Of a DNA stretch of 64,000 nt, positions 1 through 64,000 are shown in pieces (position 1 is the stretch's first letter; every line of letters starts with the position of its first letter). The translations under genes were made by a program, and so were the position numbers. The notes beneath the pieces are model-generated. The model saw only the letters and a list, made by a program, of their open reading frames with translations, was not told the origin of the DNA and ran no database searches. Source of the stretch: Hyphochytrium catenoides (Eukaryota; Protista; Hyphochytriomycota); the NCBI GenBank assembly GCA_900088475.1, contig FLMG01000350.1, positions 207,216 to 271,215 of the forward strand, given 5' to 3'.

Positions 1-1364
1 GAGCGTGCCAAGGAGGAGGATAGATCGTGAGTGAATTTCGAGGGGAAGTGCAGTTCTCACCAAAGCTCCGACTTTCTCTAGCTCAAAAATGGGCCGGTCC
101 AGGTAGTTTAGTTGCGGCAGCTTGTTGATGGCAGTCTTGCGAAAATGCTTGATCTTCGCAATGATAGGGTTTCCTGCGAGCATCCTTACGTTAAATGTCA
201 CGAAGTATGTGGACTCGCCTATGAGATTGCTCTTGACCGGGCCCCAATGGGCCGTTCCAAGCAGTTACTTTGCCCTGTTAGCAACATTCCTTCTTCTTTC
301 GTTTCGGATATCTGAAGCCATGATTGCTTTACTATGCAGTTCAGGTACTCCCGTGCCACTTTCTTCTACACCGGCACTTCCTCCTCTACCATTCATCACT
401 CTCCCCTGTAGAAGGTCGAAGAAAAATCCTTACCATCAAACTTGAGAGCTGTGAGCTTGTGCATTTTACTGAACATTTCGAAGACGTCCCCTTCCTCTAT
501 TTTGTTATTGCTGAGGTCTACGTTCGTAAGAGCCGGACATTCGCTGAGGTGTGAGATGCTCTCAGCTGTGTAGAAGTGGTTCTTAGAGATATTCAAAGTG
601 TTGAGCTTTGGTAGGCAACTCAAGTTCTCAACTTTGGTGAGCTGGTTCTGGCTCAAATCCAGAGTGACAAGCTCGGTTAAGTTCTGTTCGGCAAAGTCGC
701 AAAGGAGAGTTAGCGTCGAGTGTCTGCTATGTAACAGGTTGAGCTCAGATCAGGATCAGCGCTGGCAACCTAAGAAAGACCGGATCGGGTGCCCCTTACC
801 TCGAGACCTTCAATCTTTTCGATAAGGTTTTGATGGAGATAGAGGCAGCGCAGTTCTTTTAACATATCGAGATTTTCTATTTTTCTCAGTCCATTGGATT
901 CTAGCCAGAGCGCCTTCAAGCCTGTATATCGGTCTAGGCCTTCTATACGAACAAAGCCTTTGTAATGTGCATACCTAGATGCAGGACGTCGACAGGAGAC
1001 GTCAGAGTTACAAGGCGACGGTAAGAGCTCAAGAATAGTTGAGAATACCCCTAGGAGAATGAAGTGTGCACCAAGATCGTGGTTAAGACAGACAGAGAGT
1101 TGAGCTGAATGTGCAGGAGTAGGGAAAGCAGTCGAATGTTGAGCTATGCAATTATGAGCTAGCTCGTTGGAGGTACTACACATACAGCTTATCGTTTAGC
1201 TCAGGGGTCTCATAGCCATCATTGTCAATGCAGAGCTGCTTCAACGTGCTGACAGTCATCTGTGGAAGACCCAAATCCAAAGCCTGTTGCCGACATCGTG
1301 CCTTCTCCATAGACTTAAGCTTCTCATGAGCATCGAAGCCGCACTGCTGATTCTGATCCGCCAT
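1..1364 (-). CDS. DNAAF1: Dynein axonemal assembly factor 1 (LRRC50/ODA7-like leucine-rich repeat protein); multi-exon, 3' end runs off the window
   Basis: Spliced translation: ...[55 protein letters not shown]...[36 protein letters not shown]...[35 protein letters not shown]. This has the ODA7 N-terminal Y.TP.LND.LY.H.KGF motif, SDS22-type LRRs and an LRRcap, with GT-AG introns between the pieces. Confidence 0.9.
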
Positions 1365-2022
1365 TGTCGTTCAATTCTAGAGGTGTTGGAGATATCAGGA
1401 CCAGGTCGCGTAGCCTCGTGGAGCAGGGGGACGGGAATGGAATCGGCGCTCTCCTCGTACAGCTACGACACAAGCTATCTTACAATCGATGCTACCATCC
1501 GCACACTGGACGATGAAGACACAGCGATAGTCATCTCCAGCTTTCTCCGTTCCCTTCTTTTCTCTCGCCTGATGCCTTCTCCTGTCAATGAGGATGGTAA
1601 TGACGCGAGGCAGCTCTCCTGCCGCTAGCGAACATCGAAACGTCGTCTCGGTGGTCACTTGCTTCACACATCATCAGAGAGAGTGCAACACCACTTGGGC
1701 CTTATGATTATCATTCCTCGATAATCGGAGGTAAGGAATAACAAGTGATCAACAGAGAGGATACAACCAGACCATCAAATGAAACGGATGACAGGAGAAA
1801 ATGGAAGTGCCAAAAAAAAAGAAAGAAGATCAGAGACGGGTGTAAGATGGGCAGGAGGAGGACAGAAGCAGCAGCACTTGTCAGGGCTCGCGCAGGGGTC
1901 ACAAAGGTGCAAGTGCCTTACACACATCGCTCCTTAAAGCTCGAGATAGAGGGGCAGACTCTGCTATGCGCTGTGGTCGTCTCAGGTTGGCATTGTAACC
2001 CAGTAGAAGATCACTGATGCAG

Positions 2023-4089
2023 ATGTGTTGAATCTGAGCAGTGCTTGGTAGAGAAGTCGCTCCAACCAGCAGTCAATCCGTTTTGCAAGCCCCGGACCAA
2101 GGTTTGAGCTTTGCGGTTCTATGATGGAGACGACTTGAGACCGTAGTACAGTGGACAATTGTTGATTATAGTGCTCTTCTCCCGCGTCGCCATGGATCTG
2201 ACAGCGAAGTTCATGAGGTACCGCCTGCCCTAAACATGTCCAATGTAGTACTTAACCGCGAGTAATGCCCCAGAGAACGAGCCGAGAAGGCTAGAAAGCA
2301 GAAGCTTAAGAATGTTCGATCTACGTTGCAGAAAAAGAATAAGTTGGATCCAGCTATCGACAGCATCATCAAAAGTAAGGCCTACAAAAGGAAGACCGAC
2401 CCCATTTCTTCTTTATTCTACTGATCTCTGGATCGCTTCAGAGAGCGAGCAGAAGATCAAGAAAGGCAAACCTTTAGAGCGTCCGGAGTTTGTTGTTGCG
2501 GAAGGCGATACTCCGTATGGAGATTACTTCTTTCAGGATGACTGGGACTATTCAAAGCCAGAGGGACCGCAGAAGTAGGTGCTTCCAAGTTTATACGTGG
2601 GCCACTCACAACTTAAGACGTTCGCATCATAGGGAAAGGGAGAGGAGCGTAAACTTGCCAGATATACCCAAGAAGTACCTGCGAGGTAGAACTGCAAGGC
2701 TCAGCTTGCTTGGGTCGCAAACCCTTACGTCCTTTACCATCTTCGAATATAGGAAACCAAGAGACTGAAAAGCCACCTCGCAGTGAAAGTGCGCCAGCAG
2801 CCATATCGGCTACCCCTGCGGATGAGGCGCTTATGGCAGACTCCGTGTGGCCTCGTCGAAGTATGACGCCTGACGCAGATATGAAACCCAAAGCTTCTCC
2901 GCTAAGGTAAGTTCCTTGACTACTGGGACACAATAGGCGCTTATATTGATGTGTTACTCAGGGCAAACCTTAGGCTGAAGCGGTTGGAAGCTAATAAGGA
3001 GCCTTCGTCGAAAACGCTGCCCGCACATCCGGGTAATAAGGCAATCTCAAACAGCCGAGGACTTATTGTGAGTCAATCCAAAGGACAAGAAGCTGAAGAC
3101 GGGCGGCCGCTGGAGCTCGCAATGGCACGGGCAAAAGAACGCCTTCGGAAGCAGACAGCAGAAGATCCAGAAAGGGCTGAGATGTCTGCAGAACCAGTAA
3201 AGTCTCACCCTCGAACTAAAGCTAGCGCCGACAGCACTTCCAAAATTCCTGTCCCTTCTCTAAGGAGTAGAAGAGAGAAGGCTATTCCACAAACAAAGCT
3301 AGCCGTACCAGTACACAGCCAGGAGAAGGAAGCTTCCAGTGTGTCAAGTGGGGACGAGGATAGAGATGGCGATGTCAAGAGGGGCTTAGCGACGAGCAAG
3401 GCTTCAACTTCTCTCAAGCACTTACGTAGGGAGCATGAGGAGGCACTTGCTTTATTAAAGGAGCTAGGAGGCGAGATTAGAGAAGAAGAACACCCAGGTG
3501 TGGCACTTTCCTTCTCTGACGGCCGTATTGCTGCACGTCAATCTACCATAGATTCAGTAGCACTTACGTTTCCTTTACCCCAGATGTGGCATCAGTAAAA
3601 CCAGTCGAGATTATTGATGACCAAGCGGACTTTAGATCGCAGATGGAGGCTTTGAGAGTTCGAGCCAAAGCCACTCCCAGGTCACCAGGACCTAAACCCA
3701 TTCCGAAGCCACTTTCGGAGACACTTAACGTAACCCCAAGAAAAGAATTGAAACAAGAAAAGGAAGACCCAATAATCGCGCAGTCAGCCATCCCAGCGAC
3801 TGATGAAGAAAGAGGGACAGGTGATCCACTGTCCAGATGCGGGAGCGAAATGGGTTCCAACGAGTTGAGGAGCCCTAGTGATCACAAACGGGAGGAAGAG
3901 GTAGAAGACCCCACTTATGAGGACGACTACGAGGTGGAAGAAGGGATAGCCTCACCCCAAAAGTCAAGAATTCTCGGCAGCGAGGAAGAGCAAAAGTTGG
4001 CTGATGAGGAGCAAGGTCTGGACCTCAGCTACAGCCTGGATGTGAGGCCACCACAGTCACCCTTCGCTCTTTCGGGTACGTCTTCCTGA
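2023..4089 (+). CDS. Hypothetical multi-exon, largely disordered/coiled-coil protein; start uncertain
   Basis: Splice-compatible segments (KKNKLDPAIDSIIK/KSEQKIKKGKPLERPEFVV..., then ORFs 2710-2910, 2951-3598 and 3586-4089) with GTAAG donors and YAG acceptors. No family motif recognised. Confidence 0.55.
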
Positions 4090-4422
4090 CCATCCTCATA
4101 TACAAATACAGCTCTCCTCACAACTCTACAGATACATTTGCAGGAGCCGCTTCTCCAGCGGTGCATATCCCAGTCAACTCTATGCGAGCAATATGAGTAA
4201 GGCCCGGGTTAGTGTATATGATTGCGTAGGTTCCTGCCATTTGTTCCCTTTTCCATTGAGGGTGCCAACATTCCAAGCAATATCTAGCCATTGTACTTTG
4301 CGCCATGTCGGGACTGCAGCTTTGTGAACTTTGTATCCGTACGTGTCAGTGACTAATGACGGGGAAGATCATTTGGCCCACCTCCTGTGGGCGAGGCATT
4401 GATGGAAACGGGGAAGGGAACT

Positions 4423-5196
4423 TCACCCCAGGCTGGCGGAAGCACCTTCCAGGCCCACCCTTCTATAAACTCGCACATAATCCAAAAGGAGTTCTTGAGG
4501 GAAAACAGTTTGTCCATCGGGAGGTGGGACTGGGTTTCCCCCGACAGCAAGGTTTACAATGATATGAAAGCGTTGATCGAACATCCAAGGACATGGTCCT
4601 GCCAAGCAAGGGCCCAGATCACCCGGTGTCTTTGTGGCATAATGGATCCCATCCACGTACCATTTTATGGCTCGCTCCTCCCATTCAATGGCAAAAGAAT
4701 GGAACTCATCTGCAAAGCTGCCCACGGGAAGGACAAATTCACCGCTCGACCACTTGTTATGCGGCCAAGGATCGCCGTAGTTGATAGCTCCCTTGACTAC
4801 CCGGCAGAAGTCATCCTGCCCCATCATTTCCATCACATCTATTTCCCCGCTGAGAGGCCAGCCACCGTAAACATTGTCTTCTGGCAGTAGCCAGAACGCT
4901 GGCCACATGCCTTTCCCTTGAACCAGCTTCGCGCGAAACTCGATCTTTCCATAGCAAAAGCTAAACTTTTTCGAGGTGTTAATTCGTGCGGACGTGTACT
5001 CCTTGCCCAGATACCATTCCCGGCGGGCCGTGATCACTAGATTACCGTCCTTCACTTTAACATTCTCCGGGTCGTCTCTGTAGTACTGGAGCTCGTTGTT
5101 TCCACAGCCATCGCCACGAACCTCGACATTCCAGTAGGCTCGATTCAGTGCGTCCCCATTGAAGTCATCTTCCCAGATGAGCTCGTACGTTGACAT
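4423..5196 (-). CDS. Glycoside hydrolase family 16 beta-1,3-glucanase (laminarinase-type)
   Basis: 257-aa uninterrupted ORF with LIWEDDF, GNNELQYY, YTSARINT, GMWPAFWLLP, the catalytic WPLSGEIDVMEMMG (EIDxxE), and FDQRFHIIVNLAVGG...DYVRVY. Confidence 0.95.
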   Translation of the reverse strand: MSTYELIWEDDFNGDALNRAYWNVEVRGDGCGNNELQYYRDDPENVKVKDGNLVITARREWYLGKEYTSARINTSKKFSFCYGKIEFRAKLVQGKGMWPAFWLLPEDNVYGGWPLSGEIDVMEMMGQDDFCRVVKGAINYGDPWPHNKWSSGEFVLPVGSFADEFHSFAIEWEERAIKWYVDGIHYATKTPGDLGPCLAGPCPWMFDQRFHIIVNLAVGGNPVPPPDGQTVFPQELLLDYVRVYRRVGLEGASASLG

Positions 5197-5761
5197 CAGA
5201 GAAACTGATTCCCTACAAATCTTCTTGCATCACACGTCGGTTTTCTTCACTAGTATTCAGCTCATCGGTCTTTCAAAGGTCAAACTGGAGCCAACAAGCT
5301 GCTGGGCAGAGCTCAGGCAAGATGAAGCAAGCACGAACCTCGTAGATCGGTCACTGATGAGAAGTCCAATGAGAATCTTCAGAAAGATTTGGTTCTTTCT
5401 CTGTAAGGTGGGAGGGGAGAGGGGTTTCCTCCCTTTGATGCCGAAGCTATCAAAAAGGTACGAGAATATCGTTGCACCATTAGCATTCCGTCCCTGCACT
5501 ACGAGTGAGGTATTACCCGAAAGTAACGTCTTCATAGCTTTAACACCCAGAATAGAACACATCCTTGCCTCTGCCATTTAGAAATATGTTTTATAAAAAG
5601 CCTCTTTGGGCATTTGCACATCTGTGATGGCGGATCGCTTCCATGCACCAAGAAGACGCAAGCTTGGACGCAAGCACAGTTGCAGGCAAGCGGCAAAGAG
5701 CAACAGTACAGTCGATGATATAATACGGGACCTCGCTCCGCCCGTGAACGGTTTGGAGATC

Positions 5762-7510
5762 ATGTCATCATGGCGGCATGCTCTGGGCTTGCTCAAAAAG
5801 AAGGCGACGGGCAGGAATATCTCAGGAGTCATCCTAGACTTAGACATCCTTCGAAGCTGCCAGGTTATGGAAAGATGTTGAGACAACATTACCCGCCAGC
5901 AGAACTCATAATTTTCTATTCCCTAGCCTATTATCCGCGCGTCAAGTGAAGGTGACAACACTGGTCGACCAAGCTACGCTACCCAGCTAAATAAGTAGGA
6001 AGTGACATCAACTAAGGCTGCTGCCTTCCTTGGTCCCTTAAAGGTGCACTGATTTCCCTCCTCACCCTGTAGGTTTGGATACAGAGTTGGGGCGCTCGGC
6101 TCGCCAGAAGAGGTAAACGACATCTAGACTCTCCACCATTTGAGGCCGCAATGCTCACCTAATGGGGTGTCAGGCCAACAGCTGGCGTCATGAGTTCAAT
6201 GAAGTGATCGTCGTAGAGTCAGATAACGTTAAGGTAAGGTTCAGAGGTCATTTTTCGAGAATTATTTGTACTAATCTTTGTCGCGTGACTAGCTTGAAGC
6301 TTCGTTGTACAGGAGCCTAGCGGAACGGCTCTCAGTCCCGCTGTCCCAAGTTCTTATTATCCTAGACGAATCCCTGCAGGATGATAGCGGTAAGGCAAAC
6401 CTGATCATTCGCAAGGGATGAGAGGAACTATTAGCGTTTACAATACTTGGTCGCGCAGGAGGACGGTACCAGGATTTGATCTGCAATCACCTGGGTGCCA
6501 CTTTGGCGTGGCTTCCCGGTGTCGATCTAGATAAGCAGACTATCAGTCAAGAAGACGGTAGGCCTACGACATGTTGACTCTGCGAGTGCAAGTTGGCCTG
6601 CTTGCTGACCTTAGCTCAATCTTTACCCGGCTTCACAGGTCCAGTTCCAGATGATATTGCTGACAGTAAGGAGAGTGCTATTCATCACGGAAAACAAGTG
6701 CCACTGTCTGCTAAACTCTCGTCTTAGCTATCATAGGGCTTGAAGGCCATAGCAACCCTATGGTCTTGCGCTTTGGGCCCCATCGTATCCGAAGCTCTGA
6801 GGTGTTCTTAGAGACCAAGTATTGCCTTGGGCTGGTCAACTTAAAACCAATAGCACCCGGTAACCCTTTTTCCCTCAGACCGCCTTACACCCTCCAAGCC
6901 GCAGTGACATGTGTTGAGTATAGGACATGTCCTGATTGTTTCCAGACGCTTGGTTCGAAGGTTTGCAGACTTACATTCTTCTGAAGTGGAGGAAATGTGG
7001 AGACTAGCACATGTAATGATGGAGATTTGTTGCTGCTACCCCACGCAAGCGTATCTGTTACGCTCTTTCTGACTTCTAGCTCTACAATAGAAAGTGGGCG
7101 CTGTCATTGAGAAGCATTACAAGGCCCAATCTTTGACCTTCGCCATTCAGGTATGGATTCTCTCCTCTATCGGTGCTCTGTACACTATGCTAGACTGAAC
7201 TTACATGCAATGTAGGATGGCCCCGCCGCTGGCCAGACTGTCCCTCACGTCCACATTCATATTGTACCAAGAAAGATTGGCGACTTCGAAGATAACGATC
7301 AGGTCTACGAAGAGGTGGGTTAATCCCTTTAACACAGTTGACTAATAGGGCTAGACCTGATTCCTCCTAGCACAGATTGACAAGACTGACTTTACGGAGA
7401 AACCGCCTACGAAAGGTCTGGACGCCCCGCAAGAGAGGCGAGCAAGGTCTCTCGAGGAGATGAGCGCGGAGGCAACGATTCTCCGCCAATTGTTTGCCCC
7501 ACCCGCATAG
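5762..7510 (+). CDS. FHIT: HAD-like domain fused to bis(5'-adenosyl)-triphosphatase (FHIT, HIT family); 12 exons; alternative ATG at 5627
   Basis: Phase-consistent exons 5762-5863, 5927-5994, 6073-6112, 6174-6233, 6293-6389, 6459-6557, 6639-6665, 6728-6859, 6924-7012, 7091-7150, 7216-7314, 7376-7510. FHIT half: LRFGPHRI...[15 protein letters not shown]...[23 protein letters not shown]...[11 protein letters not shown]-terminal half: SGVILDLD...[11 protein letters not shown]...[22 protein letters not shown]. Confidence 0.85.
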
Positions 7511-7610
7511 TAATGATATAACGCGTGCTAGAGGAGAGTTCACTTGTAGCCAAGGCGGGGAAAGGCGAAAGAGAGTGTTTTTGACTCGACCTCGAGCGTC
7601 CGCTGGAACC

Positions 7611-7633
7611 NNNNNNNNNNNNNNNNNNNNNNN
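7611..7633. other. Assembly gap (N run)
   Basis: Run of n characters. Confidence 1.
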
Positions 7634-8260
7634 CCTCCCCTCGAACTCATCGCATCTGGTCCGGGCTGTGTCGCTCGCTTCAGCCCTCACTTCTTAGACG
7701 TTCACAGAAAACCTTTAACAAGTCTAAACCACTGGGGTAACGCTGACTGTATTCCAGTAGTTCAGAGATGAGAAGAAAGCTACAAACATCGGCTCAATCT
7801 TCAAGCTCTCGAGGCTGTACCTGGAGCAAGACCGTCCGCACCTTGCTAGTGAGAAGTACAGAAATAATGACACATTGTTCCTTGAAGTCCATACATAGAA
7901 CTAAGGAAGAGCTGTTGCGCCTTTGCTTCTTCTGATCACATCATCATCACAATCATCAGCAAAATCCAGTCTGCTTTGTCTAGCTCCTGGGGGTCATGTG
8001 GGGCAGGGGCTTGTCCCTTGGGTTATTTATTGCTTGGGCTGTTTGGTGGTGGTATCCATAAGAAAATGTCTATGATGAGAACCACAGGACTCCCCAGCCT
8101 CTCGATCCTCTGATGCTACTGAGTGTCACCAGGTCTGCCTTCCTCCGCGGTTTGGCGCCTCATTGCTCATCTGGATTGGTAGTTGCCAGGCCACTGCAGG
8201 AGCGTGTTAGCTGGACAAACAAGAGTGCTAGACCTACTTGGAGCCGAGAGTAGACGCGAG

Positions 8261-11200
8261 ATGGCTACTGAAGGCGCTGATGCCTTGACCCAAAGGATTA
8301 TCGCCAAGGGCGATGACGTGCGACAGCTGAAGACGGCGAAAGCTGACAAAGCGGCCGTTGATGCAGCAGTTGCCGAGCTGCTCAGTCTTAAGAATGAGTA
8401 TAAGCAGTTGACTGGGCAGGTACGACAGGAGCTATGGTGTCAGTTATTGTGCCAAAGAGCAAGGGCTATAATCTTGTTCTTCTTTGGCCACTAGGATTAC
8501 CAAGCTCCAGGTGCCCCTAAGAAAGAGAAGAAGAAGGATGGGAAGCCGAAGGAGCCCAAGGACCCCAATGAGAAAAGCAAAAAGCAGCTGAAGAAGGAGG
8601 CAAAGAAGGCCGAGAAAGCAGACAAGAAGAAGGAAGCCCATGGAGAAGCTGGTCCATCTTCTTCCCCAGGTATTCCATTTGACGGTAGCCTACTCTCCTT
8701 GCAACCTCTGTCATATAACCCCTATGGTTGCTAGGCTCTCCCAATAAAACCCCTACGGAGAATGCAGCAAAAGCTTCTGCCAAAAAGGGAGCAGAGAAGC
8801 CCTCTGCAGCCGCAGCCAGCGCACAGGAGCCCCTTAAGGCTATTGCTTCACAGGCAAGTCTGCTTGAGATATGCTTGGCATCCTCAATCTTCTTTCAGCA
8901 TGCGCTCTATCTAATTTTCTCCCCTCTTTCCATGCATTTACCCATTGGCACCTCTTCCCCAAAAGATACCGGCACCAGAGAGCTCGCCCGAAATACGCTT
9001 CACAGCAGACAATCTGCCCCTGGCCACTTTTATAGTTGGAGCGTTATCGGATCCCAACAAGGGCACATCCTGCTTCCGCCTTATCCCAGGTCATAAGGTC
9101 ATTGCGGAAATGGCTTTCCCAAGCGGGTAAGTGGATTGTGCTGGCGTTAGCCTCATAGTGCTCTTGTTGCTTGTTAAGGGTTGTGATAGAGATTCCGCTG
9201 ACGGATGTGCAACACAGGGAGATTATCCGCGGTGATGCCAACATTGCCCGCTATCTGGCCATGCAGTGCAAGGACTTAGGGCTCTATGGGCACGACGCTC
9301 TGTCTACAAGTGTCATTGAGCAATGGTTGGACTTTGGGGCCACTTACTTGAAGGGGTAAGTAGATGTCGGGAAGTGAGGCTCTATCTCTAACCTTATCCT
9401 GGTCCTCGCACTTGTGGCACCAATTGTGCCCACACTACCATTATTTGAACATCTGGCGACTCAAAGACTCCAGTTTGCTGATGTTTGACCCTCCTTCAGC
9501 ACTATTCGGGATGGTGTCGTGAGCTATCTAGACCAAGTTCTTCTTCATAAAACCTTTTTGGTGGGCTACTCAACGACTCTTGCAGACATAGCTGTCTGGA
9601 GCTATCTCACGAGTAAGTTGGCCTATATTCCAAAAAACCCTTCTCTTTAGAGACAAGCTCCCACCACAACTCTAAGCCACGCGACTTACCATTTACTTTG
9701 CTAACAGAGAAAGGTTTCAAGACCGACGACAAGTATCCTCATCTAGGGCGATGGTTAAGGCTGTTCAACTCCATATCTCCTTTTTCAGACGCCTCGGAGG
9801 CCTTATCTTCCTTGGTAGAGTTATTCCTTCCACCGTTAGCGTCCTTCTGACTTGCTAAGGTATTGCTCCTCTTTTGCACAGGTCCAGGCGATGCAACCTA
9901 CGAAGGAGTCTTCCAGGGTAGGGGGAAGTAAGCCCACGCAAGAGGGAGCAAACGGCGGGAGCCAAAAGGGCAAAACCACAGGGAACTGCCCGCCCCTACC
10001 AGGAGCGGTCGAAGGAAAAGTCTGCACTAGGTTTCCCCCTGAGCCAAGTGGATACCTGCACATTGGTCATATCAAGGCGGCAATGTTGAACAACTACTAT
10101 GCCCGTCTGTACAAAGGGAAGCTCCGACTTAGATTTGATGATACGAACCCGAGGTCAGGACTTGATTCACATCTCAATAAGGTGTACTGTGGTGCCTGTG
10201 AGTTGTTAAGTTGGCCGCCAACATTTTGGCTCGTACTCTTTGGAAGAATCATGGTCCTCCTGGTTGAGCCACTCAGCTCCTGCTGCCGCTTGGGTGTTCC
10301 TTATGCCGTCAGTTGGATACTTCTGCTTTCTATGAGCTGTGGACTCAGGTCGTGTCGTGTTAATGTAGCAAGGAGAAGATGGAGTTTGAACAATCCATCA
10401 TTGAGGATTTGAAGAGGATGAACATTGTTCCCGACGAAGTAACCTACACCTCGGACTATTTTCCTCAAATGAAGGACTACGCTATCAAGATGATCAAGTC
10501 TCATAAGGCTTATATGGATGACACTCCCGTGGAGAAAATGAGGTAGGAGTTAGCCTTGTTGGCCCTGAGCCACTTTGCCAGCTTATTTAGGAGGCCCTTT
10601 TGATTCTCTTTAGGGAAGAGCGCATGGATGGCATAGAGTCTGCTCGCAGGACAACCTCGACAGAGGAGAATTTGAAGATTTTCGAAGAGCTCTGCAAGGG
10701 TAATCCAGACTACATAAAGTACTGCCTCAGAGCGAAAATTGACATGCAAGCAAAGAACAAGACGCTTAGGGACCCAGTCCTATACCGTTTCAATGACACG
10801 CCACATCACCGCCACGGCACCAAATACAAAGCCTATCCTACCTATGATTTTGCATGCCCTATCGTGGATAGCCTCGAAGGCGTCACACATGCACTGAGAA
10901 CTACTGAGTACAATGATCGGTACGCCCTGGATGACGCCAACTTCTATCTCTTGTGGGGTTGACGGATTCTTTAGCAATCTATCTATCTCGCGCCTGCTTG
11001 ATCGACGACAGCCTCTATCTTTGTCCTGCCGTTTGCTGACTTCATCTCCCGGGTGCAGGGATGCGCAGTATCAGTGGGTCATTGAAGCTCTTGGCATTCG
11101 CCCTGTACAAATTGTGGCGTTCGCCCGTCTCAATTTCGTGCACACAGTACTATCGAAGCGCAAGTTGACCTGGTTTGTGGAAAATAAGCACGTGGAGGGC

Positions 11201-12309
11201 TGGAACGATCCCCGTTTCCCGACCATTCAGGGCGTGCTGAGGAGAGGCGTTCAAGTTGAAGCTTTACGAGAGTTCATCTTAGGCCAAGGCTTCTCCAAGC
11301 GTATTGTTGACATGGAATGGGATAAGTTCTGGTAAGAAGTCCTACATATTGACAGCACAAGTGGAACAGTAAGATTAAGGGAGCATTGGGGCCAGGATGC
11401 ACCAGTCCTTGGTTTAGATGTATACTGACAGTTCTTTATGAAGGGCCATTAACAAGAAGTATGTCGACCCAGTGGCTCCGCGATACGCCGCCATTGTGGT
11501 GGATACAGCTGTGGAGCTGAGGTTAACTAATGTTCCCAATGACGTCCAAGGTACAAAAATTCCTCAGCTCTTGCGTAGCGCACACGGCTGGTGTTGGCCT
11601 ATTGCTTACACTCTCTGTTCTTCTTTTCTCTAATGACGGCTCCTTCGTTTTCGCGTCGTCCTCTTCCTCTCGCTGTGACCCCAGCTATTAGCGTGCCTCT
11701 CCATCCCAAGAATCCAGACCTAGGAAGGAAAGTGCTCCGTTTGGCCAGCTCCGTTTGGCTGGAGGGTGATGACGCCAAAGATATTGTGGAAGGGGAGGAA
11801 ATCACGCTAATGAAATGGGGCAACGCCATTGTGAGCAAAGTACAGAAGAATGCGGACGGCTCCATCGCCTATCTGGAAGGCACCTCCAACCCCTCAGGCG
11901 ATGTTAAAGCCACCAAGAAAAAGCTAACCTGGGTTGCAAAACTGCCTGACGTTCCAAAGGTGCGGTCAAGGACTAGCTTGGGTGCCGCTTTGCTTACCCT
12001 GACATTTCGACCACTTTTTTGCAGGTGACTCTCGTAGAGTTCGACCACATCGTTACCAAGGCGAAGCTGGAAGAAGGCGACAGCGTTGAGGACTTTGTGA
12101 ACAAGCACTCCAGAGCGGAGACAGTGGCTTACGCGGATCACGAGGTTCGCAACCTGAATGAGGACACTGTTATCCAGTTTGAGAGGCGCGGCTACTTCCG
12201 AGTAGATCGCCCACACATGTCAGACCAAAAGCCTGCCGTATTGTTTATGGTTCCTGATGGGAAGGCCAAAGCCATGTCAACTTTGTCCACCAAGTTGGCT
12301 CATCGCTAG
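8261..12309 (+). CDS. gltX: Cytosolic glutamate--tRNA ligase (GluRS, eukaryotic Gus1/EPRS-type) with N-terminal WHEP and GST-like domains; multi-exon
   Basis: [15 protein letters not shown] (HIGH motif), [66 protein letters not shown]-terminal [40 protein letters not shown] is WHEP-like. IARYLA...IEQWLDF...[16 protein letters not shown] is GST-C-like. Confidence 0.96.
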
Positions 12310-13217
12310 CTGTCCCGGCCGTGCAGAAAGGAAGTGAAAGAGGCAACCCAGCTGCATCGCCCTGGACTGCCCATGGACACCCACATAAGGACAGATTAAT
12401 ATAAAAAGACTTAGCTTCCAATCATAATACTCCGATAGAAGTGAAGCAAGTGCCTGCACTCAGCTTGCTGAACCTAGCGATCTCACATCACAGAGGCCGC
12501 TGACGGAGTGCTTCTGCCTATTCAAGAGCACAAGGGTGCTTCGGCCCGTCTGCTCTCTGCAGCTTCAGCGGGCGCCGACTAAACGACACGACAGCAACTC
12601 TTAGCAACACAGAGAAACCTGGTTCTTGTCCTGGGGGTGGTCTGAGATTGTTATTAGAAAATCTACCCACAGGCATGAAAGTGAAACATCAGATGATGAG
12701 CAGATGCTCCCTCGCTCCCTCCTCTCATCGGGCCTGCAGATAGCCACGGCACACCCTGCCACTCTCCTCTCTCCGCCCCTGGAGACCTTGATGCACACGA
12801 GCAGAGGCGCGATCACAGGTGCTACAGATGCTCCTACTTATAAGTTACTTTTCCGGTCGCCCCTTTCGTTCTCCACATCATCCGTTGCCCGTTCTCTAGT
12901 GGTCGCTGTGTATGGGATGAAAACTCGTGCAGGGCCCTTGGCGCGCCGTAGCTCTTAGATTGGGGACAGTCCCTCAATTCTCCTAGCTTCGAAGCTCTCT
13001 CCTTGTCGCCTCTGCAACTCAGTCCCGGGACCCCTTGTCCATCTGAAGTCCCTCTCCGTTACCCCAGTCATGGTCGGTAAAGGAATGGAAGATGAGTCAT
13101 AAGCAGCTGCATTCTCTATAGTGATAGCCTCATTTATTGAATTGCAAGCCCCAATGGCGGAGCTACGAGGCCCCGCTTGGTAGACCTTCTCTGAGGCGTA
13201 CCACGCCGCTGACTACC

Positions 13218-15566
13218 ATGAAGGAGACAGACGACTCTGCAAGCAAACGTCAAGAAGCGACAATGAAGCTGCTTCCAGAGGTGGAACAGAAGTACTTTCT
13301 TCATTGGTTGTAGACAGTTGTCTGATCAACTTTATATTTGATACAGAACGATGTGGAGCTCTTTGGCTTCTACCCGCTGCAGGAACGGCTAGTCTTGATC
13401 AAATGTATTCATTGTGGAAAACCCGTCATGGTAGGCCATCTACTTCACCGCTGGAGTTGAGGTAGATTAATGACTTCCTCTTGCAGCGCGACCACTTCCG
13501 AAGACATTTGGTCCTCTGCCTCCAGCTTATGCCGGAGAAAGAGAGACCCCAGCTGCGACTCACTATTCCAGCAGATCAGCTAGTAATGACCCTCGCTACC
13601 AGCTAATAGCTCTATTCTCCAAAATCTCACTGCCGAGTACTCTTTCAGGATGTCTTGGATGAAGTGGACTCTACCGGGCAATTTCCTTCAAAGAAGCCTC
13701 GGTTGATGAAGGAGAATAACGATGCTCTCCAGTCCGCCGGGCAGTCTCAATCCCAGGTAAGGTATATCATACACGGAATAGCAATTTCAGAATATGAGAG
13801 CCTTCCGATAGAAATTGCTCAGAACTCAGATCGTCATTCGTAGGAGAACGGCGGGGAACTCGAAATCGTAGAAGAAGAGGTGATATCCCAGGGCATACTC
13901 ACCAAGAGTGAACCAGATCCTCTCAAAGAAGAAGGTTCAATCTCTGTTTTGCTTTTGTCTCCTACTTTTATTTAATCTAACCCTTGCCTGCAGAGACCGA
14001 GCAAATTGTGTGCGACATGACCTTCAACAGTCTGCTTACTATGACAGACCTTAGGAAGCGATGCGTGGATACACACCTCGACCTCACGTCGCGAAGAAGG
14101 AGGCGACGATCCTGGACGCAAGCAATTCTCTACGGGCCTCCACTCCTTCCAGCCATTACATCCAGCAGTCACTTAATAGACCGAAAAGCTAAAGGTGAGA
14201 AAGTTGGGAAGTTGTGTCGTTACGGAGGAAAGAACAGACGAAGTTTGGGTAGTTGCGGCGATGGGAATCAGGAGGAAAGAAGCAATGAAGAAAGAGATGG
14301 CTGAGAAACAGATGAAGGGGCGCTGTACATCCGGACCCAGGGATGAGACACAAACTGTCTCTCTAGGTATTTGACTGAAGAGCCTATAATCTAACCCAAC
14401 TGACCTCCGCATAGTGGCCACAAGTACAAAGAAGGCTATCGCGGTCGACAAGAGCAAATCCAAGCACACCACTAAGGCACATTCGAGTACCGCACGACCC
14501 AGCTACTCTCTCGCTCAGTACAATAAGGCAAGCGCGCAAGCCAAAGCTAAGGCCGTGGGTTCCAAGAACAATAAGCTTGCGACTAAGGCGCAGGTTAGTA
14601 GGTCTGCTCCGTGTCCAAGCTTCCTGTCGATTTTCGGCCTAGTAAAGAGACGGAGAAAGCAAAGCGAGACCGGGGCATATATACCATTGCTGAGTAGCAG
14701 CCTTCCGCCTGTCTAAACATTCTGTTGCTGCCTTTCCAATTCAGATGGCCAAATTTAGTGCTGGTGCTTACTCCGCCAATGCGAAGCCCACAGCTCGCTC
14801 CCCTGGGCTAAAGCAAGGTAATGCGTGAGAGTTATCGATGTGAATCTGGGACACGGATGTACCTTTTTGTTATTCCGTGTTAAAATGCGTTCTCTTATAG
14901 GGACAAAGTCAAGTACCAGTAGCCCGAAACAAGTGCCTCTGCAACAAATCGCGGCGCAGCAGGCAGCTGCAGTGGCAGCCAAAAAGCTCACCACCGCTAA
15001 AAAGCCTGTTGCGACGAAGGGTACGCCAGCTGCCCTTTCGCCGGGTAATGGTACGTACAGAGGGAGCTACAGCACAAGCAAGCAGCAAGCGATTTATCAG
15101 CAAGCCCAACACAAGGGCGCAAAGGCTGCTGGACGAGCAGCAAGTCCGAAACAGACAGTCAGATCTACCCCCAAAGCGGGTACGCGGGCCATCCTAACTA
15201 CTCAAACCGCCCACTTTGCTGCCCAAGCACGAGCAATGAACCAAAAGCTTCAAGCCAAAGCAGTGCCTCCACCCTCTAAGCCTGCCACTGGTCAACAAGG
15301 TTGAGCTGCTTTCCTGTGGGGGTTCCCAATCATGTTGTCGCTAAAGTTCTCGTCTAGAGGGTTGTGCTTTGGGGACCCCAAGGTTTGTGACTTCTAATCT
15401 GGCCCTTTATTCTCTTATAGGTTCCGCATCTGCCCAGCAGTCTCAGCCGGCAGGATGGAAGTCTCCAACCATCACCAATGTGCCCGAGGCTGCTAAAGCG
15501 AACTTCGCCGTTGTTAACTCCTCGGCAGTACCACGCGTAGGAGGGACAGGAGAATCGCGGTCCTAA
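13218..15566 (+). CDS. SGF73: Sgf73/ataxin-7-like SAGA deubiquitination-module subunit (N-terminal Zn finger, long low-complexity tail); multi-exon, 3' end uncertain (may extend to about 15990)
   Basis: Spliced N-terminus MKLLPE/NDVELFGFYPLQERLVLIKCIHCGKPVM/RDHFRRHLVLC matches the Sgf73/ATXN7 pattern D..xFG..P...L..C..C.K.V....F..H...C. It is followed by K/A/Q/S-rich exons. Confidence 0.6.
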
Positions 15567-16891
15567 GATTTTAGGAAGCGTCTTCCCCGTTTAATGTGGA
15601 AGACTACCATATTTATTTGTCTCTAGCTGACTGTATCTATTCTAACAAAAATGCCCTCAAACTACCTGAGTATGTACTTATATCGGCCCTAAATAAGCCT
15701 TCGGACTCTGGGGTTGTCCTTCTTCGCTTCAAGCTCTTCTGAGGACGAGTAGCTGGCCACCAAGAGCTGTCGCCCTAGCTACTCCCCAACGTTCGACGCG
15801 ACGGAAAGAAGAGACAGGCAAGGACCCTTAAGTCGTTAGCATTCGGAGATCAATTTATGTCCTCACACCTCCGAGAGGTCCTCGTCTTCCCGATCCACTG
15901 TATCCTCTTGAACACTTCTCTGGACAGTAGGGTTCATCTCTCCTCCTAGCATCTTATGTCCTCGACCCTTCTGCGAAAAGAGGTAGGTTAAGCGTGACAT
16001 GAATAAGAGTAGATGAGTTGCCTTGGCAAGTGGCCACCCACCTCTCGCTCTCGAGATTTGCTTTTCTTTGTCTTATTGGGGCGCTGATAAGATACAGTCG
16101 GAACTTGAAAGCTCTGTTGTTGCTCTGAGGAGCTATCGGGGTCGAATGTCGCCAGTACCAAGGCAGTAGATTGACTGCCACCTGCTGGGATTTGAGAGGA
16201 CAAAGCAAATAAGTGCAACGATAGCATCATTAATAAGCTTATATTCAGTGGAGACGAAGAGCGCACCTCTCCCCCTCTCTTTCTCTCTTGCTAACTGTTC
16301 CGTACGCTCCTGTCGCTGCTGCTCTTCGAAAGCCTTTCCTATTATCTCAAAGAAGACGGCCGACTCCGAACGAAACCGCAGAAATGTCTGCAGGCACGAT
16401 TAGGGGACGATATATGGACATGTTAACTAAGTGCAAAGACCTGCAGGGCAGGTGAACCTGAGCCCACTGCTATTTCCGCGATTGCTGGCACCTCAAAAAC
16501 CTAGCTTTCGACAAGCAGGCAAATGTGAGAGCGCGAAAGTCTTACGCCTGCTGAAAGGAGTCAACGGAGTGGCAGGGCTGAAGAAGCGTAACGTTGTAAG
16601 GACAATGACCACTTGCCCTAGCGCTCTTACCGATTTAAAATAGTGCTGCAGGGCGACAGTTCTCTTTCTAATGAGACTAGATGACGTGCTGTTCACGGCA
16701 TGCCGGAGTTTGTCTCGCCTGTCTCTTTGATGTTAGCCTCTTTCCATCGTCTACCTGCTGCGTGGTGCTTACCTGGAATCCGGAAAGTCTATGCCTCTCA
16801 TAGCATCTGGAAACTGAAAGCGTAGTTCTCTTCATTCATTAAAGGGATCATGTACGCAGAAGGGTCAGGGCTGAGGGTCTATGTACACTTC

Positions 16892-16936
16892 TCGAGCAAA
16901 TGGACATGATGTGTATCGAGCAAATGGACATGATGT
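16892..16936 (+). repeat. Direct tandem duplication, 21-bp identity with 24-bp period
   Basis: tcgagcaaatggacatgatgt occurs at 16892 and at 16916. Confidence 0.9.
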
Positions 16937-17452
16937 AAAGTCGATAGTGACATACTGGTCAAGGCGGCAGAACTCTCCGAACGTCCGAAAGATGGTCCAG
17001 CTGTGACAGAATTCCGGTTTCTCATCACTCATAGAACGTAGCTTCCCAGGAGCAGGATCCAACTTATGGCTCAGCCAAAGGGTGCATGCTATCTCGTACT
17101 CCTAAGAAGCAAGCCATACGCCTCCATTGAGAGCTAAAAGAGATGCGGAAAGAAATGGAGAAGAGCTGTACCGGTGTCTTAGCCAGCGAATCGAGCCGAT
17201 GGCCCACCACCGTCGCCACAAGAACTGGATGAGCGCTGCTACCATCAACAGTCTTCACAGCCAGTCCGCCTGATACGAAATTGAATACTCAGCCAACGGT
17301 GCGCAGAGCCTCTCTAACAATATGTCGCCTGGTAGCCTGATATCACCTGCTGTACTAATCTCCTTGAGGTCTTGACCCTTCAACTCTATTGCCGACTTGA
17401 TGACAGACACCCATTTTCTAAGGTACCGTTCACTGTCTACGTTTCACAAGCA

Positions 17453-17479
17453 NNNNNNNNNNNNNNNNNNNNNNNNNNN
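17453..17479. other. Assembly gap (N run)
   Basis: Run of n characters. Confidence 1.
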
Positions 17480-18606
17480 GTGCATGATGAATGGGCTGTC
17501 ATGGACGGGCTCAATCATGTAAGAATGACACTTCCTCACCTCCCGATTTTGTCCATCAATGACGCGGAAGACGTAACGCCTTCTGTCTGCGGCCGTCTCT
17601 GGACCTCCGGTGAGTAAACTGCCAATCTCAACACCAGATGCAACCTCTCCACCTTTCAGAGAGATAATTTTGCGCCGATCGTAGAGGGAGTCATCCTGCT
17701 CAGGAGCATTCTTGAGCAAGCGATCCATTTGGAGAGGAGTCTGACAGACGTACCTTATAGATTTGTAGTTCATGACTGTGAGGACGCAGGTAGACAAATT
17801 TTCGCTCCCAGTTCTTAGACTTTTCATCCTCTAGGAGGAGCCATCCGCTGAACTCCTCCATGGCTGAAACTTCTATAGACTATCACCATCGCCATTTCAG
17901 AGCTACTTGTACCACCATTTATCCCCGTTAGACAGCTGTCATAAAGTCGCTGTCCTTCCAGAACTTGGCTCCCACGCCAAGTGAGCTGCCAAGAACGTTG
18001 ACACCTGACAGCAGTTGACGGCACAGATGGCAAGCAGATGAGCTATCACCTGCAGCAAGGGAGTCTCAGTACTTCCTACGTCCTCGAGCCAGTACAAGTT
18101 CCCCCGCAGGACGGACGCTGTCCCCAGCTTTGCTATTTATTACCCGGTCTCTCGATCTCCAGCTATTCTGCTGCTGTCAAGTCGCTGTGTCTGCGGGAAT
18201 GTCATCAACAGATCAGAATCTCTCTGTCTTCTGCCCTGTTCCCCCTTTCAGATCTCTTCACCCTCAACATACATGTCTCCTGGAGGACGCCTGGGGCTGT
18301 AATGGATGATAAGAGTAGATGGAAGATCGTGAGGTTGGCTCTTCGCTCCTTGGCACACTCTATAGTTCTATGGAGTATTTGAAGTCGGATGCCACACTCA
18401 AACGACTTCCCCTGGCTGTCTACTACTGGTCGGCCTCTCTCCTTAGGGACTGCATAGCATTAAGTGGGTTATCAACGAGGCATCAGAGGCTGATCATGTG
18501 GCAACGCGGACCAGCTTAGGCCTCGGTCGGCTGTAAGGCATGCGCGACTTACGGAGGTGTGACTAGATGTGAGCTACTCTCGTGTGGTTACCAGAGCATA
18601 GCACAT

Positions 18607-19806
18607 ATGCGTCAAAGTGCTATCAACAAAATCCTCACTATCCGGATGCTATGGTCGCGCAGGCGCCTATTTCGATACTTTATCGTGGCGATAGGACTGC
18701 TATGTCTCTATTATGCCGTAGTCCTCGTCCTGACTCAAAGATGTGCTGTCACCCCCCTGCAGCGTCACCCTGTGGACTTTCAAGTTGATCTGCACCAACT
18801 TGAGAGTCTTTTGTCAGATACGCGCGAGGACAGGAAGAACGGTTACATAGTCAATGCTGCACAGGTTGCCATCATAGTACGGGTTAGCGGAAAGGATCTG
18901 CGAGGCAGCCAAGTACGGTCAATAGAGCTTAGCTGGGGTCGAGATGCAGTGGAGCTAGGATTGCCAGTGCTTTTTGTAAATGACCAGAGTTCAAGGTTGC
19001 TAGGAGTTTCTACGACCTCAGAACTCGCCAAAGATATCAGGGCCATTCCTTCCATCTGGCTGGCCTGGTCTAACGCACTGAGGAGGCTGCCCGAAGCAGA
19101 GTTTCTAGTGATGGTGAACGAAACGACTTACCTCCGACCGGACGTCCTCTTAGACTTCGTTAGGCGTGTACCCATCGGCACTAATTCCTCCTTCGGAAAC
19201 AAGATTTTTGGTTTCTTAGACGTGGGAGCAGGCCAGATTTTTACTTCCGCCTCTGTTAGGGCCATGCTGAGAAATCAGGAGCAGGGTCGCTGTTCGCAAA
19301 CGGTGTTAGATGATCTCACTGTCTCCCGCTGCGCGGAAGCTGCTGGCACCAAGCTGGTGTCTCACCCCATGATGCACCGATATCCGCCGCATGAGTTCTG
19401 GGGCTGTGCAGTACCCGCCGTTTTTCGGCTCTACCTTGGCACCAGATGGTATGAAGTTGCTGACCTTCAGGACATGTGGATGACCTTCAATTACATCGAG
19501 GGTGGCCATATGGTGCAAATCCACAACTTTTTGAGGAAGTACGGAAACAGAGGCTCTGACTGTCTGATTGGAGGCCTGTCTGCTCTGTCAATTTGCACCG
19601 TCTATGGCTATATTGAAGATGAGACCATCTTTATCAAATGGCTGGTTCTTCGGGCCGTCGCTATTCTCAGCATACTTCTTGGGGCCGTGCGACTTTGGAG
19701 GATGAGGACTTCAAAGTCCCGTGCAGTATCTTCAATCTCCTATAGCGCTATTGGCGCAGGTCTGAACGACGAAGAAGCCCCACTAGTGCCGTTGAAGGTT
19801 GAGTAA
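18607..19806 (+). CDS. GT31/Fringe-like (core-1 beta-1,3-galactosyltransferase fold) membrane protein with degenerate DxD; single exon
   Basis: N-terminal type II anchor (RRRLFRYFIVAIGLLCLYYAVVLVL). EFLVMVNETTYLRPDVLLDFV resembles WFxKxDDDTYV...L..FL, GAGQIFTSASVRAM resembles GAGYVLS, and DDLTVSRCAEAAG resembles EDV.lg.C...G. There is an extra C-terminal hydrophobic helix. Confidence 0.65.
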   Translation: MRQSAINKILTIRMLWSRRRLFRYFIVAIGLLCLYYAVVLVLTQRCAVTPLQRHPVDFQVDLHQLESLLSDTREDRKNGYIVNAAQVAIIVRVSGKDLRGSQVRSIELSWGRDAVELGLPVLFVNDQSSRLLGVSTTSELAKDIRAIPSIWLAWSNALRRLPEAEFLVMVNETTYLRPDVLLDFVRRVPIGTNSSFGNKIFGFLDVGAGQIFTSASVRAMLRNQEQGRCSQTVLDDLTVSRCAEAAGTKLVSHPMMHRYPPHEFWGCAVPAVFRLYLGTRWYEVADLQDMWMTFNYIEGGHMVQIHNFLRKYGNRGSDCLIGGLSALSICTVYGYIEDETIFIKWLVLRAVAILSILLGAVRLWRMRTSKSRAVSSISYSAIGAGLNDEEAPLVPLKVE

Positions 19807-21011
19807 GTCCACAGTTTGCACCCAGGCCTTCGCCAAGTTTCTGACCACAGCGAACGGATACCAGCCTATGCACTGCCGCTGTCAGTCTGGTTATCACCAT
19901 TTGCTTTGTCTTGTTGTCCTTTATTACGACACCATAAACAATAAAGCTGGCTGCCTTCAGTGCTCTCCGCTGATAGAGGGAGGACGGATATCATAGCTCC
20001 TATGAAAGTCCTACCACCATTGAAGAATGGTCGCCGGCTTCAAAATAGTTCAAAGAGGGTGCTTGACAAATGGAAGCCTAAGCGCGTTCTTATTATGGAA
20101 GACGTTAAATGTGTTGCTAGTGAGCACCTGTATCGGTGAATATAGCGACGGGCTATACCGCTTAATATGTAACATACGACAGATGACATAACGAAACATC
20201 TTTTGCCGTCACGCAGAGTGTAGAGATGAGCAGGTCTCTGAACACTTGACGGCTCGAGGAGAGAGGTCGCCGGGTCCCTCGACGTTAGGTCGTTTGTCCT
20301 CTGACATTCAGAGAACGATGACTGCAAGGGCACTATTTATCGCATCCAAACGGCCCATTACTACCTAAGCTACCGCTACCTTGTTTTCTCTTTGCCTTGC
20401 TTACCAGCAGCGAGGAGCGACTGTGCTACGGTACCACCTGCCACCTTCCCCTAGCCTTAGGTTGGGCCAACAGAAGATGCGAACTGGGCGATGGACGGTG
20501 CTTCTGATCTTCCAGTCCGTCGGACCAAAAAGCAGCAAAATAACGTTTCATAAAATGCCGCTAACGGCCGCTGCTACCGTGTCGTTGTAGAGCATACCCA
20601 GAACTCACTCACAAAATGAAAATACAAGTTAGGACTGCATTTCGGAACAACATGCACGCACCGAGCGCTGAAAGGACATCAAACAACGAAGAAACGTAAT
20701 CTCTGTTACCAATGCTGGCTGTGAATGCATACAGTGCTTCTCATGCTCCCACGGCCAGCAGCCCGGCGGCAGCCTGAGGATGCGAGAAGTCAACAGAGAT
20801 GCGACATCGTCGGTGTTGTCAGCCTCATTCCTCTAGGGCGCACTTATTGAGACGTGGCCAACGCTATAGACGACCGCGAAGGGCCTAATGACTGGTGGTG
20901 GATAAGGGCAAAAGCTGCTGAACGAACGAAGGGCCTCCCTCCTCCGTCTGGTAGGGTCTAGGATCGACCCACACCAGAAGCCTAATTAAGGCACTAAGGA
21001 AGTAAGAGCGC

Positions 21012-21683
21012 ATGCCAATGAGGAACAATTCGGTGCCCCGAGACGACCAGATGAATAATCTACTGCACCAGCCACAGTCTCTCGACATGACTTACATGGA
21101 GCAGCACATCTCGTGGAGCGAGATTAAAATTGTGCAGAACCTTATTGAGCGGTGCCTCCAGCAGTATATGACGCAGGTGGCTACCCTTTGCTGTGTACGA
21201 TGAAGCGACCGTCTTACTAACCAAGCTAATTTGTCGCTACCTGTACCGAACTTCCTCTCCTGTCCTTTACAGTCCGAGATAATAACTGCATTGCAGGTAC
21301 GGCTGGTCAATCATAGTACTTGCCTTCAGTTAGTGCTTCATGCCGTTGCTTACGGTGGACACACATTAATGTCTCTGACTTCTGCCCGTCCTTTTGTCTA
21401 GATGCAGGCTAACATTGAACCCGCCTTCACACTTCTGGTGTGGCAGAAGCTGGAGGAGCAGAACCCAAACTTTTTCTATGCATACCACATACGTCTGCGA
21501 CTTAAGGATCAGATTATTGCCTTCAATTATTTGGTAAGTGCTATCCAAGCACAACTAAGATCTCACATGAAAGGTCGTTCTGAGATGCATCGGAGGTGCT
21601 TACACCTGGGTCTTCTTTGTTGTTCACAGGTAGACCAACACCTGCAGCTCAACCAGGGGCTCCCAGCAGGAGGAGCCAACTGA
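21012..21683 (+). CDS. TIGR01589 / A_thal_3526 family conserved protein; 4 exons
   Basis: ISWSEIKIVQNLIERCLQQYMTQ/SEIITALQ/MQANIEPAFTLLVWQKLEEQNPNFFYAYHIRLRLKDQIIAFNYL/VDQHLQL matches the family consensus VQNLIERCLQ.YM...VWQKLEE.N.EFF.AY..RL.LK.QI..FN.L. Confidence 0.88.
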
Positions 21684-22493
21684 CATACGTACTAAAGATA
21701 AAACTTATGGAATCATACAGAAGGAATCTTCTTCTTCTATGGGATGTAAAGAGGATCGCACAGCTAACCATCGGCGGTGCGCGGCGCCCGTAGGAGCGCC
21801 TAAAAAGGACGCTCAATCATGCCTAGAGTCGCTCAGGTTAACCTTTTTCTTTGGCCTTGTGTGTCCCAAGATAAGGATCACCAGGAAAGGTTCCTTTCAC
21901 CTGTGGGGAGAGCCCTTGTCGTCCATGCCTGAGCGATATGGTCCTTCCTGTTGCGTTGTCGAGCAATGGCCATCAAGGCGAATTCAAGCTAGGAAAGTGG
22001 TGCCCAGAGGATGATGAGGTGATAAACACGAGTCTCTGGGTGGCAAACCTTATGGCACGTTTAAACCCTTGCTACGTCCCTGATGACGCCATGGCACTTT
22101 CCCGCCTAAAGTTCTAGCTATCTAGCAGTTGACTCATGCTAATTGGCTTAAAAGACAATGGCTACTGTTGGTGTCATAGAACTGGAGCTTGTGACATGCA
22201 GTCCTTGGTCTTCACCAGAGTGCCCACTCCGAAGTTGAGCGGCTGCGCGCCAGTAACGCCACACCAATGAAAGGACAACATCAAACTAACTTTCTCCCAC
22301 TTTTCCATCATACAAATAACGCTTGGCCCCTTATCGTTAGCGGCTAGGAAGGTGTGTGTGAAAGTATGAATGCGAGTTCCCGCCACGCTTAGAAGAGCAG
22401 CTATGAACAATGTTACCGTGGACCCTTTGTCGTCCTTCCAGTCGCGTCTTGTTCTTCTCTCTCTCTCTCTCGTCAAGCCATTACACGGAATCC

Positions 22494-25400
22494 ATGTCAT
22501 TTAACTCCTTCCGCAGCTCTCAGCAGAGGTTGCACGTTATAGTTGGTAATTGAAGGACAAGGAGCTGCGGACCATCTCCTCTCTTATACCGCTGTATTTG
22601 TGTCTGTCGCCTCCGCCAACGAGGTTTCTACAGCGGAGGCACCAGAAGACCCACCTTGATCATTTGGACTCTCATCTAACCTGCAGCAACAAGTGAGGAA
22701 GTTGCTGGAGCGATGGTCTGGAAGCTGGCAAATCGATGCCTTGAGAAGGAGCAGGCTGATGGACGGCTCGTACACTGACTTAGACTCCAATGGAGGAGAG
22801 CGTAGGAGAGACCAAAGATACGCACAGTTATGTTTGAGACGTTTATGGCACAGCTCACCCGTCTCAAGGGGGTTCTAGAAACACGACTTAGCTCAACAGT
22901 AACAGCTCCAGGACCCCAGCCAGGGTCGACGACAGTAGTGCCATGGTCCTGGCTCTGCGAGACGGTGAGCTCAAGCTTGGCCACTCTATTACCTAGAGAG
23001 CTGATTTTCCGGTCCCATCAGGTTATCCAGCTTCTTGAGAACTATCCTGGCGGGGTGACGGAGACCATCATCCTCACAGAGCTGGCGTCGTCATGGTTGA
23101 GCCGACAGACTCAGAATGTACAAGCAGGTAGACATCTGGCTTAACGATCTTATCGGGCTTGACAGACAAGAATAACCTTCGGCATCGACGCAGATCGTGT
23201 GAGAATCCTGCTGGAGGAAAAGCGGATACCCTTTAAGGAGATCCTAAATGGCTCTATCTGTCTGGTGGATAAGAATATCGTGAGAGTTGGCAACATCTCG
23301 CCGGATGACACGGTGAACAGCCTAATGATCAAGAATAACGACCTTCTTTTTCAACTCATCCTAACAGGAGTTCTTACCATTTCAGGTCTATATTGAACTC
23401 CATCTCCACCAGCGCTTCACTTGTTGGTTGCAATCGCTGGAGGTTTCAGCTGAAGAATTTTTGAGAAATCGCAAGATCCGTGTTACAGGTGAGACACATT
23501 TAGCCACAGATGAGTGGACGATCCCCTCTTCAGCTGATTGTATGGCTGTGCAGGCTGGCGAACGATCACAGTCCAACCCAAAGGGCAGAGTAATGGTCCT
23601 TCGATAGGGAAGAAGAAGAGATCGGTTCTTCGCGGCCTACCTACTGAATATATGGTCTTTGAGCTTGACATGGACAACCCTGCTGACTTCAAGCTGATGA
23701 GCTGCGCTCGAGAGCATACACGCTTTGGGCATAACACTGAGACATCTCCTGATATCAACTTCATTGGCAAAGTACAAATATTTGACCGCTTTGTTTGCAC
23801 TAAAGCAATTAACTCCCCATTTTAGGTAAAGGCGATAGGTGAGAACATAAAGTCTCCAATCGTTAATCATGTCAAGATGAGGGTAGTGTTGCTTCGCGAT
23901 GAAGCCAGGAGTCAAGAAGGTGCGTGTAAGATTCGCAAATGGTCCGCAACGTAGGAGATACTGATGCATAATCTTTCGCCCAGTTGCCTTAGTGCTGTGG
24001 GATGAACAAGCAGAGTGTCTAAACGAACTATTTAAAGAGGGTGATATCTTGGTTGTGTACAGAGGGTACTGGACTGCAAACTCCAAGCAAATCTACCTAG
24101 GCTGTGAAATACCTTCAAACTATATGGAGTACGGCTCAGCCACAGTCTTGCTCGTGGTACCCTCTCAAGCTATCGTCGAGACATTTGTTCGTCCGTCGCG
24201 ACAAAGTCTGTCAGTGACACCCTTCTCTCAAGCATCGCTGCATCGCTACCCCCTGGTCCCGGCGGATGAGGGAGGGGTCCTGGATTTCCAGAATTATCCT
24301 GATCGCTTGTTCATTGACGATCTTCGGCCCAGGAGCGTCAACGTCTGTCTTTGGGGGATGATAATTGACTTTGAGACCATTATCCTAGCATCTAAGGACA
24401 TCTTGGGGGGCGAAAGGTCTGTTTGTAACTCTTTGACTCTCTTGCTGCCTCTTCAGATACCATTGAAGAGGATCTGACAACTATGTGGTCCCTGCACCTG
24501 CAGGAAACCATTGTGTCCTGTTGACAACGCTGCCGCACCTCATCCCCAATCAGGAGCTGTGACCGCTATCCGAGTAGCTGATGAGAAGAGCTCGATCAGT
24601 GTGCTGATTCTTGGTGAGGCCATAAAGGGGATGGGTTGGATCAGGCGGGGAGACTTTATCTACTGCTCTGGTCTGGTCATTTTGGAGAAGCGGGACGGAG
24701 GCCGTGGACGCCCCAGAGATCGGGAAGTCTTCGCTTGCGGTGGCAACTTGGATTATGCCGGTTTCTCCTGTAGTAAGTAATTGAGGGGGAGTTGTTTCGG
24801 TCACGATGGTCTTCTCCTACGGGCATTATCATCTTATTGATCCTTGTTCTCAATCTTAGTAGTCGATGGGTCCTCCTCCTTTGTGTCTCATCCTCTCGTC
24901 TCGTCTTGATCTTTCGTAGGCCATCACCTACAGCCTCTACACCTGAGAAACGTGGGGTCGTTAGTGGGAATTCTGCACTCCCCTCTCTTCAATAGACCTA
25001 TGGCCCTTATCGACAGTCCACAGCAGAACTACAAAGGTCCGAATCTTCTATCTCATCCCCCTTTCAAAATTGCCTATCTAGCTTTTCTCCATGAAATTTT
25101 TACTTTCAAAGTAGTTCTTATGCTGGTCCTGTGTGCGTGCCATAATTCAATCACATTCTAGTGCTGACGTTCCGGTTGCGTTGCCATGCTGCAGTGGTCA
25201 GAGCAGCGATAACTAGGCTCGTGCCTCTCCCTGACTCGCGATTGTTAAACGGAGAATCAAGAGGACACAAGAAGGTTAGAAGACCTCCCAAAATCATACC
25301 AATAGAGGATAACCTAGACAATTTCGGCACCGTTGCTTGGCCTTTTGTAGAGGAAACTTACTTCTCCTGACTGTACAAGCAATGGCTGTGACCTCCTCCT

Positions 25401-25901
25401 GGTACTGGACGATGGTACTTCCAGCCTTCTAGCTGCAGCTTCATATTCAACGATCGAGTCTGGGTTGGGAGCTGATGGCTCAATAGCAAATTTCTCCGCG
25501 TTATCCGTGCTCTTATCTGCTGAGTTCGAGTTCCTCCTCTCAGACGGGGTCGAACTGTCTCTTCCTCTCGTAGACTTTGGTCCCAATGACGTCTCCACCA
25601 AGAGAGCTGCTGGATCCAAGGCCCAATACAATTTGCCTGGCCATGGCCATGTATCGACCTTCATCAAGCAGCTGGCGCCAATCAATTGCGTGCAACACAG
25701 CGCGGACTTATTACAAGGATTTCAAAGTGCTTCACTAACTTAACTGGCAGGTTCGAGCTCGATCAGTTGCCTTTGAACAGTTTTAACAGATTGTGCGGTT
25801 GTGGAATCAACTCATTCTCATGGGTGCGCTTTCAAACAGTTAGGAAGAGTACGAAAGCTCTTGGCGAAACCACCCTAACCCTAAGGCGAGCAGACGAATG
25901 A
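22494..25901 (+). CDS. Cdc24 OB-fold family nucleic-acid-binding protein (fission-yeast Cdc24 / plant At3g17030-like); multi-exon, both ends approximate
   Basis: VPWSWLCET/VIQLLENYPGGVTETIILTELASSW, ELHLHQRF, RGLPTEYMVFELD, VLWDEQAECLNELFKEGDILVV, MEYGSATVLLVVP and LDFQNYPDRLFIDDL match motifs I recall for this family, in the expected order. Confidence 0.7.
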
Positions 25902-27286
25902 GGACTTCGTGCCAAGTCACCGGCTTTCTTGCCCTGCACAAGCGTCCACTACGTCAAGGTCCCATCTCTCCAAGTGAAAACACGACGAAGGGGTTGTCTC
26001 CTGTTCACTTATCCATGGCACAACCGAATGGCATTCAGTTTCCCATACCTTCTCGTTGGTAGGAAGTATAAAGAGGCTAACTCTGTCTTTTATCGCGACC
26101 GCATGGCAGTCATTCCTCTTCTACTCCTTCCCTATATATGCCGCTGTCTTGCGCTGACTTGCATGGTGCTGCTACGAGGATTAGGTGAGCCAAGGGCTCT
26201 GGTCAGGCGCCGTGATGGCAATGCCCGCTAGGGCCCTGTATGAGTATAGGACCATTGAAGTTACGGGTAGCGTTGGCCTCCCTCCCCTCTTTGAAGAGGC
26301 TTACTAAACTTGTTACGGCTCTATTCTTTACGTTCACTTCGCTCATGCACATTTGACTTCTTTGTTCCTTTTCATTACGTCTGGTGCAGCTCCTTGACCA
26401 CCGCATCCTCAACCCCTCTGCCATGTCGCGGCATGCCCTTACCAAGGCCAGCCAAAAGATAACGTCGCAACCCGGGCGGCTGCATCATGAATATGGCGGC
26501 GGGCACGCGGGATGGGCCAACTACTTCGTTCCAGAAGAGTCCCGAGAATCAAATCAATGCTCGCACTGACAATAGAGCTGTGCCTTCAAGTTGGGTCCAT
26601 CGCATTGCATCTCTTCAATGAAAAACACCCCACATTGATGTAGAAACTCCCTCATCGAACTACAAGTAGATCAGCGCCGCTGCTGCTGCCTGCATCTTCA
26701 CAAATGACAAATGACGCAGATACACCGCTTGGGTCGTTGTAGTAGTAGGTGGTGTATGTGCTGGATACAGAAGGGAGCAAAGAAGAGCCGATAATAGTAG
26801 TAGTAACCCCAATAATGTATGTAAACATAACCCATATATGGGTACTGCTTTCAAGTAGTAATATCCCCTGTCGCATCCTGACAGAGGCCGCATATCTTTT
26901 GGTCCCTTCTTCGCCCATAGAAGTTCCACGGCATCTCCTTTCCTCTGCCTCATCACTCATCACACATCTAGAGACAGTAGTATCTCTGTCTCTGGCCTCC
27001 AGTGATTCTGTCTTGGTGCCTTCTGGCTTAATGTATACTTAACTACAGTGACAAAATATCTCTCTTCTGCTCCTCTTATATCTCTTGAACAATGAGACCA
27101 CTCGACAACTCTGTCTTCAGAGCATTCTCTGGAATTTTTACCCTATGTTCCGTCTGTCTCTACCGCAAAATTTACGAGCTTCCGTTCATCCGTGACGAGC
27201 TGGCTCCTTATTTGTGCTTCCCAATCTTCTGGCGAGCTTCTGAAGTTAGAGTGCAGGCGCAGGCTCCAGGCCCCGTCAGAGATAAG

Positions 27287-29221
27287 ATGATTATCTTGGC
27301 CTCGGCGCTAGTCATCCTGTCATCAGAGAGCTTGCGCACGGCGATTGAGCTGCTCTTCGCAGAGCTATCGGCGATGCTAGCGGAGAACTTCACGGCGGTG
27401 CTGGGAGGAATTATCCTCTGCAGCACTCTGCTGGGAACAATCCAGGTTCTGCCGCGCCCTTATGCTATGCCTAAAAGCGCCTCTATGCTTGGGTTGGCGA
27501 GCTCTGCGGGTGAGCTTAACGATTTACAGCCACGAGGAAGAGACAAACCACTAAAGCGATATTGCAGTTTTGCTTGCTCCTACGGTCTTGGCATTTCAGG
27601 AGATTGATGTCAACATGCTTCCAAACCTTGGAACTTTCAAGCTGAATTTGCCAGAGCACGTTACGGAGTGGCTAGACAAGGTGGACCGGTCTACCTGGTT
27701 GCTGCCATACTGGAACCACATGCTGGTGAGGCGGAAGAACGTTTGCCAGTTTTTTTAACAGTACACTCGAACTTAGCGGTGACACTCTCCTATGGGTCTT
27801 TGTGCTTCGCGAACCTCTTCTAATATCTTGCGGAGGACTCACGGGCTTGTCTTTCTCTCTCAGGACAACTTCACTGATTTTCAGATTATGTCACTGGGAA
27901 CTTTCATACTCCATGAGCTCATCTACTTCAGCGCTTGGGTCCCCTACATCCTTATTGATCAAATTCCTGCCTTCAAGCGCTATAAAATTCAAGAGGTAGG
28001 CCTCTTCCCTACCAGCTATTCTCCCAATCCTTGAACAGCTCTACTACACAGGCCTTTCCTTGACCTCATTCTTCCCTTCGTCTCCTAGTCTTGACATTTG
28101 AAAGGTTCAACCTGGTTCTCTTGCCTTCTTTCTTCTCGCCTTCTCTGACCAGACTCATGTATGACCTTTCATAATCGCCCGGCAGAGGCGTCCCAATACT
28201 TGGAAGCAGACGTGGAAATGCCTCAAGCAGCTTGCCATCAGCCACACGCTCATTCAGTTCCCGATGATCCTTTTCACCAAGTGGGGTCTCCAACACCTCG
28301 GCTTTACTATGGATACCCCTTTGCCGCGCCTGTAAGGCAACACCACATGCTTGACATTAGGTCAAATCAGCGTCTGATCAAGTTGCCCTATTCTTTCGTG
28401 CTTGATCGCTCATCTTTAACTATACATGGTATCTCCTTTAGATCGGAGATCCTGCCTAAAGTGCTGGGCTGCTTCATCATCGAAGACTTTTACTTCTATT
28501 GGCTCCATCGCTTCCTGCACTGGAAGAAAATCTACAAGTACATCCACAAAGGTAACCCCTCTCTGCTTTACCCTTCTGGTATCTCTTCACCTAACTTGTC
28601 GCGCAATGGTTACGCTGTAATGCCATCCCTTGCCTTGCACAGTGCACCACGAGCATGCAGCTCCGTTTGGCATTGCTGCAGAATATGCTCACCCGGTAGA
28701 GACTATGCTATTGGGAGTTGGCACGATTCTCGGTCCGTTATTCTTCACGCGACACTTGTTAACCTTGTGGGTGTGGCTTGCGTGCCGTCTCCTGGAGACG
28801 GTCGAGGACCACTCCGGTTATGAGCTTCCGTGGAACCCTTCCAACTTTTTTCCGTTCTGGGGAGGTAAGAGGACTGCTCGTGCAGCTTGGCCTTTGATGC
28901 CTAGGGGACTATGGACATTGACATCGATGTTTCTATAGGCTCCGTCCACCACGACTTCCACCATAAGAACTTTGAAGGGAACTACGCTTCGGTCTTTACT
29001 ATCTGGGATCGTATCTTTGGCACCGACGTGGACTTCAGGGTGGACCAGGTACCGCATATAATCAGTCTTGCTCTATCGTGTCCATCGACATCACCGGTTA
29101 GTTGACTCGCGTTGTGATTGGACAGAGTGCCAAGAGGGCAGTGGGGAAGTCCATGTGGAAGGATGGGTTCGATAGGCTGAGCCTTGCCCCAGCTGTCGTT
29201 GTGTCAAAGAAGCAGCTATAG
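27287..29221 (+). CDS. ERG25: Sterol 4-alpha-methyl oxidase (fatty acid hydroxylase superfamily); multi-exon, start uncertain
   Basis: [27 protein letters not shown]; His boxes [42 protein letters not shown] and HHDFHH; C-terminal KKQL ER-retrieval signal. Confidence 0.92.
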
Positions 29222-29419
29222 CGCACAGAGTTCAAATTGTTCTTACTTACAAAGAGAAGTAAAGCGATCGCTATCTAGTGCACCAAGATAACGCTGGGGC
29301 CTCTCTCATTCTGACGGGAAGTGGTCGGCAAACACCATTAAGGGCAGGAGGAGGGATAGGTGACGTTAACAGAGCCGTGAGGAAGGATGGAGGAATGGTT
29401 CTAAGAAATAGCAGATCCC

Positions 29420-31705
29420 TTAGAGCTTGGAGTTGACGTTCATCCTCGCCTCGAAAGTCTCGATGCGCTCCCTCAAGCTCTCCGAATTGTCATCTCCCGA
29501 GCTCACAGAGTCACGTTCTAGCTCATTCGCTTCAGAGCAGTACAAGTCCAAAAGGAATGAGACCGCGGCGTCGCCCAACGCGAACGTTCTCGGTGATGGG
29601 ACGCAGGCAAAGACATGATGGGTCCCTACAGAACGTGTCGCCTTAGTTTCATGTGCAATGCCACTGCAATGTAAAAGCAACCAGGCATCTTCTCTGGCGC
29701 GATTGCAAGCCAAACCCACGATCTGGCTAGGTTTCGTCCCAAAAGCCAACCTTGAGTTGAAGCATTGTCCCTTTAAACACTCTCTGTGTATCTCTGAGCT
29801 TGCCCATTGCCATATCGGGTTATTTTCCACCTCTTGAGTCCTTATCCTTTGCCCGTGGTTGTTGGCTGCACGGTTACCTCTGCTGCTATCTACGCGGGAA
29901 TGCGCTTACCGGGTATCTCGATGTATACGTCCTTGACATGTATTTGTCCTGCCTCTTGCCGGGCTACCTTCAGTTGATAATGAAACTCTCGAGAATCCTC
30001 CACGGGGACCAATGTGTCAAGAGCGCCGTGAACTGTCATAATAGGAGGAATTTTCTTTCGCTTGACCTCGGAGATTAAGGCAATTGGAGAGGCTGCATCA
30101 AACTCTTCCTTAGCACTGGAGAGTCGTTGTTGGATCACAAAGCGCTGGATAAACCTGAATGACCGACAGGAGGTAACAGGATTAGCGAGTAGCGAAAAGC
30201 AGGCTTCGTACAGATAAACAAAAGGTAGCGCTTGTGTTGGAAGCCTCAAGGTTGTTATCTGCCTCTTACTTGACGAAACCGTCATTTAAACGCGAGGAAT
30301 GGAAGCCATTCCTGTCTGCTAGATCGTGGACTCCGAATAGATCAATGCAGCCCTTGATCGTGGTGTCCACGTCCTCAAAGCCAGGCTAGGCAGATAGGAG
30401 AGGCGGTTGATAGATTAGAACGTGAGGAAATGACACAAAGATGGCAGTGGCAGACTGAAAGGTCTCGGAAACGCTGCACTAAGTAGACGGCGCCCAACCT
30501 GATATATAGGGTTGTTAGCGCTGAAGGCCATCATGAGCGCCAAGTGGCCACCTGCTGACTCTCCTCCAGTCACGATAAAGTTAGGGTTCGCTGCAGATGA
30601 AGCAGGAGGGTCAGAATCATATTTGACACACTGAAGGGTCAGGAATGAAGGTATGCACTTTCATCTGAGGGAATTGGCTAGGCCATTACCTTGAAGCAGG
30701 GATTTGCCGTGTTGCCTAATGAAGGCGACAGCTCTCTTGCAATCAATCAACTGCGCGGGGTAACTAGAACGCGGTGCCAGACGATAGTCAATGGCGCACA
30801 CTACCCAGCCCGCCCTTGCCACTTCGTAGAGGAAAGGGATCATGGCAAAACTGCGAGTGCCCACGACCCATCCTCCTCCTATAAGTAATGGAGTAAGCAT
30901 CAGCTTCAATGTAGGCATAACTAGCATTATCCCTGACAGAAGCACTAGCAACGCCCGCTATGCGAGGGGATAGAGTAACCCGGAACAGACAGATGAAGTT
31001 GTCCTTCGAGGCTCAGAAGAGGTATTAGATGACAAGACACAAGGGATGTAGGTACCGAAGAAGAGAACGTATCCGCACCGTGAATATAGAGCAAGACTGG
31101 GGCGTTCCGAGGGCAGTGTTTGGATTTGTACACATCCATCTTCAGTTGCACCTTTCCTACTGTGGCAAAGACCACACCTCGTCTAACAGTAACATCCTTC
31201 GACATTAGAGGATATAGCGGAACGAGACAGAGGAAGAGGCGGTAAAGGGAGAGAGAGCCAAGGTTGGCCAATGGCTGGATTCCCGTCTGTGCCAGAGTGT
31301 CGCGGAAATACATCCTTGCTTGGAAGCTGTGGGTGAGGATATTCCAATATCTCGATGTAGATCTCACGGACAGCAAGAGCGCTAAGAGCCCAGGGATGCT
31401 GCCAATCGTGCTGGGATACTTTCGCAAGTAATGACCCAAAGCCAGTATATTGGCCAGGAGAAAGTAGTGGGACATCTCCGAGGGGATAAGCGATAACCAC
31501 ATGTCTACGAAGGTCTAAAAATAGGCAAGATAACGACGGTAGGGTGAGAATGGGCACAGGCGAGCGGGCATGGCCGGCACACCTGTTTATGGGGGAGCCT
31601 GTGGCGAGCCAGCCAAGAAAGCTTCGTCATGGCGATCGTAAGAGCCAGAAAAATCCATGCCGGAGCCTTCTGGCCTAGCCTTCGAGTTATCATTGTTACC
31701 GGCAT
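29420..31705 (-). CDS. Hormone-sensitive-lipase family alpha/beta-hydrolase esterase with N-terminal membrane segment and C-terminal PTS1 (SKL); multi-exon
   Basis: PVLLYIHG/GGW oxyanion motif, AIDYRLAP, GESAGGHLA nucleophile (30540-30570), HGALDTLVP, EIPG/THHVF; ends ...MNVNSKL*. Confidence 0.9.
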
Positions 31706-32014
31706 CTTGAAGTTTCCCCCAAAAGCAGCAGCACTAGCAACTAATATTTGGAGGCCGGGAGGCTTGCTGATCAAATTCAGGAGGTTCCTACGGCGCCTCA
31801 GAGGCCTCCAGAGGTTAGTGAAGGCGAAGATTTTGCAGCGCCGCGCCGTCAGTGCTAAAGTTGAAGAGATCCGCAAGAAGATATTCGAAGAGAAGAACGC
31901 CGGGTTCTACAGAGGAGAAAGGGTAATTGTAAGAGGTGGTGATGATTCTTCCACTGTCATCTTAGGTGGCTGAGAATGAGGAAGGATTACTCGGAAACAG
32001 GACAATCCTCTCTT

Positions 32015-32075
32015 GCTCTCTCTCTCTCTCTCTCTCNNNNNNNNNNNNNNNNNNNNNNNNNNNNNNNNNNNNNNN
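32015..32075. repeat. (TC)n microsatellite running into an assembly gap (N 32037-32075)
   Basis: ctctctctctc tract directly followed by an n run. Confidence 0.9.
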
Positions 32076-33106
32076 CCTCACTCCCGCACCTTCAATCAGA
32101 GCAGAAGAGTGACCTCTGCAGCTCAGAAGGGACTAGACTCCGAAACGAGGTCCCTACCCTGAGGCCGCCCCCTTAGAATCCTAAAGCTACTCCATTTACC
32201 TACACTCATAACGGGGGTAGAGTCCCCCACCCAACCCACCTTCATAACCTGCGAACACGCCCAATTCTTCTTCAACTTGGGGTTGGAAGCACCAATATTA
32301 CGAATTAGCATGCGTTATGTGGCTTCTGTAAGGAATACGTTATGCTTGGCTGTCCTTATCCTTCATCTGAAGACTTTTGCTGTTGGGGCTACACCGTACC
32401 AGCGGCTCTGTCTGTGAAGAGCTTGTGTCCCTCTATGGTCCGTGATGTCCAAACACCCTTGCATTGACCCTCGAGAGAGGTTGGTGGGGACAGGTGCTGG
32501 TTCCGCAGTCCAATGGACATTGCAGATTGTTTCTACAACTGCAACTGAAGAGGTTTCAAGAGCTGACCTGGCTTCTGTTTGGTCGTTCTTCTGGCCGGGA
32601 TGGTGGTGCGGGTGAGTAGTTCTAGTAGTTCCAATGGCAAGCAGATCTCTTCTTCACTTGAAGATGGATGGAGTTGATCCCACTGCTGCTTTGGTGGTTG
32701 TTGGCTGGGATGCTGGATGTCCAGCAGAAATAGTCAAATAGTGCATGACATTCGTCCGTCCCTTAGATTAAGATGGTTAGCGAGGAATGGCTGGAACAGA
32801 TTGGCCTCAGGATCTTATTTGTGGCAAAATTAATGCTTTTACTACGTGTTGACTCACCTAGACCAAAGGAGTCGAATACTGCTGGAGCAGATAACTCTAA
32901 GTAACTCCACTTCACCTGTGTTCAACTATTTATCAGAGAGCTAAGGTAGGGGTCATGGAAGAGGGATGGGACAATGATTTGTTATAGTGTGGATTGCCCA
33001 CAGCTGGTATGTTACGAAAAATATGGATGAACTGAGCTAAGTTATGACTGAGAATGTGATGGTGGTTATCACAACCTAACAGCAGTGATGATGGCCACTT
33101 CAAAGT

Positions 33107-34312
33107 CTAAGAGTGCTTTGCCATATCCTCCTCATTGAGGGTCTTACGTAGCGACTCCACCTGAGCAACGTGCGCATCGACTAGGGGGTCCATAATTGCG
33201 AACCAGAGTGGAGGCACAAGCGCCAGAAGAGACATTCCTGCATAGCCAGTGGGAAGATTGGGAGACTCATCAAAAGACCGCAGAATTTGGTATCGCCGGT
33301 AAGGATACGCATGATGATCGGAGTGCCGCTGGAGTTTAAAGAGGAAGTAGTTCGTGATGCGCATATTGGCGTTCCAGGAATGGATGGGACGGACCCGCTC
33401 CCATTGTCCGTTGGCAAGCTTGATCCTCTCAAGCCCATAGTGCTCCACGTAGTTAATAACCTCTAGAAGTGAAAAGCCGATGAAGCTCTGGGCAAAGAAG
33501 AAGAGTCCAGCGGCTGGACCAAACGCTACGACGAGAGCAAGAGCAATGACAATAGGACCCACAGTGTACCCAATCATGGCATTATGATAGGGATGATAAG
33601 CAGACTTTCCGAGCTTCGCAAGACGCTTGAACTCGATGTTCCAGGCACTCATGTAGGAGCCAACCACCGATTGCTTCCAGAAGTTGTAGAAAGACTGGCC
33701 CTTTCGTGCAGTAGCTGGGTCATTGGGAGTCGCCACGTTCCAATGATGACCATGCACATGCTCAATTTGGAAGTGTGCGTATGAGGTGAACAGTAGCGTC
33801 AGCTTTGCTAAGAAAGGCTCCAAAGTGGTGCGCTTGTGCCCAAGTTCATGGGCGACATTGATGGCCAGACCAGAGCAGATCCCGACACCTAGAAAAAGCC
33901 CAATTACCTCGGAAATAGTCATGGGAACTGTAGCCGCGTAGTAGCATCCGCCAAGGACGCAGGTGATATATGCAAGGGGCCATAGGCACGTTGCCACCTG
34001 ATACCGCACCTGCTTCTCCAGCACCTTTGCCTGGTTGGGAGTCGGATTGAGCTCGAGGTGAGGGACGATAAAATCCAGGAGCGGAATGACCCCAAACGTC
34101 ACGACGAGGGTTGAATAGTGCCATACTCCGCCTTCTACCATGCCCAGTGCAACAAAGCACGGAATAGTGTACACAAGGAGATAGGGGAGAAGGCTGAAAT
34201 CATCCACACTTTTGGCATAGTTAGAGACAGTTGAAAACGGGGCCACGTAGGCTTTCTTCACAGCATCCTGCTGGGTCGTGGATGTTGCTATCGCCGTCGC
34301 CATCAGAACCAT
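33107..34312 (-). CDS. alkB: Alkane 1-monooxygenase (integral-membrane non-heme diiron AlkB); single uninterrupted ORF
   Basis: All four AlkB signature boxes are present: AHELGHK, EHVHGHH..VATP.DPATAR.G, NYVEHYGL (HYG motif) and LQRHSDHHA...YQ.LR...P.LP.GY. It also has FGVIPLLD in TM2, HSWN, and about six hydrophobic segments. Confidence 0.95.
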   Translation of the reverse strand: MVLMATAIATSTTQQDAVKKAYVAPFSTVSNYAKSVDDFSLLPYLLVYTIPCFVALGMVEGGVWHYSTLVVTFGVIPLLDFIVPHLELNPTPNQAKVLEKQVRYQVATCLWPLAYITCVLGGCYYAATVPMTISEVIGLFLGVGICSGLAINVAHELGHKRTTLEPFLAKLTLLFTSYAHFQIEHVHGHHWNVATPNDPATARKGQSFYNFWKQSVVGSYMSAWNIEFKRLAKLGKSAYHPYHNAMIGYTVGPIVIALALVVAFGPAAGLFFFAQSFIGFSLLEVINYVEHYGLERIKLANGQWERVRPIHSWNANMRITNYFLFKLQRHSDHHAYPYRRYQILRSFDESPNLPTGYAGMSLLALVPPLWFAIMDPLVDAHVAQVESLRKTLNEEDMAKHS

Positions 34313-35682
34313 ACGCTCACCAGGCTTCAGGGCCTGTGGATGGATGTCTTATCGTGAGCGTGGTAAGTCTCGTTCTGCGGGGAAAGCGTAGTTGTAGCAA
34401 CACCCTTAGGAGCTGTCAAATTGCCGTGCGGCATAGTAGAACTTTGGGGTGATTTTCCATGCTAACGAACCTCTTCCCAGCCTCTGTTTCTCACTCTCTT
34501 CTCTGTCTCCTTCTTCTACTCTCGAGCGTGAACTTGGCACTGGTAGTGCCGCCTCATCAGTAGAAAGAATAACAACTCCTCTTTGTATCTACTCCTTTGT
34601 TACGAGGACCTGCTGGGGCGGACCTCGACTTTTTCTCTCAATGCGCAGAATCCCCTTACCATGGACTCTCCCTTGCAATGTTAGCGCTTCAGATAAAGAG
34701 ACGGACCAAGTAGAACATCCTTCCTGACATCACCAATCCGCGACTCTCAAACAGGCAAGTAGTCCCCCATCGCGATGGGCTACATGCTCTAGAACTCTCG
34801 ATGGCTAAAGTCTTACGACCACTGTCGCAATACGGCCAAGAGAATACCTTGTCATGGGCCAAACAAGCCATGTTATTTGGGATGCATTGGGCAGGGATAG
34901 AGTCCTGTAGTCAATAATAAAAAGATCCTTCTTATCTTTCTAGAAATAAGGTCTCTGGCCTGTGATTGGCTGGTGAGGGCAAGTTGCCTGTGACTAGTGT
35001 CAAGCTTGCCGCTTCCTGATTGGCCAAAGGACAAACAACAAATAATACGCCGAGACGAGCGCCGCTAAACTATCTACTGTGCAGTTCAGAGGGCACAGTA
35101 ATAACACAACCTGTGACTGCCAGTGCTCCACAACCTCCTAGTGGTTCTCCCAATCACTAAGCTTGCCTATAGCCTTGCCTATAGTCGCAGCTTCATCATG
35201 ATGATCCGCTGCGGGCCATTGAGAGTTGAACAACCGCTCAAAGAGCTCCAGGTGGCGCAATCGACTCTGTCTTCCCCTTTCTTCTCCTCCTACTTGTAAG
35301 TAGAAGTTCCTCTCTCACGAATACCGGCCTGGAACGTTAAACCAGCAGCCTACTTGCCCACCTTCATCTAGCCTTTGTAGTTCTAGCACATGACCAAAAT
35401 CGGATGGCATAAAGTCTGATGTCGATCGAACAAAACTTTCATGTTCCAAGAAGCACACTGCTGAAACTCAGCGATGTCAGAGGTGCTTTCAGGTTCCATA
35501 ATCTGAAACAAATTGCCCTGCGGTCCGCGCATTCAACCATGGGTCTAGTAAAGATCATGCCCAAGCTCGACGGGCAGTAGAGCTCCCCACAAGTGTAACA
35601 AAGCAAGACCTTTACACTGATTCATTGATTCATTGAAGAGACAGTCACCGTTCACACGTATCAGTCTTAGACTAGAAAAATG

Positions 35683-37758
35683 CTAGTTTTGCCAGTTTAG
35701 GCTTCGCTCAACAGCGTCGTTCCATCTTTGATAGAGATGATCTCTTTCGGTAGAACTCATGAGTGGCTTGAATTCTCTGTCCTTTCTCCAGTTTTCCCGG
35801 AGCTGTACTCCATCTTTCCAGAAACCTACAGCCAGACCCGCTGCGTAGGCTGCTCCGAGCGCTGTAGTCTCCGCCACTTTCGGTCTGACGACGTTGACTC
35901 CAAGAATGTCCGCCTGAAATTGCATACACAAGGAGTTCGCTGTCATGCCACCGTCTACTTTCAGTGTGGTAAGTGCGACACCACTGTCTTCCTTCATCGC
36001 GTCTACTACCTCCCTCGCCTGATAGCACACAGCTTCAAGAGCTGCTCGACAAATATGGTTCTTGTTGGTGTAGGCTGTCATCCCCACTAAGCATCCACGA
36101 GCATCCTGGCGCCAACGAGGAGCGAAGAGCCCAGCGAATGCGGGCACAAAGTACACTCCCCCATTATCTTTCACCGTCCTAGCAAACGCTTCCACCTGCG
36201 CGGCATTTGAGATGAGACCGAGGTTGTCGCGGAGCCACTGAATGAGAGAACCCGCCACAGCAATTGAGCCTTCAAGTGCGTATACACAAGGCAGATTTCC
36301 AATCTTGTACCCCACTATAGAGAAAAACAAGCCAAAGCAGTCATTTGTTAGGAGGTGAGGACTTAGCATGGCTGTCAAGCCAACAGGATTAATTTGTCAC
36401 TCACCGGTGGTCAAGAGCCCATGCTTGCTGGGGACTATCGATGTCCCTGTGTTCAATATAAAGAAGCATCCAGTCCCGTAAGTATTCTTTCCCTCACCAG
36501 GAGTTAGGCACGTCTGCCCAAATAATGCCGCTTGCTGGTCACCAAGTATGCCAGAGATCTTGACCCCCAGCAGCCCAGAGTCTGGGCTGCCAAGGCCATA
36601 GATCTCGGATGAAGACAGAATCTTTGGTAGCATTTGTCGTGGGACCTTAAAGTTCTCCAGAAGCTCCGTGCACCAATCTAGAGTCTTCAAGTCCATTAAT
36701 AAGGTACGGGAAGCGTTAGAGACATCTGTGGCATGGACACCGCCGTTTGGCCCGCCGGTGAGGTTCCATAAGAGCCACGAGTCGATTGTCCCAAAAAGGG
36801 CATGACCAGCCTCAGCAAGCTCCCGCAAGCCTTCAACGTTCTCCAGCAGCCATTTTAGCTTAAGTCCAGAGAAATAGACCGAAAGTGGCAAGCCAGTGAC
36901 TGCATAAATATCGCGTTGAGTCAGACAACTGCTCTACATATGGGCTGACGAGAACAACCAAGAAGCTAACTTACTTGACCGGAATCTGCCAGCATCGTTA
37001 CCAGGAAAGTGTGGACCCTCCCCCTCGCAGAACCTCTTGACGAGATCAGATGTACGGGTATCATGCCACACAATGGCATTGTGAAGCGGCTGGCCGGTAC
37101 GCTTATCCCAGACGACGGTTGTTTCTCTCTGATTGGTGATCCCACAAGCGGCCAGTCTATTGATAAAGGCAGCGAGGAAAGTATATTATGTCATGGACAC
37201 GAGTTGGCAACGCCTAGCGCAGCCAGCTAGAACCTACCTATCGGCTGAAATGCCTATGTGAGCCAGCGCCTCCACGATACAGGTTCTGGTATTGGCAAGG
37301 ATCTCAAGGGGATCATGCTCACACCAGCCTGCCTGAGGGTAGATCTGGCCATGCTCCAACTGATGAGAGGAGCAGATCTCGCCTGCGTGATTGAAGACAA
37401 TGAACCTTGTACTTGTGGTGCCTTGGTCTATAGCTCCCACATAGAATTGATCGTGCGCTTCAGTAGAAACCTTGCCGTTTTCTGTGGAATGCCTCGGTGC
37501 CGTCGTTTGAAGGATAAAGTCGGTCATGATGTTCCGTTTCCCAGAGAAAACTTGATATTGAAGTCGCGAGACTGGAGCACTATTGCGCAAAGAGCCTGTC
37601 TTTGATGAGAGTTTTCTTTCGCAGGCCCCGGGGAGTTTAGAACTGAGATGTATCCTCCTCTGTGGCAACGCGCCAACAACAGCCACTCGCTGAAATCTTA
37701 TTGTGGCTCCACTATTGACTGTCCTGCTACAAGTCCAAGTCCGAACAAGGTAATGCAT
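35683..37758 (-). CDS. glpK: Glycerol kinase; 4 exons; second in-frame ATG at 37527
   Basis: [109 protein letters not shown]. Confidence 0.97.
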
Positions 37759-40045
37759 CAGCTAAGGCCGAAGACTCCTAATAATGCCGTTATGGGCTAA
37801 TGGTAAGGTGGTTGACAACTAACCTGTCCGCATATGAATAGCACTTCAAACACAGTCAGCGATTGCCTTCAGACACAGGCTAACGATCATCCAACTTCCC
37901 TCCTCCTTGTCATCAGAATCTCTCTGTCATCCACGCAGTCTTCATCCCTGCTGCTGTTGGTATTTGCCGATGAAGATGGCGGAGTTGAAGCTTGGGATCT
38001 TCTACAGACAAGTCAACGCTTCAAGCTTTCCCCGCTCGTACACGTACAACGTTCAGGGGCTTGGCTGCGATAGTGAGTGTGGTACCGATGTGTGTTTGTT
38101 CAGAGCTGGCTTAACCGCCGCTAATTTATTCATCAAACACAGTATGATGGGCTTATGAAGTGGTGCGTTAGCAGACAAGACAGTTCGTGAGCGTACGGTC
38201 ACTCTGGACGCAGATTAGGCAATAGCCGGTAACGGTTATATATGGGCAATTCCCAGTCCTAGTGGTTCTGGCTGTACGCCGTGTACTGGGAGTTCCTGAT
38301 AGGGAGACAATCATCTCGTCCAAAAGCAGGCAAAAGACTGACAAACGCTTGTCAACAGAAGAGGCAAGCCTTTCCACATTCTTCTACTCCTAGGGGCCTT
38401 GTTATCGTACTGCTCATGGACGGGAAAGTAGTAGTAAAAACGTGTGAGTCCTTCGTACCTTTCCTAAGGCTTGTACAGTACTCGGAGCTGTGTATAATAA
38501 TCTCATGCCCAAAATACTCAACACCATCGAGCAGCGTCTAATCCTTGACCAAATCTACCTCGAGTTCTTGGAGGAGAAAGGACCACCCACCTCTTCTCTC
38601 CAGCAACAATGAAGTGGACGTGTACACTGAGAGATAGCAGCACTGGCATAGGAGCATTTGACCTCCTCCCGAACTGCTGCTGTCTCCCAGCGAGGAAGCA
38701 CAGCACTTGTATGTCCTGTTGTTCTTCCCAAACCCTCCTCCTTCTCTTTCCATTCCTGGCCCAATACGTACAGGTAGAAGACAGGGTCATCTCAGGGTTG
38801 TGGTGGGCAAAACAAAGCCCATGGTCTCATCAAGACTTCTGCTTCTGAAAGAGGGGGAGCTGCCTGGTTGGTGGGAGGAGAAATAACGGCCAAAGATCAT
38901 CCCCTTCTTCCTTCTCCTGTCTCGTTCTTTGCTTCTTACGAGTACCAAAGAATCTCATCACCACCAGCACCCCATCTCCGTCCGTTACTTGTACAGCCAT
39001 CATCAGCCCTTCCCCTGTACTGTAGACTTCCTAGCGTGCTGGGTACCCTTGCTGTGTACGAGTAGCTATAATAGCACAGGAAGTCTTCTTCCTTCGTTGT
39101 CACCAGTCTCACAATCATCGATGCTGGTTCCTTTCCTGTCTCTTCCACTGTGGGTTTAGTGATTTCCAACATCGTAACGCGTGCGCACGTCAGCCCCCCT
39201 TAGCAGCACAGAAATGAGAAGGTACCATTGTAGCATCATGTCGCTAGCCGCTCGACAGCGGCAGTGCGAGTCTTGCTGCTTGCAGTCTATCTCTCGGGTG
39301 GCAAGAGACAGAAGAACCAAAGTGATAGGCAGAAAGCCACCAGCATGGTCAGCGGTTACTTGTTTTACCTCGTCTTACGTTCATAGGAGCATTTCTAGAC
39401 ATCAATGCGCAACCGTTCACCGGCTTCCACTCAGCGAGGCATCCACTCGGCGAACAAATTACTGCCAGATTATTTCCCTTGAGTCTCTTCATCTGACTGA
39501 GCAAGAGGTGCAAGAGTAAGGAGCAGGGAGACAAGGACGACTGAAGTCGAGGACGAGAATCTAGCCATCATCTTCTGTGGGCCTACCCAATGGCACAAGA
39601 GACCAACAGGCTCACTCTTATAAAGGTTACGTGCTGAACAGACTTATAAAAAGTTGTGGCCAAACGCTACGTGGTGGCTGCACAATGATAGGAGATCTGC
39701 AGGACCGCGCCGGGGCCGCCCCTTGTAGATGTAGCTTGGTGGCGGGAACTATTCAGAAGGCTGGGAAGATCCTAATGATTGGAGTTATTCTCAGCGCTAG
39801 CATTGCATCAGTCATCTACGGAGTATGTCATCTGGAGCTCTCTCTCACATATTATACCTTCAGAGATTTGACCAAAGGATGTCAATCCCTTTCAGCTATC
39901 ATTCAAGCTTCCAACCTCGATGCGTTTCTTTGTTTTACAAATACTCTTTCTTATCCAATACACCTTTCTTATATCTGATGTTCCACATCCTTCGTTATGG
40001 GTTTACTACTCTGGTCCTACGACTTCGTCACTCCTGTCCCTCAGT

Positions 40046-42672
40046 ATGGTTCTGATTGCGGTTTCTTCATTCACCCCCGCCGCCTGCGCTACTTGTAGGT
40101 CTACAGCAATGTTCCGGGCCCGGTCTACATTACCAACACACTTCTTCCTCTCTGGTTCACCACCTTTTTGATCTACTTCGCCAGTCTCTTCTTCTACCTT
40201 CAAGGAAAGCCTAGTGAAGACGTGCGACAGTATTTCGCCCTTCAAGCCTTTTTCTACGGGGCATCGTGGGTCCTTTCATTCTTCTGCTTCCTCTGCTTCT
40301 GCATTGGCGGCAGAGGAGACCCTGTCCCCTGGACTTTGTTACTGGTGATAGTCAACAGCTTCAACCTCTGCACACTATACCTCAGAAGAGAGCAGACGGG
40401 AGCAACCTTGGATGACGCAGGAAAAGGAGATCCAGAAGCAGCAAAGCAGAAGCACCAGTTGGTGGATGCCGATGATGCCGGACAACCCAAGACAGCATTG
40501 ACCCCTTTCACAAAGCTGAAACAGGAAAGGCCAGGACTCTACAGAGCCTTGACAGGATTCAATGTTCTGGTTCAAGGAGGTGTCCTCGTCTTCTTGGTCC
40601 TCCTAGCCTGGGGAGCTTATTACTTCGCGTACCAAGTTGTGCAGTTCCAGCCTAGGTAAGCTCACTGTTATTACCTCCTCTAGAACCTCCATCCTCTGCG
40701 ACTGAAGCGCTGTTGCAACTCTCCATCTGACGTGACGGAAAATGGTTACTTGCTGACTTGCCGCCTTTTCTGCATGTATGTTCTTCTTCGAATGCTATCA
40801 ACAGGGGTGAGTTCTTGACCATCACGTTAGCCAATGGCAAAGATCAGAGGATCTACTACAGCTGCACTGGGCCCAAGAGCGAAAACGTTCCTACGTATTG
40901 GTAAGAGAAGACAGTAGATCTGACTGCGTCTTGTTTCGACCAGTGTTCCTTTGCCTGTGGTTACCTTCTTCGTGCTTACCCTATTCTGCTTCATGGATTT
41001 AATGCTGTAGCTGCTTTCCTATGTCTGCCACTAGTCGCTCGAGCTACGTCCTCCTCCTCCGTGTGCCCTCTCTTCTCTCGCCTCGACATATCCACGCGTG
41101 GTGTTATAAACAGCGGCAGACTGTACGTCCGTTAACAATTGTATTATGCTCTAAGATCTTCGATTTTGCTGCTGGAAGAAGCCTCTACCTCGCTCTCTGT
41201 CGCCACGATGATTGTCTAACACTTATTCTACATAATGCACTTCGCCCTTGGCTATAGGATGAATGCGGATGGTACTCATGGTAAGCAAGTAGGACGTCTT
41301 TGAGACTTATGGCCGTTCCAGGCCTTGAAGCTATGCAGAGTCGTAAAATTCGTTGCTAAGATGACTCTTTCTTCCTTGCGCATAATCGCGTTGTCAACAA
41401 TAGGTGCTGGAGACTTCCTTGGTCTTCAAGCCGCATTTGAAAGCCGTGGCAAAAGATCCTGCGTCTTCGACAAGCCGAGCCAAGGTTGGAGCGATTATTA
41501 CTATGCTGACCAGGCTGAGACTCTGTTCCAGCCGCGCGATTTCCACGAGGTACTTTCACTGTCGGGAGAAGTTGGTCCAAGCCATAAGGCGGTTTTAGTA
41601 GGTGAGTTCCTCCTTTATCAATCATGAGATATCCGCGTGGTCTTTGTATCTTCGTAGTGCAAAGACTCTGTTGATCCTTCCACTCACCATAATCTATCTG
41701 TCCTCGCTCTTATATCTAGCACCTAGTTCGTAGCTTTGGTCCTTTGATGGGGTGATGCTGCTATCCACAAAATTCTGACACGACGAGCATTTGCTTCTCG
41801 ACCTAATATCTTGTTCAAATGCAAAGGCTGGGGTGGTGGCGGTGAAGAGTGGCTGTCCTACACGAGAGAGCATTCGGAGATGGTGGAGGCTTTAGTTTTC
41901 ATGGCCTATGCACCTCCGGGCATTGAGTTCAGCACAATGCAATACCTTAAGAACTGGTCATATGAGGAGGCTAATAAGTATCGACGCGACAGCCTAGCCC
42001 TTCGACTGGGAATGGCCAATATTATGACGGGTGTGGCTTGCCCTCTGGGACTGATGTCGGTTTTCTATGCCCCTGACCGGAGCACGTACAAGCCATCACA
42101 CTTCTTTGATGAGTACAAGTCATTTTATCTTACTGATAAGATGGTAAGCATCGTTCTAAAGTTACTCCTCTTGAGGTTATTTGACACTACTTATAGAGCT
42201 CGTAGTAGGTCGCTAGTCTACTGCCGCCTGTCGTAGGAAATCTCTGTTGCTGTTGATTGCTGTTTTTACCTATAAAGTTGATTGTCTTATCTTACTCTCG
42301 CCGCAACCACAGTGGCCAATTCAGTACTATTCTATCAAGAATATGATGCAGACCGCCACACTCGAAGAGGAAGAGCAGAAGATTAGCAACACCTCTGGCA
42401 TCCCCCAATCTCTGCCCATTCTTCAGATTGTTAATGACGGTATTCTATCGTTGGAGAACTGTGACACTAGTCGGTATGCGCGTTCCTCTCAGGAGTGCAT
42501 CGACCTGATGATGAGCAATAGGTTTCTCTACGACAGCTATGCGAAGGTCACGAGGCTCAGCCAGAAAGGCAAAATTTTGAGCCTGGACTATCCAAAAGCA
42601 GGGATGTCATTCCACATGCAATACCCTGAGGAGACGGTGGACCTTATCTTAACGTCTCACGCTGGTAGGTGA
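40046..42672 (+). CDS. Membrane-anchored alpha/beta-hydrolase-fold protein, apparently lacking the catalytic Ser and His; multi-exon, start approximate
   Basis: About 4 N-terminal TM helices, then QFQPR/GEFLTI...RIYYSCTGP...RSCVFDKPSQGWSD...VLV/GWGGGG...VEALVFM...AGMSFHMQYPEETVDLIL. This follows the Abhydrolase layout, with GxSxG replaced by GWGGG. Confidence 0.7.
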
Positions 42673-43139
42673 ACGCACGACTTGAGCAAAAGGCAACATC
42701 CTCCGGTGGTGGGTTCCTTCTGTTTACTCGTTAGGAGAAGTAAGAGATAATAAACAATGCTTTATGAGTTCGAGTGTTCGAGACTTACGGTTTATCAAGA
42801 AGGATTTCGTTCCCTCCTGTCTCATGGTACGGGAGATCCACAATCGCAAGGTTTACGTGGCGGATAACTTATAAACTGCGAGAAGGTTCCGTATCAAATC
42901 CAAGACGCTTCAAGGTCATCACTCGGCTGTTGCACGGCAGGCACTCGACCGACAAGACTTTTTTCTAAAGCACCGTCATCCGAGTAAGTACTACTCCTGC
43001 GGTCTACATGACGTTATAAATGAGGACATACGGGTCATGAGATGTCCAGTAGGAAGAGTATCATCGGTGGGCAATGTGGTGGCAGTGTCAGGGAAAACAG
43101 CCTCAGTTTTTTCAGAGACCATCCTTCCTGATGAAAAGT

Positions 43140-44700
43140 GACCTCATCCTGCGGCTGTCCAACATGTAATTAGAAATTACTCGGGGTGCCAAGTTTGCTC
43201 CGGAGAAGACCACCTGGGAGGAAAGGTAGTAGTGGACCTGGTGGTAGAACCAATGACATGCCCTCATTGACACCGTTGACCTCCTCCCCCTCTGCCTTTA
43301 TTAATGGACCATGCCCTAGGCGGCGGTAGGCCAGGATCACATCCTAGGTGGCCTACACTGTGGCGACGACGTGTCAACAACGAAACGTTCTTGCCACGAG
43401 TTACTGCAGCAAGTGACTGCAAGATAGGAGACAAGCACGAGGAGCGCATACTTAATAGCACCAGTCAGGACGGTTATACCCGACTATGGTCGGTGATCAG
43501 CTAATGATTTTTTTCTCCGTTCAATCCTGCTTGCATTCTATCTATATCCTGGTAGCTATTATACCAACCCGTCATCAATCAGGCACGCTCTGCAATCTGC
43601 ACTGGAAAGAGTACCAGAGTAGTTGGTCCCGAGAGAGTATCACACGGAGAACCTCGATCTAATATTGCCCACCTCGAAGAAGAGCAGAGGGCTAAATAAG
43701 AACCGTTATTAATGCAGCACCACCTTGCGACCAGCCAGAGATGAGCTCGACTGACTGCAAACCCACGAACATTGCCTCCAGCTAGTAAGGGGGCACCTTG
43801 AGGCCCGCCACAAACAGACTGAATCGCATTGTGGCTTGAATAATTGAGGTGATGGAGAACATGAAAGTAATGGGAGAGTGGGAGAGTAATTTGAGGACGC
43901 TTGCTATTGTCTCCTTCCTTTTCTTGTTACTTCACTACCGCCTGCATGATGACGCCTTATTAGTTGCCAATTTAATGCTAGTGGACTCCCTGCAAGCGAC
44001 GTGGGCAGTAAGAGGAGCAGATCATTAATGAACACCACTACCATTTCTTCTACTTCTGTTCTGCTAGTAGGGATGACGTAGACGAGGAGTATGGACCTTG
44101 AAATTCTTCTTAACCTCTTAAAGCAACGCAGGAACCTCTTCGGTGCAAGCCTTCTGCGGCTTAATGTGTAGTCTTCTCCCTGAATGGAGTAATAAGGCGT
44201 GGGCAATTACCATCATATGGCTGACAATAATAGTGCGAGAAGACGAACTTAGCTGCTCTGATGCTGGTTTCGAACCCGTTCTCAACCAAGGGCTCGCGAT
44301 TTATTAGGTGAAGATTTCTTGTGGCGTGGAGTTATGTTGTTTCTTAGCGCCTTTTATTATCAATAGTCTAAGAATTCAAGAAGTTGAAGCAGCAGCAGCA
44401 ACAACCGATTACATGAAATGCATCAAAAGCCGGAAATCTTCAGCAGTCAGTCCCACTAGTGGCTCCTATATTAGTACGAGTAGGATCATGATAGCCATGA
44501 GGGTGATCGAGTAGATCATGCATCAGGAGGAGGGCAAGGACAAAGAGATAACTGGAAGTGGGCCTACGATCCAGAAGGGCAAGGGTAGTGCTGTTGACAT
44601 AATATACGCTGCTGCCGCAGCGCTACTCCAAGCAGACAGCGACGAAAGACATCCACTGCGAAGATTTATTCAGTAAAGAGCTATTGACACGAGAGAAAAT
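43140..44700 (-). mobile_element. Highly decayed DIRS/Ngaro-type (tyrosine-recombinase) retrotransposon RT-RNaseH relic
   Basis: Colinear broken motifs on the minus strand: WIVGPLPVI (~44550), LK.SG...FHV (~44430), LAPKRF (~44140), VVFINDLLLL (~44020, YxDD-like), LQSLAAVTRGKNVSLLT...INKGRGG (~43400-43290), WHPR..SN..LD (~43170). Many stops and frameshifts. Confidence 0.45.
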
Positions 44701-46725
44701 GAAGAGGACTCATAGTCCATATACAATGCCGTAAACTTTTTCACAAAGCTTTATTTATGAAAAGAAGCTTTCAGGAGGCCAGCAAAAGCTCCCTCTCTGC
44801 CCCTATTACCAACCTCCTCCACCCACTGATTTGATAGGAGAAGGAGTTGCAGTCAGTCCACCCATCATGTCTTTCACAAACCACTCAGATGACATCATCA
44901 GCCTTCTTGTTGATGTCTCTCCTTTGAGCTCTAAGATCGCAATCTTTATCAGCTGCAGGTCTGGTTCAAACTTCAACAATGTGGGATTGCTTCTCTTCCT
45001 CTTCCAGGCCATGATACGCTGCTGGTTATTATGATGATCCCCTGAGAAGATCAGAGTTGAGAGAGGCAAATAAATGTCTTAGGGGCGTCATCGTGCATCA
45101 TCATGCCCTTTCATCCTTCCAACAGCAGCAAAGAGGCGGGTGATGAGAGAGAGGACGGGTGAGGGAGGAGGAGGAGGAGGGAAATGGCGTGCCTTCCTAG
45201 ACATTTATGAGGACGCGGCAGTGAGTGCCATCTACGCTCCCCTCTGACCATCTCTCCTCAGCTCAGCACCCTCTCACCTTTATTTCAGATCTCCAGGCAC
45301 AATACGGGGGCATATCCCGGATACCACTGAAGCATTGAGCCATATCACTGTACAGTGTAGAGACATAACTGTTGTCATACCCAGCCCAGTCATATTAAGG
45401 ATAATCTTTTCTTTAGTCCTTTAGCACTCGATCGAGAATAAAGGAGGTATATTGCATCATTCCGTGGTGTATATCATGGATAAGCCAAGCGGTCGGAGAG
45501 GCCTCATCAACAGGCTCCTTTTTTTGTGAAAAGGACTCTGCAGGTGGGTGGGCGTTGACGTGTCAAGCTCTGAGAATCAGGTTGGTCCTGTTGATGGGGC
45601 TCCGGCCCATCCACCCACCGACCCCCCTTCCCCTACAGTAGCCTTCTCTCTCACAGTCTCGGGGTGGGTAGGTTTGGTCAGGGACCCAAACTGGATTGCT
45701 CCTGTTATGATAGGATAGGACTGCAAAGAGGTCGGGTGGGAACATTCGGGAGGGTCGGGGAGATGTCCTCCCTCGATATTCCCCTGGTAAGTGACCCTTA
45801 GTAAGGAGAGGAGAGGAGAGAGGCAGACAGAGTGGAAGGGCCAAAGCTATAGTTCTATAGCTCCTCCCTCCTCCTCTCCACTACAGTAATGATACTGTCG
45901 GTCCCTCCACACTCACATCTCCCCCCTTCTACTATCTATGACACGATCTGTCTCGATAGAAGCTACTCTAGTTTGATGATAGGCCTGTTTTACATACATA
46001 CTGACATATCTCCTGAGGCAGTTTGACTAGATTGTTGCATTCTGTCTCTGCCTTTTATCTTCACACTGCCACTCTGTGCTCACTCTGTGGAGGCGGTGTC
46101 TTACCTTTTCCGCCTTTTGGCTCTCTCTCTCCCTCTTTCTCCCTTCCTCCCTCACCTTCTGCATTTGGTTTTGGATATTCTTTCCTCCTCTGCCCTCCAC
46201 CCTCCCTACGCTGGCTTACTGGCTCCTGCGGCCATGTCTGAGACCAGCTTTGAAGGAGCTAGGAAGCGTTATCATCTAAAGGCAGGCAAAGGAAGTCAAT
46301 GTCCCTTCACTTCCCCCACCTTCTTCTCTCTTCCTTCTTTTCTTCTCACGACTCAAGTCCTGTCTGCGCCCAGCTTCACCTTAGTAGTGTGTCAGTACCT
46401 GGGAGGATACTTATTTATGAAGTGTTAGACGAGTGGCGCCTCTCCGTCATGAAGAGGAAATCGGTAGACGGAGGAAGAGGGAGAAGGTGAGAGTGAAAAA
46501 AGCGTGGGAGGAAGATAAGGAGGCGCTCCTGAAACTCATTCCCATTCCACCTTCGTGCTGCAGACGCTCCACTGCCGCTTCTATCATCTGCCCTTGAGCA
46601 GGTCGGGTACTCAGAAGCCCAGTTAGAAGAAGAGTGTTGCCGCGAAAGTCTAAGCAAAGCTACCTAAGAAACCTCATCACAGTAGTTGGTAGAAAGGCTA
46701 GTAATTAAGAAGGTGGAGGGTAGAT

Positions 46726-49072
46726 ATGGTGCAATATAGCCCAGAGCAGCTGCTTAATGCGCTAAAGGCGCTACAGGACATGAAGCGGTGTGACAAGGAC
46801 TATGCTGACATCGCGGGGTACCTGACCTGGATATCGGCTGGCTGGTAAGCCGTTCAGGCCTGTCAAAATGTCCCGACAACTGGCACTCATGAACCTTGTG
46901 TTATCTCTTCCAGCGCGCTGACCTTTACACTGATTCGCCTTACCAATCCCACACTGCGGCAGTTTCCAGACAACCTTATCACAATCTATGGGTAGGAAGG
47001 CGTCGTCAATAATTGCTCGTTTTGTGTGAGGGTCAATGCCCCGGCCTAGTCTGCAAGCTCTAGGAGCCAATCTCTCTCTAACCTTGCCTGCTTTCTGACG
47101 CTTAGCTAACGCTGAATGATGACTGCAGGTTCCAGGCATTTCTTTGGAATGCCAATTACGGTCTGACCTTCTTGACAGAAAAGCGGATCATGACTCCAGA
47201 CTTCAAAGGCCTTTGCGTCCTACAGGGCATGGGCTTTCAATTTGTGGGCATGAGCTGCATCATCTCATGGTTCATAATTCTACTCATTATGTACCAGGTA
47301 TTATGGTTGATACCGAGTACATGCAAGCTTCTTTGTTCGCTAATCCCCACGGTTTCTTGTCGCCGCACAGATTATAGTGCGCCAGCAGAGTATGTCCACC
47401 TTGCGAGATCGGGCCAACTACTATTACTTTGCGAACTGGTCCGTCCCCGTCGTTACCACCGTCGGTCTATGGGCAACCGATAACTTTGGTCCATTGCCAG
47501 CAGCAATGGTTTGCTTCGTTCCGACAGAGAAAATCCTGTTGCGGTACGCACATTGAACTCTCCGTGTCAAACTAGAGCTTCTTAACAAACTCTTTTTTTG
47601 CAGGTTCTGTGTGCTTTACTGCTTTTATCCCATCTGCTTCTTCGGAGCCATCTACTTTGTGGTGCGCATGGTCATGGTTTTGCAGGGCGCCGGTTGGAGC
47701 CGTGCTGCGGACGAGCACTGTAGGCTAGTTTCAAAGACCTATATCATCCAAGTCCTAGGCTTCACGGTGTACCTCTGGTGGTTTATGATTGTTGCCTGGG
47801 TATACGGCTTCAACAGCATGATCTTTGAGTACTGGCCCGAGCATCTTGACTATGTGGCCAACACCTCCTACAATTACTGCTCCGCCACAGCTGTCAGCCT
47901 CGCCGTTATTGGGGTAGGTGTTAGTCGTCACGACTCTTCTCGTCTGAAAGGTCGCTTCATCTTCGTGATAGGTATCCTCCCATGGATACACCTTCTGAGC
48001 CGCACCATTCATAAGTGGTTCTTTCATCCTTCTTCCTGCCCTTTCATATTGTACTGACCCAGCCTGTCTTGCTGCATGTGAAACCTCTCTTTCTAGACCA
48101 TCGTCACGATAGTCTTTGGATTCAACGTGGCATCCTGTAAGTCCGCCACCAGGAAGGCAAGGAAGGCATTCACAACCACTGCATCAAAGTTCTCTACAGG
48201 GGTAAGATGGACGCATATCAGGACGACGGTCCTAGAAGGACTTCCACTTAAGTCTTAGTTACTGACTGTCACCCTTCTTACTGTCCTTGTTCCTTATTAT
48301 CGTCATGGGTAATATAGCAATCGAGACCTGAGGACAAGGACATGGAAGCTGGCGAGTTGGCTACAAAGTATCCAATCACCGCTATTCCAGACGAGGAGAT
48401 CGATGATGAGGATCGGTCGACCCAGGGAGGGCTCAGCACTCCTTCGTCGATGATCCCTAAGAGCCAGAGTCAGTTTGGAGACGATGAGATTGAAGGTGGG
48501 GGATCATACGTCGGTGTCATCTCCCCAGCTCCAGATTCGTCTGGTGCCATCCAGACCCCATCCTCCAACAGGGGTAGTCTAGCGTCGCTGAAGTCAACCG
48601 AAGGTTAGATTACTTGTTTCAGGATTCACGCTTTAGTCAGCAGCCTGACCTCTTTTTTCCTGTTTCTTGTGCTTGATGCTCTGTGTTTTCTACGTTATGA
48701 CCAAATAGTAACAAGAGACAAAGCCCGCCGAAGAGCATCCGCCGCTGATAGACGGGTAAGCTAAATAGTCTATTGTAAGGATCGTGCGTGCGTTTATCTC
48801 ACTGATAGCTGTTCCTTGATCCAGGTCATCATTAGCTACGCTCGAGAGGCCTTAGGAAGGGAAAAGCTCTTCGTTACGCCAGATCGGCTGGACGAGCTTA
48901 TTGACAGCTGTTTGGGTCACAGATCGTCTGTCCTACACCTGACCCCTGTGGAGACTGTCGCGTACAGGGTAAGTGACTACTTGTGTCGCTTTTTTTCCAG
49001 TGATTAGCAAGTCTAATGTCAGTGCTACAGCTTATTCAGGACTCGATAGCGCGATATGAGGCCGGACAGTAA
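46726..49072 (+). CDS. Seven-transmembrane GPCR-like protein (cAMP-receptor/CAR-like), paralog A; 10 exons
   Basis: Spliced product has 7 hydrophobic helices, LRQFPDNLI after TM1, GLCVLQG at the top of TM3, NWSVPVV in TM4, an ECL2 Cys (AMVCFV), and a long S/T/acidic tail ending LIQDSIARYEAGQ*. Confidence 0.75.
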
Positions 49073-49255
49073 GGACTGAACTTCAATCGAAGCGTCCCTG
49101 GCTTCATTATACATACCAGATCTAGGGCTTGCTCATCGTTGAACTGCCCGCAAAAACTATTTCATTTTAGATGTGATATGAGGCCTATTTAGCACTCCTT
49201 GATTCTACTTATGCCAACGGGAGTAGCAGGCTATGCGACAGTCCCCAAAGGTGGT

Positions 49256-51442
49256 CTAGCTCTTAATCACTGGCGACCAGGGATGATCCCCCTGCTTTCC
49301 GTACTGTTTCCATAAATACCGTTAATTTTCAATGAATCACGCCGTTCTGTCAACCCATGGACCGACATACCTGGATCTCATTGATCTCTTTTGCAATGCG
49401 CTTTGTCAAAGGCCCCGCTTGTCCTTCTTTGTCTAACGGGAAATCGTAGTCCTGTTTATCCGGTATATCAGCATTGGTGCTGTCTGTTTCTCATGATGGA
49501 ACCCGTTCACACGAAACATACCTTGCCCTTATAGTGAATAAGCTTGATGGGGCTAACAATAGCAGCAGTCCCCGATCCAAATGCCTCCAGCACCTAGAAA
49601 ATGCCACATTTACCACGAACTCTTTACATTCAGTACAGAGATCTGTGCTTACGCGTCCTTCCTCACAGGCCTTGATGACTTGTGGCATGGTAAAGTCGCG
49701 TTCTGACACCTTAAACTCTCCCCATTCCTTGCAAAGGTCCAAGATGCACTGTCGGGTTACACCAGGTAGAATGTCTCCCTTATCGAGGGGTGCCGTGATG
49801 AGCTCCTTCTCTCCTACGGACACACATATGTTAGCCAATGAAGGTAGACGCCATCGAGCTCGCTAAAGTTTCGCACGTACCCTTATCGTTCTCCCAAAAG
49901 AGGAACATGTTCATGGTGCCAACCTTAACATGTGACAAGTAGATTTGAGACGGTCAGCTGTCTATCACTAAGCACCGGACACAACTAGGCATGCTTACCT
50001 CCGTGACGCGGTGGTCAGAGCCGGCCAGCCATAGCACCTGGGTATATCCCTTGTTATTGGCCTCCATCTGAGGCAAAATGGTAGGGGCATAGTTCCTGTC
50101 GTAGCTTCATTAGGCATCGAAGCCACCCTGATCTGCTTGACTCTTCCCCTCTGGGAGCAAGCTCTTTCCAGCAGAAACTTACCCTCCAATTTTGTAGTTA
50201 CCAGTGCCTCCAGGCCATGCACGAGAGTACTTGGTTTCCGCCCACAGCTTCACAGGCTTGAATCCCTCTGTATCAGCACAATAAGGAAGGGGTAAAGCGT
50301 ACGAAGAGGAGTCCTTAAGGTAATTTTGTGGTCGAGGTTTATACTTTAGCAATCTATAAATACCTGGATAGTATGGTCCCACTGGGCACAATATGACATA
50401 GATCTTCGCTTGTGAGGATGCTCCAACACCAAGGAAAGGCTGATTCCAACGCAGGCGTCATAATCAATGTCATTGTGTCAGCTATGTCTATCTCGCGATA
50501 GCTTACATGTGTGCTGATGCCTGTGGGCCGAATATAGAGCGAGTAACCATCTCCTTTAGGAATCCAGTCCTTGTCAATCTTGAGAAGCTCTCTACGTGGG
50601 AGACGGCTGGTCAGCGACAAGCCCAATAGACTTCAGAATAGCTAGTTCGTCTTACTTGATACAGTCTAGAAGACCTTCTTGGTTAAAGTCCTACAGGTTG
50701 GCGGTTATATAATTGCATTAACGCCCCATGTACGATGAAAACGAAGAGCAATATAGGAACGACAGAGGATCTTCCACAGCTTTATCGAGGGACAGTGGCG
50801 AGCTTACTGGCAGTGACAGCCTCTTCATAGACTCTGACATCCGCTTCATATTCATATCCGGCCGGAACATTCGAATGTCGCCATTGGAGTCAATATATGC
50901 TTTCAGGCCCTCAAAGCACTGTTGATGGATACAGTCAGATTAGAGGCCTTCAGGGATAGAATGGCACTGACAATTGCAGGTGAGTCTTCCGTTGAGTATC
51001 GATCACAAAAGAAACACAAGGAGCTGCACACGGCGCTTCTTCCTACCTCCAGCCCATAATGCAGTGCGGATGCCGCCGGGTCCAACTTCAATGGCTGATA
51101 GGGGATAATTCTTGGGGCCTGCCAGCCCTTGCCCTTATACCAATCTACTTCAAGCATGTGGTCGGTAAAAGTGCTGCCGAAGGTGAGCTTCTCCTTTGCC
51201 ACTTTCTGCTTCGGAGACTTCGTCTTCTCGACAGTAAGCTTCTTAGGGTCAATCTCTCCGGCAGCAACGGCGAACGACCTGAAAGCGCCAGCAAGCAGTC
51301 GAGGCGGAGTATGAGAACAGCTCCATTCGCTACGTAGGTTTAGTTCTCTTCTTCGCCCTAACCCTGAGACGTAGTACCTGACTTGTCCTAACGGATAGCA
51401 TGTCAATTTAGCTCTCTGGAGCCCAAAGACAGATCGAATCAT
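49256..51442 (-). CDS. BCAT: Branched-chain amino acid aminotransferase, probable mitochondrial presequence; many exons
   Basis: [67 protein letters not shown] (PLP lysine), [34 protein letters not shown]. Confidence 0.96.
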
Positions 51443-54400
51443 GTTTAGTGCTGCCTGGACCACCTTCGTAGACGGTCAACAGCTATCCTCTTCGATTGTG
51501 CGAGTAGGTCAATGACTCGTGATGCCACCAGGGAGCAACTGGCGTGACGCCGCTTGAAAGAGGTGCCTTCGCTGGAGGATAGGGAGAAGGGAAATGAAGG
51601 TGCAGGTTCAGGCGCCAAAAGACCTCTTCAGCTTGGAAGAGCTTCTCTGCTACGTCGGTTGACAAGGTGCGAAGCGGACAGAGCAGAGTAAGCAAGCAGG
51701 ATGTAATGAGTTTGAGAGGCATCAGAAGCTCCTTGTGGGTATAGTATACGATCTCTAAACTCTAAGCTGCTCTGTCTCTCTCTGTCTCTCCTCCAGCTCC
51801 TCTGTGCTGTGTCACTTCTCTTGACTCTGTCTCATACAGTTGTTGAACATCAACAACCTGCAGTGCTCACACCGTACGTGGGTAGGCTTCTCTCTTACAG
51901 CCTATTAAGACAGCTTTCCAGGCCCGCCTGTCATCGAGGTGTGACAGGGACCCATGGTCACCAGATCTTTGCTGCGGTTACCACCTATTCAACTCTAGCG
52001 ACCATCTTGGGTCTAATACCTTTTGTCTGTACAGCATGGACAACCAGAATGCTAGACTATGGTCTTTCTGGCTTTCCCCATAGCCTGGCAGCGATAAATA
52101 CGAACATCTAAGGTGGCCACAAAGTCTACTGATACCTACCATAATATTCCCAGAGTCATCACCCCACCCTCGCCCGTCATGGCTGCTTGCAGGAGCAATC
52201 ATCATCTTCTTCTTCTTCACCTCGTGCTTCTTCTCCTCCTCCTTGGCCTTGTTGTTGCTCCTTCGGCAGGACCTTCTGCTGGCAAGAAGAAGAGCTGAAG
52301 ACGAATCCCCAGTCATGGTAGTAGTAGCTGTAGTAGCACCCCCAATAATGGTGATCGCTGATCTGATAGCCCGCCGAAGGAATATGAGTTCTATATATTT
52401 TGCAAGTAACTAACTTTCAACAACGAACAAAACTTATTTATTCGTTCTTATAATTTTTTTATTGATGGCTGTATGGGTGGTGAGGCCTCCAGTGAGGTTA
52501 CATTGACACCGCCCCCTTGCGGAGCCCTGCCCCTTGTTGCCTGCCACCACTATCCTGCTTAAAGCGAGGCAGTGGTGTTGGGGTTGGATCATCATCATGC
52601 CCTAAGCTAGGCTTTCTGTGGTGCGCCAGCAGCTGCTGCGTCCCGTATCTGATCTCTCTTCTCTTTCGTTCTTATAATAATAAGCGCGACAACAGATAGT
52701 TGTTGGTTGTTCTTCGGCTGTCATCACCACCCCACATTTTTTTATTGTTGAACTGGAAGAGGCTATTATTATAATAATGGTCTTCACAGGAGGGGAAACG
52801 GCAGCAGATGACCGCCGCCGTTTCAAAGACTTCTTCGTTCATCATCAAAAGACAACAACTGAGAAATTGATGATGGAGAAGAAGAAGAAGAAGAAGACGA
52901 GACTCCACGACATACTATGAGATCCTTACTACCGCAATCTGCTAGCTCCTTACCTCCTGCTTCTATTATTAGCATCATGAAAGACACAAAAAAAATGAAA
53001 CAAAGGCAACGCAACAGTGGCAGCGTCGCAAGAGAGAGAGCATTCTCTCCTCGAAGAAGAGCCTTGCTTCGAACGGGATACTTAGGGTCATGAGTGAGGA
53101 GCCCATGAATGAGGAGCCGATGAGTCCTACTTAACGACAAAGCCGGTAGTAGTAGTGAGGAGGGAGGCTCGAAGCTCATCAGGAAGGAGGGTCAGAAAAG
53201 AGATTGGAGAGGAAAAGGATTGCTGATGTCGCCGGGACGGCAGAAGAAGATAACCTGCTGGCGCACCACCAATCAAAGTAGCCTCTCAGGACTTGACCAA
53301 GTTCACCAACCCCTTCCTCCTAATAACTAAAGCCTCAAGACCCATACAGTGGTCATCAGAATTAATTAAGATAGTTGATGTTACGGAGCACGCATTGCAG
53401 AAGCGGCAGTGCTTGCTGGTGGTGCTGGTGTTAATAACATCAACTATACTACCAGGTGGACATTTCTCTTGGAGCGCCATCATCACCTCATTTGTTTTCT
53501 CGTCCTCACTCCAAGCTTTTCAAGAAGAGGAAATCCAAAAGCCAGCTGGGGACGCCAAGCTGTTCTTGGAGGGCGGGCGCTCATCTAGGCATCATGGTGT
53601 TCAGTTCTTCCCTTTATTTTCTCGAGGGTCGGATTTAGACGCTTGCTACGACAGCAACACAGGTGGTGCGGTAGTGATGATGATGATGGTTTGATGAGCT
53701 GATTTCAAGTTTTCTCTCTCTTTTCTATATGCATGGGAGCCTTTGATGAGTTGGCAGAAAAATTCACCTATCGCATAACAGTGGATCGTGTTGATAGGTC
53801 CAAGAAGGTCATCTACTCGTGAACAACATCAACAATAACCAAGTACTCTTCCACCAAAAACCCATTAATAAGGGGTTGTGCAGGCATTGGTCACAATACG
53901 TAACAGGATATTACAGCTCTTCCTCAACTATGAGATCAATTGAGAAATAAAGGCTTCTTGAGACACCCCACTGTGGGAGAGACTGGGTTGTTTGAGGGTA
54001 TAGCGACTGTTTCCTCGTGCTACTCGTGCACGGAAACCTTTTCAATAAAAAAGGTGTTTGGCGCTACTACTGATCGTATCTATGCACCTCGACCTTGGAG
54101 GGTTTCGCCGTGTACACCGTCGGGTCGTTAGGTGCTCTTTCTGTATATGATTGATAAAATAGGAAAGAGTATCCTGATGATGAAATGACTATGAAGGGTT
54201 TATCTGCTCCAAAGGAGAGTTGCAGGAGGAGGCACTGGTTGGAAAGTTGGAAAGTAGGATTGCCCTAGGATGGTCTATCATCGAAGCAATGCTCCTGAAC
54301 CGCAAGAAGTGCGACAGAATCCTTTCCTCCAGCACCGAAGTAAAGAAGTCTGTTCCTGTGACACAAGGATGAGGTACCGCCACCACTCTCACAGCTGTAC

Positions 54401-55620
54401 GAGTACTGAGGTCAAGACGAGGGAACTAGAGAACCCTCTTCTCACTGCCTCCTCCCTCCATCTTTACAGCCTCACCACCAGTACACCAGTACAGCCGTCT
54501 ACAGTGGGCTTACCCACCCGCCCAACCCCCCTTTGTTGCTCTTGTTCCTTCTTTTTCTACCTAGTCCATTCTCAATCTTAGATCTTAGGCCTTAGTTTGT
54601 GAAAATGGGGGGACGGGGCTTACAAAGAGGGAAACACACCTCGCCTCCAATAGAACTAGGAAATAGAACGACGCATAGATTATCTATGTGTCAGTAGTGT
54701 GGAGGAAAGAACAGAGAATGTGAAGCTTCCGCCGTGAAATATACAACAGTTATAAAAGTTTGGGAAGGGTCGGTGGGCTGTCTTCCCATGTGTCGCTGTG
54801 TGGACCTCCACAAAGGAAAAAGAGGAGCCATAGGATATCTATTTTCTTCACTGATTACCTTGGACGCTCTCTGTCTCGCCAAAGTTCTCGGCGAGGTTGA
54901 CGGCTGGATGGTGAGACCGCAGAAGAAGGTGGCACGAGACCAAACCAAAATGTAAAATTCTAGCTTGCTCTGTCTTCGTCTCCCTTTAGTTGTGCCTGTT
55001 TGACTTTGACCCTGTTCCATCCCCATAGATTAACATAAGTGTTCATACTTAACTCTCCTCAAACGGTTCTGTCCTCTCTCTGCTGTACTTTCCTCCCTCC
55101 TCTGTCTTCCCTCCTCCCAGATCTAGATGTATGTATCCTCCTCACCTCAGTTCTATTTCCTTCCTCTTTCCCTTCCCTCTCATCAAGGTTGACTGTAACG
55201 TGACTGCGAAGGGACAGGGTCCAAGGACCCAGATCAGGTAAGGAAGAAGCTACTTCCTAGGAGTGAGGAGGGCGACCTTCCAACCAGGAGAAAAATGTCA
55301 GCTGTGAGCCTTGACGTAGAATCCAAGGGTTACGGCTGTCATCACGTGCTGTTCCCATCCGTCTCCTCCTTTCTTGGCTAGCTGGAGGAGATGCCACCTC
55401 TGCCCCCTAGTAAGTAACACTTATAAGGCTCAGCAACAAGACGAAGAAGAAGACAAGAAGGCACTGGTTTTTATAAAATGAAAGGAGAAGATGAGCGAAC
55501 ACTGAGAAGGTAAAGAGGCGCCAGCAGCACACGACGTTCCTTATTCTCTATTCAGCTCCGCGCTGCAGAGGAGATTTCGCTAACCCACCAAGGAGAGGAT
55601 TCAAGGGGAACTCTCAATCT

Positions 55621-55673
55621 GAAGACTCCTAAGGGTGATAATCTATCATAAGACTCCTAATAAGGGTGATAAG
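55621..55673 (+). repeat. Imperfect direct tandem duplication just upstream of GPCR paralog B
   Basis: aagactcctaagggtgataa followed by aagactcctaataagggtgataa. Confidence 0.75.
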
Positions 55674-55690
55674 AACCCTGAGACCGTACA

Positions 55691-58140
55691 ATGGTGAAAT
55701 ATACGCCGGAACAGTTGGGTAACGCGCTAAAGGCGCTTCAGGATATCAAACAGTGTGACAAGGACTATGGCGACATCGCGGGGTACCTGACGTGGATATC
55801 GGCAGGCTGGTAGGCGCCTCTGATGACCAACAATTACTCTTGAACAGAAGCTGATGAATCTCACATCGTCCTTTGGGAACTACTAGTGCGCTGACATTTA
55901 CTCTGACTCGGCTCACGAACCCAACCCTGCGGCAGTTTCCCGATAATCTTATCACAATTTATGGGTAAAGAGGCGCCGCTGAGTTGCTCATCATCAGTGT
56001 TTTCTATATTCTGCATACTGTCCAGCGCTCTTCACCCTAGTAACACTCCTTCAATCCCTCGCGCTTTTTTTAATTGAGTCTGATTTGTCTGCTGGGTTGG
56101 CCGGTCGGCTAATCTCTGGTGACTTTATGTAGACTGCAATCGTTCCTCTGGAACGCTAATCTTGGTCTGACCTTCTTGACTGAAAAGCGGATCATGACTC
56201 CAGACTTCAAGGGCCTTTGCGTCCTGCAGGGCATGCTTTTTCAGTTAGTCGGCATGAGCTGCATCATCTCATGGTTCATAATTTTACTCATTATGTACCA
56301 GGTAATGTCTATGATACTTCTTGTAGGCAAGGCTTCCATCTTCGCTGACTACCATCCGCGCCGCGTGGCTGTTACGTCACAGATTATAGTGCGCCAGCAG
56401 AGCATGTCCACGTTGCGAGAAACTGCCAACTATTATTACTTTGCCAACTGGTCCATCCCCGTCGTTACCACCGTCGGTCTATGGGCAACCGATAACTTTG
56501 GTCCATTGCCAGCGGCAATGGTTTGCTTCGTTCCGACGGAGAAAATTTTGCTGCGGTAGAAACTCCGTTGAACTCTTCGTGTCCCTCGTAGCTAGAACTT
56601 ATCATTCATACTTTTTTTGCAGGTTCTGTGTGCTTTACTGCTTTTATCCCATCTGCTTCTTCGGAGCCATCTACTTTGTGGTGCGCATGATCATGATCTT
56701 GCAGGGGGCGGGATGGAGCCGTGCTGCGGACGAGCACTGTAGGCTGGTATCCAAGACCTATATCACTCAAGTTCTAGGCTTCACGGTCTACCATTGGTGG
56801 TTTATGATTGTTGCCTGGGTATACGGCTTCAACAGCATGATCTTTGAGTACTGGCCCGAGCATCTTGACTATGTGGCTAAGACCTCCTACAATTACTGTT
56901 CTGCCACGGCTATCAGCCTCGCTCTTATCGGGGTAGGTCGCCCTCTTTTGATAATAGTTCGGTCACTTCTCTTCCGCCTAAAAAGTGACTGTTGGTTCAG
57001 CGGGTACAGCGGGATAATGCTCTGTCAAAGACTTCTTCCGTCTCCTCTTAGTGACGGTGGATCTCTAAGATCTCTTTATCTCACCCCTTAATTTTCCTCA
57101 CGTCAGACCATTATCACGATAGTATTTGGATTCAACGTCGCATCATGCAGATCTGCTACCAGAAAGGCAAAAAAGGCTTTCACCTCTACTGTCTCCAAGC
57201 GGTCAACTGGGGTAAGTGTCACTTTAGGTCTAGAGTCCGTGAGGACCCTCATCTTGGACTTCCTGATCTCTGATTTTGGTTCTCGCTCACCTCGCCGCTC
57301 TCCCTTCTTGTTGTCATCGTTTTCAATAATATCATCAGCCCTCAAGGCCCGATGGGGACAGAGATATGGAAAGTGGCGAGCTGGTCACAAAGTATCCAAT
57401 CACTGCCATTCCGGACGAGGACGGTGAAGACGATGATCGATCAACGGAAGGAGAGCTGAGCACTCCGTCGTCAATGATCCCTAAGAGCCAGAGCCAGTTT
57501 GGGGATGACGAAGTTCACGGTGAAGACTCTTACGTGGGTTTCATCTCCCCAGCCCCCGACTCCTCGGGAGGAGCCGCCGTTCAGACACCACCTTCACACA
57601 GGGGTAGTCTAGCTTCGCTGAAGTCAACAGAAGGTCAGACCCATTTGTTTAGCGTTGGTCTTTTTGTGTTTATCAGCGAGCTGATGATCTTCATTCGGAA
57701 CCCTATTAACTGGCCTATTATTGCTCTACTTTCTCTACTCGACCCATAGGAACTAGGGATAAAGATAAGTCTCGCCGGCGAAACGCATCCGCGGCTGATA
57801 GAAGGGTAACTTTTTGTTCTTCATCATCATCGTCATCATGGTGTCTTTAGCTATTTGGTTGATCTTGTTTGTCTATCCAGGTCATCATTAGCTATGCCCG
57901 GGAATCACTAGGAAGAGAAAAGCTTTTCGTTACCCCGAAGCGTCTGGATGAGCTTGTTGACAGCTGTTTGGGTCACAGATCGTCTGTCCTCAAGCTGACC
58001 CCTGTTGAAACTGTCGCGTATAGAGTAAGTTTTTATTACGGTGTGTCATTTTTTATGTTGTTAGTCCTCTGCCATTCTAATGTCGTTGGTGCTTATAGCT
58101 TATTCAAGACTCGATAGCCCGATATGAAGCTGGACAATAA
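55691..58140 (+). CDS. Seven-transmembrane GPCR-like protein (CAR-like), paralog B
   Basis: Exon-by-exon near-identical to 46726-49072 (MVKYTPEQLGNALKALQD...LIQDSIARYEAGQ*), with the same intron positions and diverged intron sequences. Confidence 0.75.
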
Positions 58141-59493
58141 GGACCGCAATGCCACTTACTTTTTCCGTCTCTGCCGAAGTTGGACGGACCACGAAGCCTT
58201 CTCTCTTCAGGGTCTCCGCAAGGTCTCCTTTCAACTCAATGTATATATGTGATAATATGATGGCAGCCCACCAACAAGCACTACTGCTCACGTCTCTAAT
58301 ATCAACAACTGGACTTGAGAAGACCGTTCAACTAAATTATGTACACCTGCAGCGGTCTTCCTTCTTGCCCATGATCAGTGCCTCAACTGTGATATCCCTG
58401 CTGCATGAAGTCTATTATAGTGGTGTTTCCAGAACAATCTCGTCGAGAACTGGCCGTCCTCCTTTCCTTCATCCGCCATCGTTCAGTCCCTGGAACTCAT
58501 CATAGCAACGTCTTGTCGGGGCGACCTGTTTCTGGTTTATTAACCTCTAAAGGACATCATCCACTAGCCCGGCTGACCAGCAGCATCAGTGGGGTGGCGT
58601 GTGCTGCCCCTCATCATGGCCATGCCGCTGGTTTTTCAGTGAATAGGACCATCCCTTCTTGTTGCTCCCCCTCCGCCACCATCATAACTATTGTGACCTT
58701 TGGCCCAAGAGACCGTAGAACTTGTAACACCGTAACCCGCTAAAGTCCTAAAACCTCTATGGAGTAATAATACGTGCAGGATTGGGTATTGGCGAACAGT
58801 CCAAACGGCTTCTAGAAACATAAGATAAGGGGGGATGTCTGGGATGCAACAGAAAAACTGCCCACTACTCTGTCTCTCTGCTTGACACGCCAACACTGAC
58901 ATGATCCTAGTCTTTTTCTCTTGCTCTCATTGTTCTTCTCAATAATCATACACGCTTTTATTAGTCTTCTTCCTATCATTAGCAACCAAGGCACACAGCA
59001 GGGTGGAAGGTATCTGTCTGGGAAGATTCCATAGGGCAAGAGGAGACAAGGATTGACCTTACCGAATGACAAAGTTCTCCTTGGTCTCTTTGAGAGAGTG
59101 CAAAGGCTTCCAGAATCAGATAGACGGCTGGCCGGCAAGATCAGAGCTCCGATTCGCTTCAATCCTTGCCATTGCATCCCCTAGCAATCAAAGTCACGGT
59201 GTCATTCCCGTTGTTTGGCCGTTGCTGCGTCTTTTGCCTGAAGTTGAGGATTTTGGCTGGCGCAGATCAGAAGGCTACAGCAGCGCTACCAGGTACTTCC
59301 TAATTCCAACGGGGAGAGGTAGAAGGCGTCCTCTGTGCTCAGACTATATAATAATTATTGGGCTGGCGGAGTTACTGTGAGAAGATCGGGACTGATCACG
59401 GGGGCAACGAAAAGCGGATCTGTGGACTACAATTGTAAGAGCTTACGGCTCCGTGTGGGTGAAGAATAGAGGAGATTGCTTCTGGCTGAGCCA

Positions 59494-60397
59494 ATGGCTC
59501 GAATTTCGGGCCGTAGCCTTCGCGCTGTCCTAAACAGAGCTACCTCCCTTTACCGGCAAAACGAGTGGAATGCTCGCTTCTTGGCTTGGCCCTCAAGTCA
59601 CACGGACAAAATTCTGTCAGCGTCTTCCAAACCTATCAAGAGCGCTCCAGTCCTTTCTGTGCGGTATCAATCTAACTTGACTCTTACAACCAAGATCCCG
59701 TCGTCGGATGGCGTGCTGGACGCTGCCGCCAGGGTTCTCTTACAACAGAAGGAGTTCATAGAGACAATTTCTGACGAGAATTATCGCTCTAAAGATCCAC
59801 TCATCGGAAGCAGTGTTGGAGGTCATGTGAGGCATGCCTTGGATCACTATTTAAAAGCCATTACCGTTCAGGTGCGTGTGCGTCCTATTGGGAAAGCTCT
59901 ACGCATGTCCTGATGGATCTAAGAACTGCACCGTCGTGCCATATAGGAAACTGATGAGCTTGTCTCAACGATTTCCTATGATCATCGGGAGCGGAATAAT
60001 GATATTGAAAACATGCGATCGTCTGCGATAAACGAGATCAACAAAATCCTGTTGATGCTGGAACGGACTGGTAAGACTCTGTAGTTGATGCGCGTCCTAT
60101 TAAAGGCGCCACTTGCTGACGAGCATTCTTTTACTCATAGACAAGTCCACCCTGGACAAGCCAGTCAAAGTGAGGTTCATGATGTCCGCAGAAGGCGAAG
60201 AGGGCGAGTTTTACTCAACTAAGGGCAGGGAAATACAGTTCGCCATGCATCATGCTATCCACCACAACTTTTTACTGCGAGTTATAGCCAAGACAAGCAA
60301 TTTTCAAGTTGAAGACGAGAAGATTAGACAGTTAGGCATTGCCCCTTCAACATCCAATTATGAGTTGAAGGGCCAGCAGTCAGCTGCTTCACAGTGA
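59494..60397 (+). CDS. DinB/YfiT-family four-helix-bundle metalloprotein with predicted mitochondrial presequence; 3 exons
   Basis: SSVGGHVRHALDHY, ISYDHRERN, STKGREIQFAMHHAIHH, LGIAPST. The N-terminus is R/S/L/A-rich and acid-poor. Confidence 0.8.
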
Positions 60398-61765
60398 TTC
60401 ACGGGCTCTTCTCTATTGCCGTCTGGGACTCCCTGAAGTCTGCCCTATCGTCTTCTCTAGCACTAACTAGCAGGATAAAGCGACGACAGTCTTTCCTCTT
60501 TCCGTTACACTAAAATTTCTGGACAAGCAGCAATCGGGAGGTTCGAATGACGGATACAACCACAATCCGGTCCATAATGCTTTGCTATTCCCAATCCATA
60601 ATGCGTCGTCTTTCCTAGGGTGCAGCCCTTAAATCACCCGAGAAATGTCCTGAAGCCAGCTGCGTATTAATAGGTAGCATTCAAAGTGGCCATCTCCTGC
60701 GGACCTGCGGAGGAGGACCCGAGGAGGCAAACTCTGAGTGAGCGGCTGCACTCAGTTTTTATCAACCAAAATAGGTGTGCATCTTACGGGCGTGTCCATC
60801 GGGCAGTCCCCTTCAATCAGCTGGCGGGAGCCCAAGTCAATTTCGTCTACCAGGTCTAGCTCCTTTATCCTGCATCACTAAGCTGCTGACAAATCGCTCT
60901 CTTACAGGGAAAGAAGGGCGATAACGTCTCGTGATCAGCAATGAAAGCTGCTAGTGGTACAAATTGTCGCTTGCGTTAGTAGAAGGGGTAAAACATAGCA
61001 TACTGGCGTAGCTTGTTGTCAGGGGTACCCTTTGAAGTCGACCACCCAGGCTTCCTTAGCGGACACTGCACTCAATGGATTGACCAAGAGCCAACGAGAT
61101 GGACCCTTCTCTTTAATGCAAGGCAAGCTCTTCTACTTCTGAGCTCTGCTGCCAGACCGCGGCGCTTCAGTCCTCCCCTATCAATAGCTCTTGACCTTCA
61201 TAATGCCCCAGATGTGTGACAGCTGGGACTGCCCACCTCCACGTTCACGACCGAACGGCCCGACGTGAATGGGTCTAAGAATCTAATGGGAAACCTATAC
61301 CTTACTTGAATCTTTCGCCTGGTAAAAGCTATAGTGAAAAGCTCCTAAAATGATGGTTTCGATGGCTGAAGGATTCCGCAACTTTCACAACAGGTACAGT
61401 AAGAGCTTCCACAAGCGAGTGATGGCTGACAAAAATGCGACGAGAAAGAGAAAGCCCTCGTCTCTTCAGCATCAGCCACTGTCTCTAGCGTGGTCGGCGC
61501 TCTCTCTCTTGCTCTCTCTCTGTCTCTTTCTGCTTTCCTTCTTGTGAGACTTTGGCTTTGGCAGGCCTGTGCTCGACCAAGGTTCACTTCACCAGTCAGT
61601 CTTCCTTTTGCCAGCTGTGGATCTTGGTTCTAAGTTCCATTCTTGGCCTTACAGTCTGCTCAGAACCTTTACTATCAAAGAAGACTAGTAGTGCAGTCAC
61701 ATTTGTCAGGGGTGTCCTTGGAACAATCTTTTCCTTTCACCGTTCCACGCAACCTGAAGTGAACG

Positions 61766-62909
61766 ATGGAGCTACTGACTGCGATCAGCGCGACGGTTGT
61801 CGTACTCTCCATTCCTGTCCTATGCGCCTTGCTTATTGTCCCGTTATTTGTGCTAGAGATTCTTCAGTGGAGGATTTTTGCATCTTCTCCCAAGAACAAG
61901 GCAATCTTCATTACCGGCTGTGACACTGGATTCGGAAGGCTCCTTGCTGAGCGACTCTATCACAAAGGTGCCAAGGTCTATGCCGCATGCCTCACACCTA
62001 CTGGCTGTCAGACTCTAGAGAAGCTTTGCCCAGATAAAAGCAGAATGAGAACGGTGCAACTCGATATCACCGACCAAAAGAGCGTGGATAACGCCAGGGA
62101 CTTTATGTTCAAGGAGCTTGAAAATGACGAAAATGGTCTATGGGGCCTTGTAAACAACGCTGGTATCGCACGAGGCTTCTTCGTGGAGTTTACGCCGATT
62201 GAGAACTTTCAGCAAGTGATGGATGTAAACTTTATTGGGCAAGTCCGAATAACCAAGGCACTGCTACCCCTTATCCGGAGGAGTAAGAAAGGAGGTAGAA
62301 TCATCAACATTGCAAGCGTCGCCGGTAGGATGGCAGCTCCTGGTATGAGTGCCTATGCGGCTTCAAAATTTGCCATGGAAGCATGGTCGGACTCCCTGCG
62401 GCGTGAAGTGATGCCATTAGGTGAGCCACCAGGGGCCTTCCATAGGGAAGCGATCATGGTTCTAATAATCAAACGCTTTGATCCAGGCATCAAGGTGTGC
62501 ATCTTTGAGCCGTGGTTCTGCGCGACCGAGATTGTGAAGAGCCCGGAGCTCAACATCATTCCGTTCTTCCAGCAGGCCCCTGCCGAGATTCAGTACGTAG
62601 AAGTGTACTAGTGCTCGTCTCTACTTATTCCTGATCTCATAGTATGAAAATATCTGTAGGCAAGCGTATGGCGGTGAAGCGTGGGCGGAAAAGGCTGTTA
62701 AGGCCACAGCTCTTCTTCCCAAGTTTACGGAGAGTCCAAACGGTGTTGTTAACGGCATCAGCGCGGCGCTGTTTTCTCCGTGGCCGCGCGTCCGGTATTC
62801 CTGCACCTACTTCGGAGAACTCTTCGCTATTCCTATGTCCTGGTTCTCAGGCGAATTGCAGGACCTGCCATATTTTTTTGGTCGCTTCTTAGCACCATCA
62901 CCTAAGTGA
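61766..62909 (+). CDS. Short-chain dehydrogenase/reductase, SDR9C (17-beta-HSD6/retinol dehydrogenase-like), with N-terminal membrane anchor; 3 exons
   Basis: IFITGCDTGFG, LWGLVNNAG, GRIINIAS, YAASK. Spliced C-terminus QAYGGEAWAEK...PWPRVRY...APSPK*. Confidence 0.93.
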
Positions 62910-64000
62910 TTGCCCCACATCATTCTAGGCAGAGCGAGCATTGGTTCTCCCATACAGTGGAAGTGAAAGTTTGACAGACAGTGCTAATATCCTTCCCGTA
63001 TGTCTCAGTGAGCAAGTAACATTGGGCATTGTGATGCCCAGATCTTAGTAGGCATCTTCCTTATGTATAGCTAAATGAAGATGCTACTGCATCAGCTTGA
63101 AGAGACAAGTGCCTGGCTGTTGCTGTTATCTCGATGATAGGGGTGAGACCTTCATCAGTATCTATTGATCAAGTGGCTAGATTGAGACGCCTATTTAAGG
63201 AGAGAGAAGTAAATGTATAGCTGTGTATAGCCAATGAAGTCATTCAGAGCTTTTGGGAGGCTGCTGCTGGGAGGGTTATACCCTCCCGATAAAGAAGGCC
63301 AACAAGACATTCAGAGCCGACTGGGACCAGCTAATGCTCCCTCTGTTACTTCCTACAAAGACTCGCCAGTCTGACCGTCATCATTAAAAGCAACGGAGGA
63401 CTGTCGAAGCTTCACCACGCTGTAACACCAGGATGGCAGCATGATCTGATGATCTGGGTCAGTGCCCTGGGTCCTCACCACATCGCTAGGAATTGTACCA
63501 GCCAACGTGCTAGTCCCAAGACCTTTGCCACTCTACGTTTATTACTGTAGCCTTTCAACCGCTGCGGCAGCATCCAACACCGGACCCATCCAACACTGGA
63601 CCCTCAAGATACTGAAGTGGCGGCCGCTCAAGGTCCTAAATTTTGGGCGTTACTGAGGGTGGGGATCCTAGGGTCAACTCTATTTCGTAAAGTTACGCTC
63701 TCGGAGCCAGTACACTACATGCTAAAGGGCAGTTGATTTCGGTAAATATACATTTTGGAATTCGACAGAAGTCCGACCTATGATTGGGCTGGAGCAACCC
63801 CTTTCCCGCGAAGGTTTTCTGCCTACTTTTTACTGGCGTTGGGGCTTCTCTTTATGAATCGCCTTTCTCTGGAAGGAGAGAAAGACGAGGAGCACAGAGG
63901 CATGGAGCGGTACATCGAGATAGATGAGGAGGTGCATGAGATACGGGAGAGAGTCATTTAGAGGTGTTAGATGCAGAGACAGAGTGGACAGATGGCAAGC

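What the first reader, a model, noticed from the sequence alone, without database searches (positions are those of the whole stretch)
33107..34312. Intact, intron-free bacterial-type alkane monooxygenase AlkB in an intron-rich eukaryote
Seen: a 401-aa ORF with all AlkB His boxes and no introns, while its neighbours carry several introns each. No rubredoxin domain is fused or adjacent. Known: AlkB is mainly a bacterial alkane-activation enzyme that needs rubredoxin/reductase, whereas alkane-using yeasts use CYP52. Aligning TM2 VVTFGVIPLLD to P. putida GPo1 LVWYGALPLLD puts Thr at the W55 chain-length gate, and a small residue there goes with long-chain substrates. Inference: a horizontally acquired hydrocarbon or long-chain lipid hydroxylase that uses a host electron donor (cytochrome b5 or a rubredoxin encoded elsewhere).
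Basis: partly seen in the sequence, partly recalled or inferred. Interest (0 to 1): 0.8.

Follow-up and report, generated by a model that had tools for sequence, protein, structure and literature searches.

The report
Eukaryote-clade AlkB alkane hydroxylase gene
This is an intact gene for the membrane enzyme AlkB, which bacteria use to start burning alkanes, sitting in a protist's nuclear genome; it is not a fresh bacterial import but one member of a little-noticed AlkB branch shared by many unrelated single-celled eukaryotes.

Summary
Positions 33107-34312 (-) are an uninterrupted 401-codon ORF encoding a complete AlkB-type alkane 1-monooxygenase. It matches PDB 8F6T at E=1e-88, keeps all nine iron-binding histidines, and gives an AF2 model with pLDDT 93.5 and TM 0.82 to 8F6T. 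Thr72 sits at the GPo1 W55 gate position.

The gene is on eukaryotic DNA. A glycerol kinase gene with three GT-AG introns lies 1,370 bp away with no gap between them. Read depth is flat across both genes in three DNA runs, and composition matches host exons. No rubredoxin or cytochrome b5 motif occurs in the window.

The nearest relatives are eukaryotic: Dermamoeba at 52%, then Corallochytrium and diplonemids. In ML trees, 16 labelled protist AlkBs from at least five supergroups fall in one clan (75/93). Capsaspora's copy is already annotated as "alkane-1 monooxygenase". The window's subclade is supported at 96/89* and shares an N-terminal extension and a GHHW motif that is absent from all 66 non-eukaryotic rows. 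No protein exceeds 52% identity in an exhaustive search, and an AU test rejects placing it with its best bacterial hit (p=0.005).

Bacterial ancestry of the whole clade remains plausible. The substrate and the electron donor are untested. The scan noted this same stretch once more in an overlapping window, not on other DNA.

The parts
33107..34312 (-). Complete intron-free AlkB (alkane 1-monooxygenase family) coding sequence, 401 aa plus stop
   Evidence: ORF. PDB AlkB 8F6T 1.4e-88 and 8SBB 4.2e-78. AF2 pLDDT 93.5 with TM 0.82 and rmsd 1.5 A to 8F6T.
34178..34312 (-). N-terminal extension (residues 1-45) absent from most bacterial AlkBs. It carries the motif PF-S..S....DDFS.LPY shared with Dermamoeba and Corallochytrium.
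   Evidence: Alignment A1. Eukaryotic hits cover 93-97% of the query against 84-87% for bacterial hits. Residues 31-40 are modelled at pLDDT ~96 and residues 1-21 are disordered.
34097..34099 (-). Codon of Thr72, the chain-length gate position (GPo1 W55 = FtAlkB W62 = FtAlkBG I54)
   Evidence: Residue-by-residue alignments. Position equivalences come from PMC10110569 and PMC10113152.
33836..33850 (-). His box 1, HELGH (H155, H159)
   Evidence: Invariant in A1 and A3.
33740..33763 (-). His box 2, EHVHGHH (H185, H189, H190), followed by W191, a marker of the window's subclade
   Evidence: Invariant histidines. W191 occurs in 7 of 7 subclade members and in none of the other 84 rows.
33434..33454 (-). 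NYVEHYG motif (H291 ligand, and E290 = FtAlkB E281). L283 just upstream equals FtAlkB L274.
   Evidence: Invariant columns L283, E284, N287, Y288, E290, H291, Y292. Residue roles come from PMC10110569.
33311..33334 (-). LQRHSDHH, His box 3 (H330, H333, H334), with the L324xxL327 substrate-positioning motif adjoining
   Evidence: Invariant L324, L327, R329, H330, D332, H333, H334. The LxxL-HxxHH link is described in PMC10110569.
35683..37527 (-). Neighbouring host gene: glycerol kinase (FGGY_N plus FGGY_C), 4 exons, 532 aa, introns at 37157-37237, 36900-36974 and 36315-36404 (all GT-AG). It is 1,370 bp upstream of alkB on the same strand, with no assembly gap between.
   Evidence: Pfam on the exons, sequence, and spliced CDS of 1,599 nt with a single terminal stop.
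32037..32075 (.). Assembly gap (N run), 1,031 bp beyond the alkB stop codon. It separates alkB from the esterase-like gene on the left.

Best explanation
The ORF is a functional-looking nuclear gene for an AlkB-family integral-membrane diiron hydroxylase. It belongs to a eukaryote-specific AlkB clade found in many heterotrophic protists. That clade probably descends from one or a few old acquisitions from bacteria, and it has since diversified into subclades by duplication, loss or eukaryote-to-eukaryote spread. The gene has stayed intron-free while its base composition became host-like.

Inferred mechanism, by homology with FtAlkB and GPo1 AlkB: six transmembrane helices form a hydrophobic tunnel. 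Nine histidines hold two irons on the cytosolic face. After two one-electron reductions, O2 is activated and the terminal methyl of a long alkyl chain is hydroxylated. The small gate residue Thr72 suggests a chain of roughly C12 or longer.

The electron donor is unknown. The basic patch that docks rubredoxin in FtAlkBG is weakened in the eukaryotic clade, so a different partner is a reasonable guess but not shown. Cytochrome b5 with its reductase is typical for eukaryotic membrane diiron enzymes, and a ferredoxin is another candidate.

Shown here: family membership, intactness, residence in a eukaryotic genome, and eukaryotic nearest relatives. Inferred: substrate, chain length, donor, and the age and number of transfers.
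For: Identity and intactness. All nine His ligands, E290, L283 and L324xxL327 are conserved.

Eukaryotic residence:
- Glycerol kinase with three GT-AG introns lies 1,370 bp away without a gap.
- Depth is flat over alkB and glycerol kinase in three DNA runs from two samples, about 25, 300 and 4-5.
- alkB has GC 0.519 and GC3 0.590, against host exons at 0.50-0.52 and 0.53-0.57. RSCU correlation of alkB to host exons is 0.36, against 0.30 between host exons.
- No flanking repeats.
- The 8 alkB variants tabulated (omits 63 across the stretch) are 3 synonymous and 5 amino-acid changes, no stops.

Eukaryotic clade:
- The top hits are Dermamoeba, two Corallochytrium copies, Pigoraptor and diplonemids.
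- A profile search adds Capsaspora (XP_004365667.1, named alkane-1 monooxygenase), Chromosphaera, Phalansterium, Colponema, Clydonella and a second Rhodelphis copy.
- In the IQ-TREE C20 tree of 94 rows, 10 eukaryotes plus 3 unlabelled rows form one clade at 95/89*.
- In the 91-row tree, 16 eukaryotes, the window and 9 unlabelled short-contig rows form one clan at 75/93, and the window subclade is at 96/89*.
- The unlabelled subclade member P0003/P0121 sits next to a TFIIA gene, so it is eukaryotic.
- Capsaspora alkB lies on a 3.8-Mb scaffold among PRP18, WAPL and RPL44 genes and is also intron-free.
- The AU test rejects window plus best bacterial clade (delta lnL 61.6, p=0.005).
- The exhaustive search finds nothing above 52% identity.

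Donor hint: basic residues at the six FtAlkG-docking positions average 2.24 in the eukaryotic clade against 3.61 in the other rows. The Arg169-equivalent position is never basic in 25 eukaryotic rows but is basic in 28 of 66 others.
Against: The all-eukaryote clan is only moderately supported (75/93), and eight of its nine unlabelled members are not proven eukaryotic. Many labelled members come from transcriptomes that could carry prey or contaminant sequences. Genomic proof exists only for the window, Capsaspora and L086; Corallochytrium and Chromosphaera are genome gene models whose loci were not checked. The tree is unrooted. The host lineage was not identified, so vertical descent and eukaryote-to-eukaryote transfer cannot be told apart. 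No RNA run was listed, so expression is unshown. No biochemical data exist for any eukaryotic AlkB that I could find. The docking-patch difference is modest, those positions also vary among bacteria, and only 26 of 80 bacterial loci have a rubredoxin motif nearby.
Confidence: 0.8

Rival explanations
1. Recent, lineage-specific horizontal transfer of a bacterial alkB into this organism.
For: The gene is intron-free in an intron-rich neighbourhood. The family is overwhelmingly bacterial, with thousands of bacterial homologues.
Against: The nearest relatives are eukaryotes, and the window subclade at 96/89* is entirely eukaryotic. The best identity to any bacterial protein is about 52%. The AU test rejects grouping with the best bacterial clade. 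GC, GC3 and codon usage are host-like. The N-terminal extension and GHHW motif are shared with other eukaryotes. Capsaspora and L086 copies are intron-free too, so lacking introns is a trait of the clade and not a sign of recency.
Confidence: 0.05
2. Bacterial contamination or a chimeric scaffold: the alkB stretch does not belong to the eukaryote.
For: An N gap lies 1 kb from the gene. Logan unitigs are short, and none spans alkB and glycerol kinase in one piece.
Against: There is no gap on the glycerol kinase side. Unitigs tile the interval with small breaks, for example X3 covers 34209-35608 and then 35647-36677. Depth equals that of glycerol kinase in three runs from two samples. Composition is host-like. 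The protein's relatives are eukaryotic.
Confidence: 0.02
3. Several independent bacteria-to-eukaryote transfers from related, poorly sampled donors produced the eukaryotic subclades, rather than one old acquisition. The window's subclade then spread among eukaryotes.
For: Support for the all-eukaryote clan is only 75/93. Four distinct, well-supported eukaryotic subclades exist, and Holozoa and Amoebozoa each appear in more than one. Rows of unshown origin (P0087/P0088, P0059) and a bacterial one (L051, Oligoflexus) branch nearby without resolution.
Against: In the best tree all eukaryotes are one clan. In the smaller data set the clan is starred at 95/89*. No row shown to be bacterial lies inside any eukaryotic subclade, although the database holds 5.8 billion proteins.
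Confidence: 0.3
4. The enzyme keeps the AlkB chemistry but its natural substrate is not a free alkane. It could be a fatty alcohol, fatty acid, ether lipid, wax or isoprenoid tail of the cell's own or its prey's lipids.
For: No eukaryotic AlkB has been assayed in any paper I could find. Engineered and natural AlkBs hydroxylate aliphatic esters (abstract of 10.1101/2025.08.27.672531). The clade has its own sequence markers near the diiron site, W191 and no Arg at position 187. The neighbours are lipid-related: glycerol kinase, an alpha/beta-hydrolase and an FA_hydroxylase exon.
Against: The residues that position the alkane terminus in FtAlkB (L274, L315xxL318, E281) are invariant here. The neighbourhood is not conserved in Capsaspora.
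Confidence: 0.35

Closest known systems
Fontimonas thermophila AlkB (PDB 8SBB) and the AlkB-AlkG fusion FtAlkBG (PDB 8F6T)
   Same: 45% and 41% identity over about 350 residues. Same fold (TM 0.82 and 0.80). Nine His ligands, the E281-equivalent Glu, and the L274 and LxxL substrate-positioning residues are kept.
   Different: No fused rubredoxin. There is an extra ~40-residue N-terminal extension and a longer C-terminal helix. Thr replaces Trp62 or Ile54 at the gate. Only 3 of 6 basic AlkG-docking residues are kept as R or K. It is encoded in a eukaryotic nucleus.
Pseudomonas putida GPo1 AlkB (AlkBGT system)
   Same: Same family and histidine motifs.
   Different: GPo1 has W55 and prefers C5-C12, whereas this protein has Thr. 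The small residues tested at this position (A, V, L, I) go with longer alkanes; Thr itself has not been tested (PMC10110569). GPo1 sits in an operon with rubredoxin and its reductase, and here neither is in the window. I had no tool-supplied GPo1 sequence, so the comparison goes through 8SBB.
Eukaryotic AlkB homologues: Capsaspora owczarzaki XP_004365667.1 ('alkane-1 monooxygenase'), Corallochytrium limacisporum (2 copies), Dermamoeba algensis, Pigoraptor, Chromosphaera, diplonemids, and others
   Same: Same clan in ML trees. Intron-free where genomic DNA is available. Dermamoeba is the sister at 52% identity. The N-terminal extension is shared with Dermamoeba and Corallochytrium, and the GHHW motif with the whole subclade.
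   Different: Capsaspora, Pigoraptor and Chromosphaera lie in a different subclade (GHHK, with a C-terminal G-I/V-N/D-P-F motif). The genomic neighbours are not shared with Capsaspora. None has been studied experimentally as far as I could find.
Eukaryotic alkane oxidation by CYP52 P450s in yeasts, and eukaryotic FADS-like diiron enzymes (SCD1, Scs7p) fed by cytochrome b5
   Same: Same overall task (terminal hydroxylation of alkyl chains), or the same type of His-rich diiron centre in an ER membrane protein (PMC10110569).
   Different: CYP52 enzymes are haem proteins unrelated in sequence. SCD1 and Scs7p share only the His motifs and not the AlkB fold. Foldseek finds no such match above noise.

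Membership tests
AlkB integral-membrane alkane 1-monooxygenase family | Significant full-length sequence similarity to experimentally characterised AlkB | tested here: met
   phmmer gives 1.4e-88 (8F6T) and 4.2e-78 (8SBB), covering residues 59-382.
AlkB integral-membrane alkane 1-monooxygenase family | Four histidine-rich motifs supplying nine iron ligands (HELxH, EHxxGHH, NYxEHYG, LQRHSDHH) | tested here: met
   H155, H159, H185, H189, H190, H291, H330, H333 and H334 are all present and invariant in 72 sequences. The nine-His coordination is described in PMC10110569.
AlkB integral-membrane alkane 1-monooxygenase family | AlkB fold (six TM helices plus a cytosolic diiron cap), distinct from SCD1 and Scs7p | tested here: met
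   The AF2 model has pLDDT 93.5 and pTM 0.90. Foldseek gives TM 0.82 and rmsd 1.5 A to 8F6T, and 0.80 to 8SBB. The next hits are at or below TM 0.45.
AlkB integral-membrane alkane 1-monooxygenase family | Substrate-terminus positioning residues (FtAlkB L274, L315xxL318, E281) | tested here: met
   L283, L324xxL327 and E290 are invariant.
AlkB integral-membrane alkane 1-monooxygenase family | Terminal hydroxylation of n-alkanes | not testable with these tools
AlkBGT three-component system (AlkB plus rubredoxin AlkG plus rubredoxin reductase AlkT) | Rubredoxin fused to or encoded near alkB | tested here: not met
   There is no rubredoxin domain in the protein and no CxxCG...CPxCG motif in six frames of the 64 kb window. 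The rest of the genome could not be searched. Only 26 of 80 bacterial alkB loci show such a motif within 3 kb, so absence nearby is weak evidence.
AlkBGT three-component system (AlkB plus rubredoxin AlkG plus rubredoxin reductase AlkT) | Basic docking patch for rubredoxin (FtAlkB R143, R148, R169, R215, R284, R287) | tested here: inconclusive
   The window has R161, P166, H187, K233, Q303 and R306, so 3 of 6 are basic. The eukaryotic clade averages 2.24 against 3.61 in the other rows. These positions also vary in bacteria.
Long-chain class of AlkB (small residue at GPo1 W55) | Non-bulky residue at the gate position | tested here: met
   Thr72 aligns to W62 of 8SBB and to I54 of 8F6T. The published rule names A, V, L and I. 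Thr itself is uncharacterised but also occurs in 7 of 66 non-eukaryotic relatives.
Eukaryotic AlkB clade (defined here) | Branches with eukaryotic AlkBs to the exclusion of bacterial ones | tested here: met
   Window with Dermamoeba at 95/89* and 94/89. Subclade at 97/88* and 96/89*. All-eukaryote clan at 95/89* (94 rows) and 75/93 (91 rows). AU rejection of the bacterial placement at p=0.005.
Recent bacterial HGT | A close bacterial donor relative, foreign composition, or patchy presence limited to one lineage | tested here: not met
   No bacterial hit exceeds 52% identity. Composition is host-like. Homologues occur in at least five eukaryotic supergroups.

The most novel reading that the evidence does not exclude
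AlkB is not an essentially bacterial enzyme. An old, eukaryote-wide AlkB lineage persists in many heterotrophic protists, including amoebae, unicellular relatives of animals, diplonemids, malawimonads, colponemids and Rhodelphis. It has swapped rubredoxin for a eukaryotic electron donor. These grazers and osmotrophs would use it to oxidise long-chain alkanes from prey, cyanobacteria or oil, which would be an unrecognised eukaryotic arm of the environmental hydrocarbon cycle.
Probability: 0.3. Interest if true: 0.75.

Novelty: new member of a known kind. Interest (0 to 1): 0.5.

Why it matters
AlkB is the standard marker gene for aerobic alkane degradation and is routinely read as bacterial. 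This window gives clean genomic proof that an intact AlkB sits in a protist nucleus, linked to an intron-bearing host gene at equal read depth. The comparison shows it is one of a coherent set of eukaryotic AlkBs that has apparently not been discussed in the literature I could search, although single entries are annotated, such as the Capsaspora protein.

Three practical consequences follow. First, alkB reads in metagenomes and metatranscriptomes may be partly eukaryotic. Second, the eukaryotic enzymes pose a clear and testable question about which redox partner feeds an AlkB where no rubredoxin system is evident. Third, the finding should not be counted as a recent HGT event for this genome.

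Tried and rejected
- RNA evidence: no RNA run was listed for the gene, so expression is unaddressed.
- Exact-protein look-up of the window AlkB in public assemblies found nothing on record, so the organism could not be named that way. Run and organism names are coded.
- Host lineage through the intron-free SDR at 61766-62611: the best named hits are animal SDR9C, RDH and BDH1 proteins at only 40-50%, which is too distant to place the host. Unverified first-stage notes speak of flagella and mitochondrial FtsZ. I left the lineage open.
- NCBIfam gave no hit at E<0.01, probably because of the filters or the divergence of this clade. Pfam and PDB are unambiguous.
- A conserved lipid or alkane gene cluster, as suggested by other first-stage notes, was tested only on the Capsaspora locus, which shares no neighbours. 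No other eukaryotic genomic locus of useful length was available.
- Search for a fused redox domain in the long eukaryotic homologues (Clydonella at 645 aa, P0139 at 639 aa, Capsaspora at 455 aa): Pfam sees only FA_desaturase.
- Flanking repeats, tRNA genes and Rfam families around the gene as transfer scars: none.
- Literature searches for eukaryotic or protist AlkB returned nothing specific. The only mention is a KEGG-level note of an expressed alkane 1-monooxygenase in Willaertia magna (PMC7285305; other searches).
- Donor lineage: the rows nearest the eukaryotic clan (L051 from Oligoflexus, plus P0087/P0088 and P0059 of unshown origin) are unresolved with support under 80, and an Asgard MAG copy (L007) sits inside a bacterial group, not next to eukaryotes.
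Full report
OBSERVATION

The ORF is real. The ORF listing gives ATG-to-stop at 33107-34312 on the minus strand, 401 aa. In a window where only five ORFs reach 230 aa, it stands out as an uninterrupted gene. Pfam assigns FA_desaturase at 4e-32. phmmer against all PDB chains returns only AlkB: 8F6T at 1.4e-88 and 8SBB at 4.2e-78, aligned over residues ~59-382.

All nine iron-ligand histidines described for FtAlkB (PMC10110569) are present and invariant in my 16- and 72-sequence alignments. They are H155, H159, H185, H189, H190, H291, H330, H333 and H334. The Glu next to Fe1 (E290) and the residues that position the alkane terminus (L283, L324xxL327) are also conserved. An AlphaFold2 model built on 72 homologues has mean pLDDT 93.5 and pTM 0.90. 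It superposes on 8F6T with TM 0.82 and rmsd 1.5 A, and on 8SBB with TM 0.80. The next PDB hit drops to TM 0.45.

Thr72 aligns with W62 of 8SBB and with the Ile called Ile54 in the FtAlkBG paper. Both papers equate that position with W55 of GPo1 AlkB.

IS IT REALLY IN A EUKARYOTE?

Yes, as far as the data go.

- The next gene upstream on the same strand is glycerol kinase (FGGY_N and FGGY_C).
- From the sequence I derived four exons and three introns of 81, 75 and 90 nt, all GT...AG. The spliced CDS is 1,599 nt and reads through to a single terminal stop, giving 532 aa.
- There is no N between this gene and alkB; the intergenic distance is 1,370 bp. The only nearby gap (32037-32075) is on the other side.
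- In three DNA runs from two samples, the assembler depth is flat over alkB and glycerol kinase: about 25, 300 and 4-5. Unitigs tile the interval, but no single piece spans both genes.
- alkB has GC 0.519 and GC3 0.590. Host exons have GC 0.50-0.52 and GC3 0.53-0.57. Its RSCU correlates with host exons (0.36) as well as host exons correlate with each other (0.30).
- The runs show allelic differences inside alkB. Three are synonymous and five are amino-acid changes, four of them in poorly conserved parts (the fifth, P266S, not assessed). No stops are among those listed.
- No repeats, tRNAs or Rfam elements flank the gene.

WHAT ARE ITS RELATIVES?

In a search of 5.8 billion proteins, the best hits are eukaryotic:

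- Dermamoeba algensis, 52% identity over 94% of the query
- Corallochytrium limacisporum, two paralogues
- Pigoraptor chileana
- the diplonemids Namystynia and Artemidia

Bacterial hits reach similar percent identity only over 84-87% of the length. A profile of the eukaryotic set adds more members:

- Capsaspora owczarzaki (XP_004365667.1, already named "alkane-1 monooxygenase" at NCBI)
- Chromosphaera perkinsii
- Phalansterium solitarium
- Colponema vietnamica
- Clydonella sp.
- a second Rhodelphis copy

An exhaustive HMMER pass over 1.84 billion cluster representatives finds 3,916 family members and nothing above 52% identity.

ML trees used IQ-TREE with LG+C20+F+G4 PMSF.

- With 94 rows, including named bacteria from 23 GTDB genomes, all ten labelled eukaryotes plus three unlabelled rows form one clade at 95/89*. 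The window pairs with Dermamoeba at 95/89*.
- With 91 rows and 16 labelled eukaryotes, the window's subclade has 96/89*. It contains the window, Dermamoeba, Corallochytrium x2, diplonemids x2 and P0003.
- In that tree all eukaryotes plus nine unlabelled short-contig rows are one side of a branch at 75/93.
- The one unlabelled member of the window's subclade lies 150 bp from a TFIIA alpha/beta gene on its contig, so it is eukaryotic too.
- Other unlabelled members sit on single-gene contigs with short flanks, as transcripts would.
- Forcing the window protein together with the bacterial clade that holds its most identical bacterial hit costs 61.6 lnL units and is rejected by the AU test (p=0.005). 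The caveat is that this group was chosen after the tree was seen.

The subclade also has sequence markers. One is an N-terminal extension with the motif PF-S..S....DDFS.LPY, shared with Dermamoeba and Corallochytrium. The other is Trp191 right after His box 2 (GHHW), present in 7 of 7 members and in none of the other 84 rows.

Capsaspora's copy is on a 3.8-Mb scaffold among PRP18, WAPL and RPL44 genes. It is intron-free, with a gene span of 1,368 nt for 455 codons plus stop. The L086 copy is intron-free as well. Lack of introns is therefore a property of the clade, not a sign that this copy arrived recently.

INTERPRETATION

The gene is a resident member of a eukaryotic AlkB clade. Because the family is overwhelmingly bacterial and the eukaryotic clan nests among bacterial sequences, a bacterial origin of the clan is the natural inference. 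It is old enough that members are only 40-52% identical and compositionally at home.

Holozoa and Amoebozoa each occur in more than one subclade. This points to old duplications with loss, to transfers between eukaryotes, or to a few separate acquisitions from related donors. I cannot separate these, partly because I could not identify the host. The SDR at 61766-62611 finds only distant relatives, namely animal SDR9C-type enzymes at 40-50%. The exact-protein look-up failed, and run labels are coded.

An Asgard MAG copy (L007) sits within a bacterial group, not beside the eukaryotes. That gives no support for archaeal vertical descent.

MECHANISM

By homology the protein should be a six-TM diiron terminal hydroxylase. 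Thr72 at the gate fits the class with small residues that accepts alkanes longer than about C12. Thr itself is not among the residues tested, and it is not special to eukaryotes: the eukaryotic clan shows V8, T6 and A4, and the 66 non-eukaryotic rows show V35, A13 and T7.

The donor is open. There is no rubredoxin domain, and no rubredoxin or cytochrome b5 signature anywhere in the window. Nearby rubredoxin is also missing from 54 of 80 bacterial loci.

FtAlkBG docks rubredoxin on six arginines (PMC10113152). The window keeps three as R or K (R161, K233, R306), has His at one (H187), and has lost two (P166, Q303). Across the trees, the eukaryotic clan averages 2.24 basic residues at these sites against 3.61 in the other rows. 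The Arg169-equivalent site is never basic in eukaryotes. This hints at a changed partner but does not show one. The AlkB family is known to accept other partners, since ferredoxin and ferredoxin-reductase fusions are described.

NOVELTY

AlkB is a known kind, and eukaryotic homologues are already in public annotation (Capsaspora, and a KEGG-level mention in Willaertia magna, PMC7285305). This gene is therefore a new member of a known kind. What seems undescribed in the searchable literature is the coherent, multi-supergroup eukaryotic clade and its possible donor switch. I score interest at 0.5. The headline claim of recent HGT is not supported, but the broader pattern is worth a specialist's look and is directly testable.

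Noticed in passing
P0146 (Clydonella sp., 645 aa) and P0139 (Logan contig L085, 639 aa): These two eukaryote-clan AlkBs carry a conserved C-terminal extension of about 250 residues after the AlkB domain. It has a predicted hydrophobic segment and no Pfam match, so it could be an unknown partner or anchoring domain.
   Followed up: partly
P0124 (Capsaspora), P0008 (Pigoraptor), P0125 (Chromosphaera), P0006: The holozoan subclade shares a C-terminal motif G-(I/V)-(N/D)-P-F-(V/A/K)-(D/E)(-P). Capsaspora and Pigoraptor also share a Pro/Lys-rich insertion after HYGL-x-R. Neither feature is present in the window protein.
   Followed up: no
L007 (MAG: Promethearchaeota archaeon RBin_111): An Asgard archaeal MAG contig of 173 kb encodes an AlkB 46% identical to the window protein. 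In the tree it falls inside a bacterial group, not next to eukaryotes.
   Followed up: partly
window 61766-62611 (+): An intron-free 281-aa short-chain dehydrogenase with an N-terminal hydrophobic segment. Its best named relatives are animal retinol dehydrogenase, 17-beta-HSD6 and BDH1 (SDR9C-type) proteins at 40-50% identity.
   Followed up: partly
window 4423-5196 (-): A 257-aa ORF with GH16 and SKN1/KRE6 beta-glucan-synthesis domains.
   Followed up: no
window 18559-19806 (+): The longest ORF in the window (415 aa, GTG start) has no Pfam match. GC3 is 0.548, like host exons.
   Followed up: no
window 27287-31502: Left of the gap are exon-like pieces of an FA_hydroxylase-type gene (28161-28823, +) and an alpha/beta-hydrolase (BD-FAE/Peptidase_S9 hits, 29890-31502, -). 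Together with glycerol kinase they prompted cluster ideas in other notes. The Capsaspora alkB locus shares none of these neighbours.
   Followed up: partly
window 32100-37800: DNA runs show many single-base and small indel differences from the window, and unitigs break often. This is consistent with two haplotypes or strain differences in the sequenced material.
   Followed up: partly
AF2 model m8eb254635a77 against PDB: Foldseek gives weak matches (E 1e-4, TM 0.42-0.45) to chain M or K of the Chlamydomonas Ycf2/Orf2971-FtsHi chloroplast import motor complexes (8XQW, 8XKS).
   Followed up: no
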